Of a DNA stretch of 47,055 nucleotides, positions 1 to 47,055 are shown in pieces. The stretch is from a virus (taxonomy: Duplodnaviria > Caudoviricetes): positions 1 through 47,055 of the IMG/VR virus record IMGVR_UViG_3300025000_000164; one strand, 5' to 3'. Each line of letters begins with the position of its first letter. The first letter of the stretch is position 1. A program made the translations under genes and the position numbers. Below the pieces are notes generated by a model that did no database searches, was not told the origin of the DNA, and saw only the letters and a list, made by a program, of their open reading frames with translations.

Positions 1-148
1 CGACCAGAATCCTGGTGCGAAGAATGCTGTAATGGAACTTGGAGAATTCATTGGCGCGGATAACCTGTCTGCTATTACAAGATACGCTGCTACATTCCCT
101 GGACGTAAGGCCCCGGCTTCTATACTGGGTGCTCAGGCTGAGAATTCT
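1..148. repeat. Terminal direct repeat (circular assembly overlap), left copy
   Basis: 1-148 aligns to 46908-47055. Positions 23-148 are identical; 5 mismatches fall at 13, 16, 19, 21 and 22. Confidence 0.95.
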
Positions 149-3094
149 GCGCTTCTCTCGAAAGTAAACAGGGCTCTTACATCCTACGGAGAAAGGAAGG
201 CTGCTGTAAGACAGGCGCGGGGAGATAGATATGCTAAAGCAACTTGGAGACAGCAATTTAGTGGACTGGATAAAGCAGGAAAAGACGAGGTTATGGACTT
301 GGCTGCTGCGGAGAATATCCCGCCCGAGATTGGTACTGCTATTGCTTCTATAAAGAGTGAGGCTAGGATTGTAAGAAGTGATCCGAAAAGAGAGGCTGCT
401 AGAAATGCTGCTATTCTACGAAGTCAGGAGGTTAGTGGTTCACTGGCTAAGAGAATGGCGGCTGCGGTGCAAGCCAAGGCAGACAAAGTAGTAGAAGGGT
501 TCTCCGAGTCTGAGATTGGTACTTTACTTTCTGGTGGGGCAGAATCTACTCTTTCCAAAAGGACTGCTAAGCTAGTAGAGCCTAAAGCAGGTGATAAGAT
601 TTCACAGGCATACCTCCGGAAACTGACTATCCAGAGAAACGAAAGAAATGCTATTAAGAGAATGACCCTTGAAGACCCCGCCGATCTTAATCCTGTAGAA
701 GAGTTTCTAGGAGATAGACTCAATGATTCGCAGGTATCATCTCTACTTAAGAAGGGCCTCCTTACAATCCCTATTATGTCTCTTGGGCTGCTTGGTGGAG
801 CTGAGGATTCCGAGGCATCTGTTGCAGGTACTGTGTCTGTGTTGGGAGCGGAGGCAGTTAAGAAAGCAACAGGGAAGACTGGAGCAGAGCTTATCTCACA
901 GCTTCTGAAGACTGACTTTGTTGCTGTGAAGGGAAATGTTTTAGGTAAAGTATCTAAGTGGATGGATGCCCCCGCTATGGCTCCAGCTGTAGATGCTATC
1001 AAGAGTATGAAGACTATCATGCCAGAAGTGTTCCGGAGTAAGGTAATGACTCCCGGCGCTGTGGCAGATATCTTCTACAAAGCAGATAAGAATCCTATGG
1101 TGGAACTTGCTGCCAGGATGACAGCGGTGCATAATAATTCTAAGATGCACGTGCAGGCTGTGAAGGAGATCTTGAGTACTGTTCCATCTTACAAGAATGC
1201 CTCCAGAGAAATAAGAAAAGAAACGAAGCATTTGACTGAGAAGTACGATGTACCTCTGGCACAGGCAGGGTATCATACTGGAATGCAGAAGGAGCTGTGG
1301 AAAAGGATTCGGCTTGCTAAAGATCCTGTTGTGATAGCTGATCTGAAGAAACAGCTTGTTGAGAATAAAGAGGCTCTTGAGAAAGCGAATCAGGCTCTGG
1401 TTCCGTATGAGCAGGATTGGACCAAGACCATGCAGGAAGTTTCTGCGAAACACTCTAGTGCTAGGATGAGTCTGGCTCTTGAGGATACAGCAGACTTTAA
1501 GCATTATCCTTGGCTTAAATCCTTAATGTCTCCTGACGAGTTGTCTGCTGTTTCAATGCTTAAGGATCTGAATAAGCAAACCGAGGCTAGGATTCTTGAA
1601 GCAGGTGGTAAGGTTATAAAAGAAAGACCCTTCGCGCATCACGCAGTACATCCCGACTCAAATAGGAGAGCGATACAGAATTCATTTGCTGGTATATCTA
1701 ATAACACGAATGATGCACTGAATTTATCCAGACTTAACTCTAGGGCCATTGGTTCCAGAATGGCAATGCCTGACATTGAGTACATGTTTGAGAAATATGT
1801 TCCTGATGTAGAGCGCAGGATTCAAACAATGCAATTCTGGAAGAAGGGTCAAGTCGGAGGCTGGGCGCAGCATAAGAAGGATCTTAGAGCTAATAACATG
1901 ATGACTCCGGAGCTGGATAAGTTCTGGAAGGATGTAAATAAATCACTGGGATCTCAGCCGGGGACTGATGCAGCACAATGGGCGAAGAGGTATTATTCTC
2001 TCGAGGTTGCATGGAGACTCTTTATGAGTCCGTCTGTTGGTTTCAAACATATTATGAAACAGACAGGTAATATGGCAATCTTCCCACTAGATGTATGGGC
2101 TAAAGGAATTGCTAAAACTCCCCGGATTCTAGCAGAAACAGGAATGATGAATCTGAAGGAAAGGTTCCCGAGTACGTTTAAGAACTTCAACTTTACTCCT
2201 TCTGAGAATACGCAGCTTGTAACTGCTATGCGTAATCAGGGGAAGTATAACTCTGCTATAGCAGAACTTGATATGTTTGATGCTCCTATCAATGCTTTTG
2301 ATAAGGTGATGGACAAGATTAATACGTTTGGTTCTGCTATTGTTGGAACAGTAGAGATGTTCGATAGAGCTGCTACTCTGATGATGGGTGCTGAGATGGC
2401 GGCGAAGAAAGGAATGACCCCGAGTCAAGCAGTACATGCAATGTATGATTCTGTTATTCGTGCGAACTTTCTTTCTGGTGTGCATAATCCTAGCTGGGTA
2501 AGAGATCCTCATGCCAGGGCTTTCTTTATGTTTCAGGGGACGCCGTATAAGCTCCTGGAACAACGTCTTATTACTATGACTAAAGCAGGGAAGGATATTG
2601 GGAAGGCTGCTGGAATAACCTGGGATGAGATTAAGAATCTGAAAGGATACCTTAAGGAGGGAGAGTATAAGATTAAACACGGTCTGATAATGGATGCACT
2701 GACACAGACTAAGGATATCTATGGGCAGTCTGTTACAAAACAATTTGCTGTTAACATGCTAACAATGGGTGGAATTATCTGGGCTGGAGATAAGTTCTTT
2801 GATGCTGATATCCAAGACCAGGTGTTCCATATTCCCTTTGTGAAAATAGGCGGGGAGTCTCCCGGTGTTATGTTGAATCCTGTACTTAGTGCGGGGTATA
2901 AGGCCTGGACTAAAAGGCATGAAGAAGATAGGGATATGTTGTTTACAGAGTTTGTGAATAACTGGGCCGGGACCGGGGGTTTGGTTCCTAGTTCCATAAC
3001 TAAAGCAATGCGTTTGTCTGAAGATGATATTCCAGAAATATATAAGGAAAGTAAACTTCGGTATTTGTTTGGGGTGCAGGCCTCGAAAGAGTAA
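2..3094 (+). CDS. Large internal virion / DNA ejection protein, C-terminal part
   Basis: The frame is open from base 2, so the ATG at 32 is internal. Helical Ala/Lys-rich composition with hydrophobic segments. Function inferred from size and synteny. Confidence 0.75.
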   Translation, partial: DQNPGAKNAVMELGEFIGADNLSAITRYAATFPGRKAPASILGAQAENSALLSKVNRALTSYGERKAAVRQARGDRYAKATWRQQFSGLDKAGKDEVMDLAAAENIPPEIGTAIASIKSEARIVRSDPKREAARNAAILRSQEVSGSLAKRMAAAVQAKADKVVEGFSESEIGTLLSGGAESTLSKRTAKLVEPKAGDKISQAYLRKLTIQRNERNAIKRMTLEDPADLNPVEEFLGDRLNDSQVSSLLKKGLLTIPIMSLGLLGGAEDSEASVAGTVSVLGAEAVKKATGKTGAELISQLLKTDFVAVKGNVLGKVSKWMDAPAMAPAVDAIKSMKTIMPEVFRSKVMTPGAVADIFYKADKNPMVELAARMTAVHNNSKMHVQAVKEILSTVPSYKNASREIRKETKHLTEKYDVPLAQAGYHTGMQKELWKRIRLAKDPVVIADLKKQLVENKEALEKANQALVPYEQDWTKTMQEVSAKHSSARMSLALEDTADFKHYPWLKSLMSPDELSAVSMLKDLNKQTEARILEAGGKVIKERPFAHHAVHPDSNRRAIQNSFAGISNNTNDALNLSRLNSRAIGSRMAMPDIEYMFEKYVPDVERRIQTMQFWKKGQVGGWAQHKKDLRANNMMTPELDKFWKDVNKSLGSQPGTDAAQWAKRYYSLEVAWRLFMSPSVGFKHIMKQTGNMAIFPLDVWAKGIAKTPRILAETGMMNLKERFPSTFKNFNFTPSENTQLVTAMRNQGKYNSAIAELDMFDAPINAFDKVMDKINTFGSAIVGTVEMFDRAATLMMGAEMAAKKGMTPSQAVHAMYDSVIRANFLSGVHNPSWVRDPHARAFFMFQGTPYKLLEQRLITMTKAGKDIGKAAGITWDEIKNLKGYLKEGEYKIKHGLIMDALTQTKDIYGQSVTKQFAVNMLTMGGIIWAGDKFFDADIQDQVFHIPFVKIGGESPGVMLNPVLSAGYKAWTKRHEEDRDMLFTEFVNNWAGTGGLVPSSITKAMRLSEDDIPEIYKESKLRYLFGVQASKE

Positions 3095-3102
3095 CTGGCA
3101 AT

Positions 3103-3115
3103 CTGAATAATTCAC
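3103..3115. promoter_or_regulatory. Dispersed palindromic site, copy 1 (CTGAATAATTCAC)
   Basis: One mismatch to GTGAATWATTCAC, followed by GTTA like the other copies; intergenic. Confidence 0.6.
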
Positions 3116-3138
3116 GTTAATTACTGTGAGGTACTAAG

Positions 3139-3402
3139 ATGAGTGGTGTGCGAGGAAAGTTGATTAAGGATGCAGGGAATGTTTCTATACAGGTGTTTTC
3201 TCCATATAAAATTATAGCTGCGGAAGCCGGAGTAGCTGTTACATTTGCTGATGCTGATATTGCATTCAGAGTTCCTGATATAAATACTCTTACGATCTCT
3301 GGTTCTACTCCTACTACTACTTTAGTGGCTGGGAGTATTACTGGAATTATTAATGGACTAACTTATACTTTCACTACTGCGACTTCTGTTGAGGTAATGT
3401 AA
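3139..3402 (+). CDS. Small hypothetical virion-associated protein
   Basis: GAGGT RBS; TAATG coupling to the next gene; beta-rich. Confidence 0.75.
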   Translation: MSGVRGKLIKDAGNVSIQVFSPYKIIAAEAGVAVTFADADIAFRVPDINTLTISGSTPTTTLVAGSITGIINGLTYTFTTATSVEVM

Positions 3403-5153
3403 TGCAGCTAATGAATTTTGGACTTGGAATAGGGTCTAATGGGGGTAATACTCCCTGGATAACCGACATCCACAACGGCATCCTCAACCCAGCCTTCACC
3501 TACACCGGCGGCCAGGCCATAGTCCCCGACGCGAACGGTATCCTCCGTCGCACACCAGCGGGGTACCCTGCCGTGGAAGGTGGGCGGTGGGCTGCTACGG
3601 TGGCTGAAGGTGCGCTGCTGGTTGGATTAGAACTGGTTGCCAATGGGACGTTTGAAAGTGGTGTGACTGGCTGGACCCCAACAGGCTGCACTCTGGCATC
3701 AGTTGCTGGTGGAGAATCGGGCAATTGCCTACAGCTAACACGTGTATCTGGAGCTATACAGACGGCTGCATGTGTGATCAATACTGTTATAGGGAAAACA
3801 TACGAGGTTGATGTATTTGCTAAGGCTGGCAGTTCTGGAAATGAGCCATTCTATCTCCAAGTAACAGCTGCCGGATTAAATGTTACAATTCATCCATCAG
3901 CTACCGCCGCTTGGGTGATGCATACTCTTACATTTGTAGCGACGAATACAACCGCTACGATAACGATATACAAAGATTCAGGTACTGCTGGGACAATGCT
4001 GTTTGATACAGTATCAAGCAATGAGATAATCAAACAATGGCATCCACCAACGCTCGGCACAATCCGTAGTATTTCTACACGCAAAGGTATCCGCCAGATT
4101 CAGATTTCGGATGATTTCCTGGGTATGAAAAACGAGCCTGTGATGGTCAACAAGGTCACGGCGAAGAAGAGCAATCCGACTGACACAGCAGGAGTAACAG
4201 GTGCAGGCGGGGCAGTGCCTACCAGAGTAGATGACATGGTTGCTCTGACGGCTGCGGGTAGACATGATATCTGCAACACGGGATTTGTCTATAATCTCAG
4301 CATTCCACAGAATGGTGCGATCAGCATGGCTGGGGCAGTAGCCAACTTGAACAAGCACTCCGTCTCTTTGGATATGCGCCTCGTCTCAGGCACAGGGGTA
4401 CAGCTTGGGCTGACCGGGCAGACCTCGGATGTGACGCTGACGGCTGCATACAGTAGGCAGAAGAAGGAGAGCCTTACTCCGCTGAATGCTGCGGATGTTA
4501 TCACGATCACGAACCTGAACGCAGATACAGCGGTTGTCAGGTGCATCTTACCCGGACTGGAAGAGAATGTTTTTTGTACGAGCAGGATAGCACCGACCGC
4601 AGACACGGCGGCCAGCCAACTCCGCGCAGCATCCGTGAACAGCGCTCCTACCGATAAGGTTTTCCCGTCCACCGGCCAGGATTTTGCCATATTCATTGAG
4701 CAAGTGGCGACAAGTGCAGGGCAGACGGCAACCTTGTTTTCAACGCGAGTTGACGCGGACAACCTATTCAGCATCTCCACGACTGCAACGGCAATTGGTG
4801 CAAATCTAAGGAAGATAGCAACCGACAACGCGTCCAGCGCATCCTATACTCACGCTGCGGATGAGAAATTCCAGGCCATTGTTATCAAATCAGCGATGGG
4901 CATTTCGGTCAAGGCTAGGGCTTATTCAGGCGGGATCTGGGGCGCATGGTCGGCGTGGGGAGACAACGAAACGGCAGGAGCGAAAGCAGCCTCTCCAATT
5001 GGTGCTACCTATCAGATTGGCGCATTGAACAGCCTCAATCAATTCTGTGGGAATTACCCCGAGACTGTGGTTGTCGTCATGCCTCCAAAATCCACACTCG
5101 CTGAATACAAGACATGGGTTGAAGTTGAACTTGAACGCAGGGGGTTACTTTGA
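3402..5153 (+). CDS. Receptor-binding / tail fibre protein with a carbohydrate-binding (CBM4/9-like) module and a ConA/LamG-like C-terminal region
   Basis: ELVANGTFESGVTGW...MLFDTVS is a CBM-like signature; Thr/Ala/Gly-rich beta protein located after the virion genes. Confidence 0.65.
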   Translation: MQLMNFGLGIGSNGGNTPWITDIHNGILNPAFTYTGGQAIVPDANGILRRTPAGYPAVEGGRWAATVAEGALLVGLELVANGTFESGVTGWTPTGCTLASVAGGESGNCLQLTRVSGAIQTAACVINTVIGKTYEVDVFAKAGSSGNEPFYLQVTAAGLNVTIHPSATAAWVMHTLTFVATNTTATITIYKDSGTAGTMLFDTVSSNEIIKQWHPPTLGTIRSISTRKGIRQIQISDDFLGMKNEPVMVNKVTAKKSNPTDTAGVTGAGGAVPTRVDDMVALTAAGRHDICNTGFVYNLSIPQNGAISMAGAVANLNKHSVSLDMRLVSGTGVQLGLTGQTSDVTLTAAYSRQKKESLTPLNAADVITITNLNADTAVVRCILPGLEENVFCTSRIAPTADTAASQLRAASVNSAPTDKVFPSTGQDFAIFIEQVATSAGQTATLFSTRVDADNLFSISTTATAIGANLRKIATDNASSASYTHAADEKFQAIVIKSAMGISVKARAYSGGIWGAWSAWGDNETAGAKAASPIGATYQIGALNSLNQFCGNYPETVVVVMPPKSTLAEYKTWVEVELERRGLL

Positions 5154-5154
5154 C
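5139..5154 (+). promoter_or_regulatory. RF2/prfB-type +1 programmed ribosomal frameshift signal
   Basis: In-frame AGG GGG TTA CTT TGA C: internal SD, 3-nt spacer, CUU, UGA and C. The +1 frame stays open for 254 codons. Confidence 0.7.
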
Positions 5155-5916
5155 GTAGAGGATTCGATTTTACGAGTTGGGTTTGTCACTGATCTTCATT
5201 ATGGAGGGTATAATTTTGTTGATCTCACATCACCAGAACGAGCCACACTTGCTGTTGAAAAACTGTCGGGAAGAAATCTTGATTGCGTGGTCTATGTGGG
5301 CGATAACGTAAGCGATAATTCATCTCTGCTGCCAGCGATGAAAGAGATAAGTGATGCTCACAATTGCCCTGTTAGATATGTGCATGGTGGGCACGATATT
5401 TGCGATAACGCTACATGGAATACCTTATTCGGATATGACAAAAACTATAGTTTTGTATTGGGGAGTTATGCTTTTGTGGTGCTTGATAACTGGACCGATA
5501 CCAGCGGAGGTTTTACGTACTGGGAGGAATCCCCTGTATCTGATGTATGGCTAACTACAGAACTGGATAAATATTCCGGTAGTGATGGAATATTTATCGT
5601 TACGCATTATATAAGTGAGGCTATATCTGGTTCCAATTTAGATATAATTGTAGCAAATCCAAAAATATTAGCGGTACTGTACGGGCATGGGCACAATTTC
5701 ATCAACACTGCAATTGTAGGCAAACCGTTTATCCAATGTGGTCATTGGAGTGTATGCCCTGGTGGTATTTGGGACAATGCTATTCCGTATAATTTTGGGT
5801 TACTAGAGATAAATATTAATGGTACGGATATTAATATAAAACAAGTTGTTCCAGCGTATGAGTATCCAGGGTTTAGCCAACCTGAAGAGGTTAGGCAAAC
5901 ATTTGTGATCCGATAA
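5152..5916 (+). CDS. Calcineurin-like metallophosphoesterase (probably the C-terminal domain of a frameshift fusion with 3402..5153)
   Basis: Motifs TDLH, VGDN, GGHD (variant of GNHD), THY and GHGH. No ATG/GTG with an RBS lies just upstream of the domain. Confidence 0.85.
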   Translation, partial: DVEDSILRVGFVTDLHYGGYNFVDLTSPERATLAVEKLSGRNLDCVVYVGDNVSDNSSLLPAMKEISDAHNCPVRYVHGGHDICDNATWNTLFGYDKNYSFVLGSYAFVVLDNWTDTSGGFTYWEESPVSDVWLTTELDKYSGSDGIFIVTHYISEAISGSNLDIIVANPKILAVLYGHGHNFINTAIVGKPFIQCGHWSVCPGGIWDNAIPYNFGLLEININGTDINIKQVVPAYEYPGFSQPEEVRQTFVIR

Positions 5917-5917
5917 C

Positions 5918-5977
5918 ATACTGGCAGAGTATCAGGCGTGGATTGAACAAGAGTTAACACTGAGGGGGCTGATATGA
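5918..5977 (+). repeat. Diverged duplicate of the last 20 codons of the receptor-binding gene (5094-5153)
   Basis: ILAEYQAWIEQELTLRGLI* versus TLAEYKTWVEVELERRGLL*; 11/19 amino acids identical. Confidence 0.85.
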
Positions 5978-6375
5978 GTTACATTGACAACATGCGGACT
6001 GTGATCCTCCGAGTGAAGACAACCCGCGAAGCTCTCAAGACCTCTGAAGTGGATGCGAGAAAGACCGTCTATTTTGGTACTGTCCTCCGCAGGGATGCAG
6101 TACGTGATGAGGATATGTTTCAGCACAACTGCACCCGCATTCAGGAGGGCTATATCCGTGTGCCATTCACAAGGGAGTATCTCAAGACCTTGACGGACCG
6201 ACTGACTGCCAGAGTCTCGGAGAACTTTGAGGTGGTGCGGGTGGAGAATGATGGGCAGACCGAGTTTGTCCTGCCGAGCGGAGAATTGCTTGGCTATATT
6301 GTCGGATACCCTGTAAGTGACGCACCAGAGACTAGAGTTGTAGATGAGAAAACTACGGAGGTAATATCGAGATGA
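5974..6375 (+). CDS. Hypothetical protein (possible tail fibre accessory/chaperone)
   Basis: GAGGGGG RBS; ATGA overlap with the next gene. Confidence 0.75.
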   Translation: MSYIDNMRTVILRVKTTREALKTSEVDARKTVYFGTVLRRDAVRDEDMFQHNCTRIQEGYIRVPFTREYLKTLTDRLTARVSENFEVVRVENDGQTEFVLPSGELLGYIVGYPVSDAPETRVVDEKTTEVISR

Positions 6376-6758
6376 AAACTCTTGTAACAAAAGGATGGCT
6401 ATGGATTCTGGCCGCACTGCTCACGATATTTTTTTGGGCGGATATCTCTAGCGCTGGCACTATCACGCGGCAAATGTCTTTCACCTGGACATACACTGTA
6501 GCCGAGGAAGCGGATATCACGGGCTTCAAAATCTACCAGTATGCTCTCCCGCTTACGCCTTCGGCAGCAACTGTGGTAATTGACAATATTCCAAAGACGA
6601 CACGATTCGCCACAGCCACACTGTCCTACGACTCAGCAAAATCACAACGCCTCTTCATTCGAGCTGTTGATGAATCAGACCCTGCCAACCCTGAATACTC
6701 CGGCGATAGCAACATCATCAAACTGATCGCTGCGCCTAGCGGATTCAAACGTAATTAA
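6372..6758 (+). CDS. Exported fibronectin type III-like protein
   Basis: N-terminal signal peptide; FTW...ITGFKIYQ...FIRAVD...SGDSN is an Fn3-like pattern. Confidence 0.65.
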   Translation: MKTLVTKGWLWILAALLTIFFWADISSAGTITRQMSFTWTYTVAEEADITGFKIYQYALPLTPSAATVVIDNIPKTTRFATATLSYDSAKSQRLFIRAVDESDPANPEYSGDSNIIKLIAAPSGFKRN

Positions 6759-6776
6759 TTTAATCTTGGAGGATGT

Positions 6777-7211
6777 ATGAAATTTGCTTCTGCTTGTGTA
6801 AGTATTTTGTGTGTGGGTTTACTCTCTGGATGTTTTGGAGCAACAAAGAAAACGAATATTACTTTTGACCTGAGACCAACAGCGAGTGATCATAGCACAG
6901 TTGTAAATATTATGGTACAGAAAGCTGATGGAGCGAAGCTGGATACTGAAACAGATCAGGTAGCGAATCAGGATTTTAGTGGCTTGCTTGAAACAGTAGT
7001 AGATAAGGTTAAAGAGGGTTTGCCTGATATAGGATCTCTTATTAAAACCAAAACTACTTCCACTGTAGAAACTACAGCCCCAGTTGCCACAGTTCCTGTT
7101 ACGACAACTACAACTACTACGCCAGCAGTATCTAAGCTTCCTACAGAATCTACTGGAACATTCCCTCCGAGCCTTGACACACCTGTAGGAGATGTGAAGG
7201 AGATAGACTGA
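6777..7211 (+). CDS. Putative lipoprotein with Thr/Pro-rich tail
   Basis: GGAGG RBS; hydrophobic N-terminus with lipobox LSGC. Confidence 0.75.
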   Translation: MKFASACVSILCVGLLSGCFGATKKTNITFDLRPTASDHSTVVNIMVQKADGAKLDTETDQVANQDFSGLLETVVDKVKEGLPDIGSLIKTKTTSTVETTAPVATVPVTTTTTTTPAVSKLPTESTGTFPPSLDTPVGDVKEID

Positions 7212-7212
7212 T

Positions 7213-7992
7213 ATGTTTAGGTTACTTGTTTTCTTTCTAATTTTAGGAATCCCTTTTACTTCTTTTGGATATACTCTAGAGGAATGTAAAGTAGCTTGTG
7301 AAACATACTTTGGAGGAACAACTCCTACTGTCCCACCTATTGTGGTACCACCTGCTACAAGTAAAGTATTCCCACATGAGATAACCTTTGAAAGAGACAG
7401 CGATCAGGGGAATGGAAGCGCTGCTATTTTATTCAGGACTATACCAGAAGGAACGGTTGTTTCTGTTTCTGTGAATGGAGAAGCTGCTAGGTTGGGGAAG
7501 TCCTATAAGGGTGCTTCTGTTTTCCTGATGTCAAAGCCTGGAGACCAATATGCTAGACCACTTGCTTTTGTTATAAAGACTTCAGATGGAAATGTGTGGA
7601 CTGCTTCGAGTGGAACACAGAGTAACCCCTCTACACCCGCCGGGCCAGTTACTGGGTATAGCAAGAGCAAGGAGTTTACGAGTTACGGGGAGAGGAATGG
7701 AGGGAGAAAGGCCTGGAGGATTTCAGGGAAGGGTCCTTCATATGGTTCTCAGATTAAGTTTGTATTTTCCAGTGGGAAAGAGTTCACAGTAAAAGATACT
7801 TCAAGAAATTGTAGGGATCAGGAATCCTGTGGAAGAAATAGTAAGGCTCCTATGTATGGGTTTGTTTTTAAACCTGGTATAGGGGCTAACGGAGAAGGTG
7901 ATAATGATACTGGTACAAGTCATGGTGGGATTTACCTACATGCTCCATATGGAGATAAGAGTAACACAGTAACCCTCTGGTACAATAACTAA
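7213..7992 (+). CDS. Exported hypothetical protein, two domains with Pro-rich linkers
   Basis: Signal peptide MFRLLVFFLILGIPFTSFG; Cys pairs. Confidence 0.75.
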   Translation: MFRLLVFFLILGIPFTSFGYTLEECKVACETYFGGTTPTVPPIVVPPATSKVFPHEITFERDSDQGNGSAAILFRTIPEGTVVSVSVNGEAARLGKSYKGASVFLMSKPGDQYARPLAFVIKTSDGNVWTASSGTQSNPSTPAGPVTGYSKSKEFTSYGERNGGRKAWRISGKGPSYGSQIKFVFSSGKEFTVKDTSRNCRDQESCGRNSKAPMYGFVFKPGIGANGEGDNDTGTSHGGIYLHAPYGDKSNTVTLWYNN

Positions 7993-8084
7993 TGACAACT
8001 TGCGAAAACTGCGGGCATAAGTATTACGGCGGGCATTGTCCAGTATGTGGGACACCTAATGAAGATGATGACTGTGCGGACTGA
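7992..8084 (+). CDS. 30-aa zinc-ribbon microprotein
   Basis: TAATG coupling; MTTCENCGHKYYGGHCPVCGTPNEDDDCAD has CxxC and CPxC. Not in the ORF track. Confidence 0.55.
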   Translation: MTTCENCGHKYYGGHCPVCGTPNEDDDCAD

Positions 8085-8298
8085 GGTTAGTGAGGCTGCC
8101 TTGGAGGGGAGAGTTATTGCAGATGTTAGTTTGGAAACTATTGCTGAAGATTCTGCTGGACTGACTCATGTAAGAGATAGGTACTGTCCAGAAATGTTTT
8201 CTTGCTTTTCATTTGACTGTAATGGGAAGCAAGGGAAAGGTTGTGATAGATTTGGAATGCTTCCTGGTGGTGTAAAGTTCTGCAAGGAAAAGGAGTAG
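8047..8298 (+). CDS. Cys-rich hypothetical protein (start uncertain)
   Basis: Fits the operon packing; the real start may be an ATG at 8059-8068. Confidence 0.6.
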   Translation: MGHLMKMMTVRTEVSEAALEGRVIADVSLETIAEDSAGLTHVRDRYCPEMFSCFSFDCNGKQGKGCDRFGMLPGGVKFCKEKE

Positions 8299-8299
8299 G

Positions 8300-8827
8300 A
8301 TGAATTATATAAAGATACACTGCTGGGGAGCAACTCTTTCAGCCCCGGACTTTTTACAGTACGTATGGCCGTATGATTTAAGGCCAGAAGAGTGGCCAAC
8401 ATTCTGCGGATCGGGGGAGGGCTTAGGAGATGCAATAGTTTCTGATACTATAAGAGGCGTACGGATATCTCCAGCCTGTTTTATACATGATGTAGAATGG
8501 GCTGTTACTCCTAATACTTTTGGAGCCTTCATGGGTGCGAATGGGAGGTTGTTTCTTAATAGTGCGGAGCTTATTATGGCTTCGAATCTTGACACCTGGG
8601 ATGCTATAAGGGCACTGAATAGAGCCATGACAGCGTATCTTACAGCGGTTAGCACAATGGGAGTCTTATTTTTTTCTTGGTTCTCGAAGAGAGATGAGTT
8701 GCTAAATCCATTGTATCATCCTGTTGTGAAGTCACGGATTAAGAAGATAACAGATGCTCAGAATAAAATAGTCAGGGAAGAATCTAGTGAGGAGGTGCAT
8801 GATGACTTCGGAGGTGACCTGTGGTAG
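8300..8827 (+). CDS. Phospholipase A2-like / DUF1353-like protein
   Basis: FCGSG...PACFIHDVEW matches the CG...CxxHD pattern; AAGGAG RBS. Confidence 0.5.
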   Translation: MNYIKIHCWGATLSAPDFLQYVWPYDLRPEEWPTFCGSGEGLGDAIVSDTIRGVRISPACFIHDVEWAVTPNTFGAFMGANGRLFLNSAELIMASNLDTWDAIRALNRAMTAYLTAVSTMGVLFFSWFSKRDELLNPLYHPVVKSRIKKITDAQNKIVREESSEEVHDDFGGDLW

Positions 8828-9246
8828 AAGAGCATAAGATGGATAGGTGCAGCTACGGAGAGGACGGAACGTGCGCCTTACATGGAGTAGAAGTAGAAAG
8901 AAGAGAGAGTATGAAGGTGCTGACTGACAGTATTCCAAAAATTCTCACTTGGCAAAATAGGATAATCGGCTGGTCTTTTCTTATTACGGCATTTGTATTT
9001 GGGGCCTATGCTTATATAAATATTGTGAAGAATGATTTGACTTTACAGTACACAACTGGACTTGGATCTGCTGTTGCGGAGATAAAGATTATAGGGAAAC
9101 AGTTTGAGCAATTGTCAAATGGGCAAGCCAGAGCAGATGAAAGGCATGAGGCGTATCTTAGGTCTATGGCAGAGATGACTTCGAGTATTAAGACCCTGAC
9201 ATATATGCAGTTTGAAGATACCGGGAAGAAGAAGAAGGCTAATTAG
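8821..9246 (+). CDS. Single-TM coiled-coil protein, holin or lysis-accessory candidate
   Basis: TM segment IIGWSFLITAFVFGAYAYI, basic C-terminus, immediately upstream of the endolysin. Confidence 0.5.
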   Translation: MVEEHKMDRCSYGEDGTCALHGVEVERRESMKVLTDSIPKILTWQNRIIGWSFLITAFVFGAYAYINIVKNDLTLQYTTGLGSAVAEIKIIGKQFEQLSNGQARADERHEAYLRSMAEMTSSIKTLTYMQFEDTGKKKKAN

Positions 9247-9248
9247 GG

Positions 9249-9602
9249 ATGCTTATGAAAAGTGAATTCTTTTCCAGGCGAGAATTTGCCTGTAAGTGTG
9301 GATGCGGGTTTGATACAGTGGATGCGGAACTCTTGGAAGTACTAGAGGATTTGAGGAGGTACTTCTGTACCAGAGTTTACATCATAAGCGGGTGCAGGTG
9401 TCTTAAGAGAAACCTCCAGGTAAATGGTTCTCCTGGATCTAAGCACATGGAAGGTAGGGCGGCGGATGTAAGGCTGGACCATATTGATCCTATTATTGTG
9501 AGATTGTATCTGGAAGAGGAGTATGGAGATACGTATGGGATAGGAACCTATACGTTGTTTACACATCTGGATACACGGACGGGAGTGAAAGTGAGATGGT
9601 GA
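9249..9602 (+). CDS. Peptidase M15 family endolysin
   Basis: FSRREFACKCGCG, SGCRC, SKHMEGRAAD and FTHLDTR (Zn ligands H, D, H). Confidence 0.9.
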   Translation: MLMKSEFFSRREFACKCGCGFDTVDAELLEVLEDLRRYFCTRVYIISGCRCLKRNLQVNGSPGSKHMEGRAADVRLDHIDPIIVRLYLEEEYGDTYGIGTYTLFTHLDTRTGVKVRW

Positions 9603-9608
9603 AGAAGT

Positions 9609-9649
9609 GAAACCCTATACTAGGAGTATTTAGTATAGGGTTTCTTTTT
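9609..9649. terminator. Intrinsic terminator between the convergent arms
   Basis: 14-bp stem GAAACCCTATACTA (9609-9622) / TAGTATAGGGTTTC (9631-9644) followed by a T-run. Confidence 0.85.
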
Positions 9650-10076
9650 AGATTTCCTTAAGAAACACATGATCATCTATTGTTGCAACATACTCCATTG
9701 AATCTGCCCAGTACGGCTTTCCTCCTTTTGTTCCAGACGGACTGTAGTAGTGTGTAGCACCATTAAGTCTCTTCCCCGCCTGCCACTCGTTGACTCCGTT
9801 AATGCAGTTGTTATATACTGAAGCAAGGGTTACAAGTTCCGTTATCCAGTTTGCCGGTACGGAGAAACCTTTTCTTTTAGTTACTAATCCGTCTATGCCA
9901 TCATTCCAGCAAGAGAATTGCTTCCGAGAGAAGATGATATTTGCAAGTGGCCAATTCCGTTTCTTGGCTCTGTTAAGGATTACTTTTACAACTGCCTTCT
10001 GCCCCGCGGGAGGTTCTCCCCTGGCCTCGAGATAGACAGTTAGAACAACCCACATGAAGCCCTCTACGGAGGTCAT
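9648..10076 (-). CDS. Cell wall hydrolase, SleB / Hydrolase_2 family
   Basis: TVYLEARGE, AVVKVILNR, QFSCWN, GATHYY and DHVF motifs. Confidence 0.9.
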   Translation of the reverse strand: MTSVEGFMWVVLTVYLEARGEPPAGQKAVVKVILNRAKKRNWPLANIIFSRKQFSCWNDGIDGLVTKRKGFSVPANWITELVTLASVYNNCINGVNEWQAGKRLNGATHYYSPSGTKGGKPYWADSMEYVATIDDHVFLKEI

Positions 10077-10573
10077 TCTCCTAGCCCATTCTTGAGGGCA
10101 TCTAGTAAGTCTTCTTCCAGATCGTCGCGTGAATTATTCACATTAGGTGCTGCTTCAAGCCGCGCATGGTAGAGTCGAAGTAGGATGTTGAAGGCTGCCT
10201 GTGCTGCATGGTAGCATCCTGTTTCTGTATCCTTTGCAAGAGGATCAAGTTGGCATTGTTCCAGGTGTCTCATAGTTCCATCCCAGAACCTGGAGTCTGA
10301 ATCCTCAAATGGTTTGAGGCAGTTGAACTTTTTATACTTCTTCACTCCCGCCGTGAATGTATCTGCAAGTGGACCAAGGACACAGAGCGGCATGGCATGG
10401 TATTTCTGTTTTCCAGAATCATGCTTGAGGCCTTCTTGTTCTCGTACTCTCGGCGCGAATTGTTTATAGTACTCTACTTCTTTTGCAAGATTATTTACAA
10501 AATTCAGTATATCATGATCACTACGGAGGTTGTATTTTTTTACTATCATTCGATTCTGTTCTTGTAAATTCAT
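10073..10573 (-). CDS. dATP/dGTP diphosphohydrolase-like protein (DUF5664)
   Basis: GLKHDSGK..., GVKKY..., MRHL and DTETGCYHAAQAAFN pattern. Confidence 0.8.
   Translation of the reverse strand: MNLQEQNRMIVKKYNLRSDHDILNFVNNLAKEVEYYKQFAPRVREQEGLKHDSGKQKYHAMPLCVLGPLADTFTAGVKKYKKFNCLKPFEDSDSRFWDGTMRHLEQCQLDPLAKDTETGCYHAAQAAFNILLRLYHARLEAAPNVNNSRDDLEEDLLDALKNGLGE
10129..10141. promoter_or_regulatory. Dispersed palindromic site, copy 2 (GTGAATTATTCAC)
   Basis: Exact copy; inside the DUF5664 3' end, about 50 bp before the SleB start. Confidence 0.7.
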
Positions 10574-10588
10574 TTCATCTCTCCTTTT

Positions 10589-11788
10589 CTAATCTGAAAT
10601 ATACTGATAAACAGGTACGTTATCAGCTCCAAGAATCTTCTTAACCCTACCAGTTGATAGGATTGTCTGGATTACATTTGTGAACTTGATAGAATCAAGG
10701 TCCCTCCACACAGCACGCATTAACTTAGATTCTGTTATGGTTCCATGAGATCTTATTATGGTCATAACAGTATCTACCTCCCCGGTAATAGCAGACTTCC
10801 CTACACTTCTAAAAGCATTTCCCATTCCCTCCTCAGAATGTGTTATTTTAGCGATAGCCTTCTCCAAATGATGCACCTGAAGTTCAAGACACCCGGACTC
10901 AGATGCAGCAAATATCATAGCCAGTTTAAGTATCATCATTGGTTTTCTACTATACCATCCATTAAAGGATGGGTCGTTACAGATTCGACCTATGTCCAGG
11001 TCTTCATACTTGTTATACCATTCTACCCAGAAGCATGTGGCTTCTTTAGAGAAGATATAATCCCCCGCTATCTGGGCTATCAGAAACATATCGTGTTTGA
11101 GTTTCTCCTTTAACTCAATTGTCTCTGGAGTCTCGAAGGGTATCGGGACTTTCTTCTCCTTCTTGTCCGCCCAGACAAAGATGATTCGTGAAGTCAGGCC
11201 GCCGCCAATAGCTTGTGAGGGTAATGCAGTTGCTAAAGACTCTGGTGTGGTAGCACCAAGTAGATTCAAGTACACAGATGGTATCGTAGTATTGCCAGAG
11301 TTTTTGGTTCGGTATTTCCATGGTGCCTCGCTGCAATCGAAGAGGTCAGTTAGGAGGACAAGCATCTTTGCGTTCTCAGTTTTCTGCCCTAGAAAGGATT
11401 CGAACTCAGTTGAGATAATAGACAAGGAAGAGTGCTTGAACATCCTCCCATCCGGCATTGGAGAATCTATTGCTGCAAGCTCTAGGTCCTGAAGCAGTGC
11501 CTCCCGCGTTATAGCATCTGCACTTATCTTTATATCTTCTACTGCTTTTATAATAGGAGAACCGTAGGATATAGCTACAGACTTTCTAGCCTTCCCCGGC
11601 TCAGCTACCAGTACAATATACGTGTTAGGATAGACTCTTAGCCTTCCTAGGTGAAGTTTTACTTTCTTACGTAGAGCACTTGAGATCAGGGAAATACCTA
11701 CCCAATCATGAAAGACCCTCGCGCTTTCTGTGTTCTCTGTGTATTGTCGATACGCAGTTAAGAAGTCGGGGAGAAGTCTTTGGCTCAT
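10589..11788 (-). CDS. DUF3987-like P-loop protein, putative replicative helicase
   Basis: VYPNTYIVLVAEPGKARKS Walker A, LLGATTP, GGLTSR; next to the polymerase. Confidence 0.75.
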   Translation of the reverse strand: MSQRLLPDFLTAYRQYTENTESARVFHDWVGISLISSALRKKVKLHLGRLRVYPNTYIVLVAEPGKARKSVAISYGSPIIKAVEDIKISADAITREALLQDLELAAIDSPMPDGRMFKHSSLSIISTEFESFLGQKTENAKMLVLLTDLFDCSEAPWKYRTKNSGNTTIPSVYLNLLGATTPESLATALPSQAIGGGLTSRIIFVWADKKEKKVPIPFETPETIELKEKLKHDMFLIAQIAGDYIFSKEATCFWVEWYNKYEDLDIGRICNDPSFNGWYSRKPMMILKLAMIFAASESGCLELQVHHLEKAIAKITHSEEGMGNAFRSVGKSAITGEVDTVMTIIRSHGTITESKLMRAVWRDLDSIKFTNVIQTILSTGRVKKILGADNVPVYQYISD

Positions 11789-14079
11789 ATCTTTAACCCT
11801 TCCATTTCTTTCCAGTTTTCACCTTCTTTAAAGTCGACTCCTATGTAGAGGTCAATGTGAGGGAGTTTGATAGGACGGTGCATGGACTCGAGCATTTTTT
11901 GGGCTATGGGGACTGGGTCAAGGTTCTGATCATACCAGACATATATGGCATCGTGGAGCTGCATCCAGAGCCCAAACCCTTTCTCAGTCTTGTTCTTCTC
12001 ATAGAAATCTGTCATGCTTATATTAAGCAGATCTCCTATTGTACTCTGTGGTACGAAAGCATAGGCGCTTCTGAAAAGCTGGTCTCCCCACCTATCCATG
12101 AAGATACGTTTCCTACCCAAAGGTGTTACAAGTATCCTGTCTTCGGATAGTTTGGCTCTGAGTTTCTCATGCCAGAGGGCAAGTTGCGGGGTAGCATTTT
12201 GGAACCTTGTGAGGTACTCCTTGGCTACCTTAAGAGTTACTTTAAGTTTACTCTGAAGTACTGCAGGCCCCGCGCTATAGTTGGTAGCGTGCCTAATAGT
12301 CTTTCCTATTGTTCTAAGCTCAGGTGTTACCTCATCATAAGGAACATTGAACATTATGGAAGCAGTTAACTTGTGAATATCTGTTCCGTCGTCGAAGGCC
12401 TTTATTACTTTGTGATCCTGGATAAGGTGTGAAACTACATGAGCTTCTGCGCCTATATAGTCAGCCTGTATAAGGCGACAGTTAGCAGGACCTCTATACA
12501 TCTTCCGTACTCTACGATCCACATTCTGCAGATTACCAGAACCATAGTCTAGGATGATGGATTTGGAGCTGCTCCATCTACCAGTCTCAGTGCCTGAGAT
12601 GTTATAGGAAGTATGGGCCTTGTTCTCTGGAGAGAGCTCGATATTAATGGATTGTAGAATCTTATTGTATTTCCTATACTCCAGCAGGAGTTTCAGGACA
12701 GGATCCTGTGTTGCTATGTATAGCTTCTCAAGTGCCTCGGCGTCAGTTGTTACAACCCTAGGATCATCAGCACTCTTTCTCCTTTTGTACTGCACAGGCA
12801 ACCCCATGTCTACGTAGAGAAGTTCCTGCATTTGCTTTGGAGAACTGAAGTTTATTTCCTTTTTTAATATGGTGCTAAGGCCGGTTTCAATGGCTGTCAT
12901 TTTCTCGAAGAACTCTTTGTGGAGAGCTTCCTTCTGTGCAGGATCAACCTCTACTCCCCGGAGCTGCATGTAGCCCGCGAGTTCTATCTGAGCCATTTCC
13001 CTTTCGAAGGTTACTTTGTAGTTCTCGTCTGCTGCTATTAGCGGGGACATCTTGTCGTATAACGCCCGTGTATTTGCAGCGTCCTGAGCATTGTACTCTC
13101 CGTGCTCGTACTGATTACCCGATGTGTGTTTCCAAGCAGGGACGTTGAGGAGTATACTACATAAGTAACCCAGATCCTTTGGAAATTCGGGCCATAACAC
13201 GTGGGCACTGAGAAGGGTATCGAAGTGAATATTTTCACACCAGACTCCTTGATTATGCCAGAGGTTCATTACGTCATATGAAGCATTGTGGAATACAAGT
13301 TTTATTCCTGAGCTACAGAGCTTTGCAATAGATGCCCAGATTTCTACCTCGTCCATCTCGGGGAAACACTGGACTCTGTTCTCTATGAACCTGACTGACA
13401 TCCCGAAGTTTTCATTATGGGATATTCCGAACCAGCTTATGTGGGCTCCGGGTGTGAGGTGTTCGAGGTCAATGGCGACTACGAATTCTTTCCTGTTTTC
13501 GTAGAGAAAATCAAGGTACTGAAGTATGTCCTGTTTCCCTGGAGCAACCTTGAGTTCAGCTTTGTATTCTCTAAACTCTGGATTCAAAGACTCATGTCTT
13601 ACCTTTCTGAAGTCCATTACAGACTGGTAGAACAGGCTCCAGTCGTATGTTACAGCCTTGGGATGGTAGGTTACTAGGACTTTCTTCCCCGGCACAAGAG
13701 AAGACTGGACTATGGTGCCTCGGAGAGCCTTGAGGCCTGACAAGCCAGTGAGAACTCTTAATGGTATGGCTCCAAGGGCGACTATGATATTAGGGTTTAG
13801 GGTTTCTATCTCATCCTTAAGTCTAGCTATCTGTAAAGCAAAGTCGGGGGTTGGATTCTCCTGCTTCTTATCAAGAAAGAATGTTTTTATTCTCCTGCAG
13901 GAAGTATTTGTTATGATACATTCTCCATAGAATATACCAGCCTGGGTTAGGATCTTCCTAAGAGTTGTGCCATCGCTGCCTACGAAAGGCATACCGCACT
14001 TCTCTTCTACCTCTCCAGGTGCTTCACCCACTATCATTATAGTAGCCCTGGTCGAGGGAATTATAGTTTTTACGTCCAT
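11785..14079 (-). CDS. polA: Family A DNA polymerase with N-terminal uracil-DNA glycosylase (family 4-like) and 3'-5' exonuclease domains
   Basis: UDG: GEAPG..E...G.PFVG and YHP. Exo: DLE, HNASYD, YNAQD. Pol: TGRWSS, NLQN, ADY...E, RxxxKxxxHxxxY, HD. Confidence 0.95.
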   Translation of the reverse strand: MDVKTIIPSTRATIMIVGEAPGEVEEKCGMPFVGSDGTTLRKILTQAGIFYGECIITNTSCRRIKTFFLDKKQENPTPDFALQIARLKDEIETLNPNIIVALGAIPLRVLTGLSGLKALRGTIVQSSLVPGKKVLVTYHPKAVTYDWSLFYQSVMDFRKVRHESLNPEFREYKAELKVAPGKQDILQYLDFLYENRKEFVVAIDLEHLTPGAHISWFGISHNENFGMSVRFIENRVQCFPEMDEVEIWASIAKLCSSGIKLVFHNASYDVMNLWHNQGVWCENIHFDTLLSAHVLWPEFPKDLGYLCSILLNVPAWKHTSGNQYEHGEYNAQDAANTRALYDKMSPLIAADENYKVTFEREMAQIELAGYMQLRGVEVDPAQKEALHKEFFEKMTAIETGLSTILKKEINFSSPKQMQELLYVDMGLPVQYKRRKSADDPRVVTTDAEALEKLYIATQDPVLKLLLEYRKYNKILQSINIELSPENKAHTSYNISGTETGRWSSSKSIILDYGSGNLQNVDRRVRKMYRGPANCRLIQADYIGAEAHVVSHLIQDHKVIKAFDDGTDIHKLTASIMFNVPYDEVTPELRTIGKTIRHATNYSAGPAVLQSKLKVTLKVAKEYLTRFQNATPQLALWHEKLRAKLSEDRILVTPLGRKRIFMDRWGDQLFRSAYAFVPQSTIGDLLNISMTDFYEKNKTEKGFGLWMQLHDAIYVWYDQNLDPVPIAQKMLESMHRPIKLPHIDLYIGVDFKEGENWKEMEGLKI

Positions 14080-14295
14080 TTAGGTAGTCTCCTTCCTAAG
14101 TTCCTTAGCGAAAGCATTAATAATTTCTGAGGTTGTTATATCCTTAGAACCCAGAAGCTCGAATATAAGTGCTGAACTTATCTCCTTGTCTTCTGCCCTG
14201 TCGTGGTACAGAAGGTTATGTACCGCGTCCTCTGTGTATTTCAGGATGGTTTCTTTCTGCTTCTTTTTCAGTTTGTCTAGGTTAGGCTTTGTCAT
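14080..14295 (-). CDS. Hypothetical protein
   Basis: Tightly packed; carries the AAGGAG RBS for the polymerase. Confidence 0.7.
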   Translation of the reverse strand: MTKPNLDKLKKKQKETILKYTEDAVHNLLYHDRAEDKEISSALIFELLGSKDITTSEIINAFAKELRKETT

Positions 14296-15565
14296 CTTCA
14301 GTCTCCTTTAACTCCCCGGCTATAAAATCAGCTGCGGCTGTATATGCAGTAAGAAGCAACTCATTTCCGTAGCATATTAGTTTTTCCCGTAGACCTGCTA
14401 CAATAGCTGAACCAGAACCCATACAGGGGTCTACTAGGACGGCTCCAGGGTGGACGCTCCGGGTGATAAGGTCCTGGAGCATATCTACTGGTTTCTGTGT
14501 GGGATGAATCTTGTCCTTGGCCTGGACCCTGCTGTAATTCAGTACATCAGGCCTAGCATAGAGTAGCTTTGTGTTTTCTCTCCTAGCATATATACACATT
14601 TCGTAGGAAGAAACGGGCCATCTTTCAGGCATGTTACTTTGTCCTCCCCCCGGCTTAGCCCAGATAATAGGGCGCACATGAGGCTGCCATCCACCTAGAG
14701 TCAGAATACCAACAACATCATGGAAGTATTCTGGAGCACAGAACATATACAGATGCGCAGTATCTTTGCAGAATCTTCCTGATTCCTTGGCTATCTTTTC
14801 GATAACTTCAAATGCAACATATTGAGTGTCTTCATATGTGAAGCCCTGGTTATTATCTCCACCCGTTTCGCCACCTGCAACTATAGCGACATTAGCTATA
14901 TCTATCCCATAAGGAGGATCACATAAAAGGATATCAACAGAATTAGATTCAAGACCTTGCATGAACTCAACAGCATCTTTGTTTGAAAGTGTTACTCTGT
15001 CAGATGCAAGGATAGTGCACTCATAGGAGGAAATGTTTTCGGCTCTATCAAGTAGCTTCATCAAGGCTTCAGATGCTGAGCGAAGCTCCTTTTTTGTTTT
15101 ACATTTCTCTAGAGAGGGGAAAGCAGTAACCATGGCCGCAAGGTCGAGGTCTTTAGAAACAGACGATCTGTCTTTCCCGAGTATCTTTGCTGTATCATCC
15201 ATTGTCCAGGGGATTCCAGTTTTCTGGTCCTGGATTTTGCACTTGAGTTCGTGGAGTTCTTTTACAGCAAGTACATGCTCGGCGGGGGAGAAGTCTTGTC
15301 TTTGGACATTTTCTTCTACCTCTATCTCCCGCATAGAAAGAGAATCATTCTCGTCTATTATCTTGACTTCCACATCCATATTATACAGGCTACAAGCAGC
15401 GAGTCTTCTCCCGCCGGCTATAAGCTCCATGCCCTGGTTTACTACTATTGGTTGGATCTGGCCGTAGATGCGAATGGAGTCAGCGAGTTCTTTTAGGTTT
15501 CCTAGGTCCTTGCGGAAACGCTCAAGGCCCTCACGGACTTTCACTTCAGATGGTTTAACTAGCAT
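14282..15565 (-). CDS. ParB-like (CTP-binding) domain + HTH + N6/N4 DNA methyltransferase fusion
   Basis: GQIQPIVV, IAGGRRLAA and EENVQRQD; HTH WTMDDTAKILGKDRSSVS; MTase DPPY, HPTQKP and DPCMGSGS. Start moved to the ATG at 15565, which follows AGGAGAGG. Confidence 0.9.
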   Translation of the reverse strand: MLVKPSEVKVREGLERFRKDLGNLKELADSIRIYGQIQPIVVNQGMELIAGGRRLAACSLYNMDVEVKIIDENDSLSMREIEVEENVQRQDFSPAEHVLAVKELHELKCKIQDQKTGIPWTMDDTAKILGKDRSSVSKDLDLAAMVTAFPSLEKCKTKKELRSASEALMKLLDRAENISSYECTILASDRVTLSNKDAVEFMQGLESNSVDILLCDPPYGIDIANVAIVAGGETGGDNNQGFTYEDTQYVAFEVIEKIAKESGRFCKDTAHLYMFCAPEYFHDVVGILTLGGWQPHVRPIIWAKPGGGQSNMPERWPVSSYEMCIYARRENTKLLYARPDVLNYSRVQAKDKIHPTQKPVDMLQDLITRSVHPGAVLVDPCMGSGSAIVAGLREKLICYGNELLLTAYTAAADFIAGELKETEDDKA

Positions 15566-15818
15566 TAGCCCTCTCCTTAAGTATGGCAAGATCCTTTGGC
15601 TTGAGGCCGAGGGTTTTAGCAATCGCTATTTCCTCCGAGGTTAAACCAAAGTTCTTGAGTTTAGTTATAGACGCTGTTTCTGCAGAAGCCTTCTTGCCGT
15701 ATGTTGCGGGCTTGGATAAGTCCTCTGCTCTGCGCTTTCTATAGCTCCTTATAAAGTGCATCTTTTCTTCAGGATTTAGCTTATTAAAGTCCTGACGTAA
15801 ATCGTATAGTCCTGGCAT
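15555..15818 (-). CDS. Basic hypothetical protein
   Basis: AGGAG RBS; operon packing. Confidence 0.75.
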   Translation of the reverse strand: MPGLYDLRQDFNKLNPEEKMHFIRSYRKRRAEDLSKPATYGKKASAETASITKLKNFGLTSEEIAIAKTLGLKPKDLAILKERANAS

Positions 15819-15826
15819 TATTTCTC

Positions 15827-16087
15827 CTAATAGTTTAGTTTCAGTTTATTGAGGATCTCTACTATAAGAATATCGTCAGGTGTTGCTACTCGTACTGTAT
15901 CAGTCACATCAAACCTATGAGAAGTTATGGCCTCGTAATTATTTTCTAATTTCCCATCAGTAATTGTTAGGGTTTCAAACCTATTGAGATGAAACTCGTT
16001 TTTAAGATATCTTCGTACTATATCCCTGACTTGTTCTTCTGGCAAGTCGATAGTCTTTTGTTCAGATATCATAATATTTACATTCAT
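15827..16087 (-). CDS. Hypothetical protein
   Basis: AAGGAGG RBS. Confidence 0.75.
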   Translation of the reverse strand: MNVNIMISEQKTIDLPEEQVRDIVRRYLKNEFHLNRFETLTITDGKLENNYEAITSHRFDVTDTVRVATPDDILIVEILNKLKLNY

Positions 16088-16291
16088 CTAGTCCTCCTTT
16101 TCCAACTCAACCTGTACAAACCCTCTACCTACGAAGAAGCTTTTTATAGTATAAAGGGTTCCTTTGAAACGCCTCTTTGTTCCTTCTTTAGGGATCTTAT
16201 CCTCACTCCGGCCGGCTACTTTAACTCCATTATGGAAGTAGTTTATTGGGTATCTTATATCTCCTTTCGGCATTTCATACTCCATAAACAA
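16088..16291 (-). CDS. Hypothetical protein (start probably at a downstream ATG)
   Basis: Abuts the next gene. Confidence 0.6.
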   Translation of the reverse strand: MFMEYEMPKGDIRYPINYFHNGVKVAGRSEDKIPKEGTKRRFKGTLYTIKSFFVGRGFVQVELEKED

Positions 16292-16324
16292 GAAAGGGCA
16301 GGAATGTTGTTAGCACCCTGCCCT
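16286..16324 (-). terminator. Intrinsic terminator after the DUF669 gene
   Basis: AGGGCAGG / CCTGCCCT stem followed on the - strand by TTCTTGTTT. Confidence 0.65.
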
Positions 16325-16349
16325 CTATTAGAAATAATCCTATGTTATG

Positions 16350-16826
16350 TTAGGCTGCAATCATATTCTTAACTTCATTCCGTACTACACCCTGGTATTC
16401 ACTGGTACCGACTTTAATCGTAACTTCCAGGCCGATATATTCAGCATCTTCAATGGCCTTTGCGATGGCCGAGATGGAAGTCTCGTCGAGTTTCATTCCA
16501 GTGATGAATTTACCAAGCTGATTGATTTTACTCTGGCGCTTGGTCATGCGGCCAGAAGCTATCATTTCAGACTCATCCCCCGGTTTTGGCAGCCAGTTGG
16601 TAAAGAATAAGGTGGAACCATCAACAGGGGTCTCGTCGTCAGTGCAAAGGCCGCCGTTTTCCAGGAGGGTAACACGCCAGTTGATTGTGAACTTCTCCCG
16701 GTCGTATGCTACAGATGTAATCGAGCCGTGGTAGGTTCCGTCAGGGATAAGGCCAGGCTCTTTTACTTCTTCAAGGATGTTGAAGTCGGTGTTAGGGTCG
16801 TAGTTGGTGTCGTTTTTCTTAGCCAT
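16350..16826 (-). CDS. DUF669-like protein, putative single-stranded DNA-binding protein
   Basis: LIPDGTYHG...YQGVVRNEVK pattern; follows the Sak4-like ATPase. Confidence 0.7.
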   Translation of the reverse strand: MAKKNDTNYDPNTDFNILEEVKEPGLIPDGTYHGSITSVAYDREKFTINWRVTLLENGGLCTDDETPVDGSTLFFTNWLPKPGDESEMIASGRMTKRQSKINQLGKFITGMKLDETSISAIAKAIEDAEYIGLEVTIKVGTSEYQGVVRNEVKNMIAA

Positions 16827-16883
16827 TTGGGTAGGTTCCTTTTGTTAGTTTGTTAGGTGTTGGTTTGTTTCGTAGGTGTCAAT

Positions 16884-16896
16884 GTGAATTATTCAC
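16884..16896. promoter_or_regulatory. Dispersed palindromic site, copy 3 (extends to ATGTGAATTATTCACAT)
   Basis: Exact copy; intergenic, upstream of DUF669. Confidence 0.75.
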
Positions 16897-17018
16897 ATAA
16901 GATGCTCCCGAAGGAGCTGCAGCACTCTCGCGCACATCAGGCTTTTCGCTGCACATATCACACAGATATTGTATGGATTCATAGGTGGCTAATGCCTGTG
17001 TCTGGATTTACGTATTAT

Positions 17019-17744
17019 CTATTTCACCCCCTTCATACACTCCATCAGTGTATCGTAGTTATTATCTATCTTATCAGGAAGAAAGTGTTCCTTACCTGAT
17101 AACCTGCTTCGTGCATTGAGATGGCCTTTTCCTACTGTAAGGAGCTTAAATTCTGTTTGGCCTTTTATAGTCTCCCTTATAGAATAGTAGACTTCATCGA
17201 AGTAGGAAGGTACTTTTGTACTAAGCTGGCCTGTGAGCATTGGCTCTATAGAAATAACAGCCCCAGTGTCTGCATCCAGGTTCTTATTCAGATGCCCTAT
17301 TACTACCAGATTGCAGGGGAATTCAAGCATCTGCCTAAGGTTGCCTTCTATCAGGTTCTTTACCATCCCATAGTGAACATTCCACATCGGGCCACCAGTA
17401 GGGCTCCTTTTAGGATCTAGCTGCATTGCCCTCCCCATTGCGAGGTCTGTCCAGCTTGTTGTGTCATCCACTACTACAGTCTTATACTTGAACTCCCCGG
17501 CTTTTATAAGGTCCTTGAGCCTCTTAAGGTCTTTCTCAAATTTGACCCAACCTCCTGCAGTGCTCCCATAATCCTCATAATCCACATCCTTGCCCCTGTA
17601 GGATAGTACTGTGTCTCCGAAGTTGAAGAGGTAGATTGGTTCTGGGAAGCTAGAGGCAAAGATGGATTTACCTGTCCCGGGGTCTCCTACTATGAAGACC
17701 TTAATGAAGTTTGTTTCAAGTGTAAAGTCTTTTGCATTTGGCAT
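17019..17744 (-). CDS. AAA_24 / Sak4-like recombination ATPase
   Basis: GDPGTGKS Walker A, TVVVDD Walker B, VVIGH and ARSR. Confidence 0.85.
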   Translation of the reverse strand: MPNAKDFTLETNFIKVFIVGDPGTGKSIFASSFPEPIYLFNFGDTVLSYRGKDVDYEDYGSTAGGWVKFEKDLKRLKDLIKAGEFKYKTVVVDDTTSWTDLAMGRAMQLDPKRSPTGGPMWNVHYGMVKNLIEGNLRQMLEFPCNLVVIGHLNKNLDADTGAVISIEPMLTGQLSTKVPSYFDEVYYSIRETIKGQTEFKLLTVGKGHLNARSRLSGKEHFLPDKIDNNYDTLMECMKGVK

Positions 17745-17749
17745 TTCTG

Positions 17750-18043
17750 TTACCCCTCCAGTGGTCTATTGCAGCAAGGACATTTGGGTGGTTCTATAAC
17801 TTTAACCATAGAACTGGAATGAAGATAACATTCTCCTGTACTGTTGGATTTTATCACTATGTCATGAACATCAATGGCAGATCGTTTTGTACGTAATTCT
17901 GAATATGTGAAACCAATTACAGTAAATACCTCTCCTTTTCTTGCTGGAGAGTTAATATAAGCATCATTCCAATCCACTGTTGAGAGCTTTACAGCATAAC
18001 TTCCATCAGTCGTTTGTACCTTATCACCCTTATTGAGTTCCAT
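17750..18043 (-). CDS. Hypothetical protein with C-terminal CPCC
   Basis: AGGAGG RBS. Confidence 0.75.
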   Translation of the reverse strand: MELNKGDKVQTTDGSYAVKLSTVDWNDAYINSPARKGEVFTVIGFTYSELRTKRSAIDVHDIVIKSNSTGECYLHSSSMVKVIEPPKCPCCNRPLEG

Positions 18044-18057
18044 ATATCCTCCTATTT

Positions 18058-18273
18058 CTATTCCTCAACTGCACCTCTGGTAGAATTATTCCCCAGAGCT
18101 GGCATCCTTTGAACTTCCTGTTCAGGTATGAACCTGACTTTTAATCCACATATCTGACAATACTGGTAGAAGACTCTTGTAAATTCTGTTTCAGAAGTGT
18201 CCTGGTAAAGTTTCTTACACATAGGACACTTGCATTTAATACGGTATATCTTGCTTCTACCAGTGATTGACAT
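18058..18273 (-). CDS. Small zinc-finger protein
   Basis: CPMC...CQIC. Confidence 0.65.
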   Translation of the reverse strand: MSITGRSKIYRIKCKCPMCKKLYQDTSETEFTRVFYQYCQICGLKVRFIPEQEVQRMPALGNNSTRGAVEE

Positions 18274-18277
18274 TTAC

Positions 18278-19234
18278 CTAGGCCTCTATTTCAATAATAG
18301 GGGCGTCTCCAGTGCTGGATTCGAGTACATCCCATTTTTCCACTTTGAATCCAGTAGTATTGAGTTCCTCAAACGGACGGTTTTGCTCACAGAGTTTACA
18401 GAATTGACACTCCCCGAATTGATAGCAGGAGTCGAATTCCTGAGGATATGTTTCAGTTATTTCTGCTTCAGCAATACGATTGCAGGTATAGAGATATGAC
18501 TGCCTCCAGGTTTGAAGGTCTGCATTAGAGAAGATGTTCGGGTGCCTGATAAATTCTCTTGTTACTTTACCATAGCCCCCGTCCTTTACCTTCCTGGCAG
18601 TAAGCTGGTGAATAGATACAAGGGAACCTACTATATCATTACCTATCTTTTTCCCCGCCCAAGTATATCCAATAACCTGAGCACTCCGTTGAAGTCTCTT
18701 GGCTTGAATTTGTGCTGGTTGTCCAGTTGTTTTCTCTTCCATGATCCAATGCTGCCCACTTAACTCTACTTCCAAGTCGAGCTTACCAGTGAAATGAAGC
18801 TCAAGGACTGCAAGGAATGGGTAGAGTTTTCTCTCCTCTTGGGTGAGATTCATCAGTATGTCGAAGATTCTCTCAGACTCTATAATGTTCATCATGAATC
18901 TGTCGGCCTGGAATATTTCAAGATATTCTACGAAGGACTGGAAGCAGTTCTCAAGGGTTCTATAGTCGTCATAGAAATCAGACTTGGAAGATGCTTCATT
19001 CCAGACTTTAGTAGCAAGATTAATAGCTGCTTGGATGTGATCATCCTGATGTGATTCCCAACCATTATCTCTGATAGAAGAATAATATCCTTCCTTAAGT
19101 GCATGCCAGGTGGAACCGTAGCGAAGGGCGGTACTGCCGTGGATTGTGGTAAGGTTTTTGATGTAGCGGAGGAAGTATTTCTGCATACAGGTTACTGCTG
19201 TACTGCGTTTGGAATTGTCTATTTTCAGAATCAT
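18278..19234 (-). CDS. PD-(D/E)XK Cas4/RecB-like exonuclease
   Basis: N-terminal C..KY, GSTWH, GKLD...EEKT, QVIGY and C-terminal CYQFGECQFCKLC. Confidence 0.85.
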   Translation of the reverse strand: MILKIDNSKRSTAVTCMQKYFLRYIKNLTTIHGSTALRYGSTWHALKEGYYSSIRDNGWESHQDDHIQAAINLATKVWNEASSKSDFYDDYRTLENCFQSFVEYLEIFQADRFMMNIIESERIFDILMNLTQEERKLYPFLAVLELHFTGKLDLEVELSGQHWIMEEKTTGQPAQIQAKRLQRSAQVIGYTWAGKKIGNDIVGSLVSIHQLTARKVKDGGYGKVTREFIRHPNIFSNADLQTWRQSYLYTCNRIAEAEITETYPQEFDSCYQFGECQFCKLCEQNRPFEELNTTGFKVEKWDVLESSTGDAPIIEIEA

Positions 19235-19239
19235 GAAAT

Positions 19240-19470
19240 GCCTCCTTTAGAGGACTTGAGGTTTGCCTTTCTCGCAAGCGAGAGGACTTAAAAGACCAAA
19301 GAGCTGTTAGTTCCTCATATCAGCTTAAAGCTGCTGTTCCACACAGTCCTCATTTAACTTACAGTCTCACTATGTAAGCACTCTTTGGTCAGGTTTCAGT
19401 GCCATAACCCCATCCTATTTCTAGGTATGTGGTTATTACGCTTGAAGCTTAACAGCAGCTTTCTACAAGT
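19240..19470 (-). ncRNA. Candidate structured RNA or leader (unassigned)
   Basis: Multiple stems with GAAA and G(CUUG)C tetraloops on the - strand; no ORF of meaningful length. Confidence 0.4.
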
Positions 19471-19476
19471 TCGGGA

Positions 19477-19848
19477 TTACAGCTCGATACCCAGTTTCTT
19501 GAGAAGCTCTGCAGCGGCGGTGGCCTCCTTCCCGGTGAGGGAAGCAAGTTTTTCAACAATTGCACTTTTGGAAATCCCGACCTTGGCAGGCTGGCGGATA
19601 CTGAAATTCCCTGCCATCAGGCCTTCCCAGACCTTGGTCATAGACTCCAGGGCTTCAGCTCCGTCCAAGCCAGCTGCGGAATCACCGATACGGTGGTTGA
19701 TCGCCAGGGGAATGAGTTTGGCCTTGATAGCCTCTGGCAATTTTGAGGTATCGCATACCAGCTCTGCGCCGGTGGACAGTACCTTGACAGTTACCACACC
19801 AGTCTCATAATTAATGCTCTTCTCCAACCTACGCTCTTTCTTAGCCAT
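19477..19848 (-). CDS. Hypothetical protein, paralog of 26809..27204
   Basis: GGAGG RBS and its own promoter; LAINHRIGDSAAG...WEGLMAG. Confidence 0.85.
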   Translation of the reverse strand: MAKKERRLEKSINYETGVVTVKVLSTGAELVCDTSKLPEAIKAKLIPLAINHRIGDSAAGLDGAEALESMTKVWEGLMAGNFSIRQPAKVGISKSAIVEKLASLTGKEATAAAELLKKLGIEL

Positions 19849-19906
19849 TTTGAATCCTCCAATAAAGGGTCTGTGTGATGGGGACTATTCCCCGTTGCAT
19901 GTATGT

Positions 19907-19935
19907 ATATAACCATACTATTTTGCAGAACACAA
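19907..19935 (-). promoter_or_regulatory. Sigma70-like promoter
   Basis: TTGTGT-N17-TTATAT, with TGG before the -10. Confidence 0.5.
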
Positions 19936-19964
19936 GGGTTATTTTACTGCCTGTGGAAAATTAT

Positions 19965-20324
19965 TTATTTGTGCTGTATGCACTTAATTTTAGGATCTTT
20001 CATACATACAACACTACGAGACATATCAATAAGTCGATTTCTCCACTGGTCAGGGAGATCACGAGTTTGGAGTTCTCTTAGGAGAAAAGGAACTGCCTCT
20101 ATAAAGTACTCCTTGGTATAGAATGGAGTAAAGTCATATTCCTTAAACGGTCTATATTTAAGGTGTTCCTGTGCTGAATGATTCCATATCATGAGTAAGG
20201 TATAATAAAGATGTCTGGTTGTCATTCTTCTAACATCATGGAAAACTCCTGATCTGTCTCGCCAGGCGAAAACAGTTATGTCTTTTACCTCTGCAATATC
20301 TAAGCCTACAAATGGTTCAGACAT
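19965..20324 (-). CDS. Hypothetical protein
   Basis: AGGAGG RBS. Confidence 0.75.
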   Translation of the reverse strand: MSEPFVGLDIAEVKDITVFAWRDRSGVFHDVRRMTTRHLYYTLLMIWNHSAQEHLKYRPFKEYDFTPFYTKEYFIEAVPFLLRELQTRDLPDQWRNRLIDMSRSVVCMKDPKIKCIQHK

Positions 20325-20332
20325 ATATCCTC

Positions 20333-21220
20333 CTACAGCAAGTCTTCGTGTTTCTTTTTCCTGAAAGCCTCAACCTGAGAGTCAGTGAGAACCTCCAAGG
20401 CCACCGCACATTGGGGGAGATTGTTTGCGGTTACAAGGTATTCATGTTTTACAAGGATGTATTTGCCTATAAGGTTTTCCCTATCAAGCCAGTATTTTAA
20501 TCTATTCTCTTTTGTTAAGGTCTTTCCAGAACCAATTTGAAACCTGGAACCATCTTTGGATTCTACCTCAAACGCCCCGAGTCTGTCATAGCACCAGCCC
20601 TTGCCCTGAATTAGGTCTGTTATACGATATATGTCTGTAAGAGTCGGCTTAAACTTTAGCAGATTCTTAGACCTCTTCTCCTCATACATACCATCCAGCT
20701 TCCGAAACATGATCCCTTCATACCCATTCTTTGTAAACTCTGCAAGAATCTGTTTCCAGTCGTCTGGTTTCCCTCCTACAGTGGAGACCATCTTTACAGG
20801 TGTCAGCCCTTCTCTTTCTACTACGAAGCTGATTATCTCGTTTAGTTCTATACTTCTGGCTGTCTGGTGCTTCTGGTTTTTTATGTCAAAAATGTGGTAT
20901 TCCAGCTCCAATTCAGCCGGGGAAGGATTTTCTGTCCTTGACGCAATGCTGTTAATGTATGCCCAGGACTTTCCATGGATATAAAGCTCCCCGTCGTATG
21001 TATGTCCTGGTAGATGATTCAAAGCCTCTTTAATGTGGTTCAAAAAAGGTTTAATCATTCCAGTACTTGATCGAAGTATCCACTCATGCCACTCGTCAGA
21101 ATATTCTGCTATGCACCGTACTCCGTTAAGTTTGGGTTGACAGAGGAAGAGTGGGCCGAGATTCTGGATTCTCTTCTCTTCTGCAGGATGGGCTAGCATT
21201 ATGTATTCACGCTTTCTCAT
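20333..21220 (-). CDS. ATP-dependent DNA ligase
   Basis: QPKLNGVRC (motif I, KxN variant), DGELY, FDI, EGIMFR, LLKFK and an OB-fold tail. Confidence 0.92.
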   Translation of the reverse strand: MRKREYIMLAHPAEEKRIQNLGPLFLCQPKLNGVRCIAEYSDEWHEWILRSSTGMIKPFLNHIKEALNHLPGHTYDGELYIHGKSWAYINSIASRTENPSPAELELEYHIFDIKNQKHQTARSIELNEIISFVVEREGLTPVKMVSTVGGKPDDWKQILAEFTKNGYEGIMFRKLDGMYEEKRSKNLLKFKPTLTDIYRITDLIQGKGWCYDRLGAFEVESKDGSRFQIGSGKTLTKENRLKYWLDRENLIGKYILVKHEYLVTANNLPQCAVALEVLTDSQVEAFRKKKHEDLL

Positions 21221-21438
21221 TTGGTCTCCTGTACGCCATTCAAATAGTCCTCACACGCCTTTTTCCAACGACCTCCATGCAGTTTATACATATTAAGCAT
21301 CCAGTAGATAACGTATGCCTGCTCATCCTCAGCTTTTCTTGGTATCTCGTGTCCTCGCTGTCGTAAAATAATTGCCTTTGCGCCACACCAAAAATTTGGT
21401 CTTCCAAGAATAAATCTAATATCTTCTGTATATTCCAT
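21217..21438 (-). CDS. Hypothetical protein
   Basis: Likely start MEYTEDIR; ATGA overlap with the ligase. Confidence 0.7.
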   Translation of the reverse strand: MEYTEDIRFILGRPNFWCGAKAIILRQRGHEIPRKAEDEQAYVIYWMLNMYKLHGGRWKKACEDYLNGVQETK

Positions 21439-21439
21439 A

Positions 21440-21634
21440 TTATACCTTCTCCCAGTTAGCGAGCACGATTTGAATCTTAGTAATAGCATCCCTTAGATTA
21501 TCTATCTCAGTCTGCTTCACAGTTGTTGTTCCTTCAAGGATGCTTCTGAGGTGTGAGATGGTTCCTGTGAGTCTGAATTTGTTCCAGTTGCGTTCTTGCG
21601 AATCAGTTTGAATCTTAGATTTGTGTCTTTTCAT
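21440..21634 (-). CDS. Hypothetical protein
   Basis: Operon packing. Confidence 0.65.
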   Translation of the reverse strand: MKRHKSKIQTDSQERNWNKFRLTGTISHLRSILEGTTTVKQTEIDNLRDAITKIQIVLANWEKV

Positions 21635-21635
21635 G

Positions 21636-21830
21636 TCAACCCCATACTAAATCAGAAGGACTAGTTGCCTGAACTATTCTGGATTTGCAGTACAACACTT
21701 TAACAAAACTATCATTCCAGTCAATGATAACTCCAATTTCCATCTGGTCTGTAGAACAATCAGGAAAAGGTTTATATGATACAGGTGAAAGAATCATCTC
21801 TTTAGTTAATGAGATACCTTCGATTTTCAT
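21636..21830 (-). CDS. Hypothetical protein
   Basis: Likely start MKIEG after AAGGAG. Confidence 0.7.
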   Translation of the reverse strand: MKIEGISLTKEMILSPVSYKPFPDCSTDQMEIGVIIDWNDSFVKVLYCKSRIVQATSPSDLVWG

Positions 21831-21856
21831 ATTGGTTCTCCTTTCAAGGTGTAAAT

Positions 21857-21869
21857 GTGAATTATTCAC
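21857..21869. promoter_or_regulatory. Dispersed palindromic site, copy 4 (GTGAATTATTCAC)
   Basis: Exact copy in a short intergenic gap. Confidence 0.75.
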
Positions 21870-21877
21870 GTTAGGAT

Positions 21878-22153
21878 CTACAAAGAAACCTTCTTAACAG
21901 TCCCATCTACCTGCTTGACAAATAGCGAGTCTGGGGCCTTATCTTTAATAATCTTTATCCAAAGCTTTTTATCCTGAAATGTCTTACATACAGCAAGAGA
22001 GATAGTAGAATCCACTTCCTGCATATAAGACTCCGCCAGTGCACAGAGCCGGGTGAAGAGCTTCATTTGCTCCTTTTTTGTAGCAACAGGAATGAATAGA
22101 GATTCTCCGTTTTTCAAGTCAGATGCTTTTAGTATATAGTCTTTCTCGTCCAT
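21878..22153 (-). CDS. Hypothetical protein (weak paralog of 23839..24195)
   Basis: GAGGT RBS. Confidence 0.75.
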   Translation of the reverse strand: MDEKDYILKASDLKNGESLFIPVATKKEQMKLFTRLCALAESYMQEVDSTISLAVCKTFQDKKLWIKIIKDKAPDSLFVKQVDGTVKKVSL

Positions 22154-22155
22154 TT

Positions 22156-22347
22156 CTACCTCTTTAGAAGCGGTCTAGAGGATTCTCCGAGTTGGAGCCT
22201 CAGGTTCTGAATTTGAGTATCTTGATACTGGACTATGGCGCAGAGCTCCCTTAGTAAAATATGGAGTGTGGAATTGTGCTGCTTTCCGGATTCCAGAGTT
22301 TGTACTGTGGCGCAGAGATTAGATATGCGGTCTAGTTTCTTCTGCAT
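22156..22347 (-). CDS. Hypothetical coiled-coil protein
   Basis: Likely start MQKK after GGAGG. Confidence 0.65.
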   Translation of the reverse strand: MQKKLDRISNLCATVQTLESGKQHNSTLHILLRELCAIVQYQDTQIQNLRLQLGESSRPLLKR

Positions 22348-22348
22348 C

Positions 22349-22657
22349 TTAGAGTTTCCTCCCAAACTGATACGTAAGATCAAATCTATTCGCAAGTTCC
22401 TCTAGAACAGTTCTTTGCCTCTCTGTTATAACAACAGCTCTACCATATTCTTTTAGTCTAGTTGTGATGTTTGTTAGTAAATTTTCTTCAAAAGCTGTAG
22501 TTGCTCTGAGGCATAAAGCCTTTTCAAGCATTATCAAGTCGGAATCTGTTACCTTATACTTAACAGGTTTGACTTCTACCATATCATCAGTGTCATACAA
22601 CTTTACTCTTTCTTTTTCTTCTTTTAACTTGGGAATTGCTTTCGGTGTTCTAGCCAT
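22349..22657 (-). CDS. Hypothetical protein
   Basis: Operon packing. Confidence 0.7.
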   Translation of the reverse strand: MARTPKAIPKLKEEKERVKLYDTDDMVEVKPVKYKVTDSDLIMLEKALCLRATTAFEENLLTNITTRLKEYGRAVVITERQRTVLEELANRFDLTYQFGRKL

Positions 22658-22658
22658 A

Positions 22659-22853
22659 TTATTCCACCCTTAAATGATTTTCCATATCCTCCAAGATAAC
22701 ATTCCTGAAGTGGTTGTCGGCTTTTTGCATAAGAGTTATAGCATGGGAGATATACTTTGCCTGGTTTATAAGAAACTCTATCTTGGTCTTCAGGACTACA
22801 TTCTCCTTCTCTAGCCTTTCCACTTCCTTTGTTAGAGTCTGAATTGAGGCCAT
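22659..22853 (-). CDS. Hypothetical coiled-coil protein
   Basis: AAGGAG RBS. Confidence 0.7.
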   Translation of the reverse strand: MASIQTLTKEVERLEKENVVLKTKIEFLINQAKYISHAITLMQKADNHFRNVILEDMENHLRVE

Positions 22854-22854
22854 A

Positions 22855-23079
22855 TCAGAAATCTCCTTCTAGTTCCAGGTCTGTTAGAGTTATTTCTTTT
22901 CCTGTCTCGGGCTTAAAACAAGGTGCTTTGCAGCAGTCTGAAGCAGCCTCAAGTTGTATATCTGTTCCTCTGGAACCCCAATATTCATAGCCCCCGATCC
23001 CAAAATCCAGTGCCTTGCAGAGACAAGGAGAGCCGCATTCGGAGCATACTGCTTCTAGTGTATTATATCTGGCTAGCAT
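22855..23079 (-). CDS. Small Cys-containing hypothetical protein
   Basis: CSECG...DFGIGGYEYWG...SDCC; AAGGAG RBS. Confidence 0.75.
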   Translation of the reverse strand: MLARYNTLEAVCSECGSPCLCKALDFGIGGYEYWGSRGTDIQLEAASDCCKAPCFKPETGKEITLTDLELEGDF

Positions 23080-23080
23080 G

Positions 23081-23308
23081 TTAGAACTCCTTTACTTTCT
23101 GGATTATGTCTTGGATTGCTTCTTCGAAGGAGACACAGGATTTGCTCCAGGTGGGTTCTGGGAGAGAAACATATACTTTCTTCTCGTACATATCATCTCG
23201 AAGATGCACGAAACAGGAAGCCTCATATTGTACAGCTACATGGGCAGCTGGGAAAAGCTTCTTCATACGCTTAAGTGCTGTAGAAATAGAAATATCCTTC
23301 TTAGCCAT
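23081..23308 (-). CDS. Hypothetical protein
   Basis: AAGGAGGT RBS. Confidence 0.75.
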   Translation of the reverse strand: MAKKDISISTALKRMKKLFPAAHVAVQYEASCFVHLRDDMYEKKVYVSLPEPTWSKSCVSFEEAIQDIIQKVKEF

Positions 23309-23837
23309 TTTGAGACCTCCTTTTCTTAGCTTCTTGTAAGGCCTGAAACTTCAGGTCTTCTACGAGGCATGAATTTAGGGAAAGAACTTCTTGGGTTTTG
23401 TTTATAGCTTCAAGGTACATTAGAGCCAAATCCAGTTTAGAGAGTAGGATTAGATTCTGGATACATTCTGGGCAGGTTTTACTAAAAACATTCTCTTCCC
23501 TAATTGGGCGGGAGTTGGGAACTGGTATTTCAGAAACAGGTTCTGCATATAATACACTGCTTGAGCCCAGTTGTTTCATTATGAAAATCTGGATTGAAAC
23601 AGTATAGCAGCAGGTACAAGTCTCCTTGCGGAGCAAGATATACTCCTTATCCTTTATAACATGAACCCTGGGCTTCACTTCCTTTGTGGCAAGGCTACCA
23701 GAGAGTAGGTTCTCCAAGGAGGCCTTATTCAGCCCGAGCAGGGAAGCGAGCTTATTCGCTGCTTCTTGTAACTCTAAATCATCTTCCGGTATTTGAGTCA
23801 TAACTAGGTTCTCCACTATAGCAGATTCTAGGTTCAT
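23301..23837 (-). CDS. Hypothetical zinc-binding protein
   Basis: CTCC...CPEC; likely start MNLES after AGGAG. Confidence 0.7.
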   Translation of the reverse strand: MNLESAIVENLVMTQIPEDDLELQEAANKLASLLGLNKASLENLLSGSLATKEVKPRVHVIKDKEYILLRKETCTCCYTVSIQIFIMKQLGSSSVLYAEPVSEIPVPNSRPIREENVFSKTCPECIQNLILLSKLDLALMYLEAINKTQEVLSLNSCLVEDLKFQALQEAKKRRSQNG

Positions 23838-23838
23838 A

Positions 23839-24195
23839 TCAGTCTCCTGTTTTAATAGACTCCTGCCATTTCTTAAATTCCTCTTCTTCATGCTCTTCTG
23901 CTGTTGAATCCAGAGATACTTCTTTGAACTCTGTTTCCCCTAGCTTTTTTCGTAGAAAAGTAGTAGAACCTGGGAGCTTATTTTCTATCTCAAGTATAAT
24001 TTCATTCTCTGTCTCTATCTTTCGAGACTGGATTCTGGAGACATCAACTCCCCGGCTCCTAAGGCGTTTCAGGGTTCTATAAAAAGTCATCCTTTGGGAG
24101 TGATATTCCCTGTGAGATTCCACACTGATTCGTACCACTTCCCCGGGAGTTATGTTTCCAGAAAGAAGTGTTTCGTACTCTATGGATGTTGGCAT
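23839..24195 (-). CDS. Hypothetical protein
   Basis: GAGGAG RBS; TAATG coupling. Confidence 0.75.
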   Translation of the reverse strand: MPTSIEYETLLSGNITPGEVVRISVESHREYHSQRMTFYRTLKRLRSRGVDVSRIQSRKIETENEIILEIENKLPGSTTFLRKKLGETEFKEVSLDSTAEEHEEEEFKKWQESIKTGD

Positions 24196-24335
24196 TATTG
24201 AAGCTCCTCTAAAACTGTTAAGTGGCTTGTAAGTTGCTCCTGGACTGGTGCCGGGGAGGGAGCATATATAGCAAGCAGAATACCTGCTACGAATGTGAAT
24301 CCGAGAAGGAAGTATAGGGTTCTTTGTGTGTTCAT
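24195..24335 (-). CDS. Small membrane protein
   Basis: MNTQRTLYFLLGFTFVAGILLAIY TM segment; GGAGG RBS. Confidence 0.65.
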   Translation of the reverse strand: MNTQRTLYFLLGFTFVAGILLAIYAPSPAPVQEQLTSHLTVLEELQ

Positions 24336-24336
24336 C

Positions 24337-24537
24337 TTATTCCTCCCCGCAGATAGAATCAAAGCATTTCTCGCATAATCCAGATATTCTGTATTCACTT
24401 ATACCTGCTTGTGAATAGCAGTTTTCTAAAGCAAGTTTGTGGCACTGAATACAAATTCCCTGCTCCTTTGCTTCCTGTGTAGACATACCATAAATCGACT
24501 GGGCTAGGTCGTCTTTGAAGTCTTGAAGTGTTTTCAT
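24337..24537 (-). CDS. Small zinc-binding protein
   Basis: CIQC...EYRISGLCEKCFD. Confidence 0.75.
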   Translation of the reverse strand: MKTLQDFKDDLAQSIYGMSTQEAKEQGICIQCHKLALENCYSQAGISEYRISGLCEKCFDSICGEE

Positions 24538-24731
24538 TTCTCTTCTCCCTCAACAGTCGTTTCTTCTTCGGTGATGCGAACAGTTAATGAAACCCATTGA
24601 CCTATATTCCACGTAAAGTCAACATCATCTGGGTAATCCAGGAACTCTTTCAATATACTTTCTATATTATCTGTTGTTAATTCAAACTCTGTAATTTCTG
24701 TCACTGTCTTAACTTTTCTTTTAGGATTCAT
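24534..24731 (-). CDS. Hypothetical protein
   Basis: AGGAG RBS; ATGA overlap. Confidence 0.7.
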   Translation of the reverse strand: MNPKRKVKTVTEITEFELTTDNIESILKEFLDYPDDVDFTWNIGQWVSLTVRITEEETTVEGEEK

Positions 24732-24735
24732 TTCT

Positions 24736-24957
24736 CTAGTCTCCTAATTTCAAGGTTGTAACACAGGAAAGGTTCTTATACCTAAGCTCCACTATTGCAC
24801 CTATTGCAAAATCCCTTATGCTGCAGTAAACATCTCTCTGGTCGAAGGTTCTCAGGGTAAAGTCCTTTCCATCTAGAAAGGCTTTCTTTACTTGGTTTGC
24901 GGATTTGTAGTCCCTGCCGTACGCGGGGAGAAGGATACCATTTTTTAGTTTCTGCAT
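24736..24957 (-). CDS. Hypothetical protein
   Basis: LPAYGRDYKS...GKDF; operon packing. Confidence 0.75.
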   Translation of the reverse strand: MQKLKNGILLPAYGRDYKSANQVKKAFLDGKDFTLRTFDQRDVYCSIRDFAIGAIVELRYKNLSCVTTLKLGD

Positions 24958-24958
24958 T

Positions 24959-25054
24959 TTAGCACCCTATCTCATAGTAGAAATACACCTGGAGTCCAGG
25001 CACAAGAAGCTGGACTATTATTGTAGTAATTTGGAAAAATAGGAGGAGTTTCAT
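24959..25054 (-). CDS. 31-aa hydrophobic microprotein
   Basis: MKLLLFFQITTIIVQLLVPGLQVYFYYEIGC; AGGTG RBS; fills the gap exactly. Not in the ORF track. Confidence 0.5.
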   Translation of the reverse strand: MKLLLFFQITTIIVQLLVPGLQVYFYYEIGC

Positions 25055-25063
25055 TTCTAGCAC

Positions 25064-25363
25064 CTATTGTCCGAATGGACAAGTGGCTGAAGATGGAACT
25101 CCTCCTCCATACTCTGATGATAGATCTATGACACCTGCTATAATTCCCTTTCTATACTGAGTAAATAACTTCCGTGTTTTAGTTATTTGTCCACGTGCTG
25201 AATGGAAATTAGGTGCATTTTTCATAACAAGGCAGTGCAAATAATCACCAGGATTGGTATCATCTACAATTGTTATTCCTACATCTTTAACACAACCGAT
25301 GATTCTTCCTTTGTATTCTTTTCCAGTTGTTGCTATATACTTTATAACTTTTCCCTCAAACAT
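25064..25363 (-). CDS. Hypothetical early protein
   Basis: AAGGAGG RBS. Confidence 0.75.
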   Translation of the reverse strand: MFEGKVIKYIATTGKEYKGRIIGCVKDVGITIVDDTNPGDYLHCLVMKNAPNFHSARGQITKTRKLFTQYRKGIIAGVIDLSSEYGGGVPSSATCPFGQ

Positions 25364-25392
25364 TTTATTCCTCCTTTTATATTAACACCTAT

Positions 25393-25575
25393 TCATTTCC
25401 TTAAGGGTCTCAAGTTCTCTTCCTGGTTCGGGGCAAGGTACCAAGGAAACTGAGAACATACGCCACAAGGAGGATCATCCAGGAAATCATATCTACTACT
25501 TCTTACATAATACATAAAATCCTGTCTTGCATTACACCTACAATATAGTTTCACCTGCTTCCTTGTCAGAGACAT
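25393..25575 (-). CDS. Small Cys-containing early protein
   Basis: AAGGAGG RBS. Confidence 0.65.
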   Translation of the reverse strand: MSLTRKQVKLYCRCNARQDFMYYVRSSRYDFLDDPPCGVCSQFPWYLAPNQEENLRPLRK

Positions 25576-25628
25576 TTCTTTCCTCCTTTTAGTAGGTTCA
25601 AAGGAATAAGGGCACCCTTGAGGTGGTG

Positions 25629-25790
25629 CTATTTATCTTCTTGTTCTACTCGCCTTATCTCAGCATATTTTGGTATTCCTTGAGAATCATACTCAGAATA
25701 AGCATAACACTCCCATTCTGTTTTTGGATATAAAAATCCTTGTTCCCAGTGGTACAAAGCTACTGTTTTTGTTTCTTCTAATTTCTTCAT
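25629..25790 (-). CDS. Hypothetical early protein
   Basis: ATG at 25790 after AAGGAG. Confidence 0.65.
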   Translation of the reverse strand: MKKLEETKTVALYHWEQGFLYPKTEWECYAYSEYDSQGIPKYAEIRRVEQEDK

Positions 25791-26099
25791 AATATTCTCC
25801 TTTTGTAATGTGCTAAACATGGATTTCGTTCCATGTTGCTGCTAAATGGGCGGGTGTTTGTAAAATCCCATTTCATATAATACATATAACACATTTTACC
25901 CCAGTAATCAATAACATAATATACATCTGTGAAGATAGTTACAGGAGTGTATTTATGCATCATATTTACCACATACACCGTTTAACCGATTAAACAATGA
26001 ACATTCCCCTAGTGTTTCGGGTGTACACATTTTAACAATTTCTTAATCTCCTTATACATTATATCACATCTGCTTATGTATTTACACCCAGTTCCTAAT

Positions 26100-26112
26100 G
26101 TGCATTATTCAC
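26100..26112. promoter_or_regulatory. Dispersed palindromic site, copy 5 (AATGTGCATTATTCACATT)
   Basis: One core mismatch; flanks extend the palindrome. Confidence 0.65.
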
Positions 26113-26226
26113 ATTATATCCTTTATACTATCTCCCAGGCAGCTGGCTCCGGGTGTATTAAGTGCTGCTAAATATTTCTTTTCCTAGGTCCCTAGGGCTT
26201 ATAAATACAGTTGTTATCCTTATTCC

Positions 26227-26271
<45 letters not shown>

Positions 26272-26494
26272 CTATAGAAATAAAATTTATTTAGGGTCTA
26301 CCTACTGGCAATAATAAAATACCCTCCTGGGAGAAATAGTTATATAGCTGCGTATTATAATATAAGCAGATCTGATATGTTATATAAGCAGTTTAGGATT
26401 ATGTCAAAATGATGCATTCCATTTCCTAGGGCAAAAGTGCATTGTTTAAATGGTTAAACGGTAAATATGGTTTATTTTGTAAATATGTAAATAC

Positions 26495-26533
26495 ATAAAT
26501 CCCGGCACATTTCCTCCTGCAACCGGGATTTAT
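26495..26533 (-). terminator. Hairpin / probable terminator after 26551..26754
   Basis: 11-bp stem ATAAATCCCGG / CCGGGATTTAT. Confidence 0.55.
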
Positions 26534-26550
26534 ATACTACAGAAACGGTC

Positions 26551-26754
26551 CTACTTTAGAACAATCCAGATTCCTAGGTTCATTTCCCTATTTGAGATAA
26601 AATCCAGGTGGAAGTATTTCTTTACCTGGGAGATATTCTCCGGGCCAGAACCTAGCATGGAGCGGATAATTAACATATCCTCCTTTTCACATTGGCTCCT
26701 TAGTTCCTGTCCGATACAGAGTCCTCGGTTAAAATCCTTCATTTTCTTTGACAT
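26551..26754 (-). CDS. Hypothetical early protein
   Basis: ATG at 26754 preceded by GGAG. Confidence 0.55.
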   Translation of the reverse strand: MSKKMKDFNRGLCIGQELRSQCEKEDMLIIRSMLGSGPENISQVKKYFHLDFISNREMNLGIWIVLK

Positions 26755-26808
26755 TTCAGGCTCCAACAAACCTGACCTTTCAAAGCATCCGGTTTTATAA
26801 GGTTAATA

Positions 26809-27204
26809 TTATTTCCCAGAAACCTGGGCTTTAAGAATCGCTTTCATATCATCGGATATATCGAGCTTATCAATAGCTGCAAACACATCAGATTGTTTGA
26901 GTTTCGGGTCGGCACTATTTGCCCTGGTCCTGGCTTTCCCCGAATATATCTCCTCCCATTTCTCTCCCATAAACTTTTTTCGCTCCTCCCAGGTATTATC
27001 TTTCATTCCGGCGATACAATCGGCGAGCTTCTGCTTCAGCCCATGGACAAAAAGATCATGTTGAATCTTGCAGGAGATAGGAGCATACCCTTCTATCTTC
27101 CCGAACACAAACTCCAGCTTCCCCACTTCCGGGAAGGTGCATACCATAGAGCCGTCTTTAACTTCCCATGCCAACCGCGCTTTCTTCTCAGTGTTCTCGC
27201 TCAT
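26809..27204 (-). CDS. First early gene, hypothetical, paralog of 19477..19848
   Basis: GAGGT RBS and strong promoter; HGLKQKLADCIAG...WEEIYSG. Confidence 0.85.
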   Translation of the reverse strand: MSENTEKKARLAWEVKDGSMVCTFPEVGKLEFVFGKIEGYAPISCKIQHDLFVHGLKQKLADCIAGMKDNTWEERKKFMGEKWEEIYSGKARTRANSADPKLKQSDVFAAIDKLDISDDMKAILKAQVSGK

Positions 27205-27269
27205 GTTAGAACCTCATTATATAAGAGGGTTTAAAAGCCGGGGAACCGTTTTCCCCTTTCGTTGATTCC

Positions 27270-27298
27270 ATATAACCAAATTCTGCATGGAATGTCAA
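27270..27298 (-). promoter_or_regulatory. Sigma70-like early promoter
   Basis: TTGACA-N17-TTATAT, with TGG before the -10. Confidence 0.7.
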
Positions 27299-27802
27299 GA
27301 ACATAATGCACATCATAAACATCATGCAAACCATTCACACTCTGCCAATAGCTCGTAATGGTTCTGCCGTTAGGCCCCCTATAGCCCCACCCCACCCCGG
27401 TTCGATGGGTAGACAGGTGTCATAGGATACAAATCTCTATTTTCAACTGACTTACTGCGAAGCTAATACTAGCAGTGTCCCAAGCACCCGCCGAATTAGT
27501 TACTGTAAAAGTAGCACGACGTCTCACGTCAGACGTGTCGCCCTCTAGACAGCACGTAGTTTTACGACGCCTTCCTTCCCTTCTATACAGCAGACCATCT
27601 GGGTCCAAAGCCTTCCGTTGAACCAGTAATAGCATGCAGCCTTGCGGCACTCTTCTTCCCTAAAGTAGCCGGGCATTTGGGGCGATAGGTTCCTCCTAAA
27701 TAGCGACACCTCAAGGTGGATTATCCTCCCGTTGAATCTTTTACTGAAAGTAGTACGCAGTTTCATGGCGCCATATCTCCCGCACTTCTTACAGATTATA
27801 AA

Positions 27803-27815
27803 GTGCATGATTCAC
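27803..27815. promoter_or_regulatory. Dispersed palindromic site, copy 6 (GTGCATGATTCAC)
   Basis: Two mismatches, but shares the RTTAGGATCT flank with copy 4. Confidence 0.5.
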
Positions 27816-27929
27816 ATTAGGATCTGTAGCATAAGATACTGTATTTCAACGGACGCGCCCACCCGCCCGCCCTGCTACTTACTGCTAAAGCGCGGGAGCA
27901 TTATTTCTAGCATACTTCGCATTTTGTCC

Positions 27930-27958
27930 TAGACAGCCTGGCAAATACATGATACGAT
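27930..27958 (+). promoter_or_regulatory. Sigma70-like promoter of the packaging/structural arm
   Basis: TAGACA-N17-TACGAT with extended -10 TG. Confidence 0.6.
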
Positions 27959-28004
27959 TCTAATAGGGAAGAAACCCTATATAAGTAGTTTGGAGATATA
28001 ATAA

Positions 28005-28301
28005 ATGAAAGTTATTAGTTTATCAAAACCAGGAGACTTTGCATTCTGGTGTCCTGGTTGTTTGGAATATCACCTTTTTGACAGTACACATGCTTTTAAT
28101 GGAAATATTGATAAGCCAACATTACAATCCTGTATAAAGGTGAGGATGAAACCAAAAGAAAGTTTAGCTTTACATAACCTTCCAGCAGGAGAAATAAGAG
28201 GAACCTGCCACTCATTTGTAAAGGACGGAATGATTCAGTTCCTCGACAACTGCACACATAAGTTAGTAGGTCGTACAGTGGAGATTCCGGAGATTATATA
28301 A
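28005..28301 (+). CDS. DUF6527-like Cys/His metal-binding protein
   Basis: FWCPGC..H, FNGNIDKPTL and CHSFVKDGMIQFLDNCTH; GGAG RBS. Confidence 0.7.
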   Translation: MKVISLSKPGDFAFWCPGCLEYHLFDSTHAFNGNIDKPTLQSCIKVRMKPKESLALHNLPAGEIRGTCHSFVKDGMIQFLDNCTHKLVGRTVEIPEII

Positions 28302-28732
28302 TGACAAAAGAACTTTCTACAGAAACACTTCTTGACCTACTTGAGAGGGGCTTTAGTCCCCCAGAGATAGCACAGCATACTGGACTCACCCCGCCCACGA
28401 TTAGGCAGCGGATTGCGAAATTACAGCAAGATCAGGGAGTATTACTCCAGTACAGGAGTCTCCAGAACCTTAGATTAACTGAACTTCAGCATGCTATCCT
28501 CGAGGCCATTACTCCCGAGAAGATAGCTGAAGCCCCTTTGAACGTGCTAGTCCAGGCTTTCAAAATCCTAAAAGACAAGGAGCTTGTTATGACTGGGAAC
28601 CCTACAGAAATAAGAGGTCTTGTTGGCTACCTTGTAGAGCTTGAAAGGCAGGAAGTACAAATTGGAATTGATTCTCACCCCGAACCTTATATAGAGATGG
28701 AGGCCGAAGAGGACCTCCCGAGGCTTAACTAG
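28301..28732 (+). CDS. Putative terminase small subunit (N-terminal HTH)
   Basis: GFSPPEIAQHTGLTPPTIRQRI HTH, just upstream of TerL. Confidence 0.65.
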   Translation: MTKELSTETLLDLLERGFSPPEIAQHTGLTPPTIRQRIAKLQQDQGVLLQYRSLQNLRLTELQHAILEAITPEKIAEAPLNVLVQAFKILKDKELVMTGNPTEIRGLVGYLVELERQEVQIGIDSHPEPYIEMEAEEDLPRLN

Positions 28733-28733
28733 T

Positions 28734-28892
28734 ATGAAAAAGCTAATGTCCCCACCTTCTTGGCTCAAGAAGGGAACAGAGTCTTTAACAGATGCTATTA
28801 AGAAGAAAAACCCTTTTTCTGTTAAAGCCGCAGCAGATACTCTTCAGAAGAATAAGTCTAAGAAAAAAGCAATACTGGATTCTATCCAATGA
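28734..28892 (+). CDS. 52-aa Lys-rich protein
   Basis: MKKLMSPPSWLKKG...; ATGA overlap with TerL. Not in the ORF track. Confidence 0.6.
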   Translation: MKKLMSPPSWLKKGTESLTDAIKKKNPFSVKAAADTLQKNKSKKKAILDSIQ

Positions 28893-30364
28893 GTCTCAGT
28901 CCAGCCATAGCGAAACTTAAAGAGTGGAAAGAATCTCCTCTTATATTCGCAACTGAATGTCTCAAGGTCACACCTTCGAAGCAGCAGATAGACCTCCTGC
29001 GAGCCCTGGGTGACAAGAGTATTAAGCGCATTACCATCAGAAGCGGGCATGGTACTGGGAAAGACGCTGCAGCTTCCTGGGTAATTAACTGGTTTCTTAC
29101 AGTACATAGGAATGCAAAAGTAGTATGTACCGCACCCACCGCGAGGCAGCTTTCTGATATCCTCTGGAGTGAAATTTCTAAGTGGACTCGGAAGTCTGAT
29201 ATGTTGTCTGAAGAGTTTGTTTCCCAGAAAGACAAAATCTTCCATGTTTCAAATGCTAAGGAGTGGTGGTGTAGAGCTGTATCTGCTTCTGTAAAAGCTA
29301 CAAAAGAGGACCAGGCTGAAACCCTCGCCGGCTTCCACGGAGATGACTTACTCTTTGTAGTAGACGAGGCGTCGGGTGTACCTGATCCTGTCTATATTCC
29401 GCTTGAAGGTGCCTTAACTCAGGAGAACAACAGAATCCTGCTGATAGGTAATATGACAAAAAGCAGCGGATATTTCTACGATTCTCATTTTCACAAGGAA
29501 ATCTCTAAAGCATGGCATAAACTGCATTGGAACTCAGAGGAATCTACAAATGTTAAGCCTGAATATCCAGCGTACATGGCTGAGAAATACGGTAAGGAGT
29601 CTAATATTTATCGCATTCGTGTCCTGGGCGAGCCTCCTCTAGTAGACGATGGAACTTACATTCCTCTGGCCTGGGCACAACAGTGTATAGGGAACGAAAT
29701 AGGAGTAGATTCAGAAGCACCCGTATATCTAGGAGTAGATGTTGCAAGATACGGAGACGATTCCAGTGTTATACTCCCCAGGAAAGGAAATCGAATCGAC
29801 ATCTGGGATGAATATAAAGGAATGGATACTGTTGACATAGCAGGGTTTGTTTCTCAGGGATATACTGAACTTCAGGCAGATGGATGTGCAATAGATGAGA
29901 TAGGGTTAGGAGCCGGGGTTTATGATATACTTTCCAGGCGCCACATGCCAGGACTTTTCGGTGTAAACGTAGCAAAGACTTCCTCGAAACCTACTGAATA
30001 CCATCGCCTCAGAGATGAAATGTGGGGCCTGATGAGGGAAAAATGTATGAAAGCACAATACAGTTTTCCTGATGTAAAGATCCCTGGGCTGCAAGAATCA
30101 TATGGGGATCTTCTTGCAAATGAACTTAGCTCAGTCCAGTACTCTTTTGATAACAACGGGGCTGTGGTTGTAGAAAGCAAGAAACAAATGCGTATGAGAG
30201 GAGTTGCCTCCCCGAACATAGCAGATGCTCTAGGTGTCTCAGAAGTTCTATACAGTGTTTCCCATCAGCTCTGGGGAGCCGGAAAGAAGAAGCAAAATAA
30301 AAAGAAGCGCCCCTGGGATACTCCCATAGGAACCTCACACTCACAGATGTGGATGGTACAGTAA
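28889..30364 (+). CDS. terL: Terminase large subunit
   Basis: RSGHGTGKD Walker A, VVDEASG Walker B, GVDVARYGDD RNase H-like nuclease and SPNIADA. Confidence 0.95.
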   Translation: MSLSPAIAKLKEWKESPLIFATECLKVTPSKQQIDLLRALGDKSIKRITIRSGHGTGKDAAASWVINWFLTVHRNAKVVCTAPTARQLSDILWSEISKWTRKSDMLSEEFVSQKDKIFHVSNAKEWWCRAVSASVKATKEDQAETLAGFHGDDLLFVVDEASGVPDPVYIPLEGALTQENNRILLIGNMTKSSGYFYDSHFHKEISKAWHKLHWNSEESTNVKPEYPAYMAEKYGKESNIYRIRVLGEPPLVDDGTYIPLAWAQQCIGNEIGVDSEAPVYLGVDVARYGDDSSVILPRKGNRIDIWDEYKGMDTVDIAGFVSQGYTELQADGCAIDEIGLGAGVYDILSRRHMPGLFGVNVAKTSSKPTEYHRLRDEMWGLMREKCMKAQYSFPDVKIPGLQESYGDLLANELSSVQYSFDNNGAVVVESKKQMRMRGVASPNIADALGVSEVLYSVSHQLWGAGKKKQNKKKRPWDTPIGTSHSQMWMVQ

Positions 30365-30365
30365 T

Positions 30366-32255
30366 ATGTATGAAACTCCTGAACAGAAAGCCTCTCTCCA
30401 TACACAGCTTGTAAAGTGGCTCGGGGACTGTGAGAACTCCACATCTGAGACTCTCTGGCTTGAAGAGGCAGAAGAGGATTATAAGTTCTACGCTGGAGAC
30501 CAGGATACCCTTGAAGTAAAGATGGCTCTTGAAGCACAGAACAGGCCTAATACTACATATAATGAAGTCCAGCCGAAGATTAACATGCTGGTTGGTATGG
30601 GTGCTCAGCTAGATGGTGCAGTAACTCTGATGCCCCGGACTATAGAGGACGGCGCTTTAACTGAGTTAATGATAGGTGCTGTGGATTTCTTCCGGGAGAA
30701 GATGAGGCAGAACCGGAAAGAGAGTTCTTGCTTTGAACATTCTGTGAAAAGTGGTAAAAGTTGGCTTCATTTCTATGTGGATGAGACGGATAAGGAAAAT
30801 AAACTAAAGAGTCAGAGAGTCCCGGGGCGTTATATCCACTGTGATCCGGATTCCATAGAATATGATAAGACTGATGCTAGGTTCCTTTTTAGGGATAAGT
30901 GGTTCACTGCAGAAGATATAGAAGCCGCATGGGATCAATTCAAGTTCCCGAGAGATGCCTCTGGGAATGTGATACAAGATACGTTTCCTGGAGTCCAGCA
31001 GAGTCATGCTTACACTCCCACCTTTTTCAACCAGGCAAATGATAAGCATAGAGTAGTTGAAGCGTGGTTCAGGAAGTACGAGAAAAAAGTAGTGTTCCTG
31101 AGTCCACTGACTGGGCAGCAGGAAGAGATGTTTGAGTCTGAGTTTAAGAACTTTAAGGCAAGTTTGAAACAGGGGCTCCAGCTTCCTAATGGTGGAACAG
31201 TACATCAGGAAGATATAGCTAGCACTAGCTATCTAGTCCGGTCAATCTACTATGCTATCTTTAATGCGTTTGAGATACTGGATGTGGGCCGGAGCATTTA
31301 TAAGCATAACCTATTCCCATATGTGTACCTTGAAGCATATCACGACGAGGATAACAATAGGCCATTGTCTGTAATAAAGCCTATGAAGGATCCTCAGCGC
31401 GGGCTTAATACAACTCGTAGGCAATTGATTCATCTGCTCCAGACCGCGCCGAAAGGCATACTGATGCACGAAGTTGGGGCAGTCCTAAATATTGAAGACT
31501 ACGAGCAAAATTCTTCTAAAGCCGGATATCACCTTGCTTTAGCGAGTGGGGGCCTGGAAAAGATAAAGTTTTCCCAACAGCCTCAGATTCCAAATATTTA
31601 CTCTCAACTTGATGGGCTCTTTCAGCAGAGTATGAAGGATTCTTCTGGAATCCAGGATGCACTGCTTGGTATCCAGACATCTACAAGGGAGCCGGGGATT
31701 ACTGCTCAGATGCGGAATGAGAGTTCTGTTTCTGTACTTTATAGCTTATTTGATAACTACAAGGAATTCAAGTACATTTGCACTAAGATCCTGCTCAGCA
31801 ACATACAGCAATTCATAACAGAGGAGCAGGTTGTACGTATCAAGGGGCAGACTGGATATGAGCTTATAAAGATAAATTCCCAGTTTAATCCACAAGCCGA
31901 GGGCTGGAATGATATAACAACTGCACAGTTCGACATAGTAATAGACAATGATGTTGTTACGAAATCCACTCGACTCGCTATCGCCCAGCTTCTGCAAGAA
32001 TTCAGCCATAACAACCCCGGCTCGATTCCAGCTGAAGTCATGCTTGAGTATGCGAATATTCCATACACTGCTCAGGTCAAGGTTAAGGAGAATGCAGCTG
32101 CACAAGCTGATGCTGGTAGAAAGGAAGCCGACCTTGATACATTTGAGCGGAGAAAGAAGCTGGAACTTGAGGAAAGAAAGGTTATTGTACTTGAGAAACA
32201 AGTCACTATTTCAGAGAAGCAGTTAAATAAACCAGAAGTAAAACCCAAACCCTAG
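30366..32255 (+). CDS. Portal protein (P22-like)
   Basis: Follows TerL; DYKFYAGDQ...NEVQPKIN, MKDPQRGLN and a C-terminal coiled coil. Confidence 0.9.
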   Translation: MYETPEQKASLHTQLVKWLGDCENSTSETLWLEEAEEDYKFYAGDQDTLEVKMALEAQNRPNTTYNEVQPKINMLVGMGAQLDGAVTLMPRTIEDGALTELMIGAVDFFREKMRQNRKESSCFEHSVKSGKSWLHFYVDETDKENKLKSQRVPGRYIHCDPDSIEYDKTDARFLFRDKWFTAEDIEAAWDQFKFPRDASGNVIQDTFPGVQQSHAYTPTFFNQANDKHRVVEAWFRKYEKKVVFLSPLTGQQEEMFESEFKNFKASLKQGLQLPNGGTVHQEDIASTSYLVRSIYYAIFNAFEILDVGRSIYKHNLFPYVYLEAYHDEDNNRPLSVIKPMKDPQRGLNTTRRQLIHLLQTAPKGILMHEVGAVLNIEDYEQNSSKAGYHLALASGGLEKIKFSQQPQIPNIYSQLDGLFQQSMKDSSGIQDALLGIQTSTREPGITAQMRNESSVSVLYSLFDNYKEFKYICTKILLSNIQQFITEEQVVRIKGQTGYELIKINSQFNPQAEGWNDITTAQFDIVIDNDVVTKSTRLAIAQLLQEFSHNNPGSIPAEVMLEYANIPYTAQVKVKENAAAQADAGRKEADLDTFERRKKLELEERKVIVLEKQVTISEKQLNKPEVKPKP

Positions 32256-32267
32256 TTGGAGGAAACT

Positions 32268-33053
32268 ATGGCTGGCATTGAAGCGTTTTTTGAGGAACAA
32301 GAAGAGGATGAAGTTGTAGATCTTGGTAAAGAGATTGAAACTCCGGAAGAGCCTCCTGTAGAACCCGAGACTCCACCTGAGCCAGAACCAGAAGTAGAAG
32401 ATCCTGTAGTGCCTGAGGCGGGGGAACCTGAACCAGAGTCTGAGGATCCAACTTCAGAAACCATATCATCTTTGAGACAGCTGCTACGAGAACAGGCTCT
32501 TGAGATTGAGAAACTCAAAGGACAATCCCAAAGGTTGACCGAAAGTCTTACCGAGTCGGGGCATATTGACGAGAGTATTTCCGAGAGCACAGAAGAACCG
32601 ATCGTGTCTCCTGCGCGTGCGGAGGTTCTTGGTATCTTAGCAGAAACTATGAAGGTGAATCCAGTCTACCAGGATTTTGAAGATGTGTGTTCTCAGACCA
32701 ACTTCGAGCGCACTGTTGACGCCCTGGCCAAGATGGAAATGCAGGAGAAGGGTGGTAGCCTTACAGAACACATAGACAACGTGACGAAGTATATCTGGAG
32801 TTTAAGTAATCCCTATAAATTCGTATACGATATTGTAAAGCAGCATCACCCTAAGTATGCGGCTCCTAAGCAGGAGTCTGTTCCAAAACCCGCCGCGCCA
32901 AAAGCCCCTCCGTCTATCGGAAATATTCCTGGTGGAAACGGGGCAGGGAATGAGGGCTGGACAGCAGCAAAAATTGATGCGTTGCCGGAGGATAAGCTTG
33001 ACACTGTTCCTGCGGCAATATATGAGAAATATATGCAGAACGAACTTGCATAA
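32268..33053 (+). CDS. Capsid scaffolding protein
   Basis: Acidic PE-rich N-terminus and coiled coil, between portal and MCP; ATG after GGAGG. Confidence 0.75.
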   Translation: MAGIEAFFEEQEEDEVVDLGKEIETPEEPPVEPETPPEPEPEVEDPVVPEAGEPEPESEDPTSETISSLRQLLREQALEIEKLKGQSQRLTESLTESGHIDESISESTEEPIVSPARAEVLGILAETMKVNPVYQDFEDVCSQTNFERTVDALAKMEMQEKGGSLTEHIDNVTKYIWSLSNPYKFVYDIVKQHHPKYAAPKQESVPKPAAPKAPPSIGNIPGGNGAGNEGWTAAKIDALPEDKLDTVPAAIYEKYMQNELA

Positions 33054-33065
33054 GGAGATATGTAA

Positions 33066-34127
33066 ATGAGTAATTTGTTTGTCACTAATGATCCGTTGAC
33101 CAGGAAGAAATGGGCGCGTGATCTGTTCCCCATGATTCTGAAGGGTGTAGAAGGTACTGAACTGATAGGTCCTGGAAAGGATGCTATTATCCAGATGAGG
33201 ACTGAACTTGGGAAGGGTGAGGGGGACCAGATTAAGTTCGGTATCCGACTTCCGCTTGTTCAGGAAGGTATTGTTGGAGATGACACTGTAGAAGGAAATG
33301 AAGAGAAGTTGCGCTTTCGTAATTTCTTTATGACTATTGAGGAATTAAACCTCGCCGTTGATACTGGTGGTAAGATGGATCAGCAGCGTATTCCCTATGA
33401 CCTGATGGTTGAGGGTAAGGATGGTCTGCAGCAACGGTATTCTGAGATTATTTCTGATATGATCTGGGCACATCTTTGTGGAGATACTACCTTCCGTATT
33501 GCGGGTAAGACTTTTGCACAGAATCCAGTTGCCCCCGACACTAATCATGCTCTGGTAGCCAATGGTGGAACTGCTGGCTCCCTCGACGCCTCCCATGAGG
33601 CAGGTCTTGCTTTTCTTGATCGTATGAAACAGCAGGCTGAAGTACCTATCTCTGATACAACCGGGTATCGTGTGCGCCCGATGATGATTGGAGGCAAGAA
33701 ATACTATCGTGTGTATCTTCACAACTTTGTTTTTGACCGTCTCAAAGCTGATATGAACGCGGGTGCCTGGGGTGACATGCTCAGGTCTGCGCAGAAACTC
33801 GGTCAGCCGAATGTAGAGTTCGAGTATAACGGGATGCTGGTAGCCAAGTCTGAGCGTATTCGTTCTACTACTGCAAATGAGTATCGCAATGTTCTGCTTG
33901 GTGCTCAGGCTGCATGTTTCGCGTGGGGTGGAGCAGGAGAAAGTAAATCCACTACCCTGGCTTTTGTACCTTACACTCGTGATGCAGAACGCTTTGTCAT
34001 GGTAAGAGGCGGCGCTATCATGGGTATCAAAAAGACCCGCTTTGTTGTTGGTTCCAATGCTGAATCCACCGGGGAAGACTACGGCGTTATCGTTGGTACT
34101 TCTTACGCAACTCGTCTTAACGACTAA
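33066..34127 (+). CDS. Major capsid protein (N4-gp56 / DUF4043-like)
   Basis: ELGKGEGDQIKF, GDDTVEGNEE, LLGAQA and GIKKTRF...DYGVI; AAGGAG RBS. Confidence 0.9.
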   Translation: MSNLFVTNDPLTRKKWARDLFPMILKGVEGTELIGPGKDAIIQMRTELGKGEGDQIKFGIRLPLVQEGIVGDDTVEGNEEKLRFRNFFMTIEELNLAVDTGGKMDQQRIPYDLMVEGKDGLQQRYSEIISDMIWAHLCGDTTFRIAGKTFAQNPVAPDTNHALVANGGTAGSLDASHEAGLAFLDRMKQQAEVPISDTTGYRVRPMMIGGKKYYRVYLHNFVFDRLKADMNAGAWGDMLRSAQKLGQPNVEFEYNGMLVAKSERIRSTTANEYRNVLLGAQAACFAWGGAGESKSTTLAFVPYTRDAERFVMVRGGAIMGIKKTRFVVGSNAESTGEDYGVIVGTSYATRLND

Positions 34128-34138
34128 GGAGTTATATA

Positions 34139-34543
34139 ATGGCTGATTACGTAATACGCAAACAGTCTGATGTCGTTTGGGCTAAGGCTAGCAAGGTACT
34201 TGCTACTCCGGCCGATGGGACACATACTGTATGCAGAATCCCTAAGAATACCCTGGTAACAAACATTATCATAAACAAGACCGTGGCTTATAGTGCTGCT
34301 GGTTCTATTGTTACAGTAGGATTCACCGGGAATAATGAGGCTACAGATGTAGATGCTTTCATGTCTGAGGTTGTATTCGCCCCGCTTGATGTAGGTACTT
34401 CTTCTATTAACCAGGGTGCTGTAAAGAACTCCGGTGGGAAGTATTTCACGCAGGCCGGAGCAATCACTGTCACAACTAACGACAATGCTGGTACTGCAGG
34501 AACCTTTCAGGTATTTGTTGAGTATATTCAACTTAAGAATTAA
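34139..34543 (+). CDS. Putative capsid decoration/cement protein
   Basis: Directly after the MCP; strong RBS; beta-rich. Confidence 0.65.
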   Translation: MADYVIRKQSDVVWAKASKVLATPADGTHTVCRIPKNTLVTNIIINKTVAYSAAGSIVTVGFTGNNEATDVDAFMSEVVFAPLDVGTSSINQGAVKNSGGKYFTQAGAITVTTNDNAGTAGTFQVFVEYIQLKN

Positions 34544-34554
34544 GGAGATAAGAG

Positions 34555-35025
34555 ATGGCTTTTAAGGATCGACGTAGGACTGATGCGCGGGACAATTTGC
34601 AGGGACAGACTTTCTGGCTTACTTCCGCATTGATTGACGTTGCTGATGTTGCAGCAGGGACGACTGTATTGTTTAGCTTTCCGGATGCAAATACTTATAT
34701 CATTGAGAAATGCGCGCTGGATGTAATTCTCAGGTTGGATGCTGGTTCTGTAAATATTGGGTATGGCACTTTGCCTCTTGATACTACTGCAGAATCCGGC
34801 ACTCTGACCACTACCGCAGCTGATACGCTCTGGGCTACAGCCCTGGCCGATGAAACAGGTGGAGAGATTTTTGATATTTATTCACTGTCAACAGCTGGTA
34901 CTCTTGATCCGTTGACTCTGGTTGGTGCTGCTAGCACTGTCCCAGTAATAATCGCTACTATTGCTACCGCAGTAACTGGCAAGTTCCGTGTACACCTGCA
35001 GGTAAGTAAGATTCCCAGCTATTGA
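34555..35025 (+). CDS. Putative virion structural protein
   Basis: AAGGAG RBS; beta-rich. Confidence 0.65.
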   Translation: MAFKDRRRTDARDNLQGQTFWLTSALIDVADVAAGTTVLFSFPDANTYIIEKCALDVILRLDAGSVNIGYGTLPLDTTAESGTLTTTAADTLWATALADETGGEIFDIYSLSTAGTLDPLTLVGAASTVPVIIATIATAVTGKFRVHLQVSKIPSY

Positions 35026-35026
35026 T

Positions 35027-35039
35027 GTGAATTATTCAC
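35027..35039. promoter_or_regulatory. Dispersed palindromic site, copy 7 (GTGAATTATTCAC)
   Basis: Exact copy; intergenic. Confidence 0.75.
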
Positions 35040-35053
35040 GTTAACATCTTCAA

Positions 35054-35164
35054 ATCATTAACGAGGCTAGAATGAATTATTTGGAACTCCAAGATGAAAT
35101 TATCCTCCTAGTCGATTCTTCGACTCCAGAGATAGATGCCCTCGTTCCTGGCCTCGTTAATGAT
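35054..35164 (+). promoter_or_regulatory. Long-range stem sequestering the RBS of the adaptor gene
   Basis: ATCATTAACGAGGC (35054-35067) is the exact reverse complement of GCCTCGTTAATGAT (35151-35164). Confidence 0.6.
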
Positions 35165-35707
35165 GCTGTACTTGCGATAGCTAATGAGCCTGGAGTTATA
35201 CTTCCCAGTCTCAAATCTATTGTTAGCGTTAACACGGTAGCAGCACAGGGATATACATCTATCCCTGTTGGTTATGACTCTAAGGTGATATACGCATCTG
35301 TCGGGGGATTGGAAGTAGAAACTAAATCGACAATCGAGGACTTGCTTAAAGAAGGATATGACTTCAGTACGGAGGGAGAAATTGAGGCTTTAGCAGTGGA
35401 AGGAAATGTTCTATGGTATGCCAATACCCCGGCGGATGTTACTGCAATAACAATGCTTCTGTATAAGAATCCTGCTGTGCTTGTGGAGGATACAGATATA
35501 CCAACAGACATACCAGAACATCTTCATAGGTGGCTGATTAAGCCCTATGTTGCTATGGCTATGTATGATATGATTGAGCAGGAAGATGACACGGCGAAAA
35601 TTCAGACTCAGGTGCAGCAGGGATTTTATGACAAGGGTCTCACTAAACTCAAAGAGTATCTTGCTGCCAGACGCCGCGGGATGTCTAGGAGCATCTGGAA
35701 TATATGA
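35072..35707 (+). CDS. Putative head-tail adaptor (tail tubular A-like)
   Basis: MNYLEL...VNDA and DIPEHLH; position after the capsid genes. Confidence 0.7.
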   Translation: MNYLELQDEIILLVDSSTPEIDALVPGLVNDAVLAIANEPGVILPSLKSIVSVNTVAAQGYTSIPVGYDSKVIYASVGGLEVETKSTIEDLLKEGYDFSTEGEIEALAVEGNVLWYANTPADVTAITMLLYKNPAVLVEDTDIPTDIPEHLHRWLIKPYVAMAMYDMIEQEDDTAKIQTQVQQGFYDKGLTKLKEYLAARRRGMSRSIWNI

Positions 35708-36933
35708 AAGAACTAGATGTCAAAGTCGGACCATTCTTTAAGGGGATGAATAATAGGGTGGAGTCTCATGCCCTGCCCGAGGGTACTGCTAGAAATCTTG
35801 TGAATCTGGATGTGGATAACTCTGGGTTCTGTAGAACCAGGAAAGGGATGTCAAAAGCTCTTTCTTGTATCAATTCTAAGTTTGGATATAACTGTCCACT
35901 TGGAATGTTCTTTGTAGAAGGTCCATTTCTTAAGCAGTTTAATGCCACCACAAACACTTCAACAATCCTGTTTGGAGATATCACAGGATCCTATTGTACC
36001 TTTGATTATTTTAATGGTGTCCTGTATTTCAGTGATGGAGTTGTGAATCGGAAGATAGTTTCTGGAAACGTATATAGGTGGGGAATTGGTCCTCCGAGTT
36101 CTCCAATTATTGAAGCAGTTGCGGGGACCTACTCTGCCGGTGTGTACCAAGCAGCATTATGTTTCGTAGATTCGCAGGGTGTTGAGTCGGGGTCTTCGAG
36201 TGTGGTTAGTATATCTGTTGGAGACAGTACAGGATTTACATTTGGTCTCCCTGCTATACTTGATCCTCAGGTTGTTGCAACGAGGATATATCTTAGTACG
36301 CCAAATGGTAGTGAGTTGTACCATGTTGGAGATACTACAGATACAACTTATACAATTCTGGCTGGGAGGTATGATGAGGGAAACACCCTCGAGACTCATG
36401 TTATATCTTCTCCCCCACCAGGACGAATCCTGAGACACTACAATGGTAGGGAGTACATAGCAGATTCTCTTGGGACTGTATGGTACTCCGAACCATATTC
36501 TTTTGACCAGTTCAGACTCGGAGATAACTTTTTGCAGTTCGAAGATCCAGTAGATATAATGGAACCAGTAACTGGTGGAATCTATTTCGCCTATGGAGAT
36601 AGGACAGAGTTCTGGATTGGGAATCCGGAAGAGGGATTTGAGGTTAAGGATAAGTTTTCCTATGGTGCGATACTTGGAACAGGGAGGAAACTTCCTAATT
36701 CAGAAAACGTAGCATGGCAATCCACTAGGGGAATGGTAATAGGTACTCCTTCTGGAGAATGTAAAAATATGCAGGAAGAGAATGTCGCAGTAGAAAATGC
36801 TGCTTCAGGTTCTGTACTTGTGCGGGAGAAAGATGGTATTCGTCAATTCATAGCAAGTCTTCATCAGCCTGTAGATTCACCAATGGCTGCAACTAGTTGG
36901 TTTGATGCCGAGGTGATTCGGCGGGGAGAGTGA
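35704..36933 (+). CDS. Putative tail nozzle / DNA stabilization protein (beta-propeller)
   Basis: FKGMNN...NLDVD start, WYSEP; position. Confidence 0.6.
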   Translation: MKELDVKVGPFFKGMNNRVESHALPEGTARNLVNLDVDNSGFCRTRKGMSKALSCINSKFGYNCPLGMFFVEGPFLKQFNATTNTSTILFGDITGSYCTFDYFNGVLYFSDGVVNRKIVSGNVYRWGIGPPSSPIIEAVAGTYSAGVYQAALCFVDSQGVESGSSSVVSISVGDSTGFTFGLPAILDPQVVATRIYLSTPNGSELYHVGDTTDTTYTILAGRYDEGNTLETHVISSPPPGRILRHYNGREYIADSLGTVWYSEPYSFDQFRLGDNFLQFEDPVDIMEPVTGGIYFAYGDRTEFWIGNPEEGFEVKDKFSYGAILGTGRKLPNSENVAWQSTRGMVIGTPSGECKNMQEENVAVENAASGSVLVREKDGIRQFIASLHQPVDSPMAATSWFDAEVIRRGE

Positions 36934-37439
36934 TGGAAGAAAAATATAGAGTAGGATTCACCTACACATTTGAACATATTGACAGAGATGGGCGGATTAT
37001 CTCAGTAGAAACAATTGAGAATCTCATGCCTAATGTTGGGCTTGATTATATGCTCAATGCTGCCTTTCATGGTGGTTCTGCATATACAGCGTGGTACTTA
37101 GGAGTGTATGGTGCTAATCGCACACCTTTAGCAACTGATACTATGACGCTTCTATTGGCTGATTGTATTGAAGACACTGTATATACTGTAGTAGGCGGAG
37201 CAAGACAAGCTATTACTATTTCCGCCCCAGTAAGTGGAGTAATGACTAATACTGCGGCTCCGAACGTGTTAGCATTTCCATCTTCTTCTACAGTCAGAGG
37301 AGCGTTTGTGACAACTGGTTCTGTTAGAGGAAGTAATTCTGGACTTCTTGTATCTGCAGCATTGTCAGCTTCTCCAAAAGTAATGGAAGCTGGGGCCGAA
37401 CTCAAATGTTATGTAGGTTTCGCCATAGTGGCGGTATAA
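36930..37439 (+). CDS. Small tail-associated structural protein
   Basis: ENLMPNVGLDYML; beta-rich. Confidence 0.65.
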   Translation: MMEEKYRVGFTYTFEHIDRDGRIISVETIENLMPNVGLDYMLNAAFHGGSAYTAWYLGVYGANRTPLATDTMTLLLADCIEDTVYTVVGGARQAITISAPVSGVMTNTAAPNVLAFPSSSTVRGAFVTTGSVRGSNSGLLVSAALSASPKVMEAGAELKCYVGFAIVAV

Positions 37440-37448
37440 GGAGGGGAT

Positions 37449-37841
37449 ATGGCATTTACTACTTATGGCGGGAATCTTGTTCTTAATTTTCTGCTGAACA
37501 CAGAAACTGCTACCAGGCCAACTGCTTGGTGGGTAGCTCTGCATACCGGCGACCCGGGAGTAGCAGGAACGGCAAACGAGTTGGTGGTTGGCACAGATCC
37601 CGATTATGTGCGGAAATCTGTCACGTTTGCCGCCGCTGCTTCACGGCAGGCATTGTCCGCTGGGGCTGCCTCGTGGACTGCTGGAACAACCGCTGGATAT
37701 AACATCACTCATGTCTCAATCTGGGATGCAGAAACAGCAGGCAACTGTCTTCTTGCCGCAGCCAAGCCTGTCGTCGTCGCTGTTACAACTGGGGCAGTCA
37801 CTACTTTTGCAATAGGCGAGATTATCGCCAACGCTCTTTAA
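37449..37841 (+). CDS. Small tail fibre-associated structural protein
   Basis: WVALHTGDPG...ITHVSIWDA..AGN pattern. Confidence 0.7.
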   Translation: MAFTTYGGNLVLNFLLNTETATRPTAWWVALHTGDPGVAGTANELVVGTDPDYVRKSVTFAAAASRQALSAGAASWTAGTTAGYNITHVSIWDAETAGNCLLAAAKPVVVAVTTGAVTTFAIGEIIANAL

Positions 37842-37850
37842 GAGGTCATA

Positions 37851-38315
37851 ATGAAAATATCTACAGGACTTCGGGTTCACCAGCTTGTTACTGGCTCTTT
37901 CAAGACTGCAATGGATGGGGCCACCTTGAAATTTTACGGTTCTCCAACCAGTCAGGCAGCAGCCGATGCACTTATTCCGGCAACAGCAGACGCAGCCATT
38001 GGTTCGGCTACGCTGATGTGTACGGTATCAGTCGGAGGTACTGGAACTGGCATGACGTTCGAGGCCACTGCTCCGAGTGGAGTGTTGAGCAAGACCTCCG
38101 CAGAATCACTGACTGGCACATTGGCTGCAACAGGCTATTACTCATTTGCTAGACTGGTTCTTGGTTCTGATACTGGCGCATTGAGTACTACTGAGAAACG
38201 GGCACAGTTTGATGTTGGTACTGTCAATGCAGATGTCATTGTCAACTCAATGTATAAGACTCTTGGCGATGCGCAGCCGATAACCTCTTTCTTCATAGCA
38301 CAGCCGGGTGAGTAA
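37851..38315 (+). CDS. Small tail-associated structural protein
   Basis: KISTGLR...PATADAA; GAGGT RBS. Confidence 0.65.
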   Translation: MKISTGLRVHQLVTGSFKTAMDGATLKFYGSPTSQAAADALIPATADAAIGSATLMCTVSVGGTGTGMTFEATAPSGVLSKTSAESLTGTLAATGYYSFARLVLGSDTGALSTTEKRAQFDVGTVNADVIVNSMYKTLGDAQPITSFFIAQPGE

Positions 38316-39215
38316 ATGGGGTGGACAATATCATCAATGCCCATATCGGCTACTTGGCGAGATGCGGCATGGAACGGTTCTGTTTTTTGTGCCGTTGGTT
38401 ATAGTGGTGCAGCTGCTACGTCTCCTGATGGAATAACATGGACACAACAGACACTTCCTTATGCTGCAAATTGCACTGGTATAGTATGGAATGGCACTCT
38501 TTTTTGTGTGTCTACTACAGAAGTAACATCACAGAATAAATCAATTCTTACTTCTTCAGATGGAATAACATGGGATATAAGAGCTTCTGTTTCGGCTCAA
38601 ACATGGATTGATATTGCCCTGAAAGGAACATTGGCTTGTGTAATTGAAAATCTTGGTCAATGGGCAGCTACTTCAATTGATGGAATTAATTGGAGCGGAA
38701 CTTATACATTACCTGTATCAACATACTGGGCGGATATCGCTTGCAATGGGTCTGTTTTTTGTGTCATTAAAGGAACATCTGCAAGCACAGTGGCTGCAAC
38801 TTCTGCTGATGGTGTAACATGGGTATCAAGAACTTTACCAGTATCTGTTGTATGGAGCAAGATAGCAGCTAATAATTATATTTTCTGCGCTATATCTGGC
38901 GATTCAGATGTATGTGCAATATCCCAGGATGGGATAACTTGGATGCAAGGTTCTCTCCCAGCAATAAGTGGAGCCTGGCAGGATATTGGCTGGAATGGAG
39001 AACTCTTTTTTATCACATCGAGCAATAATAAATTTGCTTCATCTCCAGATGGACTTACATGGACGCTTGGTGATCTTCCTGTATCTGGAACATGGTTGTG
39101 TATATCAGGTAATAATAGTATAGTTCTTTTAATTTCTAGCACTCAAGCTGCAGTATCGAATGATTATTCTAGATTCTGGACCAATTTTCACAGTCAGACT
39201 GAGCTCATTACATGA
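38316..39215 (+). CDS. Asp-box/BNR repeat beta-propeller tail protein
   Basis: Six S-x-D-G-x-T/N-W repeats with WNG spacers. Confidence 0.8.
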   Translation: MGWTISSMPISATWRDAAWNGSVFCAVGYSGAAATSPDGITWTQQTLPYAANCTGIVWNGTLFCVSTTEVTSQNKSILTSSDGITWDIRASVSAQTWIDIALKGTLACVIENLGQWAATSIDGINWSGTYTLPVSTYWADIACNGSVFCVIKGTSASTVAATSADGVTWVSRTLPVSVVWSKIAANNYIFCAISGDSDVCAISQDGITWMQGSLPAISGAWQDIGWNGELFFITSSNNKFASSPDGLTWTLGDLPVSGTWLCISGNNSIVLLISSTQAAVSNDYSRFWTNFHSQTELIT

Positions 39216-41017
39216 TCACTTTTGATGGAGATCGTAGTCTTAAACGTAAGTGGTTTGCTAAGAAGAAACTTACTCAGATCAAGGAAATGGATCTGCCAGC
39301 GTCATGTACCGTCTGGGATGGCTTCAGGTTTAAGGTCTGGCAACTTGGTGATATTGATGGTGGTAGAGTAACTGCTCCGATGGGGGCGGTTGTGACTTGT
39401 TCTACAAAGGCAGGTGTTAAGATAGCGGTAGCAGATTTTTGGCTTGGAGGATTTAATTATTTACAAGACCTCTGGGTTATATTTAAAGATCTGGGTGTGT
39501 CTGGAGAATTTACTACCTTCTTTACTGGTTCAATAGATCCTGATGGGAGTCTTGGGTATACTACCATGAAAGCTGTTCCTGTCAATGGGCAGTCCTGGTA
39601 CGGACTAATAAGTGGTGATACAGTAGGACCTGATTCAGTTCTGGTAGATGATTATTCTTGTTCTCCTTTGCTGATTCCGAAACCGGGAGAATTGTTTGAT
39701 GTTATAATTTCTGATTCTCTAGAATATGATCTTGATGGGAATGGTGTACCTGATTGGTTCAGACAAGTTTTTGAAAAAAATACTTCATTCTACATTGCCA
39801 ATGGGATGCAGCCAAGTAGAATGTCCTGCGTTTCAAAACAGATAGAATACGCTGATAATTATAATCCCTGGAGAGTTTACCAAAAAACTGGCATTGACAG
39901 ATACACTTCTTTTCACAGTGCGTGGAAGTATGATTTTATAGATGGAAATAAAGCTGTCGGGTATAACCTGAATGTAGAAACAAGTTCTCTGGATAATATC
40001 TATTTCAGCGAAATACTAAATGATGATATGCCAGAAGCTTTAAGGATTATACTAGCAACCTCAGTAAACGATGGATCATGTGAACCACTTGGGTCTTTTT
40101 CAGCACCTGGCTTTCTATTCCACGCTGTAAATTCATCTTGTTATGTTTTCTCAGGCTCTGGAGAAGAGGCTTGTGAAGCTGCTGTCTATTATGCAGCACA
40201 TCCCGAAGCTGAGAAGTGGAGATTGTTTTATTCGTTTAGCAGGAATGGATTCTTACATCTTGTTAATTCGGATCAGTTTCTTGGATTACTTGACACGCTG
40301 TCGCTACACGGTACAGCGGGTTCTTGGTTCAAGGCGAAGCAGATGTTTGAACAACTGGTTGGGGCATATCCTAATTGTAATTTTACAGTGCCATATGATT
40401 CAATAATGTTCCTGGGACATGACGAGAACCTGTATACCTGGACTAGAGAATATGGCTCTGTAAGATTTACAACAACAGGGCTATCTATTGCTTCCCTGGT
40501 AGTTCCAAGTGAAGTGGAAACTGAATCTGGTGTACGACCAGAGATAACATATGCTGGTACGTTTGAGACAGGTAGCTTGTATCTTTGTATCTGTAATAAA
40601 GTAAAGGAAGAAGTCAATGCAATATACTATGGGTCTCCATTTGTATCCTGGAATATTCTCCCAGGAGTAGCAGAAGGTCTAACACTTGTACATGCAAGAC
40701 CTGTGACTGTGACACCTACTGAGATTCTTCTAATAGGTATTATTAAAGAAACAGTCCTAGTAGAGGGTGTACCAATCGACTACTACTGCTTCGCGAGTCT
40801 ACAATGGTCCCTCGATAGTGAGGGACTTGCTAGTACAGACCTCTGGGTAAAAATGGGAAGGTTGCCATTTGTTGTTGGAGATGCAGATAACTTACAGGTT
40901 GGCTTGTATGGAGATGATTCAAGAGCAAATGCCCTTGCAACTTACCTGACACCACCTCCCGTTCTTCCACAAATGCCGGTAGGTCCATATGATAAATATT
41001 CAATAGGGATGCCATGA
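39212..41017 (+). CDS. Putative tail structural protein (601 aa)
   Basis: ATGA overlaps at both ends; position in the tail block. Confidence 0.65.
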   Translation: MITFDGDRSLKRKWFAKKKLTQIKEMDLPASCTVWDGFRFKVWQLGDIDGGRVTAPMGAVVTCSTKAGVKIAVADFWLGGFNYLQDLWVIFKDLGVSGEFTTFFTGSIDPDGSLGYTTMKAVPVNGQSWYGLISGDTVGPDSVLVDDYSCSPLLIPKPGELFDVIISDSLEYDLDGNGVPDWFRQVFEKNTSFYIANGMQPSRMSCVSKQIEYADNYNPWRVYQKTGIDRYTSFHSAWKYDFIDGNKAVGYNLNVETSSLDNIYFSEILNDDMPEALRIILATSVNDGSCEPLGSFSAPGFLFHAVNSSCYVFSGSGEEACEAAVYYAAHPEAEKWRLFYSFSRNGFLHLVNSDQFLGLLDTLSLHGTAGSWFKAKQMFEQLVGAYPNCNFTVPYDSIMFLGHDENLYTWTREYGSVRFTTTGLSIASLVVPSEVETESGVRPEITYAGTFETGSLYLCICNKVKEEVNAIYYGSPFVSWNILPGVAEGLTLVHARPVTVTPTEILLIGIIKETVLVEGVPIDYYCFASLQWSLDSEGLASTDLWVKMGRLPFVVGDADNLQVGLYGDDSRANALATYLTPPPVLPQMPVGPYDKYSIGMP

Positions 41018-42240
41018 CGATACTTCTGAAAGATATGGGGCATGCAGTTATCTCTGGCACAACCACTGTTGCTGCCAATCCAGGATATACCTCGACTGAT
41101 GTTGATGATGTTTCAGGTGTAAATATGAATGGTGAGTTTTCCACTATTCAGCCTGACGGCAGCGTATTCTTTGATAGAGTGAACGCTCCGCAAGGAGTCT
41201 ACCCGGCAATCGCAACTGAGTACAGCCTCGCAGCCAACGCGTTATTCCCGATAACCTTGGGTCAGTCTGCGGCATGGCAAAAGACCCAGATGGAAAACCT
41301 CGGACGCTCGTCAGGGTTCGGTTCGCCAATCTATACTTATCTCGCTGGGCATTATATGGGTATGTGGAACGGAGAAGCTGGGATAGGATTTTATATTTTC
41401 GTTAAGTACACTGCAGGAACTTATCCAACACAAGAGATTTATTACAACCCTGTAACTACGTTATACTCTTTAACTCCAGTTGATTATTACCGACCCACTG
41501 GCGAGACTACTGATCCGGCTATTGATCCGACGATTGTAACCGCTGAAGACCTGCTGAATACAGATTTGTATGGGAGTGACTTTACTGATCTAACAATGGC
41601 TGATGGATATTCAACTCCATTCCTCGATCCAAACTCAGGTCTTCCAACAAGGATAACGATCAATGTTGGAGGTGTCCCGTATTTTGTAACCCCAATCGGC
41701 TCGACATCTGGTACGTTCACTACCACGACCACCATGCCAGCCACTGATGGATCAACTGGTTATACGGAAATTCCTTATTCATATATTGTTGAAGCCCTGA
41801 ATAAAGGCTGGAACTCTTGGGCCAGAAGCATTGATCCGCTGGCAGAAGGGAAATATCTGATCTTTAGCATTATGGCCGGGGTGAACGCTTCGCAACTTGC
41901 TGTCGGGCCGAAAGGCAAGGAAGGTCAGGGGATCAATACTTTTACTCACTCCTTGATCATTGATTCTGAAGGTGTCAAGGTCTACGAGAACGCCGTTCAG
42001 GTAGCTACTTTGAAACTTGCTCAAGTTGCTGAGTCTTTACTGAGAATCTACCGGCACAGTGATAATACCATTCACTACGTTGCGACGACTGGAACTGAAA
42101 CGATTGTGCACGAAAGTGCCTTGGCCTGTCCCTATCCACTGGTAGTCCCTCTTTATGTTTACGGACATCTCTACACCAGCGGTGACAAGGTTCTTTCGGC
42201 AGATTTTGAAAGTGGTGAAATCCACTATGGGAGCGTCTGA
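41014..42240 (+). CDS. Putative tail structural protein (408 aa)
   Basis: Thr/Gly-rich; translationally coupled. Confidence 0.65.
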   Translation: MTILLKDMGHAVISGTTTVAANPGYTSTDVDDVSGVNMNGEFSTIQPDGSVFFDRVNAPQGVYPAIATEYSLAANALFPITLGQSAAWQKTQMENLGRSSGFGSPIYTYLAGHYMGMWNGEAGIGFYIFVKYTAGTYPTQEIYYNPVTTLYSLTPVDYYRPTGETTDPAIDPTIVTAEDLLNTDLYGSDFTDLTMADGYSTPFLDPNSGLPTRITINVGGVPYFVTPIGSTSGTFTTTTTMPATDGSTGYTEIPYSYIVEALNKGWNSWARSIDPLAEGKYLIFSIMAGVNASQLAVGPKGKEGQGINTFTHSLIIDSEGVKVYENAVQVATLKLAQVAESLLRIYRHSDNTIHYVATTGTETIVHESALACPYPLVVPLYVYGHLYTSGDKVLSADFESGEIHYGSV

Positions 42241-43427
42241 TGGATCTGGAAGTCACCCTTGATATTATAGACTATGAAGTCCTCTTTAGCAACTCTGTCG
42301 AGTTGACTATTCATGAATCAGAGAGCATCACCTTTGACTGCGAGGTTGGACTTTACGCCAACTCTACCTCGGATTATGTCAGCGCCATTCTTCCTGCAAT
42401 GGCTGGATTTGCGCGTGAGTCTGCGGGAGCCTACGGTGCTATTTACGCTACTATGCCAGCAATGATAGCGAGTATAGAGGGAGGGTTCTACACTCCGCCA
42501 GCGATACAGTATGTGTTTGGAGTTCTTCCTGCATTGACTTCATTTATCGCACTCGGCACTGAAAGTCCTATTTCTATTGATGCAGATATACCAGCCATGA
42601 TGGGCAGGGCGTATGAGAGTGATTATGGTGAGGTATCAGCTACTCTTCCAATGATGCAGGCTCTTGCTTATGAAGACCCAACTCCTGGAGAACTGTGGGT
42701 TATTTCTAAAGTCTTTGCGATGGATGGATATCATACTCCGATCCAGCATATTATTTTCCTTAATTCAACTGGTCAAGTAACCAGCACGTTTAGTGGCACC
42801 ACTGTCCAGGTCCTGACTATCATTGAGCAGTTGCAAGCAAGCGGGACGAGTACACTGTTAGGAACATATATTCTATCTATGACCTCGTCTCTTGTTGCTT
42901 CCGGAGATATGTCTCAGATAGTTGGAATAGTGGTAGGTGGGACTACTTCATATTCACCAGCACTTAATGAAGACGGAAGAGTCTGGGTTGTAAATATAGA
43001 TACTGGAGCGTCAAGTCAGTATGATGATTTTGGTTTTAATTCTTTCTTTACGGATGAAGCAACTGGAATAGACTATGGAGTAGCTGATGATGGGATTTAT
43101 GAACTTGGTTATTCTACAGACCAGGATGCAGCTATAGAGTATCTGCTTGAGGTAGGAAAATCAAACTATGGTTCCCACAGGCAGAAGAAATCTTATGCTG
43201 TATATGTGGGCGCGAGATTGAATGGAGATACTTTTCTGAAAGTAGATATAGATGGGATTGAGAAAGTTTACTCTGTGGGTAATACCGCAAGTATGCAGCC
43301 CACAAGAGTAGGCCTATCTCATAGACATACAGGTACATATTGGAATCTAACCTTAGTAGGAAATGACTGCAACATATCTGATATAGAATTTAAGCTGCTT
43401 CCAAGAGGGAGACGTACAAGTGACTGA
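42240..43427 (+). CDS. Putative tail structural protein with repeated (L/M)PAM motifs
   Basis: LPAM, MPAM, LPAL, IPAM and LPMM repeats; C-terminal WVVN...FNSF block. Confidence 0.65.
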   Translation: MDLEVTLDIIDYEVLFSNSVELTIHESESITFDCEVGLYANSTSDYVSAILPAMAGFARESAGAYGAIYATMPAMIASIEGGFYTPPAIQYVFGVLPALTSFIALGTESPISIDADIPAMMGRAYESDYGEVSATLPMMQALAYEDPTPGELWVISKVFAMDGYHTPIQHIIFLNSTGQVTSTFSGTTVQVLTIIEQLQASGTSTLLGTYILSMTSSLVASGDMSQIVGIVVGGTTSYSPALNEDGRVWVVNIDTGASSQYDDFGFNSFFTDEATGIDYGVADDGIYELGYSTDQDAAIEYLLEVGKSNYGSHRQKKSYAVYVGARLNGDTFLKVDIDGIEKVYSVGNTASMQPTRVGLSHRHTGTYWNLTLVGNDCNISDIEFKLLPRGRRTSD

Positions 43428-44388
43428 ACCTATTGAGATTATAGAAACGATCATAGCTAATGCTATGCTTACTGCCAGTGATTTTACAAATCAAGCAGCA
43501 GATGCAGCAGATGATTTGCTAGGTGTAAATGCTGGATTCTACATAGCCCCGCCCGCGAGTACAACTGGATTCACTGTCTCAGCAGTAGAACCAGATGTCC
43601 CAACTGTAGAAGATTCAGTTCTGAATTATGAACAGTACCTCGATAAGCTCGTAGCCCTACTCTCTGGGCAACTTGCTGGATTCTTTGCTCAGTATTACCC
43701 ACTCGTATCTGACGCATTTGACGAAGCTACCGCATGGCTTGTATCTACTATAACAAACGGCGGGACAGGAATAAATCAAGCCATCTGGGATCAGGTATGG
43801 AACAGGGCTAGAGAAAATGTTATAGCTGATGGAAGGCGGGTGCAGGCTCAGATTGTTACTGGGTTTTCTGCTAAGGGTATAATGCTTCCAGCGGGGGCTA
43901 TGACCAGGAAGATTTCTGAATCCCTGTTTGATCAAACTGGGAAGACTGGAATCGTAGCTACATCTAACGCAATGAAGCAGGTGGAGATTCAGATTGAGAC
44001 TATAAAGTTTGCTGTGGAGAAAGCCCTGGAGTCTCGAACTATGGCTATGACAGCAGCCGCAGATTATATAAGAGCCATTGCTACCTCACCAGGCGCGGCT
44101 GCTCAGGTCGCATCTCTTAACTCTGATAATAGGGCGAAGATGCTGTCCGCAGCCGGGGAGTTTTATAGAGCCAGACTCTCAAGAGATGAGCTTGTTTTGC
44201 GGAGCAAACTTGCAGAGCTGGATTCCACAGTTGATGTATATAAACACAGAAGAGACAATGCTACGCAGAATGATCAGGTAGAAGTCCAAGCCCTGGCCGC
44301 TGCTGCAGATGTATTCGGTCGAACTGCTTCTGCAGCCATAGCATCTCTCAATAGTATTGTCAGTACTGCATCAAACTCCTTCGCGTAA
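43420..44388 (+). CDS. Ala-rich helical virion protein (ejection-protein candidate)
   Basis: Composition and position. Confidence 0.6.
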   Translation: MTEPIEIIETIIANAMLTASDFTNQAADAADDLLGVNAGFYIAPPASTTGFTVSAVEPDVPTVEDSVLNYEQYLDKLVALLSGQLAGFFAQYYPLVSDAFDEATAWLVSTITNGGTGINQAIWDQVWNRARENVIADGRRVQAQIVTGFSAKGIMLPAGAMTRKISESLFDQTGKTGIVATSNAMKQVEIQIETIKFAVEKALESRTMAMTAAADYIRAIATSPGAAAQVASLNSDNRAKMLSAAGEFYRARLSRDELVLRSKLAELDSTVDVYKHRRDNATQNDQVEVQALAAAADVFGRTASAAIASLNSIVSTASNSFA

Positions 44389-44392
44389 GTAG

Positions 44393-44421
44393 TTGACAGT
44401 CCAGCACTTTTGCGATAATCT
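44393..44421 (+). promoter_or_regulatory. Possible sigma70-like promoter
   Basis: TTGACA-N17-TAATCT in one of the few intergenic gaps of the tail block. Confidence 0.35.
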
Positions 44422-44451
44422 AAGATTATAAGAACATATTAGGAGAATATA

Positions 44452-45279
44452 ATGGCTTGGCCTAAAGATGATAAACCCTATGATCCTTATAAGATAGGTG
44501 GAGTTGAGGAACTGAGGCAGAGAAAGATGAATAAGCTGGTTTCGGATTCCCTGGATGCTATTGCTTCTACGACAGGGTCTAAGCAGATGAATGATGCTTT
44601 CATAAATGCTGGTAAGAAAGCCAAGGCCCCTTTAGCAGTAGTGAAGGGTATGAATTATCTGTTTGGAAAACCCAATACTGCTCAAGCGGCTATTGAACCA
44701 ATGACTCCAAAAAAGACTGCTGGTAAATCCATTCCTGCTGAGAATTACATAGAAGACTCAGAGACTGGTAATGCTGTTGCAATGAATCCAGACGGTACAA
44801 TGCGCTGGTCGAATAAAGCCGGGGAGACTATTGCAAGACCTAATACTGGAATCAAAGAGCAGGGGTTGTCTACTGGTAGATTCGACAATATAGATCCTGC
44901 TAACATGACTCCACAGCAAGCACAGTACATGAGCAGGATTCAAGGAAATAACTTTGGTTCAGGAGAACCCCGGTACTTTGGGGCTTCTAAGTTATTCGCT
45001 CCTCCAGAAGATAAAAGATATAAGTGGAATACTAAAGATGCAAAGCTTGCTAGTATAGATGCAGCAAGTAGAGAACGGATTGCAGGGATGTATGGTCCTG
45101 CAGAGATGGCACAGGCTAGGGCACTGGATGAGGATACACAGATGTCTCCTCTAAGAAAAGAAATGCTGCAGAAACAATTTGATTATTATAACTCCATCGC
45201 AACTGAACCTGAAGAAGAAGGCGTTGATCCTAAATCGGCTATTGAAGAGCTCAAGAAGAAACTCCGGAAACAGATATAG
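44452..45279 (+). CDS. Putative internal virion protein
   Basis: AGGAG RBS; precedes the giant virion protein. Confidence 0.65.
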   Translation: MAWPKDDKPYDPYKIGGVEELRQRKMNKLVSDSLDAIASTTGSKQMNDAFINAGKKAKAPLAVVKGMNYLFGKPNTAQAAIEPMTPKKTAGKSIPAENYIEDSETGNAVAMNPDGTMRWSNKAGETIARPNTGIKEQGLSTGRFDNIDPANMTPQQAQYMSRIQGNNFGSGEPRYFGASKLFAPPEDKRYKWNTKDAKLASIDAASRERIAGMYGPAEMAQARALDEDTQMSPLRKEMLQKQFDYYNSIATEPEEEGVDPKSAIEELKKKLRKQI

Positions 45280-45288
45280 GATACACTT

Positions 45289-47055
45289 ATGGGATTCGAA
45301 TCTGATATAAATTCTGACATGGGTTTCTTTGCTTCCTTGGCGAAAGCTCGGGCTGCTTCACAGGAAGAAACACGGAAGACGCAGGCTGAAAGAGACAAGT
45401 ATCTTTTTGATGTCAATGCTGTCTCGAGAGATATAGCTGCGCGAACCAGCACCATGTTGCCTGAGAAGGCAAAGATTAAGGTAGCTGGTAGGGATCAGCA
45501 TGTTGCAATAGATGAGGCTTTTAAGGAAGATGATCCACTGAAGGGTGTTGGCTCAGAAGTTATGTCTATTGTTTCAGGACTTCGTGGGAAGAAGTTTAAC
45601 AGGGAAGTAGGGAATGAAGAGCTTGTACAAATGGCTTTTGACTCTGTTGTAGAGGATAGGAAGGTTCCTTCGTACCTACATAAGCTGAAACAAGATACTT
45701 CTTTCTTTGGTAAACCTGCTGGAACTGCGCCGGGGTATGAAGATGTTAAAGCTGACTTTGAAGCAAGGCCTACGGATTATGAAGCGGTACTTCATGGAGT
45801 TACGCCTAAAGGTGTCGCATCGAATCTGGGTCTTGCTGCAGGACTGAATGTCGCATTGGAAGGTGTGGGCAGGATGGCAGCACCTTTTGCGAAAAAGGCT
45901 GGAGCTGGAATTGGTGTAAGGACACTGGCTAAAGCAGCAGGGAAGGGACTATTTGGTTTACCTGCCCCCGGTGCCTATGGCTTTGCAGCTAAGTTAGCAG
46001 GACTTGCACTTACTACCGCAGCAGAGTTTGCTATCTTTGATGCAGCAGATGAAGTAGTACGGCAGAGTGATTGGGGTGCTGCAAGAGAAGATGAACCTCT
46101 TAAGGTAGCCGCTGCAGGTATGCTTGCTGGTGGTGCTGGAGTTGTTGGGTTTCATAAGACAGCTGTTAAGGCTGCAAAGAACCAGCTTATGAAAGTAAGC
46201 GAGCAGAAGGTTCACGAGCGGGTGGCTGCAGCTACGTTCGAGAAGGAAGGTACTGTCTCTTCTCTTATGGAGTATAATGATGTACTTAAGAGCCTCGAGA
46301 GAAGTAAGAAAGTTTCTGTAGGAATGGCGGATAAGTTTCTTTTAGATAATAAGAGTAAGCTTAAAAACTGGCATGATCAAGAGGTTCTTACTGATGCAGT
46401 TAAGAAGACAAGTGGGCCGCTTAACACAGTACTTGATGCAAGACAATCTGCCGCTAAAAGATTCTTTGAGAAAGCTGATAGCTTTGGGAAGCAGGAACCT
46501 TTCAAGTTATTTACAGACGCAGAGCAAAGTAGATTTAAGCAGGAAGCTTTTGATACTTATCAGAAAGGTGGGTTTGAAAAGAAGCCTATACCTGTCGATC
46601 CTAACTTGCCTGTTCCTGTTACTAACCTTGAGAGAGGTGTTGTAGCGGGTGAAGCTGTTGAAACTGGGGTTACTGTATCGGCAGGCAGGGCATTGGATAA
46701 GGCTACGAATAGATGGACGAATCTTACTTATGCGTATCCACAGCTTGAGAATAAGACTCCCCTGCTTGGATATACAAGGACTCTGAAAGTAGGAAACCAG
46801 AAGACCCTTGCAGGACCGAATGATCACTTGCTTCTGCCTGCACCCATAGAGCGTAGTATGGGTTCCTCTCTTAATCATAGGCAGCGTGTTGCACTAAGAA
46901 GTTTCTACGACCAGAATCCCGGGGCCAGAAATGCTGTAATGGAACTTGGAGAATTCATTGGCGCGGATAACCTGTCTGCTATTACAAGATACGCTGCTAC
47001 ATTCCCTGGACGTAAGGCCCCGGCTTCTATACTGGGTGCTCAGGCTGAGAATTCT
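45289..47055 (+). CDS. Large internal virion / DNA ejection protein, N-terminal part (continues through the junction to 3094; ~1570 aa total)
   Basis: ATG at 45289 after AGGA (MGFESDINSD...). The frame is open to the window end and in frame with 2..3094. Ala/Gly/Lys-rich, at the podovirus ejection-protein position. Missing from the ORF track because it has no stop inside the window. Confidence 0.8.
   Translation, partial: MGFESDINSDMGFFASLAKARAASQEETRKTQAERDKYLFDVNAVSRDIAARTSTMLPEKAKIKVAGRDQHVAIDEAFKEDDPLKGVGSEVMSIVSGLRGKKFNREVGNEELVQMAFDSVVEDRKVPSYLHKLKQDTSFFGKPAGTAPGYEDVKADFEARPTDYEAVLHGVTPKGVASNLGLAAGLNVALEGVGRMAAPFAKKAGAGIGVRTLAKAAGKGLFGLPAPGAYGFAAKLAGLALTTAAEFAIFDAADEVVRQSDWGAAREDEPLKVAAAGMLAGGAGVVGFHKTAVKAAKNQLMKVSEQKVHERVAAATFEKEGTVSSLMEYNDVLKSLERSKKVSVGMADKFLLDNKSKLKNWHDQEVLTDAVKKTSGPLNTVLDARQSAAKRFFEKADSFGKQEPFKLFTDAEQSRFKQEAFDTYQKGGFEKKPIPVDPNLPVPVTNLERGVVAGEAVETGVTVSAGRALDKATNRWTNLTYAYPQLENKTPLLGYTRTLKVGNQKTLAGPNDHLLLPAPIERSMGSSLNHRQRVALRSFYDQNPGARNAVMELGEFIGADNLSAITRYAATFPGRKAPASILGAQAENS
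46908..47055. repeat. Terminal direct repeat (circular assembly overlap), right copy
   Basis: Matches 1-148, implying a unit genome of about 46,907 bp. Confidence 0.95.

Follow-up and report, generated by a model that had tools for sequence, protein, structure and literature searches.

The window, i. e. the whole stretch of 47,055 nucleotides that was analysed, is a phage contig that encodes a P22-like portal, an SU10-type adaptor, a DNA polymerase A and lysis genes, and it is present in four runs labelled as groundwater metagenome that represent two samples of one study. All features discussed here lie on its plus strand. An 87-aa gene (3139 to 3402) is coupled by a TAATG overlap to a gene in frame 0 (3402 to 5153) for a 583-aa protein that, judged from its domains and predicted fold, is a multi-beta-sandwich lectin and likely virion-borne. 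This protein ends with the residues RRGLL, and the end of its gene reads AGG GGG TTA CTT TGA C at 5139 to 5154, exactly as described in the sequence-only reading that preceded this work. An open +1 frame extends from 5029 to 5916; its part from 5152 onwards comprises 254 codons, beginning with DVEDSILRVGFVTDLH, for a calcineurin-like metallophosphoesterase (MPE), and the predicted fusion of the two proteins would have 583 + 254 = 837 aa. Behind the MPE, the lectin gene's original 3' end has been left stranded (5918 to 5977, LAEYQAWIEQELTLRGLI and a stop codon). It contains an AGGGGG RBS at 5963 to 5968, and its TGA (5975 to 5977) is overlapped by the ATG at 5974 of a 133-aa gene (5974 to 6375) that is the direct successor of the lectin gene in relatives.

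The lectin carries a CBM_4_9 domain at residues 77 to 190 (Pfam), a region that is swapped or missing in relatives, and the nearest clusters of its C-terminal part are viral LamG/ConA proteins. The predicted model is all-beta with a terminal helix at residues 566 to 579 (mean pLDDT 64) and matches CBM16 and CBM22 folds in structure comparisons; there was no match to PDB sequences. The earlier designation as a receptor-binding protein is partly supported by these CBM- and LamG-like lectin folds; no match was obtained in PHROGs or phage records. In the related locus L002, a homolog of the 87-aa gene is located two genes past a major-capsid-like gene, and the lectin gene with its downstream neighbour follows a capsid-like gene; in L001, the latter two genes stand just before connector-like genes in a phage that has siphovirus-like tail genes (all translations read by eye). 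The protein resembles a head-spike lectin more closely than a tail receptor-binding protein: its N-terminus MQLMNFGLGIG, with alternating hydrophobic and glycine residues (FGLGIG), resembles the fibre anchor of RcGTA, and the 87-aa gene upstream is a candidate for the base protein of such a spike. The assignment of the lectin as a head-spike fibre is thus a lead; several lectin homologs carry other N-termini.

The description of the +1 frame as an intact 254-codon MPE devoid of an ATG or GTG with an RBS was confirmed by the scoring of start codons presented below and by matches to Pfam Metallophos (E 1.8e-6, above the cut-off) and to Atlas clusters of the metallophosphoesterase family (at 0.96). 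Canonical calcineurin-like MPEs possess the motifs DxH, GD, GNH[DE], H and GHxH. Four of them are canonical here (DLH, GD, H and GHGH), and motif III is GGHD in place of GNHD. Since the homologs P0040 and P0043 carry GGHD as well, this variant is not a sign of decay, and all invariant catalytic columns are retained in the alignment with homologs. A weaker suggestion is that host-surface phosphate esters would be the substrates of the enzyme. With E 0.001 as the upper limit, the protein search yielded 178 relatives, of which the best 150 were examined. Among these, the five best besides the MPE itself comprise P0040 and P0043, which are standalone proteins and rank first and fourth, and three proteins with an in-frame MPE domain at the C-terminus: in P0041 and P0042 it follows phrog_6609, a family with no function assigned in PHROGs, and in P0044 it follows CWB2 repeats. 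We take the N-terminal domain of P0042 to be LamG-like; homology of this domain to the lectin family was not detected (hhalign probability 0.3%). A domain scan of 22 relatives revealed ChW/Ig or GDPD domains in further proteins, and P0048 combines the MPE with a tail-fibre-like region at the N-terminus. Since close MPE homologs are thus often found in frame behind such domains, a fused product is plausible. [quoted passage not shown] At the DNA level, there were no close MPE relatives in viral or genome contigs and only two, distant ones among the phage records. A weak match in L003/L020 (E 0.39) was rejected as lectin-linked because it belongs to a separate upstream gene, and the low GC3 of the MPE (0.33 versus 0.59) is not diagnostic, as the genes at 6777 and 7213 are equally low.

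At the junction, the elements of the prfB cassette, which are nearly invariant in prfB (PMC12421855), are all in register: The Shine-Dalgarno (SD)-like element AGGGGG (5139 to 5144), a predicted frameshift stimulator at an inherited RBS position, is located 3 nt 5' of the shift codon as in prfB, the spacer TTA (5145 to 5147) would be the E-site codon, and the shift codon CTT (5148 to 5150) is followed by the in-frame TGA (5151 to 5153) and a C (5154). The absence of a competing SD directly 5' of the stimulator is another feature of the prfB cassette (PMC5009743, legend of Fig. 12), and inspection by eye of 5119 to 5138 revealed no GGAG or GAGG. The strict motif AGGRGGNNNCTTTGAC occurs a single time in the window and had a match in 1 of 100 shuffles, the looser AGGNGGNNNCTTTGAC with one mismatch allowed in 25 of 100; the shuffle figure exaggerates the rarity, because AGGGGG, the spacing and the TGA are inherited from the coupled junction of the family (see below). 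No significant RNA structure was detected 3' of the site (z 0.37 and 0.15; z -1.52 across the site), and promoter-like sites were at chance level, with 7 found and 6.7 expected.

Translation of the MPE from a start codon of its own was evaluated by scoring the SD strength in kcal at the candidate starts and at 22 ATG starts of the phage. As an SD at least as strong as -5.9 kcal precedes 17 of the 22 ATG starts, the genes of this phage use SD sites. In the MPE frame near the junction, there is no ATG, the GTG at 5047 lacks an SD, and the TTG codons at 5119, 5125 and 5131 reach -0.7, -3.1 and -3.1 kcal, respectively. The TTG at 5150, at the position of the ancestral ATG of the coupled gene, has an SD of -10.1 kcal and opens, in the third frame, only the two-codon ORF Met-Thr-stop (TTG ACG TAG, 5150 to 5158). 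A possible weak independent start is the ATT at 5167 behind AGAGGA (together 5157 to 5169): its SD of -5.8 kcal is comparable to those of weak real genes, with 5 of the 22 ATG starts being weaker.

The relatives of the lectin gene allow the history of the junction to be traced. We found 36 lectin homologs (35 and one more). Thirteen whose match is limited to roughly one quarter to one third of the lectin, as well as P0024 with its different end and P0003, were left out of the count of ends. Of the 21 that were kept, 17 end with RGLI and one with EGLI, two run past RGLI, and one runs past RGLL; the latter, P0016, is the sole other homolog with RGLL among the 21 and reads on in frame with D. At the DNA level, there are 38 related loci including the window, and the gene ends were listed for 36 others. 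All eight RGLI-end loci besides the window (four distinct end sequences) have AGG GGG CTG ATA TGA, and in all of them the lectin gene leads straight into a gene of about 120 to 134 aa with an ATG that overlaps the stop. Neither CTT TGA C nor a following MPE was present in any of the 36 other loci. Thus, the motif, the conservation of which in related phages together with an open +1 frame had been named as a check of the frameshift, was conserved in none of them, and by comparison of these loci the MPE insertion is restricted to the lineage of the window.

The window itself contains two ends of the lectin gene. In a relative contig, the lectin gene continues directly into window position 5920. 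The stranded end is identical to the end of L001 at 56 of 60 nt, whereas the end in use, a recoded copy of the last 20 lectin codons (5094 to 5153), reaches 36 of 60; for the other four loci compared, the values are 50 to 51 for the stranded end and 40 to 43 for the end in use. Since the stranded copy rather than the used end matches the relatives, we infer that a module composed of the recoded gene end and the MPE entered the lectin gene. On the right, this module ends no more than about 3 nt from the MPE stop; on the left, divergence is visible from about 5064. Judged from these alignments, the AGGGGG, the three-base spacing and the TGA are inherited from a coupled gene junction, and the caveat raised earlier that AGGGGG had begun as the RBS of a coupled gene is substantiated by the junctions of the family and by the surviving copy at 5963 to 5968. 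The prfB geometry already arises wherever an ATG or GTG overlaps a TGA and has an SD five bases ahead of it. SD sites precede many gene ends and are common just before the stops of coupled genes (PMC5009743). New in comparison to the relatives are the changes CTG to TTA, ATA to CTT and G to C, as well as the coding +1 frame. With the SD and TGA taken as inherited, CTT, C and the +1 frame would arise together by chance with a probability of 0.001 to 0.012, calculated with the codon use of the MPE and depending on the chance assumed for leucine.

We consider it fairly probable, with considerable room for other explanations, that a lineage-specific prfB-type +1 frameshift yields a 583-aa and an 837-aa form of the lectin. 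The ancestral end AGG GGG CTG ATA TGA, with AGGGGG as the RBS of an ATGA-coupled gene, would already have provided the prfB geometry. In a donor lineage, an MPE domain may have been placed downstream of the stop in the +1 frame, and a change of the start-bearing ATA would have produced the slippery CTT. The module of recoded end and MPE would then have recombined into this phage, leaving the old end as the RBS of the next gene. In the present arrangement, ribosomes would pause at UGA C while the anti-SD is paired, the tRNA-Leu would leave CUU and re-pair with UUU, and some of the molecules made would, after this +1 shift at CTT-TGA, be the 837-aa lectin-MPE beside the 583-aa form. It is tempting to speculate that a fraction of the lectin copies in the virion, probably as head-spike fibres, displays the enzyme toward phosphate esters of the host surface, and that the ratio of short and long forms would follow the RF2 of the host as a property of the cassette.

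The frameshift interpretation, which had been put forward from the sequence, is thus retained in part. In its favour are the complete set of prfB elements in register, the lack of a good independent start, the reality of the junction DNA, and the frequent in-frame position of close MPE homologs behind fibre-like, cell-wall-anchor or beta-sandwich domains. Moreover, the similarity to the fused protein P0042 begins at residue 2 of the MPE query, upstream of the ATT at 5167, which supports the frameshift. With 60 flanking bases in a reporter, the shifting caused by the prfB cassette amounts to 52.7% in B. subtilis and to 6.6% in M. smegmatis (PMC12421855). Weaker pairing in the E site raises +1 shifting (PMC2790909), and the TTA spacer in place of the native CTG is therefore favourable. 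The part that did not stand is the support from the family: the motif is absent from the 36 related loci, no in-frame fusion of lectin family and MPE was found, and conservation cannot back the frameshift because no relative keeps the arrangement. Moreover, the SD, the spacing and the TGA can be explained without frameshifting because they are inherited from the coupled junction.

The picture obtained with the MPE homologs cuts both ways: As far as their sequences tell, the subfamily is often displayed on surfaces or fibres, yet the standalone homologs start at the register of the ATT. The MPE might thus be, or might have been until a change of ATG to ATT, a separate gene that starts at 5167 with AGAGGA as its SD, the resemblance to prfB being a side effect of the RBS and the stop that were inherited, and slippage being incidental. 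Indeed, ATT-L-R-V-G-F-V-T-D-L-H shares its register with M-I-R-F-x-x-x-T-D-x-H in the standalone proteins P0040 and P0043, which share the GGHD motif with the MPE, the SD of -5.8 kcal speaks for such a start, and so does the frequency of SDs just before stops in coupled genes (PMC5009743). However, this explanation would leave CTT, C and the +1 frame to chance (0.001 to 0.012), and the similarity to the fused P0042 reaches upstream of the ATT. ATT start codons, moreover, are rare. All in all, we regard a separate gene as rather unlikely.

A recent single-base indel that put a TTG-coupled MPE gene or an in-frame lectin-MPE fusion out of frame would make the MPE a young pseudogene or passenger, with an unselected frameshift. 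We judge this to be unlikely, too: In a 254-codon frame that is otherwise intact, the sole lesion would have had to fall within the first few bases, the stop would, for the fusion version, have had to reappear exactly at the ancestral stop position of the family, and the present sequence is still a full cassette that is expected to shift. Such a lesion would account for the strong SD of the TTG at 5150, which now serves just two codons, and it is in line with the in-frame RGLL-D of P0016, with the limitation of the insertion to this lineage, and with locus L072 of the survey described below, in which the same motif is read as a TTG-coupled junction. Moreover, the protein P0003, which is 99% identical to the lectin, reads in its protein sequence as if about 5028 to 5203 were absent, suggesting that the region can be lost; P0003 may represent a variant or a misassembly without this region, the latter because the contig of the second sample reaches 5030 unchanged.

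Finally, a sequencing or assembly error with one extra T in the TTT run of the junction, the true gene being an in-frame 837-aa fusion, is highly improbable, since a separately assembled Logan contig (depth 10.6) covers 4505 to 6500 with 0 differences and 0 gaps, which excludes an assembler slip at the junction, and since the stop is located exactly at the stop position of the family. This contig, which bears on the earlier concern about an indel, may come from the source sample itself and thus represents a second assembly rather than a second sample or isolate; the second sample has no cover from 5031 to 5234 and hence provides no independent sample over the site.

The occurrence of the cassette elsewhere in phages was assessed by four pattern scans of IMG/VR, with T-CTT and C-CTT as tests and CAT and CTG as controls. 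These gave 119 (T-CTT), 70 (CAT), 73 (C-CTT) and 99 (CTG) matches; 84, 56, 58 and 80 of them, respectively, remained as non-redundant matches flanked by 300 bases on both sides. In the same order, there were 8, 0, 0 and 8 junctions at which both the reading frame ahead of the stop and the +1 frame are open for 95 codons or more. By these ORF-length criteria, there is no enrichment in IMG/VR (8 of 142 test loci as compared to 8 of 136 control loci): an apparent enrichment relative to the CAT control (7/85 versus 0/59) was removed by the second pair (0/58 test versus 8/80 control). The +1 frames of the controls resemble GC-rich non-coding frames by eye, and in 19 of the 29 CTG-control cases with long upstream frames, a long ORF follows in the frame set by the pattern's own GTG. 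A seemingly conserved cassette in phage DNA methyltransferases (L041, L064, L082, L103 and L110; L049, L125 and L149) was rejected because the motif codes for GG-x-F-D in the gene's own frame; the gene is whole in L041 and L082, the break is apparently elsewhere in the others, and these genes make up 4 of the 8 test junctions. L120 has an ATG seven codons upstream. Apparently true junctions are present in very large proteins of L039, L104 and L130/L155, each in two or three contigs. The +1 module of L104 is coding; conservation of this junction was rejected, since among 49 other non-redundant relatives 44 are in frame, 5 are cut by the end of the locus, and none has the cassette. L039, L104 and L130/L155 are leads for lineage-specific cases like the junction in the window. 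It is a tentative and, in our opinion, doubtful generalization that, at module junctions, phages repeatedly convert the RBS of coupled genes into a stimulator of RF2-type frameshifting, so that virion or injected proteins would carry an optional enzyme domain in a proportion set by the RF2 level of the host. If it were true, L039, L104 and L130/L155 would be independent cases, and both states can be seen side by side in the window, the cassette at 5139 to 5154 and its RBS ancestor at 5963 to 5977.

According to the authors of PRFect, every CUU-stop +1 shift in the RECODE set belongs to prfB (PMC10885494). The sequence-only reading knew of no precedent for this signal in a phage virion gene, and our literature searches, which covered mostly titles and the beginnings of abstracts, likewise yielded no phage structural gene with a prfB cassette; the sections of PMC7824862 and PMC3711429 that were covered contain no precedent for the cassette in a phage. 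If the shift occurs, it would be a second use of the prfB signal, with both products working. Moreover, the locus shows a route by which an SD-coupled gene overlap can turn into a frameshift signal in a few mutations, with ancestor and product 800 bp apart, and the origin of SD-stimulated frameshifting thus becomes directly testable at this locus. Gene callers would miss such optional enzyme domains on phage adhesion proteins.

The locus can be compared to four known systems. First, the head spike of RcGTA consists of the pentameric base Rcc01079 and a single fibre, Rcc01080, with the anchor IALGLGLGL (PMC7296036). Here as there, a small gene precedes a lectin-like gene with a hydrophobic-glycine N-terminus, and the cassette of the two genes is close to capsid or head-connector genes in L002 and L001; in contrast to the RcGTA fibre, the lectin has no match to PDB sequences, and several of its homologs differ at the N-terminus. 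Second, virion and surface proteins with tail-fibre-like, CWB2, ChW or GDPD domains contain an MPE of the same subfamily, often at the C-terminus, but in frame and not in the +1 frame as in the window. Third, phage structural proteins are extended by frameshifting, as in the Listeria phages PSA, A118 and A500, the tsh genes of which shift +1 at CCC_UGA, in T3 and A2 with their Ig-like domains, and in T7 gene 10, and accessory domains of phages can land out of frame and be expressed via frameshifting (PMC5009743). These systems share with the window the production of a short and a long form from one gene, the accessory domain out of frame and the +1 shift at a stop. The window differs from them in three respects: the predicted shift uses CUU and an SD stimulator instead of CCC, the added domain is an enzyme rather than Ig-like, and the carrier is a predicted lectin fibre rather than a major capsid or tail protein. 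Finally, the autoregulatory +1 frameshift of prfB has AGGGGG, the 3-nt spacer, CTT TGA C and a long +1 ORF in common with the junction. In the window, the signal is unconserved and apparently derived from an RBS, and the +1 ORF encodes a metallophosphoesterase and not a release factor, so that there is no feedback loop and hence no prfB-like autoregulation; moreover, the signal stands at the end of a functional gene of 583 codons rather than after about 25 codons, and both products are predicted to be useful.

The lectin homolog P0003 is 99% identical to the window protein, but judging by how it ends, roughly 176 bases corresponding to window positions 5028-5203 would be missing from its gene; such a deletion would take out the prfB-type +1 frameshift cassette together with the beginning of the metallophosphoesterase. 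At almost the same place as this implied gap, the second metagenome sample of the groundwater study is without cover. Extensions are tolerated at the C-terminus of the lectin family, and three homologs (P0013, P0022 and P0016) carry short acidic in-frame tails beyond RGLI or RGLL. The CBM region of the lectin (window 3630-4030, alignment A1) is a swappable module; in relatives from the same habitat it is hypervariable or missing between conserved flanks.

Elsewhere in the window, the minus strand encodes a DNA polymerase A with a fused N-terminal domain of the uracil-DNA-glycosylase family (11788-14079). Positions 10073-10573 hold a gene for a dATP/dGTP diphosphohydrolase. Two facing genes for cell-wall enzymes, a peptidase M15 (9249-9602, plus strand) and a Hydrolase_2 (9648-10076, minus strand), are located where the late and the replication modules meet.

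Among the IMG/VR motif matches, a 441-kb contig (L071), of a size as for a jumbo phage, carries a release-factor-like gene with PCRF and RF-1 domains (314-1037, minus strand), and the prfB-type cassette is found at the end of its very short leader. In L080, the motif (about 1001-1016) terminates a long ORF, presumably amidase-like, and is followed by a protein-like +1 extension of 35 codons. In L106 (about 1001-1016, minus strand), the reading of a protein that we take to be RusA-like is interrupted precisely at the motif and has 37 more codons in the +1 frame; this break is either a cassette or a single-base insertion.

In very large phage proteins, AGG GGG TCN CTT TGA C is located where a long frame-0 ORF meets a long +1 ORF. 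This junction occurs in four groups of loci, L039 (=L145, L230), L104 (=L150, L229), L130/L146/L155 (L231, L232) and L120 (L228), and the motif is read as RGSL in all four. Upstream of these junctions there are matches to Zeta-toxin and weak ones to RelA/SpoT. In L231, the end GTLTSRGSL is also present as an internal duplicate, which resembles the duplicated gene end of the window.
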